Positions 1 to 64,000 of a stretch of DNA of 64,000 nucleotides are shown piece by piece. The notes under the pieces are model-generated. The model did no database searches. It saw only the letters and a list, made by a program, of their open reading frames with translations, and was not told where the DNA came from. This stretch comes from Promethearchaeota archaeon (lineage in GTDB: Archaea > Asgardarchaeota > Lokiarchaeia > Sigyniarchaeales > SOKP01). The stretch's first letter is position 1; each line of letters opens with the position of its first letter. The translations under genes and the position numbers were made by a program. The stretch lies in assembly GCA_019058295.1 (NCBI GenBank), contig JAHPZI010000002.1, positions 32,001 to 96,000 of the forward strand. Reading direction: 5' to 3'.

Positions 1-1152
1 ATTATAAAAACCCCCTCGAACATTCGAATCATTTATAGGACTTCTTTCTCCATACATCCACGGTGTAAAAATTAAATTATTTGCACCAACTTCAGATCCT
101 TCTACAGTATCATCCAAATATCTATATAGTTCTTGTTTATTGTTTTTATATTTCTCTACTTCACCTTTAAATATTTGATTTGCGACCCAATCTAAACAAA
201 CCCCCCCCGTTTCCTGTTTACAAAGACATAAATAATTGTTTTGAGCAGAACAAATACTTCCAATGTAATATGCAAGGGTGTTCTTCCTTTCGGAAATATG
301 TGCGCCAACAAAATCAGCTGTTCCTATACAAACGAGAAGGTGCTTTTCATTTATAGCTCCAGAACCAAGAGCCCCAGAAGTCAAATCAAACGATCCAACA
401 AAAACAGGAAGTTCTGCTCTTAAACCTAGGTCCTCTGCTGCCTCTTTTGTTAAACTACCGGCCAAATCGGTTGATTTTTTTATTTCGGGTAGTTTTTGCT
501 TGTCTATTTCAAATTTATCTAATATTGTATCAGACCAATTTAATTTATTTAAATCTGAATCCATCATCCATGAAACATTCCCTAAATCCACTGAAATTAT
601 AGCATTATTTGTACATTTGTAAACAACAAAATCTTTTACATTAAAGAATTTATATGTTTTATTGTAAATCTCAGGTTCATGTTTTTTTAACCATATAATA
701 TGAGAAATAGGATCCTTCCCATTTAGTCCAGGAGCGCCACCTGTATTATCAAGAAACATATTAAGTGTTTCAAAATTATATCCAGAGACTAAATTCTCTC
801 CCTCTGAATATAGATGGGTTATTGTGGAAGCCCGAGTGTCAAGCCAACTAATACACTTCATTAAAGGAGTTCCTTGTTGATCTATGGGAATCGTACAATT
901 CCCTTGGGAATCAAAAATTAAACCTACAATATCGTCTGGATTAATATTATTTTCATGAATAAGAATGTGAGTTGCTTTTATTACTGAATTCCAAAAATCT
1001 TCGGGTTCTTGTTCGACACACCCTTGTTGTTTTGGATAGTAAAGCGGATAACTCACTTTTGTCTGATTAAGCACATTCAATTTTAGGTCAAATAAAACAG
1101 CCTTATTTCCTGATGTTCCTAAATCATGAGTTAAAATATATTTATCTGTCAT
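1..1152 (-). CDS. FGGY-family carbohydrate kinase (xylulokinase-like), truncated by the window edge
   Basis: Not in the ORF track. Manual translation from ATG at 1152 gives MTDKYILTHDLGTSGNKAVLFD (FGGY phosphate-1 motif). The same frame reads WMYGERSPIND at the window edge. Confidence 0.85.
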   Translation of the reverse strand, partial: MTDKYILTHDLGTSGNKAVLFDLKLNVLNQTKVSYPLYYPKQQGCVEQEPEDFWNSVIKATHILIHENNINPDDIVGLIFDSQGNCTIPIDQQGTPLMKCISWLDTRASTITHLYSEGENLVSGYNFETLNMFLDNTGGAPGLNGKDPISHIIWLKKHEPEIYNKTYKFFNVKDFVVYKCTNNAIISVDLGNVSWMMDSDLNKLNWSDTILDKFEIDKQKLPEIKKSTDLAGSLTKEAAEDLGLRAELPVFVGSFDLTSGALGSGAINEKHLLVCIGTADFVGAHISERKNTLAYYIGSICSAQNNYLCLCKQETGGVCLDWVANQIFKGEVEKYKNNKQELYRYLDDTVEGSEVGANNLIFTPWMYGERSPINDSNVRGGFYN

Positions 1153-1334
1153 TTTAATTATTGTTGATTTTTACTTGTATATTTATAATATTAATTCAAT
1201 ACAAATAAAAATAAACTTAAATTCTCATAAACTTAAAAGAAATTTTATAGCACAAATCTTTAAATTTAAAAAATTAATAAATAATTAGAATCGAAAGAAA
1301 TTAATAAAAATAATATAAAAAGGGAGTGTTGTAA

Positions 1335-2741
1335 TTGGAATCTATATCGACCATTTCAAAACTTGAAATTCCAATAGGTAAAGTTTTTTACAGTAAGAAA
1401 TCAAAAATCTTATCTGTTGATCTTTTTGGTTTTGTGTTCGTAGGCCATTATAAAAAATCTGCAAAAGTTAGCGAAATATTAGACGATATTTTTGCTTCAT
1501 TGAAAGAGATCAAATTTGAACGTAGCTCCATTTGTTTCTTGGATTATAATAACTTGCCAATTTCCGAAAAGAAAAAATTAACGAATCTAAGGTTGAAAGA
1601 GAAAATCGAAAAGGAAGAAAAAAAAGGTAAGAAAGGAAAAGTTGAAAAAGAAAAAGAAAAAAAAGCTGATAAAATAGAAGAGAAAAAAGTATCCGAGAAA
1701 ACGAGAAAAGATAAGAGAAAAAAAGAAAGCAAACTTGTACAATCAGAACAAGAAAGAGAATATTCGTATGGAAGAGATTTAGAAGAGGAAGCTCGTTTTA
1801 AACGAGAAATTGATGTCAGTACTGATGACAAAATATTAATGAAAGACACCGCGGAAGCTTTGGATGAATTGAGTTTTAGTACAAAAGCACCAACAAGAGC
1901 ATCTATTCCACCACCACCAACACCAGCACCTGAGTCTTCTCCACCAGCAGGAGGAGCTCCGGCTAAATCAGAGAGAGCTATAGAACCCGAAGAATATGAA
2001 GAAGAAGGAGAATTAGCGGAAGAAGAAGAGCCTAAACCAACTACTTATAATATCAATATGGGGTTTCAATATTATTCTGTAATGATGGAGCAGAAGAGTT
2101 ATTTATTTTACGTTTATTTCTCACATGAAGAATTAAAAATTATGGATGAGGAGGGTAAAACAATATACACGACTACATTTACAATAACCACAATTAAAAA
2201 AGAACCTCCAATATTAGATTTAAGAATAGAAGGGGAAGGATTTGAGGTCCATCCGTTAACAGGGAAAGTTGAAGTCAAAAAAGATGCAGTTAATCCCCCA
2301 GTGATGATCTTTTCCGTATTACCATTAAAATCAATTAAGACTAAAAAGAAAAAACAAAAGAAAAAGAGTGAGAGACGCTATCTAAACGTCTATATCGATT
2401 TTGAAAATAAAACAATTAGTCATTCCGTTTTATCTATAATTGTACAGCCAAAGCATTATCATTTAGATTTAGGGCCTATACATTTAGATCTTAGTAAAAG
2501 GACAGCAATGACCATATCTTTCATTTCTGTATTAGTAGCTACGATTTCGACTATATATTCATTTTTAAATTTCGAAGTAACATCTTTAACGGACATAGTT
2601 AGCGGGTTTGCTCCAGGTCTAGCTTCGTTTATATTTTTCGCAGTATTTATTATAACATTATTTAAAAATGGTATATATCCTCTTAAACAAAAGTGGGCCG
2701 CTTTATTAAATTTTGATAAGGGACCCACAATGATTAAATAG
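1335..2741 (+). CDS. Hypothetical protein with K/E-rich and Pro-rich low-complexity middle and two C-terminal transmembrane helices
   Basis: 468-aa ORF with PPPPTPAP and EK-rich tracts and a hydrophobic C-terminus; GGGAG upstream of the TTG start. Confidence 0.7.
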   Translation: MESISTISKLEIPIGKVFYSKKSKILSVDLFGFVFVGHYKKSAKVSEILDDIFASLKEIKFERSSICFLDYNNLPISEKKKLTNLRLKEKIEKEEKKGKKGKVEKEKEKKADKIEEKKVSEKTRKDKRKKESKLVQSEQEREYSYGRDLEEEARFKREIDVSTDDKILMKDTAEALDELSFSTKAPTRASIPPPPTPAPESSPPAGGAPAKSERAIEPEEYEEEGELAEEEEPKPTTYNINMGFQYYSVMMEQKSYLFYVYFSHEELKIMDEEGKTIYTTTFTITTIKKEPPILDLRIEGEGFEVHPLTGKVEVKKDAVNPPVMIFSVLPLKSIKTKKKKQKKKSERRYLNVYIDFENKTISHSVLSIIVQPKHYHLDLGPIHLDLSKRTAMTISFISVLVATISTIYSFLNFEVTSLTDIVSGFAPGLASFIFFAVFIITLFKNGIYPLKQKWAALLNFDKGPTMIK

Positions 2742-2743
2742 AT

Positions 2744-3637
2744 TTAAGCCTCTAAATATTCCCAAAATTTTTTTTTTAAACCTTTTATTTTCTTATCTTT
2801 TAATTTTATGAAATACACTTCCCTTTTAGCAATAATAGGATAATCTTTAACTTCTAAAATTTTAATCAGCCCAGCATCTTCAGCTTTTTTAACAATAATT
2901 TCGCTTAGAATAGAAATATTATCCGATTCGCTGACTGCTGAGATAATTGAATCATTATCATTCATTTCTAATATCATATTTAATTCCTTATATCTAGGAA
3001 AATGTTGTTCAATTATATTTCGAGTTCCAGAGCCTTTTTCCCTGAAAATAAAAGGAAATTTAATAAGATCGTCAAAATTAACTATATTTTCTCCACTTTT
3101 TAGCAATTTATGATTAGGATTGCATATGAATACGAGATTATCATCTCCAATTTTAATAATATCAAAGTGATCTTGCTTTTCTTCCATAAAACTGCCTACT
3201 CCCGCAAAATCTGAGATCCCTTTTATTAATAAATCGATTGCTTTTTGCGAATTATTTATTAATACTTTAAAATTAACATTTGGATGCTCATTTCTAAAGT
3301 TAGCTATGTATTTTGGTAAAATATGAGATCCTGGCAATGTCGAAGCTGTTATGGTTATATCTTCAATCTGTTGCTTACTGTACTTAGAAAGTTCTTGGAT
3401 ACAAGAATCATATAAATTGATTATTTTTTCAGCATAGTCCAAGAATATTTTACCTTCCTGGGTTATATCAAATTTTCTAGTACTTCTATCTATCAAGGTG
3501 ATCCCTCCTAATTCTTTTTCTAATTGAGAAATCTGATGAGATAAAGTACTTTGTGAAATTGAGAGCTCTTTTGATAATTCAGAAAAACTCTGATATTTCG
3601 TGAGGCTAATAAAGTTTCTTAAAAATTCAATATTCAT
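2744..3637 (-). CDS. LysR-family transcriptional regulator (CysL/selenium-sulfur-associated type)
   Basis: N-terminal HTH FSELSKELSISQSTLSHQISQLEKELG; substrate-binding domain with ASTLPG and REKGSGTR. Confidence 0.9.
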   Translation of the reverse strand: MNIEFLRNFISLTKYQSFSELSKELSISQSTLSHQISQLEKELGGITLIDRSTRKFDITQEGKIFLDYAEKIINLYDSCIQELSKYSKQQIEDITITASTLPGSHILPKYIANFRNEHPNVNFKVLINNSQKAIDLLIKGISDFAGVGSFMEEKQDHFDIIKIGDDNLVFICNPNHKLLKSGENIVNFDDLIKFPFIFREKGSGTRNIIEQHFPRYKELNMILEMNDNDSIISAVSESDNISILSEIIVKKAEDAGLIKILEVKDYPIIAKREVYFIKLKDKKIKGLKKKFWEYLEA

Positions 3638-3792
3638 TTCAAAATTAGCTTTACTTATGTATAATTTAATTATGGGTGAAAGATGTTAAAAATGTATTCT
3701 AATTTAAAATTGTGAATTGTTCCTTAAATTAACACGCCTAAATTGATTTTCAATTAAATTTTAAAATTACTTCTTATTTTCTTACCTATATT

Positions 3793-5280
3793 ATGAGTTC
3801 ACACTTCTTACATGATTTTCTGCGTCCAAAGAGCATAGCCATTTATGGTGCTAATAATACTTTTGGTACCACAATGGGCACCATGCAATTAATGCGGATT
3901 ATTAGTTCGGGATATAAGGGTAAAATTTTTCCCATCCACTTAAAATTAGATAAAGTATTAGGCTATAAGGCTTATAGAACAATAGCAGAAGTTCCAGAAA
4001 TTCCTGATCTCGTTGTAATAGTGTTGCCACCTAAAGTTGTTCCTCAGGTTTTTAAAGAATGTGGAGAGAAAGGAGTTAAAAAAATTGTATTGATTTCTGG
4101 AGGTTTTAGGGAAGTTACCGGTGATCGAGTTAACACACTCACGGAACAAATAATTGAAATTGCAAACCATTATGGCATTAGATTCATTGGCCCCAACTGT
4201 TTTGGTTTTTATAATAGTTGGATTTATCCAGAAAACGACGGTATTTTAAATATGATGGTATGGGGGGATGGGTTAAAGCGAGGTAAATTTTCATTAGCCT
4301 CTCAAAGTGGTACCATGTCAAGCCATTGGGGGATGGATCCAGAATATATCGATCTTAGTGTGGGTAAGACAATTTCAGTTGGAAATGAAGCTAACATTGA
4401 TCTTGTAGATTTTTTAGAATATTTTAAAGATGATGATGAAACTGAAGTAATTGGATTATATATTGAAGAAATTAAACGAGGACAAAAATTTATACAACTA
4501 ACAAAAGAGATTACACCAAAAAAACCGATTGTAGCTATGTATGGAGGAGGATCTGGAGCAGGTAATCGCGCTATAAGGAGTCATACAGGTTCAATGGCAG
4601 GAAATATTAAGATCTTTGATGCTATGATTAAAGAGACCGGGATTATCAAGACTGATTATATTTTAGAATTTCTCGATATTGTCTCAATATTATCAAACCC
4701 AAACTTCATATATCCTCGAGGAAACCGAATAGGAATCGTAACTAACTCAGGTGGGCCAGGAGCTTTAATAGCAAACAACGCTGAAAGAAAGGGGCTAATT
4801 GTTCCTAAATTATCAGATACATTACAACTTAAATTTAAAAAGATTTTACCTTCTACTGGCAGTTGGGTTAATCCCATCGATGTTACCTTCGATATGAATA
4901 TCTTCAATTTTTATATAAATCTTCCTAAAACATTAATGAGATCTGGAGAAGTGGATGCAATAATCATATATGGTGCTATAGGATTTCATGAAATGATACC
5001 ATATATGCAGCAAAATGAAAAACTATCTGCCCATGTAGAATTTAGGGAAGATATGGCTGATAGATTAGATGAGATGGACAAAATCTTTATCAAACCAACT
5101 ATTAAAGCATCTCAAAAATATTCGATCCCAATTCTCTATATTAATCCTCAAAATTATGCGAGTACTTGGTCGAAAAAAATTAGAGAACATGGAGGGATCG
5201 TTTTTCAATTCTGGGATCGTCCTGTAGGTGCATTAGCAAAGATAATTGAATATATAGAATTCACCAAAAAGCATTCTTAA
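3793..5280 (+). CDS. Acetate/acyl-CoA ligase (ADP-forming) alpha subunit
   Basis: CoA-binding N-terminus, IGPNCFG, SQSG, SVGNEA, phospho-His motif SHTGSMAG, NSGGPG, NPID. Confidence 0.88.
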   Translation: MSSHFLHDFLRPKSIAIYGANNTFGTTMGTMQLMRIISSGYKGKIFPIHLKLDKVLGYKAYRTIAEVPEIPDLVVIVLPPKVVPQVFKECGEKGVKKIVLISGGFREVTGDRVNTLTEQIIEIANHYGIRFIGPNCFGFYNSWIYPENDGILNMMVWGDGLKRGKFSLASQSGTMSSHWGMDPEYIDLSVGKTISVGNEANIDLVDFLEYFKDDDETEVIGLYIEEIKRGQKFIQLTKEITPKKPIVAMYGGGSGAGNRAIRSHTGSMAGNIKIFDAMIKETGIIKTDYILEFLDIVSILSNPNFIYPRGNRIGIVTNSGGPGALIANNAERKGLIVPKLSDTLQLKFKKILPSTGSWVNPIDVTFDMNIFNFYINLPKTLMRSGEVDAIIIYGAIGFHEMIPYMQQNEKLSAHVEFREDMADRLDEMDKIFIKPTIKASQKYSIPILYINPQNYASTWSKKIREHGGIVFQFWDRPVGALAKIIEYIEFTKKHS

Positions 5281-5337
5281 TTTATCTCCATTAATATTTT
5301 TTTATTCTCTTTCAATTTAGATGCTTTTTAATTTTTC

Positions 5338-5376
5338 TATCGAAATAATCGATAATTATTATCGAAAATTTAAATA
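5338..5376 (+). promoter_or_regulatory. Putative LysR operator (TATCGA-N5-TCGATA plus second site) abutting a TATA-like box upstream of dsrE-tusA
   Basis: TATCGAAATAATCGATAATTATTATCGAAAATTTAAATA; near-identical copy at 6078; fits the T-N11-A LysR box. Confidence 0.7.
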
Positions 5377-5437
5377 TCAATCTTAAATTTGTATAAATAC
5401 AGATATAAATAAAATTGTTTTTGAGTAGAAATTAAAA

Positions 5438-5797
5438 ATGTCAGATAAAAAGAAAGTCTTTACGATTGCTATTGGAAGTGGCCAATATACCACTGAAAGG
5501 CCCTATACTCTTCTTAGATTTGCATATACCGCTTTATTAGGGGGACACAATATAAATATTTTTCTTGTGGAAGATGGTATTTGGGTGGGAAAGAAGAATC
5601 AAGATCCTAGTACTTATGATAATGTCGGAAAGTGGTTAAAAGATGTTATTGAAGAAGGTGCTAAAGTGTTAGCATGTGGTGTTTGTATGAAAGCTCGAGG
5701 GATGTCCGAAGAGGAATTAATAGAAGGCATCCAAAAAACTACTATGAATGGATTTCTTGAAATGTGTGAAGAGGCTGATAATATCATATTCTCTTAA
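5438..5797 (+). CDS. DsrE/TusD-family sulfur relay protein
   Basis: IFLVEDG and ACGVCMKARG motifs, 119 aa. Confidence 0.85.
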   Translation: MSDKKKVFTIAIGSGQYTTERPYTLLRFAYTALLGGHNINIFLVEDGIWVGKKNQDPSTYDNVGKWLKDVIEEGAKVLACGVCMKARGMSEEELIEGIQKTTMNGFLEMCEEADNIIFS

Positions 5798-5820
5798 ATA
5801 TGATAAAGGTGATTAAAAAA

Positions 5821-6048
5821 ATGGCAAATACCTTAAAATTAGATTGCGCAGGTTTAGTATGTCCTTTACCAGTAGCAAAAACAAAAAAAATGCTGAATAA
5901 AATGAATAGTGGAGATATATTAGATGTATTTGGAGATTTTTATGAAGCTGGAGAAAATATAAAGAGATTCGCCGAAAAACATGGGGGAAAGATTTTAGAA
6001 TTCAAATCCGAAGGAGAAAATTATCACGTGATAATTGAAAAAAAATAA
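5821..6048 (+). CDS. tusA: TusA/SirA-family sulfurtransferase
   Basis: LDCAGLVCPLP (CPxP) motif; GGTGA ribosome-binding site favours ATG 5821 over 5800. Confidence 0.85.
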   Translation: MANTLKLDCAGLVCPLPVAKTKKMLNKMNSGDILDVFGDFYEAGENIKRFAEKHGGKILEFKSEGENYHVIIEKK

Positions 6049-6077
6049 AGAAAAAGCTGTTTTTTTAAAATTTTATT

Positions 6078-6116
6078 TATCGAGTTTTTCGATAATCATT
6101 ATCGATAATTTTAATA
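6078..6116 (+). promoter_or_regulatory. Second copy of the putative LysR operator, upstream of the double-cubane reductase
   Basis: TATCGAGTTTTTCGATAATCATTATCGATAATTTTAATA, aligns without gaps to 5338-5376. Confidence 0.7.
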
Positions 6117-6180
6117 ATTATAATACACATCTTCTATCACTTATAAAATAACTTTAAAAATATTATTAAGAAGAATTATA

Positions 6181-7473
6181 ATGACTCAAATTGAAAAAAC
6201 AAATTGGCGTCCTATGTGGGAAGACCTCGGCATTGACATGGAAAAACATGATCAATTATTAAGTATCCTACCAGATATTTTCAAGGAGGTTTATATTGAT
6301 TCTCAAAAAAATCGACCAGAAGCTATAAGTTTTTGGGACTTTGTGGTTGGAGATATCCACGGAATACGGGTTAGTGAATTAAAGAAAGCAAAAGAAGAGG
6401 GTAAAAAGGTTATTGGGACCTTCTGTTTATATGTTCCCGATGAGATTATTTTTGCATTAGATGCGATTAGTGTTGGTTTATGTGGGGGTACTAACTTCTC
6501 GAACTATGCTTCTGAAGATCTTCTACCTAACAACATCTGTGCATTAATTAAATCTGCTTTAGGATTTGGAGTAGGTAATATTTGTCCATATTATTCAATG
6601 ACAGATATTCTCATCGGTGAGACTACTTGCGATGGAAAGAAAAAAGCTTGGGAAGTTTTAAAAGATTATAAACCTGTGTATGTAATGGAAACACCTCAAT
6701 GCAAATCTCGCCCGGAAGCAAGAGAACATTTCATTGCAGAGATTAAAGCATTAGTTGCAAAATTAGAAATAGTTACTGGAAACAAACTTACTGTAGAAAA
6801 GTTAAAAGCGGCTATGGAAAAAATAGCTAAGAAAAGAACTCAAATGTGTCGTGTTTATGACGCAAGAAAAATTGATCCTCCCCCAATTTCAGGTAAGGAT
6901 GCTCTTCTTATGTCTCAAGTTGCTTTTTATGATGATCCTGACAGAGAAATAGAAATGGTTAGTAAATTAGCTGATGAATTGGAAGATAGAATTAATAAGG
7001 GTATTGGAGTGGTCAATAAAGGAACTAAACGAATTTTAATTAGTGGAACTCCAATGGCTATTCCAAATTGGAAATTGCACCATATTATTGAAACAAGTGG
7101 GGCTGTAGTTGTTACAGAAGAAACTTGTACTGGAACAAGATATTTTGATTCAGAATTTCCAGAAATTAAAGGAGACTCTATTGATGACTTACTTGGACTT
7201 ATTGCCAATAGATATCTAAATATAAATTGTGCATGTTTCACTCCTAACGATAATCGTTTAAAAGATATTAAGCAACTTTTTAAAGAATATAATGCAGATG
7301 GAATAATCTTCTATACGCTCTCTTTTTGCCAGACTTATGACATAGAATCAATAATGTTTGAAAAAGAACTTAAGAAAGAAGGCATTCCAGTAATGTCCAT
7401 AACTACAGACTACTCATCCGAAGATGAAAGCCAATTAAAAACACGAATTCAAGCGTTCCTTGAAATGATTTAA
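6181..7473 (+). CDS. Double-cubane cluster protein (DCCP) / 2-hydroxyacyl-CoA dehydratase-family reductase
   Basis: GTFCLYVP, GLCGG, NICALIKS, CPY, GETTCDGKKK, EETCTGTRY, CACFTPN, FCQTY Cys motifs. Confidence 0.85.
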   Translation: MTQIEKTNWRPMWEDLGIDMEKHDQLLSILPDIFKEVYIDSQKNRPEAISFWDFVVGDIHGIRVSELKKAKEEGKKVIGTFCLYVPDEIIFALDAISVGLCGGTNFSNYASEDLLPNNICALIKSALGFGVGNICPYYSMTDILIGETTCDGKKKAWEVLKDYKPVYVMETPQCKSRPEAREHFIAEIKALVAKLEIVTGNKLTVEKLKAAMEKIAKKRTQMCRVYDARKIDPPPISGKDALLMSQVAFYDDPDREIEMVSKLADELEDRINKGIGVVNKGTKRILISGTPMAIPNWKLHHIIETSGAVVVTEETCTGTRYFDSEFPEIKGDSIDDLLGLIANRYLNINCACFTPNDNRLKDIKQLFKEYNADGIIFYTLSFCQTYDIESIMFEKELKKEGIPVMSITTDYSSEDESQLKTRIQAFLEMI

Positions 7474-7617
7474 ATCTAAGATTTTTTATTACTAAGTATT
7501 AAAAATTATTATCTTTTTTTTCTATTTTTCTTTTTTTCTATTGATTAGTATTTGTAGAAGAATAATTAGAAAACGATAATCAAATTATTTAAATGCTTGA
7601 GAATTACTAATGCCTAT

Positions 7618-8763
7618 ATGATACTCACAAAATTTCAAAAATTGATTGGAACAAAGTATCCAATAATACAAGCGGGGATGGGTCCTTATAGTACCACTGA
7701 CCTCTGCATTGCAGTAGCTAAAGAAGGGGGGCTGGGATTAATCTCAACAATCGGCATGGGAGCCGGTTTAAGTCCAGCTACGCCTGAAGCTGCAGAAAGA
7801 GTCTTCGGGAAGGGGAGACCTCAAGATATTTTAAAAAGAACCATCCAATATGTATTTGATAATTTAAAGGATTACCCAGACGCTAAATTTGGAGTAAATA
7901 TACCGGTTGCGACGGATTTTTCTTATGTAGCGAAGCGCTTAGTTAAGGGAACTTTAGAAATCTTAAAAGAAAAACCAGAGATCCATGATAAATTTGCAGT
8001 TATAGTAACTTCAGCAGGTGATCCATTGCCCTGGTCAATAGATGCCGTGTCGAAAGGTGCTAAAAAGGCAAAGATTCCTATTAAAGAAGAATTACCTAAG
8101 ATTGTTTGGTGTCATGTTTGTCCTAACGTAAGAGCAGCTAAACGCTGTGAAAAAGCAGGTGTTGATATTGTCATCGCATCGGGAAGAGAAGGTGGAGCTC
8201 ATTGTGCATGGAGGGATGTTTCATCAATGGTATTACTTCCCGAAGTCGTTAATAATGTTAATATACCCGTCGTGGGTGCAGGGGGATTCTCAGATGGAGC
8301 TTCTCTCGCAGCTGCTTTAGCTTTAGGTGCGATTGGCATTCAGATGGGAACGCGCTTTATTGCAACTAAAGAAGCGGATTTTCAACAAATGTGGAAAGAA
8401 GCTATCGTGAAACGAGCCGAAACTGATACTCTTGTGGCTCGAGGCTTGTTTGGCCCGATGCGCTTTCTTAGAAATACGATGTCCATGAAAGTTGTGGATG
8501 CAACAATAGATGGAGCTTCGAATCTCTATAGAGGGATCCCATGTCCATCGAATCAAACGATAATGGACATTGAAATGGAAGGTCTTAGAAAGCTTTACAA
8601 CGAGAGTGAAGAAGAATCTATAATACTAGGGGGAGTGGTTACCGGACGTATTCATTCGATCCCTACAGTGAAAGAACTGCTTGAAAGTATAATAGCAGAA
8701 GCTGAAGAAATTATCTCAAAATTACCATCCTACATTAGAAAAGAGAAATTAATAGAAATTTAA
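7618..8763 (+). CDS. Nitronate monooxygenase / FabK-like flavin oxidoreductase
   Basis: YPIIQAGMG, GREGGAH, PVVGAGG, GIQMGTRF. ATG 7618 preferred over the track's TTG 7597. Confidence 0.85.
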   Translation: MILTKFQKLIGTKYPIIQAGMGPYSTTDLCIAVAKEGGLGLISTIGMGAGLSPATPEAAERVFGKGRPQDILKRTIQYVFDNLKDYPDAKFGVNIPVATDFSYVAKRLVKGTLEILKEKPEIHDKFAVIVTSAGDPLPWSIDAVSKGAKKAKIPIKEELPKIVWCHVCPNVRAAKRCEKAGVDIVIASGREGGAHCAWRDVSSMVLLPEVVNNVNIPVVGAGGFSDGASLAAALALGAIGIQMGTRFIATKEADFQQMWKEAIVKRAETDTLVARGLFGPMRFLRNTMSMKVVDATIDGASNLYRGIPCPSNQTIMDIEMEGLRKLYNESEEESIILGGVVTGRIHSIPTVKELLESIIAEAEEIISKLPSYIRKEKLIEI

Positions 8764-9025
8764 AAAATAAGAACTAAAATTTAATTTTTATTATTATTCA
8801 TTTTATTATAGCTTTGTTCTTTTGGAATTTATTCCAATAAGATTTTTTTTACCAGTTAATTCAGACACGCATATCATTAAACAGAATACTCAATTTTAAA
8901 TACTCTTAATATATGATATTATTGATTAGGTAAAATAATTTTTTTCACCATTAAAAATTCAAGATTCTTAGTGCATAAAATTTAGAAATATTTAATAAAA
9001 TAAAATTATGCTTGTGAACTAAATC

Positions 9026-9793
9026 GTGCTTGAGAAAAAAAATGAGCCTCAAAATGAAAAATTAGTAAAAATTGTATGTCCTATTTGCAAAACTGAAAAA
9101 AAATTAACAATTTCAAAGTCAATTCTCAGTACATCAGGAAATTTAACCACAATATCAATTCAAAAAAAAGAGATTTGCGAACATCATTTTCAAGTCTTTA
9201 TTGATAGAGACTTTAAAGTTAGAGGTTATCAAAAAGTAGATTATGAAATAGACACAATAAAAAAACTTCCTAAAGGCGAATTTTATATAAAACTAATACT
9301 TGTAGGGGATTATCAAGTGGGGAAATCTGCAATTATAAAAAGATTTATTGATAATACCTTTGATGAGGCTTATTTACCAACACTACAACTGAAAATTTCA
9401 AAAAAAACATTAAAGTTTGGAGAATCAACCGCTAACCTTGTAATTTGGGATGTGGGCGGTCAATCTATTAATATGTCCTCCTATAGAGATCGCTTTTATG
9501 AAGGAGCACAATCAGCTATAATTGTAGTGGATAGAACTCGACCAGAAACATTAGAACATGTTGAACGATGGTATAAAGACACTTATAAAGCAATCCAACA
9601 TAAAATTCCATATATTTTGGTTGGAAATAAATCAGATTTAAACAATGATGTTGTTGTGCAGAAACAAGATTTAGAGGATAAGGCTAAAGAGTTCGATTTA
9701 AATTATATAATCACATCAGCTAAGACAGGTGAAAATATTAATGATGCATTTTCAAATTTAACTTATAATTATCTCGAGTCCCAATTTTCTTAG
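9026..9793 (+). CDS. Rab/Ras-like small GTPase with N-terminal zinc-finger-like extension
   Basis: G1 GDYQVGKS, G3 WDVGGQ, G4 GNKSD, G5 SAK; N-terminal CPIC...CEHH. Confidence 0.9.
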   Translation: MLEKKNEPQNEKLVKIVCPICKTEKKLTISKSILSTSGNLTTISIQKKEICEHHFQVFIDRDFKVRGYQKVDYEIDTIKKLPKGEFYIKLILVGDYQVGKSAIIKRFIDNTFDEAYLPTLQLKISKKTLKFGESTANLVIWDVGGQSINMSSYRDRFYEGAQSAIIVVDRTRPETLEHVERWYKDTYKAIQHKIPYILVGNKSDLNNDVVVQKQDLEDKAKEFDLNYIITSAKTGENINDAFSNLTYNYLESQFS

Positions 9794-9828
9794 AAAAACT
9801 AAAGAAATTAAAAAAAAAAAAGAAATGA

Positions 9829-11022
9829 TTACCGTTTTAAATTAGCTGAGGCCCAATCATAATAGCCCTTATCTTCCATTACCTTTGGGATCTCTGCGAA
9901 AAACTGGCCTGTGATTTCCTTAACATGCCTCGCCGCGATTGGATGAAACATCATGGCGAGATCAAGTCCCACCAAAGATAAACATAATGCATTAATGACT
10001 TCCCATATTGGGCCTCGATACTGTCTTAATCCCCATTCAGGAGCTTGTTTCTCGCTCATCCACGCTTCACGAGCACCCCACGCGTTAGTAGTACCTCCAC
10101 TGATCGGATAACCTAAATCTTTTTCACCTAGAAGTCCAGCAATGCGCATTCTTTGGTAAATACTAAATGAATACTCCATACCATAGCCTAATGTAGCACA
10201 TGTAGGGTCCATTACTATGCGATTTGGCGGAAGACCTAACTCTAATGCGTCTTTATTCATTTTAATTTGATTATTAAGGTCTAAACTCGTCCATAAGAGA
10301 CAGTTATGATCATATTTAACTGCCAATGGAATAACTTCTTCCCATGTAGCTTTATCTGCAGCAGAGAGCATTAAAACTTCGCTTTCTGTAGCTGCAGCGG
10401 TAGCTTTAAACATCTCGACGTCTTTTTCTTTATTTCCAGAGCATCCAATTATTACAGGAACATCAACTGCTTGAAGAATTTCTTCTAAATACTTTACAGA
10501 CTGACTGACTGGTGCGTCTCCCATAGCAGGGTCGATTTCTAACGAATGAAATGTGATCGACTCAGCTCCAAACTTATTTACAGCAAATTTTGCCCATTCA
10601 GCAGGATCTGCTAAGACTTCTCCATATTCTTGTTTGATTGGCTTTGGAAGCATCATTTTTGACCCCATATCAAACACATCGTACGTTACCAGAGGAGGAT
10701 TAGGATTTCTTTTATCAAGTCCTAAAAAGTTATAAAATGGAGGTACTTTTTCACCGCCAATTGTGCAAGTTTTTCCATTCGATCGAATGAATTGGATTGT
10801 TTCAATTTCCCCAGGAAAATCTATATCAAGCGAAAATTTAGTAGGTGTCCATTCAGCTTTTCCGAGCACTGGAATTCCAACAGCCCCGGCTGCTGTTGAT
10901 ACAATGGAAGGTAGAACTTGAAATTCTAAATATTCGGCTATTAGATCTACGTCAACAAGCTCGAGTTCTTCAGTCTCTTTCATTAATTCTTCTAATTTCT
11001 TACTAAGATCTTCGAAAGAAAT
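9829..11022 (-). CDS. cdhD: Acetyl-CoA decarbonylase/synthase delta subunit (corrinoid Fe-S protein small subunit)
   Basis: DPAEWAK, AVDVPVIIGCSGN, IVMDPT, LGYGMEY, NAWGAREAW. Track start is ATG 10983; an ATT start at 11022 is proposed. Confidence 0.9.
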   Translation of the reverse strand: MSFEDLSKKLEELMKETEELELVDVDLIAEYLEFQVLPSIVSTAAGAVGIPVLGKAEWTPTKFSLDIDFPGEIETIQFIRSNGKTCTIGGEKVPPFYNFLGLDKRNPNPPLVTYDVFDMGSKMMLPKPIKQEYGEVLADPAEWAKFAVNKFGAESITFHSLEIDPAMGDAPVSQSVKYLEEILQAVDVPVIIGCSGNKEKDVEMFKATAAATESEVLMLSAADKATWEEVIPLAVKYDHNCLLWTSLDLNNQIKMNKDALELGLPPNRIVMDPTCATLGYGMEYSFSIYQRMRIAGLLGEKDLGYPISGGTTNAWGAREAWMSEKQAPEWGLRQYRGPIWEVINALCLSLVGLDLAMMFHPIAARHVKEITGQFFAEIPKVMEDKGYYDWASANLKR

Positions 11023-11225
11023 TTTACATCACGTTATATTTCGTTTTTTAATATTTTAATTGGTAAAAATATAAATTTAATATTTGAAATTAACAATAAT
11101 TTAAATATATAGCGCGACGAAATCAGTCATTTAAGTTCGAAAATGTTAAAGAATTATCAGGTTACTTTTTTGATCTCGATCTTTTAATGGAACTATTTAT
11201 GATATATACTCCATTTATATTTCTT

Positions 11226-12587
11226 TTAATTTTCCCCCCGAGATTTAATTATTGGGATCTTTTCTCCTGCTTCTGCCATTCTCCTTTTCAATATTTCAGC
11301 TAGTTCTTTTCTGACTTCAGTATATTTAGGATCCTTTACGAGATTATTCCTTTCGTGGAAATCATTCTCAAGGTCATACAAAAAGTCTTCTTTATATCTA
11401 GAAGCGCTTGAGTATAAAAAACCGCTTTTATGGGATTTAACCGAATATTTCCATTTTTTTGTCCTTATAGCTCTACCGATTTGGGATTCACTAATTTGAA
11501 CAAATACATCTTGTGGCCAGTTTTTTACTGTTCCCTTGACTAATTCTTGTAATGGTCTTCCTTTCATATGTTCTGGAATATCAATTCCAGCAGCGTATAA
11601 CAAGGTAGGAGGGAGATCAATTAAACTGACTAAATCCGATATTTTTTTTCCTCCTTTAAAGAGATCGGGACCTTGTATTATTAAAGGAATTCGGATAGAA
11701 GATTCATGACAAGATCGTTTGTATTCGCCATTTCTAGTCTTAAAATGACAGCCATGATCGCTAGTATAAACGAGAATTGTATTGTTTTTTATCCCTAATT
11801 CTTCTAATTTAACATTAATTCTTTGAATGTTTTGATCTATACTATTACAGCATCCTAGATAATCTGGATAATTTTCACGCCAATCCCCTGAAGTATCCTT
11901 AAGATCACCTGGGATATTGAAATCTTTAAAATGTTCTTTACTCCCATCAGGACCTTCAAATACATTATGATCATTTTGATGATGTGGTTCTAAATAGGAG
12001 ACAAACAAGAAAAATGGTTTTTTTCCATCACGAGTATCTAAATATTCAAGCACAAAATCCGTTAAACAATCAACTCGGTAACCTTTAAACTTTACCTTCT
12101 TTCGATCATAATCATAAAGAAATCCATCATATCCATGTGATGTAAATTCAAGTAAATCTGATGCTAACCAATAACCTTTATATCCACCTCTTCTCTCTAG
12201 GGGAACCCCTTTCCTTACAAAAGATATTGCTTTTTCTATTTTCTCTTTTGAAGGTCCCATTGTTGATGCAAGATGCCATTTACCGATATATCCAACTTCG
12301 TAGCCATTTCTTGTAAAATAGTTAGCTATGTTTTTTTCAGTAATTGGAAGAGCTATTCCATTTCTATAACATCCCGATTCTGTAGCGTAAACTCCTGTTT
12401 GTAAACAAGATCTAGCTGGACCACATACGGGCTGACAAGTAAATGCGTGAGTAAATAGCACTCCCTCTTCGGCCATTTTATCAATATTGGGGGTAACATT
12501 TAATTCTCGACTATTTTCATCATAACATCCACATGTATCCCAGCGTTGTTGATCTGAAAAAATGAAAATTATATTTGGTTTTTTCAT
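11226..12587 (-). CDS. Sulfatase (Cys-type formylglycine enzyme)
   Basis: KPNIIFIFSDQQRWD, CQPVCGPAR (CxPxR), GKWHL, SDHG. Confidence 0.92.
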   Translation of the reverse strand: MKKPNIIFIFSDQQRWDTCGCYDENSRELNVTPNIDKMAEEGVLFTHAFTCQPVCGPARSCLQTGVYATESGCYRNGIALPITEKNIANYFTRNGYEVGYIGKWHLASTMGPSKEKIEKAISFVRKGVPLERRGGYKGYWLASDLLEFTSHGYDGFLYDYDRKKVKFKGYRVDCLTDFVLEYLDTRDGKKPFFLFVSYLEPHHQNDHNVFEGPDGSKEHFKDFNIPGDLKDTSGDWRENYPDYLGCCNSIDQNIQRINVKLEELGIKNNTILVYTSDHGCHFKTRNGEYKRSCHESSIRIPLIIQGPDLFKGGKKISDLVSLIDLPPTLLYAAGIDIPEHMKGRPLQELVKGTVKNWPQDVFVQISESQIGRAIRTKKWKYSVKSHKSGFLYSSASRYKEDFLYDLENDFHERNNLVKDPKYTEVRKELAEILKRRMAEAGEKIPIIKSRGEN

Positions 12588-12598
12588 ATTTTATATTT

Positions 12599-14485
12599 TT
12601 AAAATAAATAGTTCCCTTTTATAATTCCTTCATAGATTTCTTTTGTCAGAGGAATATATTCTGAACTTTCCGGTAAAAGAACAAATACGGGATCATCTAT
12701 TTCATTAATATTATAACCCTCGTTTTTCAGTTTTACCTTTTGAATCTTATGAGTGGCGGTAAAGCTAAATTCCGTTATAAAACGGATAAATTTGGGTACT
12801 GCGTAATGTGGTAAATATTTTTTTACAAAATTTAAGAAACCATTGAAATCGAATTCTTCACTATATCTTTTATGTATTGAGACCATCCCCGCCCGACCCT
12901 CTGTATGTGGGATTAGAACTCCGTACACGGAGCACATATCGATTTGCTCGAATGTATTAATTACCGATTCGACTTCCTCGCTAGAGACATTTTCACCTTT
13001 CCATCTGAATGTATCCCCTAAACGATCAACAAATTGGACATGCCCAAAGCCAATATCTCGTAAGAGATCTCCGGTATTGATGTACATATCATCTTTTCTA
13101 AAAACTTCACGAAATACTTTTTTTTCTGTTGCTTTTTCGTCTATATACATGAAAAAATTTTCTGGTTCAACGATTTTACCTAAACATAATCCAACTTCAC
13201 CTGGCTTTACTTTTTTCATTCGACCTCTCTCATTTCTGATCGGTTCGTCTGCTTCTATATCGTATTGTACAATCGCATAAGGTCTTAAGCATACTCCACA
13301 AGTTTTATCAAGATTATGAATATTGGCAAAATTAGGCACAAAATCTTCTGTGGCACCATAAAACTCTCTTATTTCTTGGATATTAAATCTTTTTTTAAAA
13401 TCCATCCAAATATCTGGTCTAAGTCCATTCCCAACTATTTTTACAATAGGATTATCCGCATCGTTTGGCTTTGGAGGTTGATTATACAAATATCTACATA
13501 TTTCACCTACATAATTAAAGCATGTGGCGTTGAATTTTCTAACTTCATCCCAAAATTTACTAGCACTGAATTTTCTGCTGATTGCCATTGCGGAGCCTTT
13601 ATAAAGGGTTGCTGCAAAAGCTACTTTGATACCATGACTATGAAATAATGGAGTTGTGTTATATAATATATCATCAGTTTTCATTCCAACTACCATACCT
13701 CCCCACCACATCATCGCATCCAATATTGAACGATTTTGCAGAATTGCAGCCTTTGGAAGTCCCGTAGTACCTGATGTGAAAATATAGACAAATGGGTCTT
13801 TCATCAAGATCTCTGCCGTGGTCGGAGGATTATTAATGTCTGAATCCTTAATTTTTTCTTTAAGATTGATATATCCTTCAGGAATTTTATTTGTACCTTT
13901 ATCGGGCAAAAAAAAGAGCATTTCTTTTTGCTCCTCGGTTAAATTTAATTGGGATTTAACATTTTCAAATGCGTTTGTGAGTTCCTCTCCAATTATATAT
14001 ACTTTACCGGGAGTATGCGTCATACTATGAATAAGTGGTTTTTCACGAAGGTTTGTATTAATTAGTGAAGATATCACTCCTATTTTACCCATTGCAACAA
14101 CAATAAACATATATTCTGAACGATTTTCCACAAACAAATCAGCTACATCCCCTCTATTTAGACCAATTTTAAGAAAATAATTCGTATATCTGTTAACCAT
14201 CTCATTAAACTCTTTATGTGTATATCTTTCATCTTCATAAAGTAGGGCCAATTTATCGGGATATTTCATGGCGTGTTCTTCAATTCGAAGCCCTATAGAG
14301 TACTTTGTATCGAGTGTATGTTGGCCCATCCATACTGCCTCTTTTAATATCATAGGAGTCTTCACATCCCAAGATGGTTTAATTTTGTTATTATATTCTT
14401 CTTTGGATATGATATATGGTTTCTTTTCCTCGCCTTTTTGAGCTTTTTTTCTGGATAATGATATTTCTGATTGTTGATCATTCAT
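12599..14485 (-). CDS. Long-chain acyl-CoA synthetase, FATP-like
   Basis: YIFTSGTTGLPKAA, FYGATE, TGDLL, DRLGDTFRWKGENVS. Confidence 0.92.
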   Translation of the reverse strand: MNDQQSEISLSRKKAQKGEEKKPYIISKEEYNNKIKPSWDVKTPMILKEAVWMGQHTLDTKYSIGLRIEEHAMKYPDKLALLYEDERYTHKEFNEMVNRYTNYFLKIGLNRGDVADLFVENRSEYMFIVVAMGKIGVISSLINTNLREKPLIHSMTHTPGKVYIIGEELTNAFENVKSQLNLTEEQKEMLFFLPDKGTNKIPEGYINLKEKIKDSDINNPPTTAEILMKDPFVYIFTSGTTGLPKAAILQNRSILDAMMWWGGMVVGMKTDDILYNTTPLFHSHGIKVAFAATLYKGSAMAISRKFSASKFWDEVRKFNATCFNYVGEICRYLYNQPPKPNDADNPIVKIVGNGLRPDIWMDFKKRFNIQEIREFYGATEDFVPNFANIHNLDKTCGVCLRPYAIVQYDIEADEPIRNERGRMKKVKPGEVGLCLGKIVEPENFFMYIDEKATEKKVFREVFRKDDMYINTGDLLRDIGFGHVQFVDRLGDTFRWKGENVSSEEVESVINTFEQIDMCSVYGVLIPHTEGRAGMVSIHKRYSEEFDFNGFLNFVKKYLPHYAVPKFIRFITEFSFTATHKIQKVKLKNEGYNINEIDDPVFVLLPESSEYIPLTKEIYEGIIKGNYLF

Positions 14486-14608
14486 TTTGCATCGTTTTTA
14501 ATAATTTAAGAGTTTGTTTAAAATTAATTTAACATCTCTATTATATAATTACTTTACCCAAATTTTTAATTTTTAGACACTAATAGACATCAAATTAATT
14601 GAATGAAT

Positions 14609-15100
14609 TTAAAGAATTCTGTTTCTTGCAAAATTAACTAGTCCATTAGATTGAATTATTTCTTGTATAAAAGGGGGCATCCTCAAAATTTTATATTTCT
14701 GTTTTGTCGAGCAGTTATTAAGAATCCCTTCCGTAAAATCTATTTCTATCTCGTCACTGGTATGAATTTCATCAATATCTTTAAATTCTATAATTGGTAA
14801 CCCGATATTTATACAATTTCTAAAAAAGATTCTCGCAAAGGAGGGTGCTATTATACATTTAATTCCAGATGCTTTAAGTGCGATCGGGGCTTGTTCTCTA
14901 CTTGAACCACAGCCAAAATTGGGGCCAGCTACAATAATTGAAGCTCCGATTTGATCTTTTCTCAAAATAAAATCCTTGTCCAAATCTTCCATACAGTGCT
15001 CAGCTAAGTAATCAGGATCGGATTTAATTAAATATCTTGCTGGAATTATCAAATCAGTGTTAATATTCTTTTCATCATACTTTATTACATTTCCTTTCAA
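14609..15100 (-). CDS. leuD: 3-isopropylmalate dehydratase small subunit (LeuD/HacB family)
   Basis: NINTDLIIPARYL, NFGCGSSREQA, SFARIFFRN. Confidence 0.9.
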   Translation of the reverse strand: MKGNVIKYDEKNINTDLIIPARYLIKSDPDYLAEHCMEDLDKDFILRKDQIGASIIVAGPNFGCGSSREQAPIALKASGIKCIIAPSFARIFFRNCINIGLPIIEFKDIDEIHTSDEIEIDFTEGILNNCSTKQKYKILRMPPFIQEIIQSNGLVNFARNRIL

Positions 15101-15121
15101 ATTTTTCCACCATTGATTTTA

Positions 15122-16393
15122 TTATAGATAATTAGGTGCTGTGATATATCCTTTAATTGCGGAAGCTGCTGCGACTGCTGGACTTGATAGGTAAACTTCG
15201 CTTTCTATATGACCCATTCTTCCAACAAAATTTCGATTAGTAGTCGATACAGCTCGCTCTCCAGCAGCAAGTATACCCATAAATCCGCCTAAGCAAGGTC
15301 CGCAAGTAGGAGTTGATACGATAGCTCCCGCATTAAGAAATATTTCTATCAATCCTTCTTTTAAAGCTTCAAGATAAATTTGTTGTGTGCCAGGAATAAC
15401 GATGCATCTTACATTTGAATGAATAGTTTGATTTTTTAATATTTTTGCGGCTATTTTTAAGTCTTCTAAGCGTCCATTGGTACAAGAACCGATAACAGCT
15501 TGGTCAATTTCGACTTTCATTCCGTCTACTTCAGATATTGGCTTAGAATTCTCCGGTAAATGAGGGAATGCCACTTGAGGCTCAATAATATTACAATCAA
15601 ACTCGATTATTTTAAAATATTCAGCATCCTTATCGCTTTCATATATTTTATATTTTTTATTTCCTACATTTTTTAAATAAATTTCCGTAATTTTATCAGG
15701 AATAATTATTCCATTCTTTCCGCCTGCTTCTATTGCCATATTACACATTGTAAATCGATTCGGCATTGATAACGTTTCAATTACCTCTCCAGTAAATTCC
15801 ATAGCCTTATAAGTCGCACCATCTACTCCTATTTGACCAATTGTATATAGGATTAAATCTTTTCCTGAAACCCAATCTTTTAATTTGCCATAGTAGACAA
15901 ATTTAATCGATTCAGGGATTTTAAACCAACATTGTCCTAAAGCCATTGCTACGCCTAAATCTGTTGACCCTACACCAGTAGAAAAGGCTCCAAGGGCACC
16001 ATAAGTGCATGTATGAGAGTCAGCACCAATAAAAACTTCACCTGGAGAGACTAATCCTTGCTCTGGAATAAGACAATGTTCAATTCCAACCCGACCAATT
16101 TCAAAATAGTTGATTATTTGATTTTTATGAGCAAAATCTCTGAGGATTTTACATTGTTCAGCAGAGGCTACATCTTTATTAGGAGTAAAATGATCTGGAG
16201 TTAAAATAACTCTATTTTTATTATATACACTCTTATCGGTTCCCTCAACAATACTCTCAAAAACTTCAATAGCGATTGGGGCAGTGATATCATTTGCGAG
16301 ACATTTATCAATATTTGCTAAAACAAAATCTCCAGCTGAGACATCACCGCTACTATGGTCTCTTAATATCTTTTCTGTAATAGTAAATCCCAT
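15122..16393 (-). CDS. leuC: 3-isopropylmalate dehydratase large subunit (LeuC/HacA family)
   Basis: [34 protein letters not shown]. Confidence 0.92.
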
Positions 16394-16518
16394 AAATTTA
16401 TTACCTATTTAAAATTTGTCAAGATGCTCAAATAGTTAAATTACAAAATAAATTATGTTATAAATTTTTATTTCTTTCTATTATTATCGACATATATTTA
16501 ATCATTTAAGTTAAAAAA

Positions 16519-17664
16519 ATGCCATCCATAGCTCATTTAGTTTTAGGTGGAGTAATTGCATTATGTTTTTATTATATAAGTGATGGAAAATTTACAAAAA
16601 CCCACGCGTTTATATTTTTTTTATGTAATTATTTAGGACCAGATGTAGGTTGGGTATTTGGTATAGGCCGCATTACACATTCTCTATTATTTTGGCCTCT
16701 ATTTGCATTAATTTTAGCGTATATTTATCATTATTTTACTAGATTTACAATTAAGATTGATGGGATAAAAAACATAGAGTTAAAAGATTTAGAAGGGTAT
16801 AAATTACATTATTTAAATACTTACTTACTAGTATTGGGAGCAGGTATTTTACACCTAAACTTAGATGGACTAATGAATAGATGGGGTAGGTTTCGAATAA
16901 TCCCTCAACTTCCTTTCAATGATGAGGAAGTATTTTTTACTTTAAGGCAACTAATTGCATTTGGAGAAGAAGGAGTAATTCAAATTAATATTCTTATAGC
17001 AATATGTATTGGAGTAACATTAATATTTGGATTTATTTTCGTATTTATTTGGTTTCTAAAGAAAAATACAAAAACAAATGCAATAATAATTTGTATTTAC
17101 ATCTTGGCATTTGTAATTTTCTTTTATTTAGCCGGTTCTATAATTACAATGTTCCATCCTGATGGGGGAGCCATTATATACATTAGTATTTATTGGGCAA
17201 CACCGTTAATTTTATGTGTTCTTTCTACAAGAGAGTTTAAGTTTATAAAAAGAAATGAAAATGGATTAATACAACTCAAAAGAAAAAATGCTGATAAAAG
17301 TCTTAGAAAATTGGTTTTTGTACTTGGTTGGCTGTTTATAACAGGAATATTATTCATGATTGCATCAATCTATGGTTTTATTTTCAACGATGTTATACTA
17401 AAACGTATTTTTTCTAATTATGGGGATGAAATATCACCATACTTTAGTTACAATGAATTATATACATTGATTATAGTCATAGAAATTATTCATTTAGTTA
17501 TAGCTTTGTTAAATATTTTATGTGGGATTGGACTCATATTTAAAAATAAAAATATATGGAAGTTCACTGTATACTATCATCTTGTTTTTTCTTGGACGTT
17601 AATTGGTTTAATAATAGCATGTGTACTGAATGAAAAATCCGTGAAAAAATCAATTAAATTTTAA
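16519..17664 (+). CDS. Polytopic membrane protein, possibly a membrane-bound metal-dependent hydrolase
   Basis: Many hydrophobic segments; AH, GPD, THS and HLNLD motifs resemble the YdjM-type pattern. Confidence 0.55.
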   Translation: MPSIAHLVLGGVIALCFYYISDGKFTKTHAFIFFLCNYLGPDVGWVFGIGRITHSLLFWPLFALILAYIYHYFTRFTIKIDGIKNIELKDLEGYKLHYLNTYLLVLGAGILHLNLDGLMNRWGRFRIIPQLPFNDEEVFFTLRQLIAFGEEGVIQINILIAICIGVTLIFGFIFVFIWFLKKNTKTNAIIICIYILAFVIFFYLAGSIITMFHPDGGAIIYISIYWATPLILCVLSTREFKFIKRNENGLIQLKRKNADKSLRKLVFVLGWLFITGILFMIASIYGFIFNDVILKRIFSNYGDEISPYFSYNELYTLIIVIEIIHLVIALLNILCGIGLIFKNKNIWKFTVYYHLVFSWTLIGLIIACVLNEKSVKKSIKF

Positions 17665-17743
17665 AATTAAATTATATTTCGAAATTTTTTTCAGTTATCT
17701 CCTATTATTCTTATTATTAATGATTTTTTAGGCTGATTATTTC

Positions 17744-18625
17744 ATGGACAATCTAATATTAGAAAAGTTAGAGTTTGAAAAATTCCATGGTTTAGGCAAC
17801 GATTACATAATAATTAACGATATTCAATGGAAAATTCCTGAGAAAAAAAAGTCAGACTTAGCAAAAAAATTATGTGAGATGCATTTCTCAATAGGGGCAG
17901 ATGGTTTAATTTTCGTGGTCAATTCAGATAAAGCTGATATTAAAATGCGCATTTTTAATCCCGATGGTTCGGAATCGGAGATGTGTGGTAATGGGATTAG
18001 ATGCGTTTCGAAATATATATACGAAAATAATATAATTAATAAAAACGAAATAGACATCGAAACTCTAAAGGGTATAATAGTTGCGAGACTTAGAATTATT
18101 GATAGTAAAGTTAACAGCGTAACAATTGACATGGGAGCACCTATATTAGATTGTAAAAATATACCGGTAATTTCACCAGAAAATGAGAGTACTTGTTTAA
18201 GCGAGCCACTTGAGATTTTAGATAGAAAATTTATTTTTTCAGCCGTTTCAATGGGAAATCCACACGCTGTTATTTTTATTGACGAGCAATTAAATGATGA
18301 CGACTTGGAAAAATATGGTGGTGCTATTGAACCACACGAGCGGTTTCCAAATAAAGTAAATGTAGAATTTGTTAAAGTTTTATCTGATACAGAAGCTATA
18401 TTAAGAGTTTATGAAAGGGGGGTAGGTATAACTAAATCTTGTGGTACAGGAACATGCGCATCGGTGGTTGCTGGAACAAAACTAGGAAAATTTAGAGAAA
18501 ATGCACCCATTACTATACATAATGATGGGGGAGATCTAATTATTACTTATACCAGCGATACTGTTCTTATGCAAGGTCCTGTTGAAAAATCTTTTGAAGG
18601 AAAAATAGATTTGATTGAATTATAA
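17744..18625 (+). CDS. dapF: Diaminopimelate epimerase
   Basis: KFHGLGNDY, EMCGNGIRC, SMGNPH, YERGVG, SCGTG. Confidence 0.96.
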   Translation: MDNLILEKLEFEKFHGLGNDYIIINDIQWKIPEKKKSDLAKKLCEMHFSIGADGLIFVVNSDKADIKMRIFNPDGSESEMCGNGIRCVSKYIYENNIINKNEIDIETLKGIIVARLRIIDSKVNSVTIDMGAPILDCKNIPVISPENESTCLSEPLEILDRKFIFSAVSMGNPHAVIFIDEQLNDDDLEKYGGAIEPHERFPNKVNVEFVKVLSDTEAILRVYERGVGITKSCGTGTCASVVAGTKLGKFRENAPITIHNDGGDLIITYTSDTVLMQGPVEKSFEGKIDLIEL

Positions 18626-18649
18626 AAAAGTAAATGAGGAAGTTGTAAA

Positions 18650-19966
18650 ATGGATTATGAAGATTGGTTGAAAAGAAAGAGTTTAGAATATCGAAATGAT
18701 ATTCTTTATTTTGCTGAAGTCAATACTATTGAAATTGCTGAGAAGTTTGGCACTCCTATTTATGTTATTAACGAGCAAATGATTCGAAAAAAATATAAAA
18801 AATTAAAAAAAATGCTCGATTCGGCATATAAGAAAAATAGAATCTATTTTGCTATAAAATCTAACTCAAATTTATCAATTTTAAAAATTTTGAATTCAGA
18901 AGGCTCTTATTATGATTGTTCTTCAACTGGAGAGATTTATACTTGTTTTAAGGCAGGTATTGCTCCCGATAGGATAATTTATACAGGAAACATGTTTACT
19001 GATGCTGATTTTGAATTTGCTGTTAAAAATGATGTTTTAGTTAATTTAGATAGCATTAGTCAATTAAAACGATTAGTTAAGGCATATGATAAATTGGGAA
19101 AGGAAAAAGGAATTGTATCTTTCAGGATTAATCCAGAATTCGGAGCTGGTCACCATGTTCACACAATAACAGCAGGAAAAGAGTTAAAATTTGGAATATT
19201 AGATAACCAAGTTATTGAAGCATATTCAAAAGCCATTGATGAGGGAGGATTTAAAAAATTTGGCATTCACCAACACATAGGTTCAGGAATAATAAATCCA
19301 TATGATTTTGAAAAAGCAGCAGAAAAATTTTTATCAATAATAAAGAATTTAACGAGTACTTTAAATATAGATCTTGAATTTATAGATTTTGGGGGAGGGC
19401 TTGGAATTCCTTACCGTCCAGAAGAAGAACCACTTGATTTAAAAACATATAAAGAAGTTGTGATAACTAAATTTAAAGATTTAGTTGGAGAAGGAAATGT
19501 TGGAACCCCTTATCTAATTATTGAACCTGGACGATATATAACGGCTGAAGCAAGCATAATTTTAACTCAAATTAATACTATAAAAAATAATGGACATAAA
19601 TTGTTCGCAGGAGTCAATACTGGATTTAATACATTAATTAGGCCTACAATGTATGGTTCTTATCACCATATTATACTTTGCAATAAAAATTTACGAGAGA
19701 GAAGCTTAAAATATGATGTAACAGGACCTATTTGTGAATCAGGTGATATTCTTGGTAAGAATCGAGAATTACCAGAGTTAGTTGAGGGCGATTATCTTGC
19801 CATACTCGATGCAGGGGCATATGGTTTTACTATGAGTAGTGTATATAATTCACGCCCACGGCCTGCTGAAATCTTACTCAATGATGGTCTCACATACAAG
19901 ATTAGAAAAGAAGAAACTTACGATGACTTGCTAACCCATCAATTTATTCCAGATCATCTGATGTAA
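18650..19966 (+). CDS. lysA: Diaminopimelate decarboxylase
   Basis: FGTPIYV, FAIKSN (PLP lysine), HIGS, DFGGG, EPGRY, GPICESGD, GAYG. Confidence 0.96.
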   Translation: MDYEDWLKRKSLEYRNDILYFAEVNTIEIAEKFGTPIYVINEQMIRKKYKKLKKMLDSAYKKNRIYFAIKSNSNLSILKILNSEGSYYDCSSTGEIYTCFKAGIAPDRIIYTGNMFTDADFEFAVKNDVLVNLDSISQLKRLVKAYDKLGKEKGIVSFRINPEFGAGHHVHTITAGKELKFGILDNQVIEAYSKAIDEGGFKKFGIHQHIGSGIINPYDFEKAAEKFLSIIKNLTSTLNIDLEFIDFGGGLGIPYRPEEEPLDLKTYKEVVITKFKDLVGEGNVGTPYLIIEPGRYITAEASIILTQINTIKNNGHKLFAGVNTGFNTLIRPTMYGSYHHIILCNKNLRERSLKYDVTGPICESGDILGKNRELPELVEGDYLAILDAGAYGFTMSSVYNSRPRPAEILLNDGLTYKIRKEETYDDLLTHQFIPDHLM

Positions 19967-20077
19967 TCTCTCAATTACATACCAATCAAAATAAATAAAT
20001 ATTTTCTTTCTCATTCTTATATTAGATAAAATTATAAAAATACGATCGATTAAGGCTTGGATACCCTTTAATCGTTC

Positions 20078-20147
20078 AAAATGAAGATTAGGCGTAATGA
20101 AATCTGTTTATATACAGATTAATGAGAATACTGATCTGCCCTGAATA
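20078..20147 (+). ncRNA. Putative box C/D 2'-O-methylation guide sRNA
   Basis: C box ATGAAGA (20081), D' ATGA (20097), 7-bp hairpin AATCTGT/ACAGATT, C' ATGAGA (20122), guide ATACTGATCTGCC, D box CTGA (20141), then a T-run. TATA-like TTATAAAA at 20032. Ends approximate. Confidence 0.7.
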
Positions 20148-20199
20148 TTTTTTATAATTTTATCTTATTTTCTTTTTTAAAAAAAGTATAGTATGAAAT

Positions 20200-21021
20200 T
20201 TACAAATTTAAGACTTCACGCGTATTATATATCTTATTTTCTCTATCATCAGCAATAAATTTTATAGCAATTATAGCACCACTTGCGAAGCAGTTTCGAC
20301 TATGTGCTTGATGCTTAAATTCGATACGTTCGCCTGAACCTGCATATAAGATAATGTGATCACCCACAATATCTCCTGCCCGGATTGAATGAATTCCTAT
20401 TTCATTTTTAGCACCAATCTTTCGCTTATTAGGCCCTTTTGAACGTCCAAATTTCGCTACATCATCAATATTAACCCCAAGAGTTTCACTTATCATCTTA
20501 GCAGTAGTTAGAGCGGTACCACTAGGAGCATCAAGTTTCCTATGATGATGTGCTTCAATGATTTCAATATCCCAATCCTTCAAATATTCGGTCAGAACTG
20601 ACGCCATTTTGAAGAAAATATTAACTCCTGTTGCCATATTTGACGAAATAACGGCTGGTGCATTATATTCTTTTACTTTTTTTTCAAATTCTTCTATAAA
20701 TGAATTGGATAATCCAGTAGTTCCAATCACACATCGAATATTATTTTCTACACAAATCATGCAATTTTTTTCAGAAGCTTCTGCCAATGTAAAATCAACT
20801 GCTACCTCTGGTTTTGTCTCGTCAATTACCTCTTTAATTTCCGTAATATTCCTTATTTTTACATGATTCGGGTCCTTTTTGCCCACTAAAACTCCTAATT
20901 CATCACCTACATTCATTAAATCTAAAGCTGCGACAACATCAATATCCTCATCATCAAAAGCGTGTTGACTGATTAACGTACCCATTGAACCTGTTGGACC
21001 AAAAATTAATATTTTAATCAT
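20200..21021 (-). CDS. dapB: 4-hydroxy-tetrahydrodipicolinate reductase
   Basis: GPTGSMG, VDFT, IGTTG, EAHHHRKLDAPSGTA. Confidence 0.96.
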   Translation of the reverse strand: MIKILIFGPTGSMGTLISQHAFDDEDIDVVAALDLMNVGDELGVLVGKKDPNHVKIRNITEIKEVIDETKPEVAVDFTLAEASEKNCMICVENNIRCVIGTTGLSNSFIEEFEKKVKEYNAPAVISSNMATGVNIFFKMASVLTEYLKDWDIEIIEAHHHRKLDAPSGTALTTAKMISETLGVNIDDVAKFGRSKGPNKRKIGAKNEIGIHSIRAGDIVGDHIILYAGSGERIEFKHQAHSRNCFASGAIIAIKFIADDRENKIYNTREVLNL

Positions 21022-21047
21022 ATCAATTCCCTCTAAAAAGATTATTT

Positions 21048-21956
21048 TTATATTAAATTAAGTTGTTTGAGTACAGCTTTAATTTTTTCGCAATTAGCTT
21101 CTAAAGGAGGCGTTAGCGGCAATCTCATACGCTTATTCATTATACCCATAAGTTCAGCGGAATATTTTACAGGTCCTGGATTTGTTTCAATGAAAAGCAC
21201 TTTAAATAAGTCATATAATTCAAGCTGCATTTTTCTTGCTTTTTCCCAATCTCCGTTATTCATGGTTGTTGTAAATTTATATATTTTAGCGGGAATAATA
21301 TTTGAAGCAACACTAATAACTCCTACTCCGCCTAATGCCATCAAATGATAAGTCATACCATCATCTCCACTTAAAACGATAAAATCATCAGGGGTCATCT
21401 TAATTATTTTTGTTATCTGGTCTATATTACCACTCGCACATTTAATTCCAACTATATTATCTTTTTTTCTTGCTAACGTAGCTACGGTGTCCGGATCCAA
21501 ATTGCGTACTGTACGGCTCGGTACGTTATATAGAATTATTGGAATCGAAACCGAATCTGCAATAGCAGAAAAATGATCTATTAAAGAATGTTGGACTGGT
21601 TTGTTATAATATGGCACTACAACTAAACACCCATCAGCACCAGCTTTTTCAGCATATTGACTAAGTGATATCGCCTCATGAGTCGCATTACTTCCTGTAC
21701 CTACCAATACAAAAGGATCTTTTCCTGATTTTTTAGCCTCATCTACACAGATATCTATTGCCTGATGATGTTCGTCATGTGATAATGTAGCACTTTCTCC
21801 AGTTGTACCCATCGTTAAAGGTTGACAGCCATTTTCGATTTGAAATCTGATAAATTCTCTATATTTTGCATCGTTAATAGAAAAATCTTCATTAAGCGGT
21901 GTTATCATTGCCGTAATGGCATTCCTTAATTTATTTAATTTATTAAATTTTGACAT
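21048..21956 (-). CDS. dapA: 4-hydroxy-tetrahydrodipicolinate synthase
   Basis: GTTGES, PYYNKP, LYNVPSRT, GIK, SGDD, ETNPGPVK. Confidence 0.96.
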   Translation of the reverse strand: MSKFNKLNKLRNAITAMITPLNEDFSINDAKYREFIRFQIENGCQPLTMGTTGESATLSHDEHHQAIDICVDEAKKSGKDPFVLVGTGSNATHEAISLSQYAEKAGADGCLVVVPYYNKPVQHSLIDHFSAIADSVSIPIILYNVPSRTVRNLDPDTVATLARKKDNIVGIKCASGNIDQITKIIKMTPDDFIVLSGDDGMTYHLMALGGVGVISVASNIIPAKIYKFTTTMNNGDWEKARKMQLELYDLFKVLFIETNPGPVKYSAELMGIMNKRMRLPLTPPLEANCEKIKAVLKQLNLI

Positions 21957-22059
21957 AATATATCTACCTTACAAATTTAACTGCTAATTAAAATATAATT
22001 TGTATAGAATCCTTTATAAGCCTTATTAATGAGGGAAATAATGGGGAAATATTTAGAAA

Positions 22060-23334
22060 TTATTTCTTGTTTTTTTTTATTTTTTTTTTAATTAAAAAAC
22101 CCATTTTGCTCTGAAGTCCAAACAGAGGAATAAAGCCATAACTCAAATTTTGATTAAAAGTGCTAGCCGTTTCATAAGTTGCTAAGTTCATATCATATAT
22201 TCCGTAAGGAGATTCCCTTGCTACAACTTCTGCGCTTCCTTTAAATAATTTTACTTTAACACTACCAGTTACTTTTTTGTTTATTTCATTTATAAACGCA
22301 TCTAATGCATCTTTTAAAGGATCAACCCATAATCCCTCATAAGCTAACTCAGACCATCTTTGATCTACCATGTTTTTAAAGGAATTTTCTTGCTTAGTAC
22401 ATACATATTTCTCAAGATCTTTATGCGCTTTAATAAGCATTAATGCCGCAGGAACTTCATAAGTTTCTCTTGATTTTAATCCAATGGCTCGATCTTCCAT
22501 GTGTTCTATTCTTCCAACACCATGCTTACATCCTAAATCGTGTAATGTTCTTAATAAGTCAATACTACTCATCTTTTCCCCATTTAAGCCTACTGGAACC
22601 CCTTCTTCAAAATTAATAGTTATATATTCGGGCTCATTGGGAGCCTTCTCAGGAGCAATTGTCCATTCTCTCGAATCTTCAGGTGGTTCAATTTCTGGGT
22701 GTTCTAAAATATCACATTCTGCACTTCTTCCAAAGAGATTCTCATCAATGCTATATTTCTTATATTTATTGACTGGAATACCATGTCTTTCTGCGTATTT
22801 GACTTCCTCATCTCGCCCCATATTCCATTCAATTAAGGGTTGTAATACCTCGATTTCTGGAGCGTACGCATTTGCTGTAATATTTATTCTAATCTGATCG
22901 TTTCCTTTCCCAGTACACCCATGTGCTACTACGGAAATTCCTTCCTTTTTAGCAATTTTAATAGCTTCTATAGCAATTAAAGGTCTCCCTACGGCAGTGC
23001 TTAACGGATATATCCCTTGATATAACCCATTGGCTTTAATTGCAGGAAAAACATAGTCTTTTACAAATCTTTCTTTTAAATCTACTGTGTAATGTTTAAC
23101 AGCACCTAATTTATACGCTTTTTCTTCAATTTCTTTAAACCTTGTTGGATCAGCAAATTCTTGACCTAAATCAGCTGTAAATGTATAGACTTTGGCGCTA
23201 TATGTTTCTTGAAGCCACTTAATCATGCAGGAAGTGTTTGATCATATATACATCAATTGTATATATTCTAATCCTCCTGAATACATTAATAAAATCTTAT
23301 CATACTTATCCTTTTTGGGTCCTAATTGATTCAT
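22060..23334 (-). CDS. argG: Argininosuccinate synthase, split gene: exon 1 23334-23268, exon 2 23237-22060 (414 aa after splicing)
   Basis: Exon 2 has YPLSTAVGRP, AHGCTGKGNDQ, YSIDENL, KSRETYE. Exon 1 reads MNQLGPKKDKYDKILLMYSGGL. The joined sequence restores SGGLDTSC. Confidence 0.93.
23238..23267 (-). other. 30-nt bulge-helix-bulge (BHB) intron in argG pre-mRNA
   Basis: Minus strand GGAG-GATT-AG^A-ATATATACA-ATTGA-TGTATATAT-GATC-AA^A-CACTTCCTG: 4-bp central helix, two 3-nt bulges, 9-bp intron stem, in-frame TGA. Confidence 0.88.
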
Positions 23335-23513
23335 ATTCCATCATCTCAAAAGAATAAACATATTAAGATTTGATAGAATTTATTTTTTCCCCTAAAATTA
23401 TTTAAGAAATTACTGGATGATAATGAAAAAAATTAAATATTGAATTATCAATTAGTAATTTGCAATTAACAATTTATTCTATTTTTTAAAACAAATAGCA
23501 AAAATTCGATATT

Positions 23514-25010
23514 TTGAACGAAAAAGATAATAATTTAGAAATAAGTGATGAAATATATAAGAAAATTTACAAATCCATTTCTACACAAATTTATACATGG
23601 CGTAAAATTGATGACGATCTAATTCTAATTGATTATAATAATGCTGCCGAAGAATTTACTGGAGCAAGAATAAAGGATTACATCGGAATAAAAGCTACAG
23701 AATTATATAAAGATCAACCAAACATTTTGAATGAATTATTTGATTGTGCTAATACACAATTAGATATCTCTAGAGAGATGGAATATAAAGGCATATCGAC
23801 GGGAGAGGAAAAATATTTAGAAGTTATATATAATTTTATAACCCCTGATTTAGTTTTAGTTCATATGAAAGATATTACCGATAGAAGAAAAGTGGAAGAG
23901 ATCCTGAAGAAAGAAAAACAGGAAAAATCTATTATCTTAGAAAATATCTTGGAACATATAGTTTTTCAAACTTTAGATCATACAGTTATATATCCTAATA
24001 AAGCTGCGTGTGATTCAGTTAGTCAAAAACCAGAACAATTAATTGGACGAAAGTGTCATCAAATATGGCAAGGCAGTGATGAGGTTTGTGAAAACTGTCC
24101 AGTTGAACATTCATTTAAAACGAAAAAACCAGAGACCAATGAAATCACAACTGGTGATGGGAGAGTTTGGTTTATTAAAGGATATCCTATTCTTGATGAT
24201 GATGGAAATTTAATAGGTGGTGTCGAGCTTACCTCTGAAATAACGGAAAAGAAGCATATTGAAGTTAAATTAAAAAAATCAGAAAAAATGTATCGAGAAG
24301 CTTACAATAGTAGTAATCTTTATAAAGATTTATTTACCCATGATATAAATAACATATTTCAAAATATCTTATCTTCAATCGAACTCTACAATTTATATAG
24401 GAAAGATCCTAACAAACAAACAGAACTTGAGGAAATTGAAAATTTAATAGTAGAACAAATTTTAAGAGGTACAATGCTAGTATCAAATGTTCAGAACCTT
24501 TCAACAATCGAAAATTATGATATGTCTCTATTTTCAATTGAAGTTAACGAAGTTTTAAAAAAGGCAATCTCTTTTGTAAGACAGAGTTTTCCTAATAAAA
24601 AACTAAATATTAAGACTGAATCAATACAAAACGAGTATTTTGTTATGGCAAATGAGTTATTGCAAAACGCTTTTGAAAATCTTTTATTTAACGCTGTGAA
24701 ACATAATATAAATGAAATTATCAAGATTGATATAAAATTATCAAAAGACGTAAAAGATGATAAAAAAATAATAAAAATAGAATTTATTGATAATGGTATC
24801 GGGATTCATGACTCCATGAAAGATGAAATATTCCATAGGGAATATAGAGATTATTTAAAATATAAACTCCCTTCAGGAATAGGATTAGGTCTGCTATTTA
24901 CAAAAAAAATGATCGAAAGTTTTAATGGTGAAATAAAAGTTGAAGATAGGATTGAAGGGGATTATTCCCAAGGTAGTAATTTTATTATCATGATACCAGA
25001 GGAAAAATGA
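23514..25010 (+). CDS. PAS-domain sensor histidine kinase
   Basis: Two PAS/PAC regions, H-box THDINN, N-box ENLLFNAVKH, DNGIGI, GIGLGL. Confidence 0.92.
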   Translation: MNEKDNNLEISDEIYKKIYKSISTQIYTWRKIDDDLILIDYNNAAEEFTGARIKDYIGIKATELYKDQPNILNELFDCANTQLDISREMEYKGISTGEEKYLEVIYNFITPDLVLVHMKDITDRRKVEEILKKEKQEKSIILENILEHIVFQTLDHTVIYPNKAACDSVSQKPEQLIGRKCHQIWQGSDEVCENCPVEHSFKTKKPETNEITTGDGRVWFIKGYPILDDDGNLIGGVELTSEITEKKHIEVKLKKSEKMYREAYNSSNLYKDLFTHDINNIFQNILSSIELYNLYRKDPNKQTELEEIENLIVEQILRGTMLVSNVQNLSTIENYDMSLFSIEVNEVLKKAISFVRQSFPNKKLNIKTESIQNEYFVMANELLQNAFENLLFNAVKHNINEIIKIDIKLSKDVKDDKKIIKIEFIDNGIGIHDSMKDEIFHREYRDYLKYKLPSGIGLGLLFTKKMIESFNGEIKVEDRIEGDYSQGSNFIIMIPEEK

Positions 25011-25011
25011 A

Positions 25012-25365
25012 ATGGCAACCATTTTCATTATTGAAGATGATATTTCTCTACAGAAATTATATGATATGATTTTAAGCACCTCAGGACATCAAGTTGTGGG
25101 AGTTGCGAATAATGGGGATGAGGCGGTAAAAATCTATGAATCATTTTCTGTAAAACCAGACATAATAATAATGGATCATAGAATGCCTATCAAAAATGGG
25201 ATTGAAGCGACAAAGGAAATCCTAAAAATTAGCAATCACTCAAAAATTATATTTGCAAGTGCAGATAATAGTGTAAAAAACCTAGCACTGTCAATTGGAG
25301 CCATTAAATTCATTGAAAAACCATTTTCAATGGAAAAATTCCTAAAAATAATTGAAAAAATATAA
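25012..25365 (+). CDS. Single-domain response regulator (CheY-like receiver)
   Basis: IIEDD, DIIIMDHRMPIKNG, FASA, EKPF. Confidence 0.92.
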   Translation: MATIFIIEDDISLQKLYDMILSTSGHQVVGVANNGDEAVKIYESFSVKPDIIIMDHRMPIKNGIEATKEILKISNHSKIIFASADNSVKNLALSIGAIKFIEKPFSMEKFLKIIEKI

Positions 25366-25469
25366 TAAATTACAAATTTTAGTGAATTTAACTTAATATA
25401 TTTATTTCAAAAGAAATAAATGAATTTAAAATAATTAATTTACTAAGTCTATATTCTTAAATCTTTAAA

Positions 25470-26474
25470 ATGAAAGCTGATTATTTAGACAAATTTCAAG
25501 GTACTCTCATCTCCGTAGCTATAGGTGATACTCTAGGGCATCCTTTTGAAGGAAGATTAAGATCAGAGATCTATTCTCGTTTTGATAAATTTGAGGAGTT
25601 TATTCAAAATAATAAAAGGCTCTTCAATACATATACTGACGACACACAACTCACAATACATACAGCTGAAGCGTTAATTCAAGGAGGCGGATTTAATATT
25701 AATAATTTCATCCGAGAATATGTTAAATGGTTAGAAGAACCACCAATTGGACCTGGATATGGATGTCTCTCATCAATTCAAAAATTGAAATATGGCATTC
25801 CATGGGAAAAAGCAGCTTCAAATTCGGGAGGAAATGGAACAGCTATGCGTGTCTCTCCAATAGGATTATTTTATTGTAAAGATCTAGAAGATTTAAAAAT
25901 AAATGCGATACGATCAAGTATTATTACCCATTCCCATCCAGCTGCGTCTGCTGGTGCTGTTGTAATCGCCAGAGCAATTGCTTATTTAATAGAAAGAGGA
26001 CCAGAAATCCATTTTTCGATTGATGATTTTTTTAATGTATTAATATCTTTCATTTCTGGCTCTGATATGGAGATTTGGGAAGAATTCATTGAGATTTTGA
26101 AAAAACTAAGAGATAATCTTGATTTACCAGTAGAAGCTGGTTTAATTAAATTTTCTCAGATAGGAGTGAAATCACCCTATTTTATTGAACATTTTTTGGG
26201 TCAAGCATTTGTCCATCCTTACACGCTAAGTACAGTTGCCTGTGCAATTTTTATATTTCTAAAAAAAATGAATTCATCATTTAAAGAATGTATCTTTGAA
26301 TTGTCTACTGCTGGTGGAGATAGCGACACAATTGGAGCAATCGGTGGTAGCTTAGTTGGTGCATATTATGGTTTTACTAACATTCCTGAAGATTTGATAA
26401 AATTAGTAAAAAATAATAAAAAAATATTGCAATTAGCGGAATCCCTCTATGAAAAATTTAAGGAGAGATATTAA
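25470..26474 (+). CDS. ADP-ribosylglycohydrolase family protein
   Basis: AIGDTLG, YTDDTQ, GNGTAMR, ITHSH, GGDSDTIGAI. Confidence 0.92.
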   Translation: MKADYLDKFQGTLISVAIGDTLGHPFEGRLRSEIYSRFDKFEEFIQNNKRLFNTYTDDTQLTIHTAEALIQGGGFNINNFIREYVKWLEEPPIGPGYGCLSSIQKLKYGIPWEKAASNSGGNGTAMRVSPIGLFYCKDLEDLKINAIRSSIITHSHPAASAGAVVIARAIAYLIERGPEIHFSIDDFFNVLISFISGSDMEIWEEFIEILKKLRDNLDLPVEAGLIKFSQIGVKSPYFIEHFLGQAFVHPYTLSTVACAIFIFLKKMNSSFKECIFELSTAGGDSDTIGAIGGSLVGAYYGFTNIPEDLIKLVKNNKKILQLAESLYEKFKERY

Positions 26475-26479
26475 ATCAT

Positions 26480-27058
26480 TTAATTTAAATTCCCAAGAAG
26501 ATCTTTTAACTTTTTAGAACAAGACAAGCAGAATTTAGTTGGTTTTTCATCTGCTTCGAGTAAACTGTTTGAGAATTGCATAACACATTTATTATTACAA
26601 TGTTTCAAGCAAAAAGTATGCCCGAGCTCATGTATTGCTTCTTTAAGAACTCTCAATTCAAATTGAGATTTATTTTCAGGTCGATTATAAAAGCCTTCTT
26701 TAAGGCGCATTATTTGAATTAAAGAAGCTTCAGGCGAATTTAGATCTTGCTTTTTTGGAATTATTGCAATACCAAATATAAATTTTAATTCTCCTGAAAA
26801 TATGTCTTTATCGATTATTCCTAATGTGCGAAAATGTTTACTCTCACTACAATATTTATGAAGCCTTCTTACAGTTAATGAACCATTATATTGTCTCCTT
26901 GACGGATTATATTCAGATTCTTTGAGTGGAATAGAGTCAGGCGAAATTTCTACTGAATCAATAAATTCTTTAAAAAACCAATTCAATTTTTTCTTCAATT
27001 TCTTCAGAATAATCGTATCTAAATCGCCAATTTTTTGAAGATAAATTACTTTTTTCAA
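26480..27058 (-). CDS. amzA: Archaemetzincin zinc protease
   Basis: KEAIHELGHTFCLKHC-x3-CVM-x-FSNS...FC-x2-C. Confidence 0.9.
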   Translation of the reverse strand: MKKVIYLQKIGDLDTIILKKLKKKLNWFFKEFIDSVEISPDSIPLKESEYNPSRRQYNGSLTVRRLHKYCSESKHFRTLGIIDKDIFSGELKFIFGIAIIPKKQDLNSPEASLIQIMRLKEGFYNRPENKSQFELRVLKEAIHELGHTFCLKHCNNKCVMQFSNSLLEADEKPTKFCLSCSKKLKDLLGNLN

Positions 27059-27215
27059 AATTAAAACTTATATGTATTTGTTTTCAATTTAATTATTCAA
27101 ACTATGAAAATGTAAGTTATGAAATATTTTTTTACAATTGTTCAAAAAAAGCAAAATTGAAAAAATAAGATTAACTTTTGAATTGTATAATTATTATTAT
27201 TTATCGATCCTCCTC

Positions 27216-27317
27216 GGGAGGGTGGTCTAGCTTGGTATGATTCCTGGTTTGGGACTTCAAACAGAAAGCTTGGAGCAAAACACCAGGAGGCCGGGGGTTC
27301 GAATCCCCCCCCTCCCA
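27216..27317 (+). tRNA. tRNA-Pro(TGG) with 28-nt intron at canonical position 37/38; CCA not encoded
   Basis: Acceptor GGGAGGG/CCCTCCC, anticodon stem CCTGG/CCAGG, anticodon TGG at 27250-27252, T-arm GGGGG-TTCGAAT-CCCCC. Confidence 0.95.
27254..27281 (+). other. BHB intron of tRNA-Pro
   Basis: Central helix TTTG/CAAA, bulges GG^A and AC^A, intron stem CTTCAA/TTGGAG. Confidence 0.9.
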
Positions 27318-27328
27318 TTTTCATGATT

Positions 27329-27595
27329 CTAATCTTTAGTTTCTTCGGAATTAAAATAAACATCAGGTATTAAATCGAGGACAGTTGAGAATAGCGACAT
27401 TATAATAGCAGGATTATCCGAATTGACTTTATAATAATTATAAAATCTTCTCTTAGTAGAGATTTTAATGTTATCTTTAAAAAATTGAAGAATTTGTTTG
27501 ATTTCATTATCAACATCTTTATTTTTTTGAATGCATGCCTTTAAATCATTTTTTCCTGTTTTTTTATTATTCTTAATAATTAGTTTTAGAATCAT
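27329..27595 (-). CDS. Small hypothetical protein
   Basis: 88-aa ORF filling the gap, convergent on the tRNA; no motif recognised. Confidence 0.55.
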   Translation of the reverse strand: MILKLIIKNNKKTGKNDLKACIQKNKDVDNEIKQILQFFKDNIKISTKRRFYNYYKVNSDNPAIIMSLFSTVLDLIPDVYFNSEETKD

Positions 27596-27712
27596 TCTGA
27601 TTATTTCCTATTATTTCTGATTGAAAATTATTTTAAGCACTATAATTATATAAAAAATTATTTAAACAATTCTCTTTTTTAAAAAAAAAGAATAGAAATT
27701 AAAAAATGAGAT

Positions 27713-28255
27713 TTAAGAGGATCTTTTCTTGATCAAAAGATTAATAGCAGCCACAATTGCCCAGCCAATACATGTAAATAATAAAATATACTTCACGAGG
27801 GCAAAACAGCTATGTGTTATAGCCCATATATCTGGGAAGCCTGAAGGGTCTGTAAGCATAGCTAATATAAAAGCATTTTCAAACGCATCACAACAAGCAG
27901 CCAAAATACCTAAAATGCTTATTAAATGACCCGAATTACTCCAAAATGAGCCATTCTCAAATTTTCGAGAAATAATTAAAGCTAAACTAAAAGAAAAAGT
28001 TCCGTAAGAAATCATATATGCGTAATCTAAAATTTGCATAATTCTATAATAGTTTATGTTAGTTATTTTATAATGTCCTTTTAATACGGAGCCACTGAAC
28101 GATAGTTGACTTTCTATAAATCCAACAGGGTATTTCGATAATATAAAGAAATATGCCATAAATGGATACACGATAATAGTTAATATTATGCTAAAAATTA
28201 GCAGTCGTTTGGTAGTTTTTGGAGATGGCCAATCATTTAATTTTTCTAAAACCAT
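27713..28255 (-). CDS. Hypothetical four-helix membrane protein
   Basis: Hydrophobic helices with LDY and DAFEN; GAGGT ribosome-binding site. Confidence 0.75.
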   Translation of the reverse strand: MVLEKLNDWPSPKTTKRLLIFSIILTIIVYPFMAYFFILSKYPVGFIESQLSFSGSVLKGHYKITNINYYRIMQILDYAYMISYGTFSFSLALIISRKFENGSFWSNSGHLISILGILAACCDAFENAFILAMLTDPSGFPDIWAITHSCFALVKYILLFTCIGWAIVAAINLLIKKRSS

Positions 28256-28373
28256 TTATTGAACCTCATTAAAATAAGTCATATATTATAATATGAGGTA
28301 TACTAATTTAAGTACTATTAAAATTGATTAATTTGGGATATTAACCATTTAATCTGTACACAATCTTCTGCTA
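28254..28373. repeat. 120-bp direct repeat, copy 1
   Basis: Ungapped match to 30291-30410 with 14 mismatches by manual count. Confidence 0.9.
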
Positions 28374-28991
28374 TTAATAAGAAGAATATTGTTTTGAAAA
28401 ATGGAATAAGACTAAATCTGTGAGGTATCTTCCAAATTGCTCGTCTGTTTCGAATAAAGGCATTATTAAAATATGACGAAGAATAATTGATTCAACGACA
28501 TTAAAAAGTAAAAAGAATTTCTCTTTTAAATCTCCTTCAGAAATATTCTCAAATGCTATATTTTGTTTCAATTCCTTAACAAGTTTCATTAACATTTCTT
28601 CAACAAGCGATTTAAAATCGTGGAATAATTCTTTGTTTGAAAGAAAGGCTTGCTCAAATGCTGAATGAAATTGTATATTTTTTCGGTGGAATTTAATAAA
28701 ATTTAACATTGTTTGGTATATTGATTTTGGTAAGGCAGACACTTTAATATTCCTAAAAAGCTCCAAATTGACTATGTTGCTTCTATTTCTAATTCCAATC
28801 TCACGCATAATGTCTGCTTTCCCATTAGGGAAATTACGATAGACTGTGCCAATTCCTATTTTGGCTCTATCGGCGATATGATTGGTGCTTAATTTATCGT
28901 ATCCTTTTTCAATGATGAGATTGTATGCCGTATTGACAATTAGATCGATTTTTTGCTTTTTATTTCGTGTAAATTTCTTATCTTTAGACAT
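28374..28991 (-). CDS. TetR/AcrR-family transcriptional regulator
   Basis: GYDKLSTNHIADRAKIGIGTVYRNFPN HTH. Start moved to ATG 28991 because the track's extension runs through the promoter. Confidence 0.9.
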   Translation of the reverse strand: MSKDKKFTRNKKQKIDLIVNTAYNLIIEKGYDKLSTNHIADRAKIGIGTVYRNFPNGKADIMREIGIRNRSNIVNLELFRNIKVSALPKSIYQTMLNFIKFHRKNIQFHSAFEQAFLSNKELFHDFKSLVEEMLMKLVKELKQNIAFENISEGDLKEKFFLLFNVVESIILRHILIMPLFETDEQFGRYLTDLVLFHFSKQYSSY

Positions 28992-29004
28992 ATAGATTAT
29001 AATG

Positions 29005-29041
29005 GAGCATTGCTCAAAAACTTTATAAAAGAGTAATGCTC
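29005..29041. promoter_or_regulatory. Divergent promoter: TATA box flanked by two palindromic operators
   Basis: GAGCATTGCTC (29005) - CTTTATAAAA (29021) - GAGTAATGCTC (29031). Confidence 0.75.
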
Positions 29042-29087
29042 CCATATAATAATAATTATTTAAAAAATCTAATTAAATAGAGGAAAA

Positions 29088-30245
29088 ATGTCAGAAAAAA
29101 CGAGATCTAAAACGAAGTATAATTTTACGGTGGGTCATTTTAATCTTCATGAAAATGATAATATAAATTTTCAACTAAATAGAGCAATTGGTAATGGAGG
29201 GCGTCTTGAGGACATAGAAAAAATAGCTCCTAAAATAAAAGATTTTGTCGATTGGAAACGAGAATTAGTATCAATAGCAGAGCAAGCATTAACTGAAGGC
29301 CGTACTTTAAATGCAGCTATGTATTATAGAGCCGCAGAATTTTTTGTTTTACCAAGTGATCCTGATAAAGAAATTCTTTTTGATAAATTCATTGAACTAT
29401 TTTATAAAGTCTATGAAAATGCCGCTAATGAAAAAGTTGAAATACCTTACGAAAATTCATTTCTTCCTGCTTTTCATCTCAAAAATGACCAAAGTAAAGG
29501 GACAATAGTAATTCATGGGGGATATGATTCTTTTATAGAAGAATTATATAAATTAGCATTGTATTTTAGAGATATGGGCTATGAAGTAGTATTATTTGAA
29601 GGACCTGGGCAAGGAACTGTACTTAAGAAAAATAAATTACATATGACACATGAATGGGAAAAACCGGTGAAAGTAATTCTTGATTATTTTAATTTCGATA
29701 ATGTTATATTGTTAGGACTTTCATTAGGAGGATATCTGGGATTACGCGCAGCTGCTTTTGAACCAAGAATAACAAAAGTCATTGCTTATGATATTATTTA
29801 TGATTTTTTTCAAGTTCTTTTATATGCTGCTGGAGGAAAAACAAAAGAACTTGTTGAATCTATGTTAGAAAAGAATGAACGCTCTCTTCTTAATAAGATT
29901 TTTCAAAGAGTGATGAAGAATAATTTGCTTGTAAATTGGGGTGTAAATCATGGAATGTATGTATTTGGTGCCAAGACTCCCTTTGAGTTCATAGAAAAAT
30001 CAAGATTGTTTTCTACAGCCCAAATCTCTGACCGCATAACCCAAGATGTTTTATTATTGGCAGGATCTAAAGACCATTTTATCCCAGTAGAGATGTTTTA
30101 TAAACAAATAGAAGCGTTAAAAAATGTCAAATCATTAACGTGTAGATTGTTTACAGAGAAAGAACATGCCGCAGGTCATTGCCAATATGGTAATTTGAAG
30201 CTTGCTTTCGATTTTATCCTCAACTGGATAGAAACTACTAATTAA
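29088..30245 (+). CDS. Alpha/beta hydrolase (FrsA / dihydroxypseudooxynicotine hydrolase-like)
   Basis: HGGYDS, FEGPGQG, nucleophile GLSLGG, DHF, HCQ. Confidence 0.85.
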   Translation: MSEKTRSKTKYNFTVGHFNLHENDNINFQLNRAIGNGGRLEDIEKIAPKIKDFVDWKRELVSIAEQALTEGRTLNAAMYYRAAEFFVLPSDPDKEILFDKFIELFYKVYENAANEKVEIPYENSFLPAFHLKNDQSKGTIVIHGGYDSFIEELYKLALYFRDMGYEVVLFEGPGQGTVLKKNKLHMTHEWEKPVKVILDYFNFDNVILLGLSLGGYLGLRAAAFEPRITKVIAYDIIYDFFQVLLYAAGGKTKELVESMLEKNERSLLNKIFQRVMKNNLLVNWGVNHGMYVFGAKTPFEFIEKSRLFSTAQISDRITQDVLLLAGSKDHFIPVEMFYKQIEALKNVKSLTCRLFTEKEHAAGHCQYGNLKLAFDFILNWIETTN

Positions 30246-30290
30246 ACTATAAATAATAATACAGCGTTTTAAGAATAATGTTAAGGGAAG

Positions 30291-30410
30291 ATTTATTGAA
30301 CCTCATTAAAATAGGTTATATATTATAATATGAGCTATACTAATTTAAGTACTACTAAACTTGACTGATCTTGAATATTAACCATATTATCTGTAAATAA
30401 TCTTCTGCTA
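30291..30410. repeat. 120-bp direct repeat, copy 2 (orphan promoter copy)
   Basis: Matches 28254-28373; the adjoining ATG of copy 1 reads ATC here. Confidence 0.9.
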
Positions 30411-30563
30411 TAGACATATAGAGTATAATAGAGTATCACTGAAAAATCTTATATATATCAATAATATAACTATTTCATTTCAATTGGAGTAATATTTAGA
30501 GATTCTCTCTTGAATTTACTAAATATTATATAAAATCAAAAACTAATCCATAATTTATATTGG

Positions 30564-31394
30564 TTAAATTTTTTGAAATATTAAAAGAATCGAATGACTA
30601 AAATACTTAGCAAAAATTTTATCTATTAATCCTTTTAATATATGTATAAATTTAGGATTTTCTGCATCCACTAAGAGTTGTAAAGATCTTTTTAAGAAGA
30701 ATTTTAGAAAAAATAATTCATCTTTTAAACCTTTAAGACCAGAATAAGGCTCCACATATACTAATCTAAATTTTTTTTCTTCAAAAGTCTTAATGACTGA
30801 GTTTTTATCTAATACATATTGATAAAAATTATTTGGCTCCTTTTTTTCCAAATAATATTTATTATTAAAAATTCTATACATATTAATTCTCGATTTAAAT
30901 TTCCTAAAGGGTGACATATAAGGGAATGTTAAAAATAAATACCCTTTTGGTTTTATAACTCGCTCCATTTCTTTAAGAATATCATTATAACCATTAAAAT
31001 AATGTTCTATAACTCCTATAGACCAATAACCTGAAAAGAAATTGTCTGGATATTGAATTTGACGAATATCTCCAAACTCTATTTTAAGATTTGGCATTAT
31101 TAAATTAATTTTTTTAACAATATTTTTTGCGTAATCAATACCAATAACATCATATTTCATAAAATTGAGAGAATAAACATTCTGACCTAATCCACATCCT
31201 CCTTCAAGAATTACCCCATTATTTGTTTTTAAAAATTTTTTAGTAATTCTACAAACTAATGATTTTGAATTTGGCTGATAAATATTAGATTTTAATTTTT
31301 TCCAATATTTTAACCATTTAATATTCCAGAAGTTATTTCCTACATTTTTATGAAAATAGATAAGTCTATTTTTCTCAATATCATAAAACTTCAT
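30564..31394 (-). CDS. Class I SAM-dependent methyltransferase
   Basis: ILEGGCGLG, GIDY, GDI, GVIEH, RVIKPKG. Confidence 0.88.
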   Translation of the reverse strand: MKFYDIEKNRLIYFHKNVGNNFWNIKWLKYWKKLKSNIYQPNSKSLVCRITKKFLKTNNGVILEGGCGLGQNVYSLNFMKYDVIGIDYAKNIVKKINLIMPNLKIEFGDIRQIQYPDNFFSGYWSIGVIEHYFNGYNDILKEMERVIKPKGYLFLTFPYMSPFRKFKSRINMYRIFNNKYYLEKKEPNNFYQYVLDKNSVIKTFEEKKFRLVYVEPYSGLKGLKDELFFLKFFLKRSLQLLVDAENPKFIHILKGLIDKIFAKYFSHSILLIFQKI

Positions 31395-31651
31395 TAAATC
31401 TTAATCCTTATTGTATTTTTTAAAATTCTTAAAGTTAATTACTATTTTATTTTAATTTTAAGTTTTTTTATAATCTTATTAAATTCTCTTATCATTATTT
31501 TAAGATTGGTTAAAAAAAATCTCTAATACTTTCATCAATTTTTTATATAATAAAATTTTTAGATTTTTTTTTCAAATGAAAATTCAGCAAATTTACGCAT
31601 AATATATAAAGTATAAGAATATTCTTTATTTTGGATTTATACACAAAAAAA

Positions 31652-31672
31652 TTTATAAAGGAGCAATACTCC
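31652..31672 (+). promoter_or_regulatory. TATA box plus third copy of the TetR-type operator
   Basis: TTTATAAAG-GAGCAATACTC-C, same layout as 29022-29042. Confidence 0.7.
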
Positions 31673-31713
31673 TATATAATAGAAATTTTAAAAATATAAA
31701 TTAATAATACAGC

Positions 31714-32298
31714 GTGTTAGGAATAATGCTAAGCGACGATAAAGAATTTGAAAAGATAGTAGAGATGAGTAAAAAGTCATCTGAAGTAATGGAAGAGATT
31801 GCTAGAATGTCGAAATCTGAAACTGTAGATTTGATAGTTGATCACGAATTAAAAGGCGTTTCTGTGAACGCTCTAGATTGGTGGTGGGGCCATATCGATA
31901 ATACAGAACGCTATAAATTATGGCACCCTAATGATCACATTTCATTTAAATGGGAAAAACCTCCCGAAGAGGGACATTTTGGTGCGATCCATTGCGTTAT
32001 AGAAACGATTAAAGTTCCCACCATGTTACGAATTCGTTGGGAAGACCCAAGTTCAATACCCATAAAAGCAACCTACAGCCATTTAGCGGCAGGAAGTGTC
32101 CTTGATAGCAATGATAAACCTCTCAGTTGGATATTACATGAATACGAGCCTATTGATGATGGGACGCGATTGCGTACCACATTTCGATTACCCGCAAAGT
32201 CTCCCCGATGGTTTTTAAAAGCTCTGCGTAAACATAATATTGAAGAGATAGGTGAATTTACAAATTTTTTACCATCGTTATACGAAGAGAATAAGTAA
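31714..32298 (+). CDS. DAPG hydrolase (PhlG)/phloretin hydrolase-like protein
   Basis: DWWWGH...RYKLWHPNDH, H-x3-E, H-x3-E-x3-F-x2-FLP-x-LY pattern. True start may be ATG 31726. Confidence 0.7.
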   Translation: MLGIMLSDDKEFEKIVEMSKKSSEVMEEIARMSKSETVDLIVDHELKGVSVNALDWWWGHIDNTERYKLWHPNDHISFKWEKPPEEGHFGAIHCVIETIKVPTMLRIRWEDPSSIPIKATYSHLAAGSVLDSNDKPLSWILHEYEPIDDGTRLRTTFRLPAKSPRWFLKALRKHNIEEIGEFTNFLPSLYEENK

Positions 32299-32310
32299 TT
32301 TAAATTCTTT

Positions 32311-33381
32311 TTAATGTAGTTGTTTTCTTAATTCTTTTAGGATATTCTCAACTTTTTTATCTTTTATCCAATATCGAATTTTTTTAGATTTCAGTAAGGT
32401 TTGAATTTTTTCGTTTAATTCATTTAATTTTCGACGATCCTCTTCCGATAATTGAGGTATTGCCTCTATTATTTTTTCTTTTACTTTTTCAATTTCTTTT
32501 TCGATAATTGGAATACTAAACTGTTCTTTACCTTCAATAAGTCTCTTTCTCAAGATTTCTTTAATGTTTTTAACCCATCCTTTAATCCAGGGATAATTTC
32601 CTTGCTTTTTTGGGTCCTCTATAACGATATTTTTTCTTTCGACCACAATTAAATCATCAGGGCATGAATTCTCGCAAGCACCGCAGTAAAAACATGCATC
32701 TTCATTACATGCAATTTTTCCATATTTTATGACATCTTCGGCGCTTTCTGGAATAAAAAAAGATTCTGTGGGGCATAGATTAACACAAGCTTTACAACCT
32801 TGCGGATCACACTTCCACAACATATTTTTTTTGATAATTACTTCTCCCTCTATAGGAGAATCAATATGAAAACATTGAGTGGGACACTCTTTTTCAATTC
32901 TGAAATAATCTTTTACGCTGTTTCTATTTCGCACCTTTAAACATAATTCACAAATCTCGTTATTAAGATCTTCAACACATTTATCCTCATCGATTTTGTA
33001 AAATTTACCTATTGTAGGAAATTCATCAAGGTCAATTTGCCCTTCAGGTTCAAAATTTTCGTGAAATGCGTCGGTTGGGCAAACTATGGCGCACAACATG
33101 CAGTAGCAGCATTTTTCATGGTCAATTAAAAGTTTAGGATTAGATTCGTCTAAAATGTTTTGAGCTATTTCTGGAATTGGTCCAAGCTCAATAGCATCAA
33201 CAGGACATACAAGTTTACATAAACTACAACCTATGCATTTTTTAATATCGTACGTAAGTTCTTTTTTAATATCCTTATATTTCCAGTTGAGAAGGAATTG
33301 TTCTGGCCCAATTTCTAACCCTTTTTCAATTTTCTCTTCCGTTTCATCTTGAACATTATCTTCTTTAGACGCTTGAGTTAT
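32311..33381 (-). CDS. Polyferredoxin (4Fe-4S dicluster, FwdF-like)
   Basis: Frame is open upstream of the track start, adding CIGCSLCKLVCP and CCYCMLCAIVCP; further CxxCxxCxxxCP motifs downstream. Start placed at ATA 33381 (inferred). Confidence 0.85.
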   Translation of the reverse strand: MTQASKEDNVQDETEEKIEKGLEIGPEQFLLNWKYKDIKKELTYDIKKCIGCSLCKLVCPVDAIELGPIPEIAQNILDESNPKLLIDHEKCCYCMLCAIVCPTDAFHENFEPEGQIDLDEFPTIGKFYKIDEDKCVEDLNNEICELCLKVRNRNSVKDYFRIEKECPTQCFHIDSPIEGEVIIKKNMLWKCDPQGCKACVNLCPTESFFIPESAEDVIKYGKIACNEDACFYCGACENSCPDDLIVVERKNIVIEDPKKQGNYPWIKGWVKNIKEILRKRLIEGKEQFSIPIIEKEIEKVKEKIIEAIPQLSEEDRRKLNELNEKIQTLLKSKKIRYWIKDKKVENILKELRKQLH

Positions 33382-33532
33382 TTTTAATCGACCACACTAA
33401 AAATTTTCCTTTTTCCTAAGTATTCTAAAGTGTTTCTTTTTATTAATTTTAATGACTAAAAATTAAAATAAAAAAAAAAATTGCTATTTAGAATTAATAA
33501 ATTGATCTCAAAAAAATCAAAAAAAAATTAAT

Positions 33533-34906
33533 TTATATTAGAGCTTGAAGTTTTGCAATTTTTTTTTCTACTTTTTTTCTACTGGATTTATTATCAGAAT
33601 AAATTGAAAATTCTTTTAGAATTTCAAGTGCTTTTTGATAATGTCGTATGGCATTGTAGTAATCACTCTTTTTCTCAGCTTTCTCACCAGCATTTTGGGT
33701 GTATTCAAGTTCCATTTCTTTATACTTTTTATCAAGTTCTAGAACCATGAATGAAATTCTGCCAATAATATTTTTAAAATTGAACCCGGTTGCCAGATAA
33801 AGCGCTTTTTCATATTCTTTTTGTGCCTCTGTATAGGCTAAAGTCTTTTCGGCAGTTTGAGCTTTCTTAATGAAATGGTCTATTAATTTTTTTGCCTCTT
33901 CATTGTCTATATGTTTAGCTTTTTCTTTTAATTCTTCTATCTCATTATCAGCAGCAATTATTGGGGAAATTAGTTTATTACTAGCTATTCTTATTGCATA
34001 TGTTTCTTCAAAGTATTCAACGTTGTTTTGAACTGTTTCAAGAGTAGTGGGAATTATTACATCTTTTTCTAAAAGCTGATAGATTTCATAAAGAATAACC
34101 TTCGGCTCAATCTTGAAAGTTTTTTTAACCTCATCAAGTAAATTATTGATAAAAAAGAATGGTTTTGAAGCTAGAAAATCTTTAGCAAAGTCTACAGCTG
34201 CTTTTTGAATATAATTCTTATTAATTGATTCCATTACATCCGGGGAAAAAGTATGTGTAAGAATCATTGGAAACACTAATTTGACATTGAATGTATCAAC
34301 CATAAAATCAATTGTATCATCAAAATCGAGAACTCCTGTTTTTAAATTCTCTATAATTTTATCTCGATAATTCCTTTCATAAACGTTCAAAAATGCATTA
34401 AGGAGATTTTTTAGGTCGTCAGAAGCAATTTCGTCCAATATCAAGCAGACTCTTATAAGTTCTCCATTTTTAAGTAAGACATTGAAGTTTTTGTAATTGA
34501 ATTCGTAGAATTGTTGGTCTGTTGCAAAATTTGTACTCTCTTCTGAAGCGTTGTCTGTTTCAGAAAAAATTATATTCGCTTGCATAAAACCGGTCAATAA
34601 ATCTATATCCATCCCTATCCTTGAAATTGGATAATTCACAATAGGTAACCCAGACTCTTTTGACAATATTAAAATATGCTTTAAGTTCAAAACATCTAAG
34701 AATTTTTGCCAGATTAAGTCACGTAACATTTCCATGCGTTTTTCTTCAGAATCCATCTCGAAAACTCTTATATTATCATTTATTTCGAGACCAAGTTCTC
34801 GAATCCGAATCATAACGCATTCCGTACAGTGATTTGGATATTTATCACATTCTTTTTTATCATATCCGCAATTAAATCCTATGCGACTAATCTGAAAATA
34901 AACCAA
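33533..34906 (-). CDS. Hypothetical protein with possible longin-like domain and C-terminal TPR-like helices
   Basis: ILILSKESGLP...DLLTGFMQA pattern; AQKEYEKAL and AIRHYQKAL helices; Cys-rich N-terminus. Confidence 0.55.
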   Translation of the reverse strand: MVYFQISRIGFNCGYDKKECDKYPNHCTECVMIRIRELGLEINDNIRVFEMDSEEKRMEMLRDLIWQKFLDVLNLKHILILSKESGLPIVNYPISRIGMDIDLLTGFMQANIIFSETDNASEESTNFATDQQFYEFNYKNFNVLLKNGELIRVCLILDEIASDDLKNLLNAFLNVYERNYRDKIIENLKTGVLDFDDTIDFMVDTFNVKLVFPMILTHTFSPDVMESINKNYIQKAAVDFAKDFLASKPFFFINNLLDEVKKTFKIEPKVILYEIYQLLEKDVIIPTTLETVQNNVEYFEETYAIRIASNKLISPIIAADNEIEELKEKAKHIDNEEAKKLIDHFIKKAQTAEKTLAYTEAQKEYEKALYLATGFNFKNIIGRISFMVLELDKKYKEMELEYTQNAGEKAEKKSDYYNAIRHYQKALEILKEFSIYSDNKSSRKKVEKKIAKLQALI

Positions 34907-35294
34907 TTAAACCACAAATAAGTATTTAATGAATTGTCGAATTTTAAAAATATTTCAGTATATTCTCTTTTTTTATATATTCTTATTTTTTTACTATTTA
35001 AATAGTTAGTAAATTTTGAGTTTTTAAATTTTTAGAAACCATAAAATAAATTATTTTTCATGTTTTAGAAAGATAAAAAGACAAATCTCATTCTTTTTAG
35101 GATTTTTTTCACACTTATTTTTGTCTTAAAAGTAAATAGGATTAAATCTTGAAAGAATAAATTATATTAATACCAATTGCATAATAGATATTAATACCTA
35201 TATATAGGTTTTTTAAACAGAATTTAACTAAAAAATAAGATAATTTATTTTAATTAGTAATTAGTTAAAATAAAATTAAACAAGGGTTATAAGA

Positions 35295-35834
35295 ATGGAA
35301 TTAAAAAGATTCAAAAAACTTCATTTGATTCTTTTGTTGATCTTTCTATGTTCTATAATAACAATGGCATTTTTGTCAACAAATTCTAATGTTAACTCTG
35401 ATTGTGTAGATAAGACTTCAATTACAATTAACTCTGGAAATCAACCTAAGAGTTCACAAGAGCCTTTTGAAATGATTCAAGATTTTTCAGCGTCTACATA
35501 TTTTATATCTCCATACACATCACCCGGGGAGAATGACGAGGTTTATTTTTCTTTTATGGCAAATAAAAAGGGAAATTATACGATTAGAATTGATAATTAC
35601 CCCGCATTCATAACTGATTCAGAGATTGAAGAATATCATCCTTCATTTGATAATCCAAGTGGTACAGACTTATGGTATATGGGTTTTTATGAAGTAGACT
35701 CTTCATTAAATAATTTTGGTACGATTAATCTTAAATGGATGTTAAGTGAAGATAAAGGGAAAACGTGGGAGAATAACCTAATAAAGAATATTACAGCGCC
35801 CGCATCAGACAATCCCCTTTATTGGCGTTATTAG
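35295..35834 (+). CDS. N-terminal part (signal peptide, first Asp-box) of a large surface protein, ended by an in-frame TAG
   Basis: Basic-hydrophobic signal sequence and SEDKGKTW; same frame as 35877-39884 with no other stop between. Confidence 0.7.
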   Translation: MELKRFKKLHLILLLIFLCSIITMAFLSTNSNVNSDCVDKTSITINSGNQPKSSQEPFEMIQDFSASTYFISPYTSPGENDEVYFSFMANKKGNYTIRIDNYPAFITDSEIEEYHPSFDNPSGTDLWYMGFYEVDSSLNNFGTINLKWMLSEDKGKTWENNLIKNITAPASDNPLYWRY

Positions 35835-35876
35835 ATATTAGGATCTGCATTTGCAGCTAATCCAGAAACAGGGGTT

Positions 35877-38800
35877 ATGTTCTATATTACTTGGTTAAAT
35901 AGAACAGATCTTGTATGTATAAGATCTTTGGATAATGGTACAACATGGAGTGACCCAATAACAATTTTTAATTCAACGGTTATGGGAGCTAAAAATTCCT
36001 TGGATATTTATACAGCTCCACGAATGGACGTGGCAATACTAAAAAACGGCACGATATTGATAGTAAGTGAATGTGATGATGCACAATATACTGATTTGGT
36101 ATTTGTTCAAAGTGATAATAATGGAACCGAAGGGAGTTGGATTGCTCCTCAAAATGTAACTTGTGCGGTTGATGTATTTGGATTTAACCCAGAAGCAAAT
36201 GTTCCAAAAATTCAAGTAAATCGTAGTTCTGGCGTTTATTGGTTAATGTGGAATGCTTATAGACAAGGTGCAGGGACTTATAGAAATGATACAAAACGTT
36301 GGGCACAATTTCAACCAAATCAGAGTCCCTATACTAATGTTCAAACTAAAAACGTGACAGACAATGACTTGAGGGGAAGTTTTGATTTTTATTATGACCA
36401 TCATAATGAAAAAATTAGATTAATTAGGCTTTCAAGTCCTTATGGTATCCAAATAGAAAATTGGACATGTACAAACTTTAACGATAATGATTGGACAAGA
36501 ACAATACTGGGAGAATATAGTGATCTCGGAGCCATAGATTCCACATCAAGATATATTAATTACATATATTCTGACAATAAAAATAATATATTATATAGAG
36601 CACAATATCTCGGAAATACTGAGATTTTTCGTTATACTGTCCTTCCAGAAAGCATTTTTTTTATAAGGAAAGGATTATTTGATGCGGATCAACTAGTCCA
36701 AGTTCGTTGGAAGGGACGTAAATTTGACGGTTCTCCAATTGAGACTTCATTAGCTAAAGTTCTTTTTAGGGAAAATTACACCAATGAGGTTGGTGAAGTA
36801 GAACTTTTCATTATTATCGACAATTATAATCCTTCAATCAAAGAATTCCAACAAAACAGACAATATTTTAATCCTTTATCTTCCAACATAACTCTAACAG
36901 AAATACCATGGGAAATTCTTCCATCAGAGTCATGTGATGCATATTTGGAAGTTTTCAGTCAGGATATTGGGATAAGTGAATGGAATCAAATATTAGAAAA
37001 TAATTGGGATGACCGCCAACCTAAAATTTTCTATTCATATAGAGGGATATTATATGTCGCTTATAACAGCTTTGAATCTGGGAGGGACATCATTTATCTC
37101 ATCAAATCTTATGACAAGGGGATTACATGGTCAGATCCCATAAAAATTTATGAATCTACGCACCAAATTGCAGAAAGCGGTTTTCAATGTGCTGCCTGGG
37201 GCGATACTGTTTGCATACTTGTTCATAAAACCAATGAGGAACGCTTATTATTCCGAAGTTTTGATCAAGGTTCTACCTTTCAAGATCCCATAAACATATA
37301 TGACGCTAATTTGTTTGATGATGACGCTAAGCTCGTTTCTGATATGGTATTTACTAAAAATGGAACCATTTTTATAACATATCGAAATGATACTACTCAA
37401 TTCTATATTATACGCTCAGGCGATCTTGGAATTAATTGGACAGTGTCTAATATTTTTCCCGGAAACAATTCTTGGAGTACAGATTCAGGCGAACCTTTCT
37501 TAGCATATGATCCTGAAAATGATTTAGTCCATTTCGCAATGACCTTAGACAAGACACTGTCGCTTGAAAGTAGAATTGTAAATTTATCCATTGCAAGACT
37601 AAACGTTAGTATTAATCAATGGTCAACTCTTGAGAGCCTTAATTTGATAGAGGGAAGCTTTTTCACTCAGTTTTTTAACTTTATTATTACAAAAGATAAT
37701 AAAACCGCAACACCTAAGACAAAAATTACTTTTTTGGGGAACCTTACAATCCCAGATATAACCTTCACAATTAAAGAATTTGTCTCATATGATCTAGGAG
37801 ATAATTGGGGTAGTATGACGGTTTCAGATACTGATTTCTTTCAATCTGTGTGCACAAATTTAGCTGAAATTTTCTATATAAGAGCTGAAAGTGATGGGAA
37901 TGATGAGGAACTTTTCATTAAGAGAGAGGGAAGATTAGTTAAAACAGATTCATTTTCTCTTTCCACTTTTTTTTCATCAGAAATTACTTTTGATGGTATT
38001 GATGATTTTGAAGCTTACATAGATGAAGGAAATTATACATATGTAATAAGGCTAGAGGATTATGCAGGAAATAGTATGGAAGAAATCGGTTGGCTTTTTG
38101 CTGATTATAATGCTCCTCAAATAACAGATCTTTCGACGAGCCTAGGTGCTCCTCTTCCACTATATGACTTAACAATTATAGTCGACGTAACAGATGCTAT
38201 TAACTTTACAGTATATCTTCATTATAAGAGAGATGATGGTTCGTGGCAAAAGGTTCAAATGCATAATAATAGTGAGGATTCCTTTTCAGCTGTCATTCCG
38301 GGTGAGACAAATATTAATCGAATTGAATATTATGTAAGTGCTATTGATCTTGCAGGAAATGAATATATCTTGGATAACGACGGTAGTCATTATTCATATG
38401 GCATGCCAAATTTTGTTTGGTCAAGTGAAGGGCTGTTTAAGGAAGATAAAGATTACTCGTCTTCTAACTCCTATACATTTACTATAACAATATCGAGTGA
38501 CCTTGAATATGTCCAAGATGTTATATTTCGCTATTCTTATGATGAAGGAAATGATTGGGATGATTTAGAACTAGAACAGAGTAGTCCTGAATTTGAGGGT
38601 GAACTTGATGATATTCCAGGAGATTTACGAGAGCTTTACTATAAAATAATAATAATTGACATCTATGGAAACGAGTATGAATTAACAGATACACGAAAAA
38701 TCGAATTCTATCCAGAAGTACCGCGCCCTGAAGTTGATGTTTTTTGGACAAATATCTTAATAATAATTTCTGCAATTATAGGATTCTTGGTCGCGTTTGG

Positions 38801-39884
38801 ATATATCAGATTAAAGAACCTAAGTCATGAGAAGATATACCAAAAAATTTTAAGAAGAGAATTCATAAAAAAACCCAAAGAGCCAAAAGAAGAGCTTGAA
38901 GCTGAAGCTGAAATAATACCTTTAGAATCCACAAAGATTGCAACACCATTTACAATGACATATTTGGCTGTTTTATGCGGGACAGTGCTGTTATTTTCCT
39001 TAGGCATATTAGTTGCATATATCACGCCGGCGATGGGAATACTTATACTAGCAGGTAGTCTATTATTGGGTGTTTATGGGTATATGATTCTCATGAGTAG
39101 GGATATCACAATCAATGTCTACTTAGAACGAATTTATACTAAAAATATTATCCTTGAGTCCTTCCAAATGGCTTTCATGTTTTTCAATATCCTGATGATT
39201 TTAATAGTTGGATATTCAATGGATTGGTTTCGATATTATCTCGTAGAATCTACTTTCAATTTTGGTGATGTATCTATACCAAGATTATATCTTTCGGTAA
39301 TTGGTGTGTTTTTTACCTCATTAGTTCTGGTAATTATTACCACTTACGTTCAACTCAGGAAGATAGTTGTTAATATTCTTAAACAAAAATCTCAGGGAGC
39401 TTCTGAAAATATGTTATTATATTTAAAAGACCAAAATTCATCACGCATGATTACACATACGGGATATAAGACGATTGTATTTTTAGTAACTGTTCTTTTG
39501 GCTATTGTTACGACTACAAATCTATTAACGAATGAGACTGGGGTTTTATTAATAATAGTTCTTCTTCCTTTTGCGTTTTCTGGCTTGTTAGCTTTAATAA
39601 TTCATCGGCTTATTGAAAGAAAGAAGATAAAGAAAGAGAAAGAGCATATGGAAATGCTTTTTGTTGATTCTAAAAAGATATGTACTAAATGTGGTGAATC
39701 CGCATATCTATCCAATAAATTCTGTGGATCATGTGGAGCCCAGCTAATTTTCGAAGATATGATGGGGACTTATGTATCAAGATGTACTGAATGTAATGCC
39801 CTTCTCGATGAAAACGCAAAGCACTGTACCGAATGTGGAAAAGAAGTTCAACAAAAGAGTATTATAAAAAAAAATAATAAATAA
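35877..39884 (+). CDS. BNR/Asp-box (sialidase-like propeller) surface protein with Ig-like domains, C-terminal transmembrane bundle and double zinc ribbon
   Basis: SLDNGTTW, SYDKGITW, SFDQGSTF, SGDLGINW, SYDLGDNW, SYDEGNDW; DLAGN-type repeats; four CxxC at the C-terminus. Confidence 0.8.
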   Translation: MFYITWLNRTDLVCIRSLDNGTTWSDPITIFNSTVMGAKNSLDIYTAPRMDVAILKNGTILIVSECDDAQYTDLVFVQSDNNGTEGSWIAPQNVTCAVDVFGFNPEANVPKIQVNRSSGVYWLMWNAYRQGAGTYRNDTKRWAQFQPNQSPYTNVQTKNVTDNDLRGSFDFYYDHHNEKIRLIRLSSPYGIQIENWTCTNFNDNDWTRTILGEYSDLGAIDSTSRYINYIYSDNKNNILYRAQYLGNTEIFRYTVLPESIFFIRKGLFDADQLVQVRWKGRKFDGSPIETSLAKVLFRENYTNEVGEVELFIIIDNYNPSIKEFQQNRQYFNPLSSNITLTEIPWEILPSESCDAYLEVFSQDIGISEWNQILENNWDDRQPKIFYSYRGILYVAYNSFESGRDIIYLIKSYDKGITWSDPIKIYESTHQIAESGFQCAAWGDTVCILVHKTNEERLLFRSFDQGSTFQDPINIYDANLFDDDAKLVSDMVFTKNGTIFITYRNDTTQFYIIRSGDLGINWTVSNIFPGNNSWSTDSGEPFLAYDPENDLVHFAMTLDKTLSLESRIVNLSIARLNVSINQWSTLESLNLIEGSFFTQFFNFIITKDNKTATPKTKITFLGNLTIPDITFTIKEFVSYDLGDNWGSMTVSDTDFFQSVCTNLAEIFYIRAESDGNDEELFIKREGRLVKTDSFSLSTFFSSEITFDGIDDFEAYIDEGNYTYVIRLEDYAGNSMEEIGWLFADYNAPQITDLSTSLGAPLPLYDLTIIVDVTDAINFTVYLHYKRDDGSWQKVQMHNNSEDSFSAVIPGETNINRIEYYVSAIDLAGNEYILDNDGSHYSYGMPNFVWSSEGLFKEDKDYSSSNSYTFTITISSDLEYVQDVIFRYSYDEGNDWDDLELEQSSPEFEGELDDIPGDLRELYYKIIIIDIYGNEYELTDTRKIEFYPEVPRPEVDVFWTNILIIISAIIGFLVAFGYIRLKNLSHEKIYQKILRREFIKKPKEPKEELEAEAEIIPLESTKIATPFTMTYLAVLCGTVLLFSLGILVAYITPAMGILILAGSLLLGVYGYMILMSRDITINVYLERIYTKNIILESFQMAFMFFNILMILIVGYSMDWFRYYLVESTFNFGDVSIPRLYLSVIGVFFTSLVLVIITTYVQLRKIVVNILKQKSQGASENMLLYLKDQNSSRMITHTGYKTIVFLVTVLLAIVTTTNLLTNETGVLLIIVLLPFAFSGLLALIIHRLIERKKIKKEKEHMEMLFVDSKKICTKCGESAYLSNKFCGSCGAQLIFEDMMGTYVSRCTECNALLDENAKHCTECGKEVQQKSIIKKNNK

Positions 39885-39936
39885 TTTTTTTTCTATTTTA
39901 ATTACTTTTTATTTTTCAAATTTTTTCGCAACAGGT

Positions 39937-40446
39937 TTATGAATAATAGGAATAACTTTCCTTATCAAAACCGTTGACATATTCAATTGAAATTCCATCT
40001 GGACGATATTCTGGAGGATTATAAATTAAATTTAAATCTGGAAAATAAGCTCCGATTCCTTTTTTTGCTAGAATTATAGCAGGATGATTATTATTTGCGA
40101 AGATTTCTTCACTAATTTTTAGGGTGATAACACGGCATTGGTGCTCGTTCCATACACCTAAAGAATGAATATACTCATGCAATAGAATATGATAAGTATA
40201 GGCCCAAACTATTTCATAGGGTTGTTTTTCAAGAATAATTTTCAAAGGTGTTTTGTTCATAATAATATCGGTTCCTGGAGGAAAATGCATTCCACCAATA
40301 AATGCGCCTTGATACATTCCCATTTCTGCCAAACCCAAGTTTAAACCAGCCCTATGACGCCCTAGGATCTGCTTTACATCAGCTCGAACTTTTTCAAAAA
40401 TATCAGGCATTTCTTTCTTTAATTCTTTAAAATTTATATTATTCAC
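39937..40446 (-). CDS. Small zincin-like metallopeptidase
   Basis: HILLHEYIHSLG (HExxH). Confidence 0.75.
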   Translation of the reverse strand: MNNINFKELKKEMPDIFEKVRADVKQILGRHRAGLNLGLAEMGMYQGAFIGGMHFPPGTDIIMNKTPLKIILEKQPYEIVWAYTYHILLHEYIHSLGVWNEHQCRVITLKISEEIFANNNHPAIILAKKGIGAYFPDLNLIYNPPEYRPDGISIEYVNGFDKESYSYYS

Positions 40447-40473
40447 CCAATTTTAGTTTTAGTTTTTACTAAA

Positions 40474-41298
40474 TTATAAATCAAAAAACCAATCATCTTC
40501 TTCTTCATGGAGAAAATCCATTATTTTTGATAAATCTTTAAGCAATGGTTCAATTGAAACTCGATTTCTCGCTCGTAAATCTATATCCATATCTGAAGAA
40601 AAGATGTCGTCTAATAGACGATCCAACAGACTAACAGATGTTTTTTTGAAATATTTTTCGGGATTGAAAAACAAAGTAAAAAAGATTTCTTCTCCCAAAT
40701 TTAGACTTTCCTTAATGAGTTTATCTTTTTTACGTCGTTCTTTAATTGATTTAAGAAGCTTTTCCTTATATTGCCTTTCCATTATATTTTTTAGCTCACC
40801 AAGAAAGCATTGTTTATTTTGTAGCAACATACTTCTCTCAATTTCTAAACTTCTTACATTATCTTCTATTTCTTTAATTCTTTCACCTAGGAATCTAATT
40901 TTTTTATTAGGTGATTTAATTCTTTGATAATCAGTAGAAAAATCAGTATCTTTGAGTTGAACTATATCGTTATCTCCCTTGATTTCTTCTGAACTATACT
41001 TAATATTGTAATAATGAGGATTTATATCTATTCTTATTGAAAGATTACTCTTAATACAATATTGTCCTCCTGGCTTTTCGGGATCTATTTCTTCAATTAT
41101 ATTATAACTAAGTAGAATTTTTAATTGACTATGAACTGCTTGTCTTGATATTCCTAATTCATTTGCTAATTCTGAAGTGGAGTGAGGAACTTTAGCTAAT
41201 TTTGATAAAATTAATCTTCTCGTTGGGTTTCCCAATATTTCCAATAAATTATCTAAACTGATAAAATTGCTATTTCCTTCACTTTCTTCTACTTCCAT
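40474..41298 (-). CDS. ArsR-type wHTH regulator with coiled coil (heat-shock regulator-like)
   Basis: ILGNPTRRLIL...ELANELGISRQAVHSQLKIL; lies downstream of hsp20-cdc48. Confidence 0.82.
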   Translation of the reverse strand: MEVEESEGNSNFISLDNLLEILGNPTRRLILSKLAKVPHSTSELANELGISRQAVHSQLKILLSYNIIEEIDPEKPGGQYCIKSNLSIRIDINPHYYNIKYSSEEIKGDNDIVQLKDTDFSTDYQRIKSPNKKIRFLGERIKEIEDNVRSLEIERSMLLQNKQCFLGELKNIMERQYKEKLLKSIKERRKKDKLIKESLNLGEEIFFTLFFNPEKYFKKTSVSLLDRLLDDIFSSDMDIDLRARNRVSIEPLLKDLSKIMDFLHEEEDDWFFDL

Positions 41299-41349
41299 CT
41301 AAAAACTCACACTTTTGTTTAATTTTTTTATTTGTATTTAAAATTTTAA

Positions 41350-43572
41350 TCATCTATACATTTCTTCTGGTTCTTTTGCATATCTATCTTGAGCAATTTT
41401 GGCCCGGTCTGCAGATTTTAATACTTTTTCCATAGCATCATCGAATTCCTTTTTTGAAATTTTTACTTTCTTTACTGATTCTGAATCTTGTGAATTAATG
41501 GTAGGATCGGCTAGAGCTCTTCGAATAGTTAACAGAGTTGCTTCTTCGCATATTCCTTGTATATCTGCACCAGTATAATTTTCCATACTTTGTGCCATTT
41601 TATCAATATCAACATCTTTAGCTAAGGGTTTATTTTTAAGATGAATCTTAAATATTTCTTTGCGTGCTTTTTTATCAGGCATTGGTATTTCAATGTGCCT
41701 GCCGAATCTTCCTGAACGTAACATTGCTGGATCGAGCATATCAACCCTATTTGTTGCAGCAAGTAAAATAACATCTTTTAATCCTTCTAATCCATCCATT
41801 TCAGTTAGTAATTGTGATATAACTGATTCAGTTACGTGAGACCCAGCTGATCTTCCCCGTAATCCTGCTATAGCATCAATTTCGTCAAAGAAAACAATAC
41901 AAGGAGATGCTGACCTTGCTTTTCGAAAAGTTTCTCTTACCGCTTTTTCACTTTCGCCGACCCATTTGGATAAAAATTCGGGTCCCTTAACCGAAATAAA
42001 ATTCACTTCGCTCTCATGAGCTAACGCCTTCGCTAATAAAGTTTTCCCAGTTCCAGGAGGTCCATGAAGTAAAATCCCATTTGGAGGCCTTGAATGCAAA
42101 TGGCGATATAATTCAGGATATTTTAAAGGCCACTCGATCACTTCCTTTAATTGTACAATTACCTCTTCTAAACCCCCAATATCTTCCCAAGTTTCAGTAG
42201 GTTGTGTTATCAAGACTTCCCTTAATGCTGAAGGTTCAATACTATTTAACGCAGATTCAAAATGATTCATTTTAATTTGAAGATTGTTTAAAATTTCAGG
42301 GGGGATAGGTCTCTCTAAATCAATTTTTGGCAATATTTCTCTTATTGATAACATTGCCGCTTCTTTTGCCAATGCTTCAACATCTGCTCCAACAAATCCG
42401 TGAGTTTTTTCAGCCATTAATCGTAAATTAACATCATTATATAATGGCATTCCACGCGTGTGAATTAATAATATTTCATATCGTCCATCTGTGTCTGGGA
42501 CTCCAATTTCAATTTCACGGTCAAATCTTCCAGGTCTTCTAAGCGCAGGATCAATATCATTTACTCTATTAGTTGCTCCGATGACAATAATTTCACCTCT
42601 TCCTTCCAAACCATCTAACAAGGAAAGAAGTTGAGCAACAACCCTCCTTTCTACTTCACCAGTTACTTCGCCTCTTTTAGGAGCTATTGAATCTAATTCA
42701 TCAATAAAAATTATTGAAGGGGCGTTATCCTTTGCATCGTCGAAAATTTTGCGAAGATTTTCTTCACTTTGTCCGTAAAATTTGCTCATAATTTCAGGTC
42801 CACTAATCGTTATAAAATGGGCATCAGTCTCGTATGAGACTGCTCTTGCTAACAATGTTTTCCCTGTACCAGGGGGTCCATGAAGCAAAACGCCTTTGGG
42901 AGGATCAATCCCAATTCTTTTGTACAACTCGGGGTGTCTTATGGGTAATTCAATCATTTCACGGATTCTCTGAATTTCTTCTTCTAACCCTCCTATATCC
43001 TCGTAAGTAACTTTTGCTTTCTCTAACTCTATAAGCTCCATATGACTTTTTTCACTAAAAACAACTTTCGTGTCTAAATGAATTCGAACCGCATCAGCTT
43101 TTGGATAAAAATCTACAACTACAAGATCTACTCTACGAGCATAAGCGTAAAAACTTATAAGATCGTCTTTGGTAATTACACGATTCTCTAATTTTCTCGC
43201 CAATTGTTGAGGATTTCTTAATATTACAGCTTCTTTTAATCCCGCAAATGTTACTTTATTTGCTAAGGCAGCTTCTATTTTACGAATTTCCACGATGTCA
43301 TCTAAAGAAGCGCCTAAATTTCTTCTCAAGGATTGATCGATCCGAATTATGCCAGCTCCTTTATCTTCTGACCTTCCAGGGTATAATAAAGCAGCAGTTT
43401 TTTTATTAGTTGTAGGATGGGCTATTTCTACAACATCTCCTGTTTTTATGTTTAATTCTGCCGTTAAATCTGGATCAATTCTTACAATACCCCTTCCAGC
43501 ATCTTCCTTAAAAGCATCTTTTACTCTTAACTTATTCCCCTCTCTTTCATATCCACTTGTAAAACCACTCAT
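41350..43572 (-). CDS. cdc48: CDC48/VCP/p97 AAA+ ATPase
   Basis: N-domain plus two AAA modules, GPPGTGKT twice, [23 protein letters not shown]. Confidence 0.96.
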
Positions 43573-43637
43573 CTTTTTCCCGGTATATTAATTTTTATTT
43601 TCTTTCAATTAATATAATACTATTTATTAATTAAGAT

Positions 43638-44264
43638 TTAATCTTGATTTGTATTCTTTCTAAACTTTAATGTCGCAATCCCGTTATTGACTTCTAAATT
43701 GTAATTCTCCATAGAAATATTAAAGGGTAAATAAATATGCTTAAGATAATGCTTTAGGTCATTTCGAGCAGAAAATGTTATTTTCCTCTCAAATTCGTTT
43801 GAACTTAAGTTAATATCGTCCTTATTTATACCTGGAACTTCAATAATAATCTCATAAGAATTGTCAAAATCGTTAATTTCTGTATATGGTTCTATAACGC
43901 GTGATTCGGTTGTATATATACCAGATTCTGGTTCTAAAGAAAGTTCGCTAGCGTCAATTTCTCCTATTTGCTTAGAATTGAATATATTGTTAAATCTTGA
44001 GTCTACTTCAATATTGTGTTTCTGTAAATATTCTCGAAGTTTTTTCTCATCTATATCACCCTCAATTTTGATTTCTGGCTCATCCATTCCTGATTCATAG
44101 CGATATGAAACTTTAAATCCTCTAGCATTTTTCTTATTAAAATCTAAATCATTATCCGACTCTGGAATAAAAAAGAAATCTGCATCAAAAAATTTTGAAT
44201 TGAACTTAAATAATTTTTTTATATCATCTAAAAATTTATCATAATCATCCGACACTTTCACCAC
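43638..44264 (-). CDS. Hsp20/alpha-crystallin small heat-shock protein
   Basis: EPYTEI...EVPGINKDDI...NNGIATL. Start may be GTG 44255. Confidence 0.8.
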   Translation of the reverse strand: MVKVSDDYDKFLDDIKKLFKFNSKFFDADFFFIPESDNDLDFNKKNARGFKVSYRYESGMDEPEIKIEGDIDEKKLREYLQKHNIEVDSRFNNIFNSKQIGEIDASELSLEPESGIYTTESRVIEPYTEINDFDNSYEIIIEVPGINKDDINLSSNEFERKITFSARNDLKHYLKHIYLPFNISMENYNLEVNNGIATLKFRKNTNQD

Positions 44265-44281
44265 CTTTATTTTTGAGACTC

Positions 44282-44330
44282 TGTCAAGATCTTCTTGTCA
44301 AATAAATAATGACACTCGACCTATAAAAAT
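44282..44330 (-). promoter_or_regulatory. Putative heat-shock operator TGTCA-N9-TGACA with extra half-site, just downstream of the TATA box of the hsp20-cdc48-arsR operon
   Basis: TGTCAA at 44282 and 44296, TGACA at 44310; minus-strand TTTTTATAG at about 44321-44329. Confidence 0.55.
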
Positions 44331-44406
44331 TTATCGCTTTTAAAAAAATAATACCTAAAAGAAACAATTTATTAAAAAAACATTAGAAAATAAAATGAAA
44401 AAATAA

Positions 44407-45483
44407 TTAGATTTTTTTTTTAACTTGTTCTATGACTTCCTTTGTTCGATGGAGCAATTCAAAAGCAATTTGTGGATCTTCCCAACCTCCTAAACCGCAA
44501 TCAGGTCCTATGAATTTTAATCGATCGCCGTATAATTCAATTGCAGTTAATAAATTTTTTCTAATCCTTTCTTTAGGGTCAATTAAGCTTAATTTTCCTG
44601 AAACAGTTTTAAAATCATCTATAGAACTTCCCAAATCTAATTTCTCAGCAATAATGTTATCAATATTGGTTCTAGTGATGCCAACTCGAATAAATTTATC
44701 GTACTGATCCAATTCTTTTTTTGGAATTTTATTGCTCGAATCTGAAGCATATTCACATGTTAACACATCAATCTTTTTTGTCTGCATCGGAAGTATAGCT
44801 TTATTTAAAGTATGAAGATGAATTTGAATTGTGGCATCAACACCTTCTAGAGATTTATCTAAGATATTGATGATATCATCATTGTTTATATTAAACATAT
44901 CAACATAACCGAAGGAAGGCTCATCAATCGCAACGACTGACGTTTTTATATATTTATCATTTACTATCGCACTTTTTATAAAGGAGTTTACTGACCTTGC
45001 AAAATTTAAAGCCAAATCTAAGTATACAGTAAAATTATGCTGTTTAATATATAATTCTAATGGTCCAGTAACACAAATTTTAACATTTAAGGGATGTCCC
45101 GTTTCTTCATAATAATTTTTTGCGAAATTCTTAAGTATAAACAACTCGGGTATAAAAGCTTTTTGAGAATTTATTAAACCCGGGGCAGTTTCGTATTCTG
45201 AAATTGGTTTTAAGAATTGATTGTACATATCTAAATGCTGAGGGTAATTAATTATTTCTACTCCCGCTTTATGTTTTAATTGGAATGAACTAAGAAATGG
45301 ATTTATGAAATAATTATTAATACCTGTATGCTCTAAAATATCATTTTCATTCTTATTAATAAAAGCCTTGTAAGTTACCCAATAGAATTTACGATAATGC
45401 TCGATATCCACATTATTAGGCAGTGGAAAGCTACCAACATCATCAAATAGAGGGAATTCAATCAAATCTGATCTAAAACTCAT
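44407..45483 (-). CDS. Cobalamin-independent methionine synthase, catalytic-domain-only (core MetE-like)
   Basis: DVGSFP, VTGP, IDEP, IHLH, PDCG; no N-terminal folate-binding half. Confidence 0.72.
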   Translation of the reverse strand: MSFRSDLIEFPLFDDVGSFPLPNNVDIEHYRKFYWVTYKAFINKNENDILEHTGINNYFINPFLSSFQLKHKAGVEIINYPQHLDMYNQFLKPISEYETAPGLINSQKAFIPELFILKNFAKNYYEETGHPLNVKICVTGPLELYIKQHNFTVYLDLALNFARSVNSFIKSAIVNDKYIKTSVVAIDEPSFGYVDMFNINNDDIINILDKSLEGVDATIQIHLHTLNKAILPMQTKKIDVLTCEYASDSSNKIPKKELDQYDKFIRVGITRTNIDNIIAEKLDLGSSIDDFKTVSGKLSLIDPKERIRKNLLTAIELYGDRLKFIGPDCGLGGWEDPQIAFELLHRTKEVIEQVKKKI

Positions 45484-45636
45484 TCTAGAATATAATTTGG
45501 ATAATATTGGAAAAATTTCTGAATTTAAAAATCTTTAGGAGAAAGTTATATTATTAAAAGTATGAATTAGTAATGTTTGTTATATTAATGAAATATAATC
45601 TCAATTTTTTTTAAGAAAAAACACATAATTATTATC

Positions 45637-46005
45637 ATGTCACTTGCAAGAAATGATGCTCCAAAAAGTTTTATCCCTATTTTTATGACATGGATTTTCC
45701 TATGTAATATCACAGCAATAATCCTAGCGATTATATGGTATTTTCAATTTCCCGAGAGTTTCAGATTTGATGCAATGGTCTCAATGTATATAATAATTGC
45801 GATAAATGTTCTTAGCATCATTCTATTATATCCCATGCTAAGTATGGATCCAATAACTCCATTTCTAAAGGGAGCAATCATATGGTTTATTGTAATATCG
45901 ATAATATATGTTATTTTGGGTGCTTACATTGCATTAATTCCGGGGACAATCCAATTGCTCGGAGACCTTTGGTTTCATTGGAAGCGTAATAAGCTGATAG
46001 GATAA
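45637..46005 (+). CDS. Small membrane protein
   Basis: 122 aa, three to four hydrophobic helices, upstream of the ABC genes. Confidence 0.65.
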   Translation: MSLARNDAPKSFIPIFMTWIFLCNITAIILAIIWYFQFPESFRFDAMVSMYIIIAINVLSIILLYPMLSMDPITPFLKGAIIWFIVISIIYVILGAYIALIPGTIQLLGDLWFHWKRNKLIG

Positions 46006-46043
46006 ATGGAAAAAAATCGAAAAAAGAATTTGAGAAATAATTT

Positions 46044-46994
46044 ATGTCAGAACTAGCAATAGAAACAAAAAATTTACACTTTACTTATGGAAAAGGTAAA
46101 TCTGCTGTTAATGCGCTTAGAGGCGTAGATTTCAAAATTGCTAAAGGTGAAAATTATTGCTTATTAGGTCCAAATGGATCGGGCAAAACAACACTCATTA
46201 GATGTATTCTTGGTTTATTAAAAGGCGAAGGGTCTATTTGTCTATTAGGTCATGAAATGCCCCGTGATCAGAGTAAAATTGTTTCGCAGATTGGTTATAT
46301 GCCACAAGCAATTTCATTGTACCCTGATTTATCTGTGAAAGAGTCTTTGCACTTTTTCGGAAAGATTTTTGGAATGAATAAGCAAGAAAGAGATGAATCT
46401 GTAGAAAAACATCTTGAGATATTCTTATTAAAAGAATGGAAGAATACTAAGGTTGATAATTTATCTGGGGGTATGAAACGAAGATTATCTTTAGCATGTA
46501 GTCTCATCCATGAACCGAAATTACTTATTTTGGATGAACCCACGGTAGGTGTAGATCCGACCCTTCGGCTAAATTTTTGGGATTATTTTAAAGACTTAAA
46601 CGACCAAGGTACAACGATAATAACAACAACTCATATAATGGATGAGGCTGAAAAAAGCAGAATTATAGGTTTTATGAGAAATGGAAAATTAATTGCTGAA
46701 GGAACGTATCATGAATTAAAAAAAAAAGTTCCAGGGAAAAGGAAATTAATTATTAAGACAAAAGAAGAAGATACAACACAATTAGTAAAAACTATTTACA
46801 GTGAATATCAATTAAAAGTGCTTTCTTCTAAGTTTAAACTTGAAATCTTTTACGATGATGATTCCTTGATTGACAATATATTATCACTTGTAAGAAATCA
46901 AGTTAAAATCTTTTCAATACAGACAGAAGAACCAAGTTTGGAGGATACTTTCATATTCTTTTCGAATGAGAATGAGGTGAAATTCGCAAAATGA
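46044..46994 (+). CDS. ABC transporter ATP-binding protein (ABC-2 exporter)
   Basis: GPNGSGKT, LSGGMKRR, ILDEPT, TTH. Confidence 0.95.
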   Translation: MSELAIETKNLHFTYGKGKSAVNALRGVDFKIAKGENYCLLGPNGSGKTTLIRCILGLLKGEGSICLLGHEMPRDQSKIVSQIGYMPQAISLYPDLSVKESLHFFGKIFGMNKQERDESVEKHLEIFLLKEWKNTKVDNLSGGMKRRLSLACSLIHEPKLLILDEPTVGVDPTLRLNFWDYFKDLNDQGTTIITTTHIMDEAEKSRIIGFMRNGKLIAEGTYHELKKKVPGKRKLIIKTKEEDTTQLVKTIYSEYQLKVLSSKFKLEIFYDDDSLIDNILSLVRNQVKIFSIQTEEPSLEDTFIFFSNENEVKFAK

Positions 46995-48508
46995 AGTTAT
47001 CAAATATTAAAGCAATAGCGATTAAAAATTTTCATCAAATAAAGAGAGACCCACGTATGATCGCTTTATCGGTAATTGCTCCTATAATCATTACAGCATT
47101 ATTCGGGTTTGTATTTGGAGGTGAATTAACCCATATCGAAATTTATATTGTCGACAAGGATAATAACTTTGAAAATGTATTTGCAACTGAAATAATAAAT
47201 AAATTTTCTGAAGATTCAAGAATTCAGTTAAATACTAGTATTTCAGATCCAAATTTAGTTAAAGCAGCAGTAGCAAACAATTTTACTCAAGCAGCAGTGA
47301 TTTTACCAAGTACGTTTACACAAGATACATTGCTTGGTCGTGGCAGCCAAATTGATTTAATTATCGGCAATTTAAGTATTAATGCGTCAAATTATGTTAT
47401 TGCCTCCTTTGAAATTAGTTTTGGTATAATTATGGCAAAATATTTTGGTGCTTCTCAACCTAAAATTGTAATAAAACAGCTTCATGAAGTATCTGATGGT
47501 AAAATACCAGATAAAATCAATGTTTCTCTTTGTAATTATGATTTAGGATGGGCACTCTTACACGACAAACTGTCTGATAAAGTTATTAAGATTTTAAAGG
47601 AAGACGATACGGTTGACATCAAAAAAGTAAAATCAATAAAGGATAATGAAGATGACATTAAAAATGGAAACAAAAGAGGGATGATAATTTTTCCTAAAGA
47701 TTTCACATATGAAGCACTAGTAAATAAGGAGATAAGTGTTGATGTTAGACTTGATGGAGCGGAACCGCAAGCATGTGGAGCAATAATGGGTGCATTAAGT
47801 GAAGCATTGTCTGATTCATTTGAGGACACATTTGATAAAAAATCTTTCAATATTAATGAATATTATTATAATAATATTGATGGAACAGATGAATCTGTTG
47901 ACCCTATTACTTATTTTACACCAGCTATAATTGGTTTTATTGGATTTTTCTTTGGATTTATTTTAACGATGTTATCCTTTATAAGAGAAAGAAAAGAGGG
48001 AACAATGGAAAGGATTTTAACATCACCATTAAAACGTTCTGAAATTATAATTGGTTATATATTATCATTCAGCATATTATCTACAATTCAAGCTGCAGTA
48101 ACGTTGATTGTAGCAATCCTTATTTTTAATGCGCAAATAGAGTTTTCCATATTTATTCTTCTACAAGCCTATTTAATTATATATCTTCTATTATTAACAG
48201 CTCTGGGAATTGGTATTTTTTTATCAACTTTAGCAAAGACTGAATTCCAGATAATCCAATTTATACCCCTAATAATTTTACCTTTTATGTTGTTATCAGG
48301 GGTCTGGTCACCAATAGAAACATTACCTGATTTTCTTCGCCCAATATCATCATTTATACCATTAACATATGCTAATTTAGCTATGCGGGATATATTTCTT
48401 AGAAATGAGACAATTCTAGATATTATTTTACCAATAGGAATTTTAGCATTATCAGCTTTTCTAATGATTTCATTAGGAATTATAAAGCTTAATAAAACAT
48501 TGAAATAA
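46991..48508 (+). CDS. ABC-2 type permease with duplicated extracytoplasmic domain
   Basis: RERKEGTMERILTSP, six transmembrane helices, PLTYA; ATGA overlap with the ATPase gene. Confidence 0.9.
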   Translation: MKLSNIKAIAIKNFHQIKRDPRMIALSVIAPIIITALFGFVFGGELTHIEIYIVDKDNNFENVFATEIINKFSEDSRIQLNTSISDPNLVKAAVANNFTQAAVILPSTFTQDTLLGRGSQIDLIIGNLSINASNYVIASFEISFGIIMAKYFGASQPKIVIKQLHEVSDGKIPDKINVSLCNYDLGWALLHDKLSDKVIKILKEDDTVDIKKVKSIKDNEDDIKNGNKRGMIIFPKDFTYEALVNKEISVDVRLDGAEPQACGAIMGALSEALSDSFEDTFDKKSFNINEYYYNNIDGTDESVDPITYFTPAIIGFIGFFFGFILTMLSFIRERKEGTMERILTSPLKRSEIIIGYILSFSILSTIQAAVTLIVAILIFNAQIEFSIFILLQAYLIIYLLLLTALGIGIFLSTLAKTEFQIIQFIPLIILPFMLLSGVWSPIETLPDFLRPISSFIPLTYANLAMRDIFLRNETILDIILPIGILALSAFLMISLGIIKLNKTLK

Positions 48509-48544
48509 TTTTTTATATTTGCTTATATTAGTAGTTAAAAATCC

Positions 48545-48562
48545 AACAACTAGCTAGTTGTT
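48545..48562. promoter_or_regulatory. Perfect 18-bp palindrome upstream of the TrmB-like regulator
   Basis: AACAACTAGCTAGTTGTT. Confidence 0.5.
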
Positions 48563-48654
48563 AAAAAAATAAATACTTAACTTAAAATACTCAGTATTCT
48601 ATTTATTAATTAAATACAGTTTTATTGAATTAATTAAAGATTAGATTTTAAAAA

Positions 48655-49527
48655 ATGTCTGTTTATAATCCATTTTCTGAATTTAATTTTAACGATGCTG
48701 AAGAAAACATTTACAAATTACTAATTCAATTATCTTTAATTCCAAGAAAAGATTCAAAAAGTACCTACCACAAAATAAAAGCGACTGACTTGGTAGAATT
48801 CTCAAAGTATTCAAAACCAAAAGTATATGATATCATTAAGAGATTAGAAGAAAAAAGATTGATCCAGATTGATAATACTCGTCCTAAATTTGTAAAACCT
48901 ATAGAACCTGCGATTTCAATCGAGAATTTATTAAAATCGCGGAAAATTGAATTAGAAAAAGCTTCTGAATCCATAATCAATGAAATTAAATCATTACCCA
49001 AGCTGGACATTAATTACCCATTCAGTGAAGTACCCCCTCTCTCTTTCATAACAGGTTTAGAAGAATATCATAAACTTATGAGAACTATTTTACAAGGAGC
49101 AAAAGATGAAATTATCCTAATAATAGCATATCTATTAAAATATGAAGAGGATCTTTTGCGAGATTATATACAAAAAGCTGTCACAAAGGGTATAAAAGTG
49201 AGGATTCTATATGGAGGTCCACCTAAGTTTAGGATCTACTTTAGAAAGGAGATACTTGAACCGATTGGTTTGGAAGATGGTCAGACAACCACTGAAATTG
49301 ATGTTAAAGCAATTAATTTTGCCCCTCCTATAAGAATGACAATGGTTGATAATCGGGAATTAATTATGACGTTAATTAAAACTAATGTGAAAAATAAAAG
49401 AATAAACATCGAAGAAGCTTCTGCACTTTTTTCAGATCATGAAGAGCTCCTTGAATATACACGTCGCACTTATATTCTCTTAAGACCGACAGCAGATGCA
49501 CAACTTGCTGCGAAACTTAAAGGATAA
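48655..49527 (+). CDS. TrmB-family transcriptional regulator
   Basis: SKPKVYDIIKRLEEKRLI wHTH; PLD-like effector domain (AKDEI, GIKVRIL, MVDNRE). Confidence 0.85.
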   Translation: MSVYNPFSEFNFNDAEENIYKLLIQLSLIPRKDSKSTYHKIKATDLVEFSKYSKPKVYDIIKRLEEKRLIQIDNTRPKFVKPIEPAISIENLLKSRKIELEKASESIINEIKSLPKLDINYPFSEVPPLSFITGLEEYHKLMRTILQGAKDEIILIIAYLLKYEEDLLRDYIQKAVTKGIKVRILYGGPPKFRIYFRKEILEPIGLEDGQTTTEIDVKAINFAPPIRMTMVDNRELIMTLIKTNVKNKRINIEEASALFSDHEELLEYTRRTYILLRPTADAQLAAKLKG

Positions 49528-49758
49528 GAATATTAATGAGATATGAAAATAATAAAAATATAAGTTAATTTTTATAATGGGTTAATTTAATTTCTGAACC
49601 TTGAAAGCTTTAAAAACTCAATTTATATTTAAAGAAATGCTCTTAAATAGGTAGAAACTATAAATACTTATTTCTTCTAGTGTAACTTGAAGAATATTAC
49701 AGATCTTTCTAGAAATGTTTATTTTTTTAGCAGATTCTAATTCTAATTGTGATGAAAA

Positions 49759-52311
49759 ATGCAAACTGAGATTAAAAAACAGGTAAAAGTTCCAGAATTT
49801 AACTCAATGGATCTTCACCCTCAAAATCAAATTCAAAAAGATCGCTTATTAACAGCAGATCATTGGATCTGCTTGGAACGGGCGAAATTTTATACGGATA
49901 GTTATAAAGAGACAGAAGGGCAACATCCTTCAATCCGTACAGCAAAGGCTTTAAAGCACACCTTTGAGAATATGACTATCGCTATTTATCCTGAGGAATT
50001 ATTGGTGGGAAATAGATCTTCTCAATATATTGCACCCCCTATAGCCCCAGAAAGAGGCGACATGAATATGGTAATAAAGTTTCTTTTACCAACTCTTAAG
50101 AAAAGATATGGATATCATATCACGAAAGAGCATAAAAAATGGCTTAATAAAGAGATTATACCTTACTGGAAAGATAAATCCGTGAGAGCTCTGAAGGTTC
50201 CATTATTTGAGGAGCATGATCTATCGGACAAACTCACTTTAGGCAATGGCGGATTAAAAAGACTAAGAAATGCGTTTGGTTTAAAACACATAGGTAAGCT
50301 GGTGACAGACCCAGATGCTAATTTCTTTGATAAAGTTAAATTCTTTTTACAATTACCAAAATGGATTAAGCTAATGAAAGTAGGTACCGCTGATAATGTG
50401 AAAGGAAGGGGAAGATGTATTGATATGCAAGGTCATATTGTTCCAGGATATAAGAATGTCGTGAAATTTGGATTTAAGGGGATAAAAGAACAAGCTGAAA
50501 ACAGATTAAAGACTGCTAAGAATGATTCAGAAAAGGGTTTTCTGGAGGGAGTTATTATGACTTGTGAAGCAATGAGGGATTTTAGTCTTCGCTTCACAAA
50601 ATTAGCTAAGGAGATGGCGAGTACTGAAACTGATGAGGAAAGAAAAAAGGAATTACTGAAAATTGCAAAAATTTGTGAAAAGGTACCTTGGAATCCTCCA
50701 GACACATTTTATGAAGCAGTCCAATCTTTCTGGTTTACTCATAATGTGGTAATAATCAGTTATGGGATGGGGGGTATGACTCCAGGGCGTCTGGATCAAA
50801 TCCTATATCCATATTATAAGAAAGATAAAGATGCCAATTTAATTACGGATGATGATGCTTTAAGGTTACTTGAAGAAGTTATCATAAAGATTAACAATAA
50901 TGTAGTTATATGGCCTAATGTATTGGGTGCTCGCCTCAACCATTTAGGTTCAGATGTTCAAGATATTACTTTTGGAGGAGTAGATCGAAATGGAGAAGAT
51001 GCAACCAATGAACTTACGTATATCTGTATGGAAGCAATAAAAAATACTAAGCTTGCTACTCAATCCTCTTTCCGAATTTCAAAAAATAGTCCTGAAGAAT
51101 ATTTAAAAAAGGTCTTGGAATTACACAAATATACAGCTGGACCAGCTTTGTTTAATGATGAGGTTATTATTAAAGCTCTTCAGAAAGATGGATATTCATT
51201 GGAAGCTGCAAGAGACTACTGTGTAGTGGGGTGCGTAGAGCCAAGTGGTAATGGAGATACATATGGAGCAACTGGAGGTACTAAACTATATTTCCCATCT
51301 ATTCTTGATTTGACATTTAATCGGGGTATTACAACCTTTTTTGGAGGGGAAAGGGATATTGATACGGGAGATCCCGTAGAGTTTAAGTCATTTGATGAGT
51401 TTATGGAAGCATATTATACTCAATTAGATCATATTGTTGATGTATGTGCTAAAGCAGGAGACTTGAGAGATCAAGTCTGGGCTGAAAACTATCATAATCC
51501 ATTGATTTCATGTACTATTGATGGGTGTATTGAAAATGCTATGGATATGACTCAAGGGGGAGCTGAACTCATGTTCCATGCAATTGGTGGCGGGGGATTA
51601 GGAACGATAGTGGATTCTTTAGCGGCTATAAAGAAATTTGTGTATGAAGAAAAAAAAGTATCTATGAACGATTTACTTCATGCTATACAAACCAATTTTA
51701 AGGATAACGAACCTTTAAGGCAAATCTTAATGAATGGTCCAAAATTTGGAAATGATGATGATTACACAGACAAAATCGCCGTAGAATTAGTGAAAAAGTT
51801 TTGTACAATGGTAAAAAGTAAAAATTTGTCAATGGGAGATTTTTTCAAACCAAGTTTTAGTTCTTATGGTCTAAATGTATATGAAGGAGCATTAGAACCC
51901 GCAACTCCGAATGGAAGAAAAGCGGGTGAGCCAATTTCAAACGCAATCTCTCCTTGTAATGGTGCTGAACTGAATGGTCCTACCGCAGCATTAAATTCAG
52001 TAGCTAAAATTGACCATACGAATATAGGATATGGTGATTCTCTGAATATGAGGTTCCCACCCTTCTTAACAGATAATGATAAGGGACTTGAAACCTTTAA
52101 GAATTTGCTTGAAACCTACTTTGAAAAAGGAGGAATGCATCTTCAAGTCAATAATATGGGAACTGACACATTAAAGGATGCTCAACTAAATCCTGAAAAT
52201 TATCCCGATTTAATTGTACGGGTTTCTGGATATTCAGCCTATTTTACAAGGCTTGGCAGGGCAATCCAAGATGATTTGATAGATAGAATTGAATTTTGTA
52301 ATTGTTTTTAA
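49759..52311 (+). CDS. Glycyl radical enzyme 1 (PFL2/eliminase-like, substrate unknown)
   Basis: Cys loop CVVGCVEP, Gly loop LIVRVSGYSAYF, ATPNGRKAG. Confidence 0.92.
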   Translation: MQTEIKKQVKVPEFNSMDLHPQNQIQKDRLLTADHWICLERAKFYTDSYKETEGQHPSIRTAKALKHTFENMTIAIYPEELLVGNRSSQYIAPPIAPERGDMNMVIKFLLPTLKKRYGYHITKEHKKWLNKEIIPYWKDKSVRALKVPLFEEHDLSDKLTLGNGGLKRLRNAFGLKHIGKLVTDPDANFFDKVKFFLQLPKWIKLMKVGTADNVKGRGRCIDMQGHIVPGYKNVVKFGFKGIKEQAENRLKTAKNDSEKGFLEGVIMTCEAMRDFSLRFTKLAKEMASTETDEERKKELLKIAKICEKVPWNPPDTFYEAVQSFWFTHNVVIISYGMGGMTPGRLDQILYPYYKKDKDANLITDDDALRLLEEVIIKINNNVVIWPNVLGARLNHLGSDVQDITFGGVDRNGEDATNELTYICMEAIKNTKLATQSSFRISKNSPEEYLKKVLELHKYTAGPALFNDEVIIKALQKDGYSLEAARDYCVVGCVEPSGNGDTYGATGGTKLYFPSILDLTFNRGITTFFGGERDIDTGDPVEFKSFDEFMEAYYTQLDHIVDVCAKAGDLRDQVWAENYHNPLISCTIDGCIENAMDMTQGGAELMFHAIGGGGLGTIVDSLAAIKKFVYEEKKVSMNDLLHAIQTNFKDNEPLRQILMNGPKFGNDDDYTDKIAVELVKKFCTMVKSKNLSMGDFFKPSFSSYGLNVYEGALEPATPNGRKAGEPISNAISPCNGAELNGPTAALNSVAKIDHTNIGYGDSLNMRFPPFLTDNDKGLETFKNLLETYFEKGGMHLQVNNMGTDTLKDAQLNPENYPDLIVRVSGYSAYFTRLGRAIQDDLIDRIEFCNCF

Positions 52312-52324
52312 GGTTATGGTTAAA

Positions 52325-53848
52325 ATGTCTAAAATAAAAGAAATATATAAAGAAATTGAAAACATCGTCGGGTCTGATTATGTTTCTGATAAAGATTTCA
52401 TGAAAGCGGCATATTCTAGGAATGTAGATCCTGCCTTTCCCGATAGATGGGCTGATGTAATAGTTAGACCTGAAAATGCCGAGGAAGTTTCTGATATTGT
52501 GAAAATTGCAAATAAGTATAAGATACCTATTGTTCCAAGAGGCGGCGGGGCTGACTTGGTTGGCGGGTCAGTCTCAGAGGGTGGGATTTTGATGGACCTC
52601 ACTCGGATGAATAAGATCATAGAAATTAATGAAGATGATTTTTACTGTTTCGTTGAGTGCGGTATTACTTGGGGAGAATTGAATTCAGCACTTCTCAAAA
52701 AGGATTTGACTGTTGGGATTATTGGTCCTGGCAGCGGATTTAGTGCGACAATTGGAGGGGGATTATCAAATAATACAGCAGGATTTGGATCAACCAAATA
52801 TGGATTAATTACTGAAAATTGTCTTGGTGTCGAAGTTGTTTTAGGAAATCCTGAGGGTTCAATCATAAGAACTGGTTCCATTGCCAATCAATTTGCCAAA
52901 CCTTTTTGCAGGTATGGAGTCACTCCCGATTTTACAGGTATATTTCTTGGAGATGTGGGCACCATGGGTATAAAAACGAAGGCCGCCTTGAAACTTTATC
53001 CACATCCCCCTTATAAAATCAGAAAAAACTATATGCTATTGAAAAATGATTATAATCTACTTTTTAAAGTAATGAAGAAGTGTCAGACTGAACTTAGAGA
53101 TGGAATGCAAGATTTGTATGTAACTCCGCTTACAGCTGTAAAGGTATTGGCGTCTCAAGTAAAAAAAAAACCTCAAAAAAGAGCTAGAATAAAAGGACCT
53201 ATTTTACTTTTTATTTTAGAGGCTTTTAATGAGCGAATTCTAAAGATTTATGAAGAAACGCTTTCAGATATTATGAAAGATGTTGCTAGACCATTTGAGT
53301 GGACAGAACTAGATTTGACGGCAGAGTCAACAAAGGAATGGCGGTTTAATTTAGGTTTTTCATATACATATTTTAATAAATTTGTTTCACTTGCCCCACC
53401 GAAGATATCTTGTACCACATGTCATAAAATTCCTATATCTTCGATGGCTGAAAAGAAAGCGCTTAGTTCAGAATTTGATGATGCACATAAGGGTGAATTT
53501 CCACCCCAAAGTGTCGCATTATTTGCATCTTCAATCCATTTAATATCAAATGGTCATTGTGTTTTTGCTGGAGGATTTGCCACAGACAATATAGAATCTT
53601 CTCGGGACTTAGCAATGAAAATTTGGCATAAAAGGGTTGCAAATCAAGCTAAATATGGGGGCGTACATTATTGGTTAGGCGAATCGATTTCCCAATCAAT
53701 CGTTGAGTCGGGAGCACTTACCCCTGATTTCCTAAAATTTTTCAAAAACATTAAAAAAAGTGTGGATCCGAATTTTCTTTTAAGTCCAAAGAAATTCCAT
53801 ATGTATTCGTATAAAGATGATATAAATAAATACATTAAAAAAGAATAG
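52325..53848 (+). CDS. FAD-linked oxidoreductase (VAO/GlcD/alkyl-DHAP synthase family)
   Basis: PIVPRGGG, ATIGG, GTMGIKT, DPNFLLSP. ATG 52325 preferred over the overlapping TTG. Confidence 0.88.
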   Translation: MSKIKEIYKEIENIVGSDYVSDKDFMKAAYSRNVDPAFPDRWADVIVRPENAEEVSDIVKIANKYKIPIVPRGGGADLVGGSVSEGGILMDLTRMNKIIEINEDDFYCFVECGITWGELNSALLKKDLTVGIIGPGSGFSATIGGGLSNNTAGFGSTKYGLITENCLGVEVVLGNPEGSIIRTGSIANQFAKPFCRYGVTPDFTGIFLGDVGTMGIKTKAALKLYPHPPYKIRKNYMLLKNDYNLLFKVMKKCQTELRDGMQDLYVTPLTAVKVLASQVKKKPQKRARIKGPILLFILEAFNERILKIYEETLSDIMKDVARPFEWTELDLTAESTKEWRFNLGFSYTYFNKFVSLAPPKISCTTCHKIPISSMAEKKALSSEFDDAHKGEFPPQSVALFASSIHLISNGHCVFAGGFATDNIESSRDLAMKIWHKRVANQAKYGGVHYWLGESISQSIVESGALTPDFLKFFKNIKKSVDPNFLLSPKKFHMYSYKDDINKYIKKE

Positions 53849-53883
53849 ATTTGAGACAATTTTAAATAAAAAAAGGATGAAAA

Positions 53884-54684
53884 ATGAGTTTTAGAAGAGA
53901 ATTAGAAGATATTAAAAAGAAAAAAGAAGAAATGATTACCAGCGTTTTTAAAGGAGCAGAAATGGTCTGGGTATTATGGGAAACTAAAAAGGAAGTTGTT
54001 GAGCGAGTACTCCCTCCCCCGTTGGAACCACTGAATCGTCCAATTGCTCTTGCGTTTGTAGCTAACTATCCCTCTCATTCATATGGATTGCCTTACAGAG
54101 AAGCAGCATTAATTTTAAGGTGTAAATATAAAGCTGAATTGGGAAATTACTTCCTTGCGATGCCCCTGACAGACGATAGAGCTACATTTGCTGGTAGAGA
54201 GATATTTGGCTTCCCAAAAAAAATCGCAAATGTCCATTTTGAGAAGAATGGAAACAAAATTTACGGATTTTCTGAGCGCAATGGAGTTAAAAATATTGAA
54301 ATTAAACTGAATATTACAGGTAAGTTCAATGATGTGGAAACCCCTAAAATTGTGTCTGAGATCCAAATGATTCCAAAAAGAGGTAAAGGAACTGTTAATT
54401 ACCTTTTTAAACATTTTCCCCATCCAACTAAAGAAGGATTTGATTATACCCCTTGGTTGATAAAGCAGGTAACTAAATCTAAAATCAAATCTATGCAAAT
54501 GGGAGAAGCTGAAATTACTTTAAATTCAACAATCCATGATCCATGGGGGGAAATTGAAGTTGTAAAAATTTTGGGGGGCATGTATTTACAATCTGAGAAT
54601 GAAATGTTCCCAGGAGAAATACTTACAGAAGTAGATCCTGATGAATTTTTACCCTATTCATACATTAAATGGGATTGGTATTAA
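53884..54684 (+). CDS. Acetoacetate decarboxylase-like protein
   Basis: LPPPLEP, PYREAAL, GREIFGFPKK (Schiff-base lysine). Confidence 0.9.
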   Translation: MSFRRELEDIKKKKEEMITSVFKGAEMVWVLWETKKEVVERVLPPPLEPLNRPIALAFVANYPSHSYGLPYREAALILRCKYKAELGNYFLAMPLTDDRATFAGREIFGFPKKIANVHFEKNGNKIYGFSERNGVKNIEIKLNITGKFNDVETPKIVSEIQMIPKRGKGTVNYLFKHFPHPTKEGFDYTPWLIKQVTKSKIKSMQMGEAEITLNSTIHDPWGEIEVVKILGGMYLQSENEMFPGEILTEVDPDEFLPYSYIKWDWY

Positions 54685-54713
54685 AAATAAGTTTTTAAAT
54701 TTAGAAGATTAAG

Positions 54714-57269
54714 ATGAGCGAAAGAATTAAAAGATTGCGTAAAAGATACCAGACAGAAATGCCAAAAATTTCAATTGAAAGGGCAAAATATTATACAGAT
54801 CAGTGGTTCGAAACTGAGAATAATGGAACCCCCCAGAATATACGAGTTGCACTTTCAATGAAGAATGTATATAAAAACATGACTCATTATGTAGATCCCG
54901 ATGATAGGATTGCAGGTTATTGGACTGAGGATTTTATGGGGATACCAATTGATATTGAACGGGGGGTTTTCAATAAAGTGTTTGAGACGGAACTTAGTTG
55001 GTGGACTCTTTTACGTTTCAGAATAGGAGCAATCCTAAAGTCCTTTAAATTCTTACGTGAAAAAGAATATTTGCATGACTTTCTACAAAATAATAAGAGA
55101 CTCCGCAAAGAAGGTTCCCAACCTTTAAATTTTGGAGTCAAAACAATGGAAAAAAGAAAAATAAATCCCTTTAAAATTAATAAGAAAGATAAGAAAATTT
55201 TATTGAAAAAACTCCTTCCGAAATGGAATGGGAACACGCTAGTAAATATACTAGAGGATGAAATTCCGAAAGCAGGTATTCTTTCAGGAAGTATGGTAGA
55301 ATTTTCTAATGCTATGCCCGCAAATACCTCTAGGCAAACTAAAATGATTAGTATGTGTGCTACAATATCTACTTACCAAGGCCATGTTATAATAGATTAT
55401 GAAACCCCAATTAAAAAAGGTTTGCTTAAAATGAAGGAGGAGATTGAGGTTGAAATTGAAAATAGTTCGTCATTATCCTCAGATGATTTAAATACATTAA
55501 AATCCCTTAAGACGGCAATAGAAGGAGTCATTATCTTCGCAGAAAGACTAGCTGAAAAGGTTGAATCTGAATATAACAAAGCAACCGATTCTACACAGAA
55601 AGCGATCTTAAAAAGAATGTTAGAAAATTGTAAAAAAGGTCCCTTATATCCAGCAGAAACTTTTTATGAGGCGATACAATCAGGATGGACAGTAAAAACC
55701 GCTATTGAGTTAGCACATCCTGTAAATTTACATTGTTTTGGTCGTATGGATCAAATATTTTATCCTTATTATAAAAAGGATATTGAGAATGGTATTATTA
55801 CCCAAGATGAGGCAAGAGAGCTATTAGAAGAACTTTTACTAAAAGTTATGTCTCAGAATATCAGACCAGAAACAAACTTGCTTGCAAATTTTTATCATAG
55901 ATTTTTAGGTTCTACTCCAATAACACTTGGAGGACTAAAACCTGATGGGACAGACGCAACTAATGAATTAACCTATCTTTTTCTCGAGGCTGCTAATAAT
56001 TCAAGGGCAGTAACAAATATCTCTCTCAGAATTAATGAAGCCACGCCCGATGATGTATTGTTGAAAGCAGCAGATGTTTTATATCAAGGGAGTTCAAATC
56101 TCTCGTTTTTTAATGATGATGTTAATGTAGAGTCGATGAAAAAAAGAGGCTTTTCTGAAGAGGATGCCCGCGATTATGCTGTAATGGGATGTGTAGAAAT
56201 GCTCTGTCCTGGTAAAACAGGGGGCATGAGCGCTAATGCATTACTTCTATGTAGGTTGTTAGATCTCACATTGCGTAATGGTGATTCTCAAACTTTTATG
56301 GGTCTTATTAAAGAATTAGGACTTAAAACTGGTGAACCAGATTCTTTCTCTACATTTGAAGAATTTTTGGAAGCCTTTTTAACTCAAGCAAATAAACAGG
56401 TAAAATTGCTTGTTGATGTCTCAAATCTTCGCGATCAATTATATGCTAAATATTTACCAGCTCCATATATCTCTGCTTTTATAGAGGGATGTATAGAAAG
56501 TAGGAAAGATGTTACTCAAGGAGGGGGAAAATATGATTTATCTGGTATCTCCTTCATCAATAGTATTGCCAATTTAACCGATTCTTTATATGTTATTAAG
56601 AAACTCATCTTCGATGAAAAGATAACAACTTTTAAGGAACTTATGAATGCAATAGATATGAATTATAACGGCTATGAAGACCTCTATTATAAAATTCTAA
56701 AATTAGAGGGTAAATGGGGAAATGGTTATAAAGAAGTCGACGATCTATGTCATTATGTTTCTAAACAGCTATTCGAAGACACATATAATTATACTTCTTA
56801 TAGGGGGGGAGCATTTGTCCCGTATCTTATCAGTATGACAACACATACTATTGATGGTCGAATCTCTATTGCAACTCCAGATGGTCGTAAAGCTGCTAGT
56901 CCTTATGCTGCAAGCTGTAATCCATATAATGTAGAAAAATGTGGTATAACCAACGTATTCCATTCCGTTTCTGCTATAGATTATGAAGATGTATTAGGAT
57001 GTGCTGTAAATGTAAAGTTTCATCCCACAGCCATAGGAGAAAAATTAGAAAATCGTGAAAAATGGATTGCTTTAATCCGCGCATATTTCGAATTAGGTGG
57101 ACAACAGGTACAACCCACTGTCGTTTCTGCTGAAATGCTTAAAGAGGCACAAGACAATCCAGGCATGTATGGAGATTTAATTGTTAAAGTTGGAGGATAT
57201 TCTGCATATTTCTGTGAGTTAGGTATTGAAATCCAAAATGAAATTATTGCTAGGACAGAACATGAATAA
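54714..57269 (+). CDS. Glycyl radical enzyme 2 (substrate unknown)
   Basis: Cys loop AVMGCVEM, Gly loop LIVKVGGYSAYF, ATPDGRKA. Confidence 0.92.
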   Translation: MSERIKRLRKRYQTEMPKISIERAKYYTDQWFETENNGTPQNIRVALSMKNVYKNMTHYVDPDDRIAGYWTEDFMGIPIDIERGVFNKVFETELSWWTLLRFRIGAILKSFKFLREKEYLHDFLQNNKRLRKEGSQPLNFGVKTMEKRKINPFKINKKDKKILLKKLLPKWNGNTLVNILEDEIPKAGILSGSMVEFSNAMPANTSRQTKMISMCATISTYQGHVIIDYETPIKKGLLKMKEEIEVEIENSSSLSSDDLNTLKSLKTAIEGVIIFAERLAEKVESEYNKATDSTQKAILKRMLENCKKGPLYPAETFYEAIQSGWTVKTAIELAHPVNLHCFGRMDQIFYPYYKKDIENGIITQDEARELLEELLLKVMSQNIRPETNLLANFYHRFLGSTPITLGGLKPDGTDATNELTYLFLEAANNSRAVTNISLRINEATPDDVLLKAADVLYQGSSNLSFFNDDVNVESMKKRGFSEEDARDYAVMGCVEMLCPGKTGGMSANALLLCRLLDLTLRNGDSQTFMGLIKELGLKTGEPDSFSTFEEFLEAFLTQANKQVKLLVDVSNLRDQLYAKYLPAPYISAFIEGCIESRKDVTQGGGKYDLSGISFINSIANLTDSLYVIKKLIFDEKITTFKELMNAIDMNYNGYEDLYYKILKLEGKWGNGYKEVDDLCHYVSKQLFEDTYNYTSYRGGAFVPYLISMTTHTIDGRISIATPDGRKAASPYAASCNPYNVEKCGITNVFHSVSAIDYEDVLGCAVNVKFHPTAIGEKLENREKWIALIRAYFELGGQQVQPTVVSAEMLKEAQDNPGMYGDLIVKVGGYSAYFCELGIEIQNEIIARTEHE

Positions 57270-57284
57270 AAAAGAGGTGTAATC

Positions 57285-58790
57285 ATGGTTTATATTCCAG
57301 GATTTCTAGTAAATAAGGTGTATGAGAGAGGTAGTTTACAAAACACAGAAGATGGGTTCACATTTACGTTTAAGAATACTATGACTCCCGTAAAAATTAG
57401 CGGGATGAGCCAATTAAAAATAACTATTGATGGTGAAATTTCAATCCCGCAAGAGAATGTGGAACTTGAACTTGGAGGTCGAATCTTCAAGGTCTCTGGC
57501 GAACCTTTAAAGGAACTTGTAGAATTTTCAAAAAATTCAAAACTTTTTATTCGTATTAAAGGAGATCATCTCTCAAATGGAAAACATGTGTTAAAAATTA
57601 GTTTTATTACTCATGAATATGGAGGAGTCACTCTTAAAGTTAAAGATGCCATGGGAGATATTGAATATCTAACTAAATGGCAGAAATTTAAAAAGCTGTT
57701 TTCAAGAAAAAAGAAGAAAGTGGCTATAAAACCTATGATTATTGAAGGGGAGTTAGGTGGTGTTCCATTAGATCCCGATTTTTCACGATTAGAAAAGGTG
57801 ATACATCATGAAATACCTGATAGAGTACCTTTATTTGAAGCAGAAATCGAAATACCGATTAAAGAAGCCTTCTTAGGTCGTGAAATCCAGACGGCCGAAG
57901 ATGATGTCGAGTTTTACATCAGAGCAGGTTATGACTTTGTACCCGTAGTTCCTCCCTTTTTCACGCCTAGAGTAATGCGACAAGCGAATGGGGATGAGAG
58001 GAGTTGGATTACCGAAAGTGAAGGGCGCATTAAAACTATAGAAGACTTTGAAAAATTTCCATGGCCTGACCCGGATGAAGTCGACTTCTCTTCTTTTTAT
58101 GAAATAGCAGCACTACTTCCTCCAAAAATGAAAATTTTAGGATTACTTTCACCAGCCGCAGTATTTGGAAACACATCCCAATCAATGGGATTAACTAATT
58201 TTTCTTATGCCCTATATGATAATATTGAATTAGTTGAAGCCTTATTCGAAAAAATTGGTTCTTCTTATTTAAAAATAGCAAAACGGCTTGCTAAAGTACC
58301 AAAACTAGGAGCAGTACTAATGTCAGACGATCTAGCACATACAGGAGGGTGTTTTATAAATCCAAAAATTTATAGAAAATACGTGTTCCCGTGGTATAGA
58401 GAGATAGGACGTGTTTTTGAGAATGCGGGCATTCCGTTTATTTTTCATTCTGATGGCAATTTTATGGCTGTTTTTAATGATTTAGCAGATTGTGGTGTCA
58501 AGGCAATTCACCCAATTGAGCCTCAGGCAATGAATATTGTAGAAGTTAAGAAAGAATATGGTGATAAGTTCTGTATTTTTGGTAATATAGATCTTGAATA
58601 TACATTGACCAGAGGAACCGTGGAAGAAGTCGAAGCACAAGTGAAACAAAGAATAAAAGAACTCGCACCCGGTGGAGGCTGGGGGTGTGCTGCTTCAAAT
58701 TCCATCCCTGATTATGTTAAACCTGAAAATTTTAAGGCGATGGTTGAAGCTGTCAAAAAATATGGTAAATATCCTATAAATATTGAATAA
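57285..58790 (+). CDS. UroD/MtaA-family methyltransferase fused to an N-terminal beta-rich domain
   Basis: PDRVP, SDDLA, FHSDGN, GNID, APGGG, SNSIP; about 120 extra N-terminal residues. Confidence 0.85.
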   Translation: MVYIPGFLVNKVYERGSLQNTEDGFTFTFKNTMTPVKISGMSQLKITIDGEISIPQENVELELGGRIFKVSGEPLKELVEFSKNSKLFIRIKGDHLSNGKHVLKISFITHEYGGVTLKVKDAMGDIEYLTKWQKFKKLFSRKKKKVAIKPMIIEGELGGVPLDPDFSRLEKVIHHEIPDRVPLFEAEIEIPIKEAFLGREIQTAEDDVEFYIRAGYDFVPVVPPFFTPRVMRQANGDERSWITESEGRIKTIEDFEKFPWPDPDEVDFSSFYEIAALLPPKMKILGLLSPAAVFGNTSQSMGLTNFSYALYDNIELVEALFEKIGSSYLKIAKRLAKVPKLGAVLMSDDLAHTGGCFINPKIYRKYVFPWYREIGRVFENAGIPFIFHSDGNFMAVFNDLADCGVKAIHPIEPQAMNIVEVKKEYGDKFCIFGNIDLEYTLTRGTVEEVEAQVKQRIKELAPGGGWGCAASNSIPDYVKPENFKAMVEAVKKYGKYPINIE

Positions 58791-58804
58791 AGAGAGGTTC
58801 TATA

Positions 58805-59434
58805 ATGGAAAAATTAAAAGAATTAGTAGTAGAAGGATATAATAAAGATACTGTGGAAAGAATAAATATACTTTTAGAGAAAGGTAACAGCGCAGAAGAT
58901 ATTTTAAACAAAGCGTTGATTCCAGCTATGGATAAAGTAGGAGAATTATTTCAAAAAAATGAATATTTTATTCCAGATTTGTTGATCGCCTCAAGAGCAA
59001 TGGAAGAAGGGATGGAAATTCTAAAACCATTACTAGCCAAAGGAGAAAATACGAAATCCTTGGGAAAATTCGTCCTTGGTACAGTCAAGGGTGATCTACA
59101 TGACATTGGTAAGACCTTAGTAGAATCTGTACTGAAAGGTGCGGGATTTGAAGTGATAGATCTTGGAACTGATATTCCTCCTGAAAAATTTGTAGAGGCA
59201 ATAAAAGAGCATAATCCTTTCGCAGTTGGATTAAGTGCCCTTCTTACAATTACTATGATAGAAATGGAAAATGTAGTGAAGGCAATAAAAGAGGCAGGAT
59301 TACGGGATAAAGTTAGAATCCTGCTTGGAGGAGCTCCTGTAACTAAAGAATTTACAGAAGAAATAGGAGCAGATTTCTATGGAGAGGATCCTCATTCAGC
59401 AAAAAATTACCTCCTAAGTGTTATTAAACAATAA
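58805..59434 (+). CDS. Corrinoid protein (MtaC/MtbC-like)
   Basis: B12 cap domain and GTVKGDLHDIGK (DxHxxG), GLSALLT, GGAP. Confidence 0.93.
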   Translation: MEKLKELVVEGYNKDTVERINILLEKGNSAEDILNKALIPAMDKVGELFQKNEYFIPDLLIASRAMEEGMEILKPLLAKGENTKSLGKFVLGTVKGDLHDIGKTLVESVLKGAGFEVIDLGTDIPPEKFVEAIKEHNPFAVGLSALLTITMIEMENVVKAIKEAGLRDKVRILLGGAPVTKEFTEEIGADFYGEDPHSAKNYLLSVIKQ

Positions 59435-59519
59435 AAATAATATTTTATTAAAAATCTATAAAAAATTTTAATATTAATTTTACTATCTTGTAATCATCAA
59501 ATAACATTAAAAAAAAAAA

Positions 59520-60656
59520 ATGATAAAAATGATGAAAATAGAAAAATTGCCAAGAGAATGCGAAGAATATATGACTCCTAAGGAAAGAATTACAGCAATG
59601 ATTATGAGAAAGAAATGCGATAGAATCCCTGTTTTTCCATTTGTTTCTGCCGCAGCAGCACAAATACTTAAACTTAATTATGGAGAATATGCACAAAAGC
59701 CAGATTTATTTTTACGTGCGCAAATTGAAGCTCAAAAATTATTTGGCTACGATGCGATTACTGCGATGCCAGATTTATGTGTTGAAGCTCAAGGTTTTGG
59801 AGCGAACATAATTTATCCTGATAATAACGCTGCTTATCCAGATCCATATAATCCTGTAATAAAAGATCCTAGTGGATATAAGACTATTGATAAATTATTT
59901 GATTGGTCCCATGCAGACAGAATGAAAAATCAACTAAAGGTTGTAAGTACTATAAATGATCAATTACCCGATATGATGATTGGGGGAATGTCTATAGGTC
60001 CACTAGGACTCATTTCAAGACTTAGAAATGTTAATGAATTTGTACGAGACTTCATTCGGCATCCAGATTTAATCCATGAGGCATGTGAAAAAGTAACTGA
60101 TATTCAAATTGAATATATAGAGAAACAAATTGAGGCAGGAGCGAGGACTATAATGCTACCAGTTGTTTTAGCTGAGAGAGAACTGATGAGTAAAGAAATG
60201 TGGTTAGAATTTGATATGCCTTACCAACAGCGGATTGCTAAATTTGTCAAGAGAAAAAAGGCTCTATATTGTATACATACATGTGGTCGTGGGCCTTATT
60301 TCGATCTTTTAATTGAACACCTTAAACCTGTTCTTATCCAGAATGCTTTTTTACCGGATGGTGTTAAAACCGAAGAGGAAATGGTTGAAAAATATGGTAG
60401 AAAGTTAGTATTCTTAGGTTTTCTAAGTGTTGCATTGCTTGCTTGGTCAAGTCCTATGGAAGTAATAGCAGAATGTAAAAGAGAGCTTGAAGTCTTTGGA
60501 AAATCTCCCGCAGGATATTTTCTTGGAGCATCGTGTGAATACCCTCCATATGCTCCTTTATACAATGCACTGGCAGTAGTAAAGGCTGCTAGAATGTACG
60601 GGGCTAATTTTAAAACTGGAGAAGGACCAGATTATGAAGAGGAGGGTGCAACCTAA
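59520..60656 (+). CDS. MtaA/CmuA (UroD-fold) methylcobamide methyltransferase
   Basis: DRIPVFP, DLCVEAQGFG, IHTCG (HxC zinc ligands), GASCE. Confidence 0.88.
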   Translation: MIKMMKIEKLPRECEEYMTPKERITAMIMRKKCDRIPVFPFVSAAAAQILKLNYGEYAQKPDLFLRAQIEAQKLFGYDAITAMPDLCVEAQGFGANIIYPDNNAAYPDPYNPVIKDPSGYKTIDKLFDWSHADRMKNQLKVVSTINDQLPDMMIGGMSIGPLGLISRLRNVNEFVRDFIRHPDLIHEACEKVTDIQIEYIEKQIEAGARTIMLPVVLAERELMSKEMWLEFDMPYQQRIAKFVKRKKALYCIHTCGRGPYFDLLIEHLKPVLIQNAFLPDGVKTEEEMVEKYGRKLVFLGFLSVALLAWSSPMEVIAECKRELEVFGKSPAGYFLGASCEYPPYAPLYNALAVVKAARMYGANFKTGEGPDYEEEGAT

Positions 60657-60658
60657 AA

Positions 60659-61297
60659 ATGTCAAGAGAAGAAATTTTAGAAAAACTCAAGAATAGTGTT
60701 ATAGATTGCGATGAAGAGATTGCAAAGGAAGCTGCCAAAGAAGCTTTAGAGGCGGGAATCGATCCGATGGAGGCTTTAAAAGAGGGGCTTTATATGGGTT
60801 TGAAAGAAGTTTGCAACCAATATGAAGAAACTGTTTATATAACAGAAATGATATTTGCCTCAGATACATTTTATGCGGGTGCTAATATATTAAAAGCAAG
60901 TATAGATCCGGAAAAATTAAAAAAAAATAGAAAAGGTATTGCTGTGATTGGTGTTGTTGAAGGAGATATTCACGATCTTGGCAAAAATATGGTAAAATAT
61001 CTAATGGAAGCAGAAGGCTTTGAAGTTCATGATTTAGGATTTGATGTAAAAGCAGAGAGATTTATAGAAGAGGCAGAAAAATCTAACGCAGACCTCATCT
61101 TAATCTCATTGATGTTAAGTTCAATGTATCCAGAGATAAGTAAAATCGTCGGATTAGCAAAAGAAAAAGGTTTAAAAGCAAAAATAATGGCTGGTGGAGG
61201 ACCAGTTTCAGAAGGAATCGCTCAAAAATATGGCGCAGAGGGATGGGCTCTGACTGGTCCCTTAGCTGTTGAAAAAGCTTTAGACTTACTTAAATAG
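60659..61297 (+). CDS. Corrinoid protein 2
   Basis: GVVEGDIHDLGKN, DLGFDV, GGGP. Confidence 0.92.
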   Translation: MSREEILEKLKNSVIDCDEEIAKEAAKEALEAGIDPMEALKEGLYMGLKEVCNQYEETVYITEMIFASDTFYAGANILKASIDPEKLKKNRKGIAVIGVVEGDIHDLGKNMVKYLMEAEGFEVHDLGFDVKAERFIEEAEKSNADLILISLMLSSMYPEISKIVGLAKEKGLKAKIMAGGGPVSEGIAQKYGAEGWALTGPLAVEKALDLLK

Positions 61298-61337
61298 ATT
61301 TAATTTTATATATTTTTAATATTTTTTTTATAATAAA

Positions 61338-62765
61338 ATGGTTATAACTCCTACTAAAATTTATGAAGATTTTAAGAATAATATTTTAGATAAACATTCC
61401 GCTGTTGATATTTTAATCTCACTAATAGAAAATAGTAAAAATAATAACATAAGAACTGAAAGCGTTGGATTTATTGAAAAAATTGGATATAACCACGATA
61501 AAATCTTTAGACTTTTTGAAAACTTATTAATATCAGATTCGAATAAAGAAGTTAGAATTGCTGCTGCTAATGCAATATATAAAAATTTTTTAGATAAGGC
61601 ATTAAGCCCTATGATGTATTCAATTCTTAATGAATCATCATTAGAATGCTTGAATATAGTTAAAAATTCTTTAACCAATATAATAAAAACATTGTTAGAA
61701 AGAGATGATAATTTCTCTAAACCAATCCTAATTAAAGAAATAAAGAAGATATCTAATCAAAAATTTAACGATAACTTGTATGATCTGATTAAGGAAGGTC
61801 AAATTAAAGAATTTTCAAGGAATGAATTAGCTCAAGTGTTAATTGATTACATTACAATTTCATTATTAAAAAAACAATTCCAAAAATTAAATTTCGAGTT
61901 AGAAAATGGAACAGTTAAAAAATTAGATTTAAGATTTAGATATTATAACATATCCTCCGAGTTAATATCGCCTTCTTCTCCAGTAATAATTCCGATCTTC
62001 AAAAATGATGGATTAGATACTCAATCAGGGTCAATTAATCCTCTATCTTCTTGTACTGAACTACATTTAAGTTATAATTCTTTAAAAGAACTTCCTAATT
62101 GGATAAAATCCCTTTCTTCTCTTGAATCTCTATATTTACATGGAAATTACTTAACTAAGCTTCCAGATTGGATTGGTTCTATAAGCTCGCTTAAAACAAT
62201 TGGATTATCTAGAAATAAATTATTGTCGCTCCCTAAATCTTTATTGGATCTTAGCTTGCTTAAATATTTGGGATTAAGCAATAATAATCTTAAATATGTA
62301 CCCGAATGGTTAGGATCACATAATTCGCTTGAAAAATTATGGTTGGATAATAATCATATTTTATCCCTTCCTGAGTCGCTTAAATCGCTTTCTTCGCTAA
62401 AATCTCTCTATTTAGGAAATAATAATTTAAGGATCCTTCCCGAAATTTTTGAGTCATTTAAATCTCTTAAGGCTCTATGGCTGGAAGGGAATGACATAGA
62501 AAAACTCCCTGAATCAATAGGTTCTCTCTCTTCCCTTGAATATTTATATTTGAATGATAATAAAATAAATGAACTTCCAAAGTCAATTAGTAAGCTTTCT
62601 TCGTTGAAATACTTACATCTTAATAATAATATGCTGATGAAAATTCCTGAATCGTTAGAACATCTCTCATCACTTAAAGGATTATGGTTAAAGGGTAATA
62701 ATTTAAAGGAAATACCTGATTCTATAAAAAAATTGAGAGAGAGAGGGGTTTCAGTTCATATCTAA
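61338..62765 (+). CDS. HEAT-repeat plus leucine-rich repeat protein
   Basis: EVRIAAANAI HEAT-like segment; about ten 23-residue LxxLxLxxNxLxxLP repeats. Confidence 0.9.
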   Translation: MVITPTKIYEDFKNNILDKHSAVDILISLIENSKNNNIRTESVGFIEKIGYNHDKIFRLFENLLISDSNKEVRIAAANAIYKNFLDKALSPMMYSILNESSLECLNIVKNSLTNIIKTLLERDDNFSKPILIKEIKKISNQKFNDNLYDLIKEGQIKEFSRNELAQVLIDYITISLLKKQFQKLNFELENGTVKKLDLRFRYYNISSELISPSSPVIIPIFKNDGLDTQSGSINPLSSCTELHLSYNSLKELPNWIKSLSSLESLYLHGNYLTKLPDWIGSISSLKTIGLSRNKLLSLPKSLLDLSLLKYLGLSNNNLKYVPEWLGSHNSLEKLWLDNNHILSLPESLKSLSSLKSLYLGNNNLRILPEIFESFKSLKALWLEGNDIEKLPESIGSLSSLEYLYLNDNKINELPKSISKLSSLKYLHLNNNMLMKIPESLEHLSSLKGLWLKGNNLKEIPDSIKKLRERGVSVHI

Positions 62766-64000
62766 TCAAAAATTATAATATTTTTTGAGTAAATAATCGA
62801 TTTCCTCTTCATTTAGTTCAAATAATTGAAAAAATAATTTATCAATAATTTTTTGAATGAAATCTTTATTATTATACTCAAGAGCTACCTTAATATCTGC
62901 CATTAAATCTATTTGGTTAAAAATTGAAAAAAATCTTAAATTATTTAATTTTAAAATCAAGTGATTTAGATTGTGCTGTTCAGAGGAACGATCTAGTTCA
63001 ATTAAACAGGAGATAAGGAATTTAATTACAGATAAAATCGCTAAATCTTCCTCAGACTGAAATTTTTCCATATTTGGTATAGGTAATCCATATTCAAGTT
63101 TTGTTTTGCTTCTTTTAATTTGAATGTTTTTTGCTTTAAATAGAAAGTGAACAAGTTTGGAATTTAAATAGGCCAGGATAAATCTATAGTTTACTTTTTC
63201 TTCCAAAATTCTTGGCCACAGAAAATATGTATCTGAGGTGGCAAAATAAGGAGAATTTGAAAATCCAAATATGTTTTTAGTTGAGATATATTTTAAAAAG
63301 ATTTTTTTACTATTCTCATATAAAGGTTCGAGATCTATTATTTTATCTTTAAAATCTTCTTCTAACCTTCTAATAAAAGTACCTCGTCTTGGAAAATAAA
63401 AATCTTCAGGATTTTCTTTTGCGTTTATTAATATTTCTCGTAATTCTTTTTCAAACTGTTTTAAATATGATGTAAGAACAGGATATTTTTTATCATATAA
63501 TTGATTTCGTTCATGTTCTTCATGATAAGGGAATTCATTTTTATTAAAATAAATTGCATATCCATCGTTATCATTCTGATTATATCCATAATGCTTTATA
63601 GATTTACTCTTGTATATTTTTTTAAGCCTATTTTTTTCTATTTCAGAAAGTTTTAAATAATGATTATTTATTTTAACGAAATATTCGTCATTTTCAATTT
63701 TTAAGTTATTTTCCTTGGTTAAAATAAAGATTTTATCCTTTATGAAGATTAAACCATTGCGAATTATAAAATAATCTCTTAATAAAGAAAGTTCTCCTTT
63801 AATGGAACAAAAATTTTCAATTTTATTAACAATTTCTTTAACTTCTTGAGGATAAATCAGATTCCAACTACCTTCTCTTTTCAAATCCCTATTAGTTGAA
63901 GCAGATTTATATCTCAATATATCATTAGATTCAGCGTTCTGGAGTAAATCCATAAAAATTTTCTTATTAAAGAGTTCATCTGATAGATTAGAGTTCTTTC
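62766..64000 (-). CDS. C-terminal part of a probable type II/IIG restriction-modification methyltransferase (TaqI-C-like specificity region), truncated by the window edge
   Basis: Frame is open to the window end; YPVLTSYL, FILAYLNSKL, LPIP and IDKLFFQLFELNEEEI patterns. Confidence 0.65.
   Translation of the reverse strand, partial: KNSNLSDELFNKKIFMDLLQNAESNDILRYKSASTNRDLKREGSWNLIYPQEVKEIVNKIENFCSIKGELSLLRDYFIIRNGLIFIKDKIFILTKENNLKIENDEYFVKINNHYLKLSEIEKNRLKKIYKSKSIKHYGYNQNDNDGYAIYFNKNEFPYHEEHERNQLYDKKYPVLTSYLKQFEKELREILINAKENPEDFYFPRRGTFIRRLEEDFKDKIIDLEPLYENSKKIFLKYISTKNIFGFSNSPYFATSDTYFLWPRILEEKVNYRFILAYLNSKLVHFLFKAKNIQIKRSKTKLEYGLPIPNMEKFQSEEDLAILSVIKFLISCLIELDRSSEQHNLNHLILKLNNLRFFSIFNQIDLMADIKVALEYNNKDFIQKIIDKLFFQLFELNEEEIDYLLKKYYNF

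Follow-up and report, generated by a model that had tools for sequence, protein, structure and literature searches.

A predicted box C/D guide RNA gene of Asgard archaea, located beside dapB, with 16S rRNA position 1197 as its probable target

Locus and question

What is encoded between the convergent genes lysA and dapB of an Asgard archaeon, and which nucleotide would the product address? The window, i.e., the whole stretch of 64,000 nt that was analysed (contig JAHPZI010000002.1, positions 32,001 to 96,000; all coordinates below are those of the window), belongs to a MAG of 3.2 Mb (79% complete). A preliminary description, made from the letters of this DNA, had placed an unannotated box C/D sRNA at 20078–20147 and proposed an Asgard source. 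Pfam annotation confirmed the convergent neighbours: lysA, 18650–19966 (+ strand); dapB, 20200–21021 (− strand); dapF and dapA lie beyond. The element is indeed unannotated: no Rfam family reached its gathering score and none stood above chance, the Rfam 15 cmscan at E up to 10 giving chance-level matches only (SNORD97, sR44). The source was borne out by the titles of contigs carrying the same element, Promethearchaeota or Promethearchaeia (Lokiarchaeia-type Asgard), isolate CR_4 among them. Elsewhere in the window, at 27216–27317 (+ strand), a tRNA match of 102 nt was obtained (Rfam, 52.5 bits); it is longer than a plain tRNA, and this tRNA therefore probably has an intron.

The reading preferred here, and held with good confidence on the strength of comparative sequence analysis, is that of a stand-alone box C/D guide RNA gene of about 145 nt with 16S G1197 (E. 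coli numbering) as its predicted target.

Features and occurrence

The features of the gene were assigned as follows:

19987..20000, + strand: likely promoter CAAAAUAAAUAAAU, A-rich BRE-like and TATA-like, 24–37 nt upstream of the helix start
20024..20040, + strand: predicted terminal helix, 5' strand AGAUAAAAUUAUAAAAA, 17 bp (RNAalifold, pair counts)
20047..20074, + strand: predicted hairpin H1, 9-bp stem (20047–20055 with 20066–20074), 10-nt loop
20081..20087, + strand: box C, AUGAAGA (consensus RUGAUGA; position 5 is A)
20088..20096, + strand: D' spacer UUAGGCGUA, 9 nt; family consensus GUUGGC-R-W-W
20097..20100, + strand: box D'-like AUGA (AUGA in 49 of 54 copies, GA invariant)
20101..20120, + strand: predicted hairpin H2 between D' and C', 7-bp stem, 6-nt loop
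20122..20128, + strand: box C'-like AUGAGAA (relatives mostly AUGAUAA)
20129..20140, + strand: D guide UACUGAUCUGCC, 12 nt; together with A20128 it pairs over 13 bp with 16S GGCAGGUCAGUAU
20141..20144, + strand: box D, CUGA (53 of 54 distinct copies)
20149..20165, + strand: predicted terminal helix, 3' strand UUUUUAUAAUUUUAUCU (RNAalifold, pair counts)
20168..20178, + strand: T-rich run UUUUCUUUUUU, a possible archaeal terminator by its sequence

The block was matched by BLAST in the genomes of 16 relatives (71–91% identity), and covariance model R1 was built from the matched copies. A covariance-model search over Asgard genomes, as suggested in the preliminary description, was then positive in 105 of the 131 genomes of the host family (R1, one full-length copy each); neighbouring families of the order gave weak R1 matches only (one). 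R2, a core covariance model, was searched phylum-wide and gave three matches outside the host family, all marginal; one of them, in genome G156 of another Asgard family (C13:1745–1837, − strand), is a convincing compact sRNA of canonical layout with D guide UAUUGAUCUGCU followed by CUGA and, as D' guide, the 12-nt UUGGCGACGACA. Four neighbouring-family genomes and G016 lacked the exact guide-plus-box pattern. RNAs bearing H1 and H2 were found in the host order only, and the terminal arms only in the host family; armless copies with H1 and H2, lacking the 17-bp terminal helix, occur in CR_4, in one neighbouring-family genome (G039) and as second copies in genus g8.

In the host family the element is single-copy and syntenic: it nearly always adjoins the 3' end of dapB, convergent with it, and its upstream neighbour is usually lysA, sometimes dapF or another gene. 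Departures from this arrangement were seen in single genomes. In G150 (L043 27–167, − strand) and G109 (L035 1926–2056, + strand) a second, partial copy, with only the 3' half of the element (D', H2, C', guide, D, 3' arm), lies about 1.4 kb from the full copy; these are local duplications. In G058 (genus g8; L058 1128–1241 and 1501–1642) the full armed copy has a mutated D box, CUAA; 260 nt upstream of it is a second copy, armless, with canonical boxes (GAUGAUGA, CUGA) and a guide, CUUGAUCUGCU, that differs slightly. Function may have been handed over between these paralogues. In G018 (L028, contig start) the element is convergent with lysA, opposite to the arrangement in the window, which suggests inversion or rearrangement at the inverted arms.

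Boxes, hairpins and covariation

The ordered C, D', hairpin, C' and D boxes of the preliminary description were recovered in place and proved to be conserved in relatives: box order and 12-nt D spacer are kept in 59 distinct copies. GA is invariant in each of the four boxes, of which D' and C' are otherwise degenerate. Box C is ATGA.GA throughout (AUGAAGA in 50, AUGAUGA in three and AUGAGGA in one of 54 parsed copies). The D spacer has 12 nt in 52 of 54 copies, in agreement with the archaeal rule of about 12 nt; the D' spacer, 9 nt in 53 of 54, is shorter.

Three helices (terminal helix, H1, H2) were evaluated by pair counts. Across 17 sequences, paired cells account for 94.6%, and both sides are changed in 16 of 30 pairs; none of 500 shuffles equalled these values, and sliding of the partners reduced the pairing to 36–55%. 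H1 and H2 behaved alike in 29 sequences of greater diversity: H1 stem, 7 of 9 pairs changed on both sides; H2, 6 of 6 counted pairs changed on both sides, 96.5% of cells paired. The terminal helix has 96.6% of cells paired and 7 of 16 pairs changed on both sides.

H2 starts directly after the GA of D', and its 3' strand is followed by a 3-nt step, RAU, and then by the GA of C'; by this layout H2 would be the canonical helix of an internal C'/D' kink-turn, in a fold that is predicted only. At the terminal motif boxes C and D have no short flanking stem; the 17-bp helix begins 4 nt after box D, and H1 stands just before the RAU-GA of box C, which gives a three-way arrangement with the terminal helix. 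An extension of H1 toward box C is present in many copies, with only 61% of it paired in the alignment.

The H1 loop GGAUACC (20059–20065) is invariant in 17 of 17 sequences and in nearly all of 59 copies. The apex of H1 as a whole, GGCUUGGAUACCC (20054–20067), resembles the 16S helix 24 '790 loop' GGAUUAGAUACCC of G016 (L004, about 744) at 11 of 13 positions in the same sense; this likeness may be due to chance.

D guide and its predicted target in 16S helix 34

Outside the boxes, no stretch of the RNA is as conserved as the core of the D guide, ACUGAUCUGC. The preliminary description had held the guide to be complementary to a conserved 16S segment, and this was verified on relatives, rRNA including 16S not being found in the 79% complete MAG of the window itself. 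In the relatives, which include 16 host-family genomes and one genome of the same genus, 16S reads GGCAGGUCAGUAUGCC throughout, and the guide of the window pairs with it over 13 bp with one G-U; the 16S of one more distant genome reads GGUAGG. In 11 genomes holding both gene and 16S, the guide pairs with its own 16S over 11–12 bp. Complements longer than 10 nt, the length on which the proposal had been staked, are thus present in relatives (11–13 bp).

C20136, the fifth nucleotide upstream of box D (N+5), faces the first G of CAGG in a C-G pair. Alignment of a family 16S with E. coli rrsH places this G at position 1197, in the 3' strand of helix 34; the G-U wobble adjoins the N+5 pair. Guide position 9 is mismatched in four genomes. 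Guide-target covariation is absent, as the target is invariant; the significance of the pairing was assessed with shuffled guides. Free use of G-U allowed 9% of them to find an 11-bp site in 16S plus 23S; with at most one G-U over 12 bp, 134 of 50000 (0.27%) matched.

In the minimum-energy fold, AGAUUAG (20085–20091; end of box C and D' spacer) pairs with CUGAUCU of the guide (20131–20137). This predicted pairing could mask the guide in naked RNA; in relatives it is only partly conserved, as judged by eye.

According to the preliminary description, the N+5 target appeared equivalent to human Gm1490 and yeast Gm1428. Published tables equate yeast Gm1428 (snR56, helix 34), human Gm1490 (U25/SNORD25), Arabidopsis Gm1431, Dictyostelium Gm1506 (CD1) and the site of Plasmodium PFS10 (PMC2794176, PMC8817022, PMC2656528, PMC13507652). 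For Dictyostelium the guide of CD1, 5'-AACAGACCUGAU followed by CUGA, is drawn paired with rRNA 5'-AACAGGUCUGUG (PMC8817022 supplement), and Gm1506 is equated with yeast Gm1428/snR56 and human Gm1490/U25 (PMC8817022). The N+5 nucleotide of CD1 is the first G of CAGG, homologous to the predicted target of the Asgard RNA and in the same register; this pairing diagram together with the 16S alignment confirms the equivalence.

D' spacer and H1 loop

For the D' spacer the preliminary description had named no target. All 16S genes of the relatives read GCAUGGCCGUCGCCAGUUCG in the 5' strand of helix 34 (E. coli 1053–1072), i.e., on the strand opposite the D target. The D' guide of UUGGCGAC type in the neighbouring-family copy would pair over 8 bp with this strand and place N+5 at G1064. 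The D' guide of G156 begins with the same UUGGCGAC and may therefore target the same strand, the match being by guide start only. In the host family 4–7 bp are left (4 in the window copy), and positions 1–3 of the spacer drift among copies. The D' spacer is probably a decayed guide, left over from a second one that in an ancestor addressed the 5' strand of helix 34. No consistent 23S site was found for it, and no tRNA target.

Three candidate D' pairings were discarded. The 5' end of 23S (ACGCCAAU) matched at 6–8 of 9 positions in three of four genomes and not at all in the fourth; GUUGCCAGC (E. coli 1124–1131) fitted well, the motif not being found in most family 16S genes; a perfect 12-mer match of the D' guide of G156 is no better than expected by chance, and the stretch around it appears to be coding and matches nothing in Rfam. 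The 23S genes of family relatives (L129, L131, L128, L126) have 3.3–3.5 kb vs 2987 positions of the archaeal model, as would be expected if these Asgard archaea had large expansion segments.

With GGAUACC the H1 loop is exactly Watson-Crick complementary to GGUAUCC at 16S positions 1081–1087 (E. coli). This site comes 12 nt after the 5' strand of helix 34 and is present in all family 16S genes examined. Complements of 9–10 nt to this loop were looked for in rRNA and none was found, the 16S 7-mer being the only match. Among shuffled 7-mers 6.3% had a Watson-Crick site anywhere in 16S and 0.8% had one within 60 nt of a guide target, in a test run post hoc, after the match had been seen. The H1 loop precedes the D' spacer on the RNA and the D' site precedes the H1 site on 16S; these opposite orders are what antiparallel pairing at both sites at once requires.

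With up to three separate complementarities in one rRNA neighbourhood, the RNA might instead bind 16S helices 34–36 mainly as a folding or assembly chaperone, its boxes serving RNP assembly only. Such a role was proposed by Dennis et al. for dual guides with structurally close targets (PMC4644070), and the G-U wobble beside N+5 and the shortness of the 9-nt D' spacer would suit it. The combination of a canonical 12-nt D spacer with a Watson-Crick N+5 pair in 52 of 54 copies speaks for methylation, as does the identical register of guides in Pyrobaculum and in eukaryotes, where the site is methylated. The two roles are compatible; chaperoning as the main function is judged unlikely.

Extent of the gene, likely promoter and terminal helix

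Conservation in relatives spans about 20024 to 20165, and by this measure the gene is larger (about 145 nt) than the 20078–20147 first given; the parts described inside the shorter interval stand, its ends do not. The TATA-like box AAAUUAUAAAAA that had been noted just upstream turned out to be the 5' strand of the terminal helix. A promoter in this arm was considered and rejected: in the RNA this arm is paired with the 3' arm, and transcription from a TATA box at this place would begin inside H1. The likely promoter is instead at 19987–20000. When 54 distinct copies were aligned on the helix start, positions −37 to −31 were 60–95% A and positions −29 to −25 read T-A-A-A-A; the position matrix of the same copies has a pyrimidine-purine step at the predicted transcription start. 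The block at −37 to −24 fits an archaeal BRE/TATA promoter, and from its spacing only we infer a start at the first base of the helix. T-runs occur both within the 3' arm and beyond it. No bulge-helix-bulge processing site was seen by eye at the base of the helix.

Arm differences in relatives are compensated or G-U (11 G-U cells on the + strand vs 2 when read as − strand), and both arms are therefore assigned to a + strand RNA. The same counts weigh against a structured intergenic element with no guide role, acting as a two-way terminator or insulator and bearing box-like words by chance in AT-rich DNA. Its convergent-gene setting in most genomes, T/A-rich arms resembling archaeal termination and TATA signals, and a minus strand that folds nearly as well (z −5.1 vs −4.7) would be natural for such an element. 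For a spacer, however, the interior is over-conserved (GA pairs, 12-nt spacer, guide, H1 loop); the armless versions retain the core, the G-U wobbles favour one strand, and the promoter-like block is kept at a fixed distance. The terminator reading is accordingly rated very improbable.

The perfect 17-nt terminal inverted repeats could also belong to a miniature mobile element that carries sRNA-like sequence by chance; MITE-like sRNA elements were reported in Pyrobaculum (PMC6009581), and the partial duplicates in G150 and G109 and the copy inverted relative to lysA in G018 would be in line with mobility. The genome has the arm motif once on each strand and contains no second arm pair, which disfavours a repeated cassette or MITE; each genome has a single copy of the element, in syntenic position, and arm differences are compensated or G-U, as an RNA helix predicts. 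Hardly any weight is left for this origin. As little is given to a cis-regulatory RNA of the surrounding lysine (diaminopimelate) pathway genes, for which the linkage to dapB, dapA, lysA and dapF across genera would speak: the element lies at the 3' ends of both neighbours and not in a leader, its upstream gene varies, no Rfam riboswitch matched, and the armless copies in g8, CR_4 and G039 were found by the RNA model alone, neighbours aside.

Partner proteins and proposed mechanism

L7Ae is encoded in the MAG of the window. Nop5 was not found in this MAG (79% complete), but 23 of 24 family relatives have it, as do 8 of 9 genomes within the genus; its absence is best explained by incompleteness. 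For fibrillarin the only match in the MAG was weak (29 bits).

The guide RNA reading would imply the following course. Transcription would start about 27 nt past the BRE/TATA-like block, at the base that opens the A-U-rich terminal helix of 17 bp. By analogy with archaeal sRNPs, L7Ae would bind two kink-turns, the internal C'/D' one closed by H2 and the terminal C/D one closed by the three-way arrangement of H1 and terminal helix; Nop5 and fibrillarin would then assemble on the L7Ae-bound kink-turns. The D spacer, paired with the 3' strand of helix 34, would set the first G of CAGG (1197) at N+5 for 2'-O-methylation. Pairing of the H1 loop with GGUAUCC may serve as an accessory contact helping the RNP to hold the region, and the D' spacer would be what remains of the ancestral second guide for the 5' strand.

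A farther-reading version is put forward only tentatively, as a possibility with the odds against it: an enlarged, eukaryote-like RNA may grip helices 34–36 of nascent 16S by up to three antisense elements (H1 loop, vestigial D' spacer and D guide), so coupling methylation of the G with folding of the 3' major domain, H1 and H2 each being the canonical helix of a kink-turn. If true, this would be an archaeal example of the accessory pairing and internal stems typical of eukaryotic snoRNAs.

Significance

The predicted target nucleotide is methylated in yeast, human, plant, amoeba and Plasmodium according to published tables (PMC2794176, PMC8817022, PMC2656528, PMC13507652); the guide for it is shared by the Asgard gene and by Pyrobaculum sR32 (see below), and one rRNA methylation site can thus be traced across archaea and eukaryotes. 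No box C/D guide RNA described for Asgard archaea was found in the literature searched or in Rfam, and the present family is apparently the first guide RNA of its type to be defined in the group: a gene defined by covariance model in more than 100 genomes, with a predicted target at a decoding-centre nucleotide. Hairpin-closed kink-turns, a long terminal helix, an rRNA-complementary loop and a decayed guide, all as predicted here, are unusual for archaea and resemble eukaryotic snoRNAs. The family offers a system for asking how compact archaeal guides became elaborated.

Comparison with known systems

k-Junction: A k-junction is a kink-turn built into a three-way junction. The terminal motif is similar in that its terminal helix joins on the box D strand, the one without the bulge, and H1 adjoins the 3-nt step that leads to the GA of box C; it differs in being a secondary-structure reading, with an H1 extension that is 61% paired.

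Compact sRNA of G156: The D guide is in the same register, and the D' guide begins with UUGGCG like the host-family consensus; but G156 has two 12-nt spacers, a 3-nt D'-C' loop and a 3-bp terminal stem, and lacks H1, H2 and arms. On the tentative version given above, its compact form may show where the enlarged RNA started from.

Pyrobaculum sR32: This RNA of P. calidifontis, defined by RNA-seq, has D spacer UACUGACCUGCG (Dennis et al. supplement, PMC4644070). Box order is the same and the 12-nt D spacers are nearly identical (UACUGACCUGCG vs UACUGAUCUGCC) in the same register, so that sR32 predicts the same 16S nucleotide. sR32 has about 50 nt, a short D'-C' loop and no extra hairpins, whereas the Asgard RNA has a core of about 110 nt, H1, H2, a 9-nt D' spacer and, in the host family, the 17-bp terminal helix. 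Since Pyrobaculum carries the guide, the site is pan-archaeal and not Asgard-specific; its presence in both sR32 and G156 makes the guide look ancient and widespread.

SNORD25/snR56 group: SNORD25 (U25), snR56, Arabidopsis snoR19, CD1 and PFS10 select, in the same register, the homologous nucleotide, which is the first G of CAGGUC in helix 34. The guide of Dictyostelium CD1 is upstream of D', that of the Asgard RNA upstream of D, and beyond the guide there is no detectable sequence or covariance-model similarity between the group and the Asgard RNA. This lack of similarity and the Pyrobaculum guide weaken any special tie to SNORD25. The suggestion of an Asgard counterpart of a eukaryotic snoRNA is hence retained in the sense of a functional analogue with the same predicted nucleotide; as to kinship, no Rfam snoRNA matched and sR32 shares the guide. 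On sequence grounds, shared descent with SNORD25-type snoRNAs and convergence on a conserved target are indistinguishable.

snoRNAs with accessory pairing: In eukaryotic snoRNAs accessory rRNA complementarity, sometimes in a stem loop, stimulates methylation (van Nues et al. 2011, PMC3116282), and snR56 is listed there among yeast snoRNAs with 'extra base-pairing' (PMC3116282). The Asgard RNA is like them in having a conserved rRNA-complementary sequence outside the guide, near the predicted methylation site, and like snR70 in having it in a stem loop. It differs in where the two partners stand: the accessory element is 5' of box C, and its complement in rRNA is close to the opposite strand of helix 34, about 110 nt in sequence from the predicted methylated nucleotide.

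Follow-up and report, generated by a model that had tools for sequence, protein, structure and literature searches.

A probable tRNA-type intron within the argG pre-mRNA of a Promethearchaeota archaeon

We report that argG of a Promethearchaeota (Asgard, Loki-type) archaeon is interrupted by 30 nt, at positions 23238-23267, which very probably constitute a bulge-helix-bulge (BHB), i.e. tRNA-type, intron of the pre-mRNA. Because related genomes carry an insert at the same site with compensating mutations, maturation of the argG mRNA very probably depends on cutting and re-joining by the enzymes of tRNA splicing. With high confidence we assign the removal of the 30 nt to EndA and RtcB. All positions refer to the window, i.e. 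the whole stretch of 64,000 nt that was analysed. An Asgard origin had been proposed from the DNA alone and agrees with the Promethearchaeota and Lokiarchaeota names which the homologues carry at NCBI. The genome also has a Pfam Actin match of 407 bits, which fits a placement in Promethearchaeota/Lokiarchaeota.

The argG locus

The N-terminal domain of ArgG (PF00764) carries the ATP-binding motif SGGLDTS. The gene is organised as follows:

22060-23334, minus strand: argG, whole gene; the only argininosuccinate synthase gene of the genome assembly
23268-23334, minus strand: exon 1, ATG at 23334, 22 codons (MNQLGPKKDKYDKILLMYSGGL) and the G of a split Asp codon
23238-23267, minus strand: insert, predicted BHB-type intron of 30 nt with an in-frame TGA at 23242-23244
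22060-23237, minus strand: exon 2, opens with AC of the split Asp codon and continues with TSCMIKW... as far as the stop

The peptide encoded by exon 1 ends with MYSGGL, and exon 2 begins at 23237 with AC ACT TCC. Read without splicing, the insert yields EYIQLMYI followed by TGA (23244-23242), and the same frame resumes as SNTSCMIKWLQ.... In a phmmer comparison with the ArgG chains of the PDB, SGGL and DTS were separated by a gap of exactly 10 residues (1j1z, E = 2e-100). The SGGxDTS motif is whole only once the 30 nt are removed. Thus, the original prediction of a motif split by 30 nt with an in-frame TGA was correct. The predicted spliced ArgG has 414 residues, and both ArgG domains, PF00764 and PF20979, were matched by Pfam (E = 1e-54 and 4e-86). 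Over 38 residues its N-terminus matches the intron-less database protein P0001 without a difference, and the N-terminus and the region upstream are conserved with intron-less orthologues.

The longest ORF of the type delivered by gene callers has 388 residues. It is opened by an internal ATG four codons past the insert (MIKW...) and lacks SGGLDTS, as had been stated for the downstream-only ORF. Similarly, the expectation that such an intron is invisible to gene callers was met by the databases: about 25 of the best 120 clusters are N-terminally truncated ArgG calls of 377-399 residues.

The insert is present as a single copy in the genome (BLAST, and a fuzzy search that tolerated up to 7 substitutions). 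A DNA contig from an independent sample contains it gap-free. This ruled out an assembly artefact.

RNA fold of the insert

Archaeal BHB structures are cleaved after the second base of the bulge on each strand. The hBHBh' motif of archaeal BHB introns was reportedly described by Marck and Grosjean in 2003. The elements of the argG fold are:

23270-23273, minus strand: central helix, 5' strand GAUU (end of exon 1), pairs with 23240-23243
23240-23243, minus strand: central helix, 3' strand GAUC (end of the intron); the variants GAUU and AAUC stay paired
23267-23269, minus strand: 5' bulge AGA, predicted cut 23268/23267, positioned by the BHB rule
23237-23239, minus strand: 3' bulge AAA, predicted cut 23238/23237
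23244-23266, minus strand: inner hairpin, 9-bp stem (23258-23266 with 23244-23252) and 5-nt loop
23228-23279, minus strand: outer exon-exon helix, CAGGAG (23274-23279) with UUCCUG (23228-23233), or in the canonical register with 23232-23236

The strands of the inner stem, AUAUAUACA/UGUAUAUAU, form nine perfect base pairs around the loop AUUGA. Cutting both strands behind the second base of the bulge, as the BHB rule demands, joins TTAG to ACACT and takes out exactly 30 nt; this restores L-D-T, as originally read from the sequence. The outer helix is less regular. In the register that leaves 3-nt bulges its pairs are G-C, A.A, G-C, G.U and A-U (4 of 5 paired), i.e. an A.A mismatch directly follows the closing G-C pair. 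The thermodynamically favoured register, CAGGAGG/CUUCCUG (7 bp), engages the leading G of the central helix and competes with this helix. With ViennaRNA the minimum free energy (MFE) fold, which is devoid of the central helix, was at -15.5 kcal/mol. A fold with central helix and a 6-nt 3' bulge was at -13.5 kcal/mol, and the strict hBHBh' fold at -5.4 kcal/mol, 10 above the MFE. The best fold with a central helix would account for about 3% of the population in the absence of protein. The 5' bulge is strictly 3 nt; for the 3' bulge this holds only when a G-C pair with the A.A mismatch behind it is accepted, and its size is otherwise 6 nt. As modelled, the argG copy in this genome is therefore a near-canonical or relaxed BHB, which would need an endonuclease of broad specificity. 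The original prediction of a canonical BHB stands for the central helix, the 5' bulge AGA and the 9-bp stem; for the outer helix it does not, in view of the A.A mismatch or the 6-nt 3' bulge.

How often does such a structure arise by chance? Both strands of the 3.2-Mb genome were scanned for BHB shapes, i.e. 6.4 million positions at 33 lengths. Among 309,421 raw shapes 1188 were as strong as that of argG, a rate of about 6e-6 per position and length. At this rate the probability that a BHB matches the exact borders of the 10-residue gap by chance is negligible. The scan yielded 75 candidates genome-wide that restore an ORF, a number not above that of decoy cut geometries (60-83). A small excess over the decoys (12 versus 5-6) was observed only when 50 open codons were required on both sides. 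Gene junctions and short chance ORFs dominate these counts; hence a census cannot be derived from the structure scan. One further BHB candidate in the window, at 6740-6762, was false because the ORF 6181-7473 is continuous.

The insertion site in related genomes

For comparison we considered 45 genomes of the same order that contain argG. An insert at the exact site was present in 15 carriers, i.e. 7 of the 45 genomes and 8 metagenome contigs. The genome carriers span five genera: G000, G005 and G007 belong to the same genus, whereas G012, G149, G043 and G052 represent one each of four others. The 8 contigs, from the JGI metagenome collection, are 77-96% identical in nucleotides downstream of the insert; the search pattern fixed their flanks and admitted gaps of 0-30 nt. 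In the argG tree carriers stand beside intron-less sisters with similar branch lengths. The topology follows the genera and, consequently, the insert must have been gained or lost at least five times. A search of genome contigs for related loci returned only distant ArgG proteins from other phyla with identities of up to 57%. In many genomes of the family argG was not detectable.

Every version of the insert blocks translation by in-frame stops or by a frameshift, and in several carriers it contains two stops of different kinds. The insert of G052 has 32 nt, shifts the frame and is unrelated in sequence, yet it sits at the shared site. Its MFE fold is a BHB with a 4-bp central helix and a 3-nt 3' bulge; only 2 nt are unpaired at the 5' bulge. 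In G043 a U-A pair takes the place of the A.A mismatch, both bulges are strictly 3 nt, and no more than 1.2 kcal/mol separates the strict hBHBh' from the MFE. The canonical register of the outer helix is clean in G043 and in G052.

Covariation and constraint

Pairing was analysed in the 13 distinct carrier sequences with a 30-nt insert; since these sequences are related, the covariation rests on related sequences. The central helix was paired to 100%, with one-sided changes that keep the pairing, and the inner stem to 99%. Four pairs of the inner stem have undergone double compensatory changes (A-U/G-C, C-G/U-A, U-A/C-G and A-U/U-A). When the partner strand was slid by 1-3 columns as a control, pairing dropped to 20-60%. 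All carriers of a 30-nt insert have AGA as the 5' bulge. At the second position of the 3' bulge A, U and G all occur, in line with the free variation of an intronic base, and G/AC is always restored. The BHB rule yields exactly L-D-T in all seven genome carriers. The comparison of relatives for presence, absence and compensatory changes, suggested with the original prediction, thus gave 7 carriers among 45 genomes and four doubly changed pairs.

Could the ribosome deal with the insert? Bypassing of the type known from T4 gene 60, or stop read-through leaving a 10-residue insertion, would do without splicing. Superficially argG does resemble gene 60 in that a short gap with a stop codon, soon after a conserved motif, and a stable hairpin lie inside the coding sequence. 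Bypassing leaves the mRNA intact and needs matching take-off and landing codons. These are absent in argG: no Leu codon precedes the resume site. Nor can a hop make the Asp: in 6 of the 7 genome carriers the codon ahead of ACU in the DNA is not GAY (AAC in this genome, UAC in G149 and G052). Read-through fails on the 32-nt insert of G052 and on the two unlike stops in several carriers. Furthermore, base pairing of the insert is conserved and its amino-acid reading is not. We consider either ribosomal solution extremely unlikely.

The exons flanking the insert are constrained as well. The split Asp codon is GAC in 7 of 7 genome carriers, whereas non-carriers have GAT in 28 and GAC in 9 of 37. 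Over the 27 nt of the mature junction, carriers from different genera are 1-2 nt apart, compared with 4-13 nt between carriers and non-carriers of the same genus. Even the closest intron-less relative (92-93% nucleotide identity overall) differs at 6 of the 27 junction nucleotides. The raised identity between carriers is confined to about 30 nt around the junction; a long co-conversion tract is not seen. Together with the single copy in the genome, this led us to reject a multi-copy or homing element. The exon bases that participate in the fold must also encode SGGL/DTS, and this is reflected in fixed synonymous codons. The dN/dS of argG among carriers was 0.03-0.10, as in intron-less pairs, at saturated dS above 1.5. 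By this measure argG in the carriers is under purifying selection.

These data bear on two further explanations. First, argG might be dead or dying, hit by a short palindromic insertion, i.e. a pseudogene or the footprint of a MITE-like element. A TGA within an essential motif, truncated ORFs as the sole product of gene callers and the many family genomes in which argG escapes detection would be in line with this. It is largely refuted by the selection data, as the insert was kept in five genera at saturated synonymous sites. Exon 1 is conserved together with its start codon, the helices of the insert covary, carrier branches are not accelerated, and another copy of the insert was not found in the genome within 7 substitutions. 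The pseudogene-like exon decay which the original prediction had named as a counter-indication was not observed. A decaying gene is therefore a most improbable explanation. Second, the cell might rely on the 388-residue product that starts at the internal Met, with or without the 30-residue peptide from exon 1, and never remove the insert. The conveniently placed ATG would permit this. Such a product is devoid of the ATP-binding motif, and exon 1 is under constraint at the protein level and comes into register with exon 2 only after removal by the BHB rule. The constraint on RNA pairing would be left unexplained. We give this possibility hardly any credence. Conservation of the site, compensatory changes and purifying selection jointly argue for the spliced intron proposed originally.

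Searches for the spliced form

Of the 20 runs that hold the stretch, the RNA runs X17 and X20 covered argG only at 22796-23033, a conserved internal part short of the junction, and X18 gave nothing. In the JGI metagenome contigs a spliced junction was not detected; all 8 matches have the 30-nt gap. Two database proteins of 414 residues, P0001 and P0002, were considered as products of a spliced transcript and rejected. They originate from DNA metagenome scaffolds of the intron-less relative with 92-93% nucleotide identity and use other junction codons.

Splicing machinery and tRNA introns

Two proteins of 201 residues each, encoded at C1:120809-121414 and C26:58772-59377 of G000, matched PF01974 (EndA) above the cut-off. 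One has the catalytic Tyr/His/Lys, the other is without the His. Judged by these residues, the two genes fit an (alpha-beta)2 enzyme. A broad-specificity (alpha-beta)2 EndA has been reported in Asgard archaea and in TACK (PMC5829648). RtcB was not found in the 79%-complete assembly. All five carrier relatives tested have it, among them the 98%-identical sister genome G007. Of the splicing machinery that the original prediction had presumed, EndA is thus in place in this genome, and RtcB is documented in the relatives.

The intron-bearing tRNA-Pro which had been noted 4 kb away was identified:

27216-27317, plus strand: tRNA-Pro(UGG) with a 28-nt intron at 37/38 (Rfam 52.5 bits; ARAGORN with introns allowed)

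Its intron is a canonical hBHBh' with a UUUG/CAAA helix and the bulges GG/A and AC/A (the stroke marks the cut), and the order of the elements is as in argG. tRNA-Pro(UGG) is a substrate of the machinery proposed for argG. ARAGORN at default settings missed this gene in the window; with introns allowed, the program found 9 tRNA genes with introns in the genome. A 2026 preprint describes Asgard tRNA genes as heavily interrupted, with introns gained repeatedly, and does not address protein genes (10.64898/2026.10.13.758758).

We then have to ask whether a genuine intervening sequence may be removed by other means than EndA and RtcB, e.g. by another RNase and ligase or by programmed DNA excision. 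The strict BHB is not the favoured fold in this genome, and the assembly yielded no RtcB; both would speak for such a route. However, the conserved features are precisely those which EndA reads, i.e. a helix of 4 bp, a bulge of 3 nt and symmetrically placed cut positions, and they are strict in G043 and, apart from the 5' bulge, in G052. RtcB is available in the sister genomes. Concerning DNA excision, the DNA contig from the other sample has the insert and no joined form. Intron-less DNA with carrier-type flanks was found neither in the metagenome contigs nor in the closest intron-less relative. Another route of removal thus appears very unlikely, and processing by EndA and RtcB is retained as the preferred reading.

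Other interrupted genes

The original prediction had suspected that argG is one of many, and two ribosomal protein genes of the same genome point in this direction, as both have 30-nt inserts with a stop. The Pfam match to uS11 exceeds that in relatives by 30 nt and includes a TAA, and the same holds for uS11 in three further genomes of the family. A canonical BHB could not be drawn for the uS11 insert. In uL11 the 30-nt insert, again with TAA, forms a clean hBHBh' with the outer helix UAGGACC/GGUCCUA, the central helix GGUU/AGUC and the bulges GU/A and AA/A. The inserts of argG, uS11 and uL11 are not copies of one another. cbf5 (PF01509) was not found in this incomplete assembly. We consider it rather likely that argG belongs to a genome-wide population of micro-introns of about 30 nt in protein genes of this family, including the essential uS11 and uL11, which are spliced by EndA/RtcB and were gained or lost site by site.

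Discussion

The following mechanism is proposed. In the argG transcript GAUU at the end of exon 1 would pair with GAUC at the end of the intron to form a 4-bp central helix, flanked by the 9-bp intron hairpin and the exon-exon helix, with one splice site in each bulge. A heteromeric (alpha-beta)2 EndA would cut each strand behind its second bulge base. RtcB would then join ...UUAG to ACACU..., thereby creating the Asp codon of SGGLDTS and the 414-residue argininosuccinate synthase. The predicted spliced junction is GGAGGAUUAG joined to ACACUUCC, and the predicted junction peptide is ILLMYSGGLDTSCMIK. The 30-nt intron would be released, probably as a circle. Unspliced mRNA would yield only a peptide of 30 residues, limited by the in-frame stop in the intron.

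A pre-mRNA intron in cbf5 of Crenarchaeota (Aeropyrum, Sulfolobales, Desulfurococcales) is said to have been described by Watanabe in 2002 and by Yoshinari in 2006. Its distribution is patchy with lineage-specific loss (Yokobori, 2009; PMC2738675). In the searchable literature, reviews and primary papers up to 2025-2026, cbf5 of Crenarchaeota is the only case of an archaeal mRNA intron spliced by the endonuclease. cbf5 and argG have in common a short intervening sequence in a protein gene, BHB-like borders, a host with heteromeric EndA and a patchy distribution. For cbf5 splicing and its dependence on EndA were shown experimentally, whereas for argG we infer cleavage and ligation themselves, as we would any regulatory role. 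argG also differs in that it codes for a metabolic enzyme of Promethearchaeota/Asgard, is interrupted within the ATP-binding motif only 22 codons from the start, and is one of several interrupted genes in its genome (uS11, uL11). If the present reading is correct, new aspects are a BHB intron in another gene, in another phylum and within a catalytic motif.

With the BHB introns of pre-tRNA and pre-rRNA argG shares the 4-bp helix, the 3-nt 5' bulge, in the canonical register also a 3-nt 3' bulge, the predicted cuts after the second bulge base and the intron hairpin. It is distinguished by an mRNA as the substrate and by the outer helix, which is relaxed in this genome. With an mRNA as the substrate, splicing must precede or compete with translation.

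HAC1 and XBP1 mRNAs are spliced by Ire1 with a tRNA ligase, which in animals is RtcB. A role of RtcB in XBP1 splicing is mentioned in PMC8718801. As proposed for argG, a short mRNA segment is removed independently of the spliceosome by an endonuclease acting at two structured sites, and a tRNA ligase joins the ends. Ire1, however, reads stem-loops instead of a BHB, and the reaction is a regulated stress response which changes the reading frame.

The argG claim is directly testable in vitro because the substrate, 62 nt at 23222-23283 of the minus strand, and both EndA genes are defined. For genome annotation the consequence is tangible. About 25 'argininosuccinate synthase' clusters among the best 120 appear without the ATP-binding motif as a result of truncation by the caller. 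Because gene callers truncate such genes, inferences on pathways and completeness in Asgard archaea are biased. The argG insert also bears on the origin of introns and of the separation of splicing from translation. If the family indeed possesses a population of such micro-introns, relatives of the eukaryotic ancestor would make routine use of the tRNA-splicing machinery on their mRNAs, and translation would have to be kept from outrunning splicing.

Similar inserts in ribosomal protein genes

Inserts of the same length as that in argG were found outside the window in two ribosomal protein genes of the source genome (G000; C numbers denote its contigs), each with an in-frame stop codon:

C1:158861-158890, minus strand, 30-nt insert in the uS11 gene, in-frame TAA
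C30:126695-126724, minus strand, 30-nt insert in the uL11 gene, in-frame TAA

The uL11 insert formed a clean bulge-helix-bulge with outer and inner helices (hBHBh'). The minimum-free-energy fold of the uS11 insert consisted of a hairpin and an exon-exon helix, in which canonical 3-nt bulges could not be assigned. In the related genomes G009, G056 and G105 the uS11 match was likewise 30 nt longer and contained a stop; in G071 and G035 the uS11 matches were split.

Within the window, a 23-nt BHB-shaped stretch (6740-6762, plus strand) was flagged as ORF-restoring by the scan. It was rejected as a false positive because it lies inside an uninterrupted ORF of 430 amino acids (6181-7473).

tRNA genes

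Two tRNA loci stood out:

Window 27216-27317, plus strand, tRNA-Pro(UGG) interrupted at 37/38 by a 28-nt intron
C22:30303-33335, outside the window, array of 27 tRNA genes without introns in a 3-kb stretch

The tRNA-Pro(UGG) intron folded into a strict hBHBh' with a UUUG/CAAA helix and the bulges GG|A and AC|A; with default settings ARAGORN did not detect this gene. Outside the C22 array, ARAGORN reported introns in 9 of the 16 remaining tRNA genes of the source genome, and many isoacceptors were absent. Either a tRNA island of mobile or viral nature or a binning contaminant may account for the array.

ArgG in databases and in the family

Among the best 120 ArgG protein clusters, about 25 (within P0005-P0102) were only 377-399 amino acids long, with an N-terminus near the internal Met, i.e. 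the MIKW start downstream of the argG insert. Two of these, P0058 and P0099, could be linked to G052 and G149, related genomes which carry a BHB-type insert at the argG site. The short clusters are labelled as ordinary argininosuccinate synthase, yet they appear to lack the ATP-binding motif.

In a family-level search argG was detectable in only 40 of the 135 genomes of the source organism's family, among them 6/54 in genus g11 and 4/42 in genus g2. Therefore, arginine biosynthesis itself is patchy across the family.
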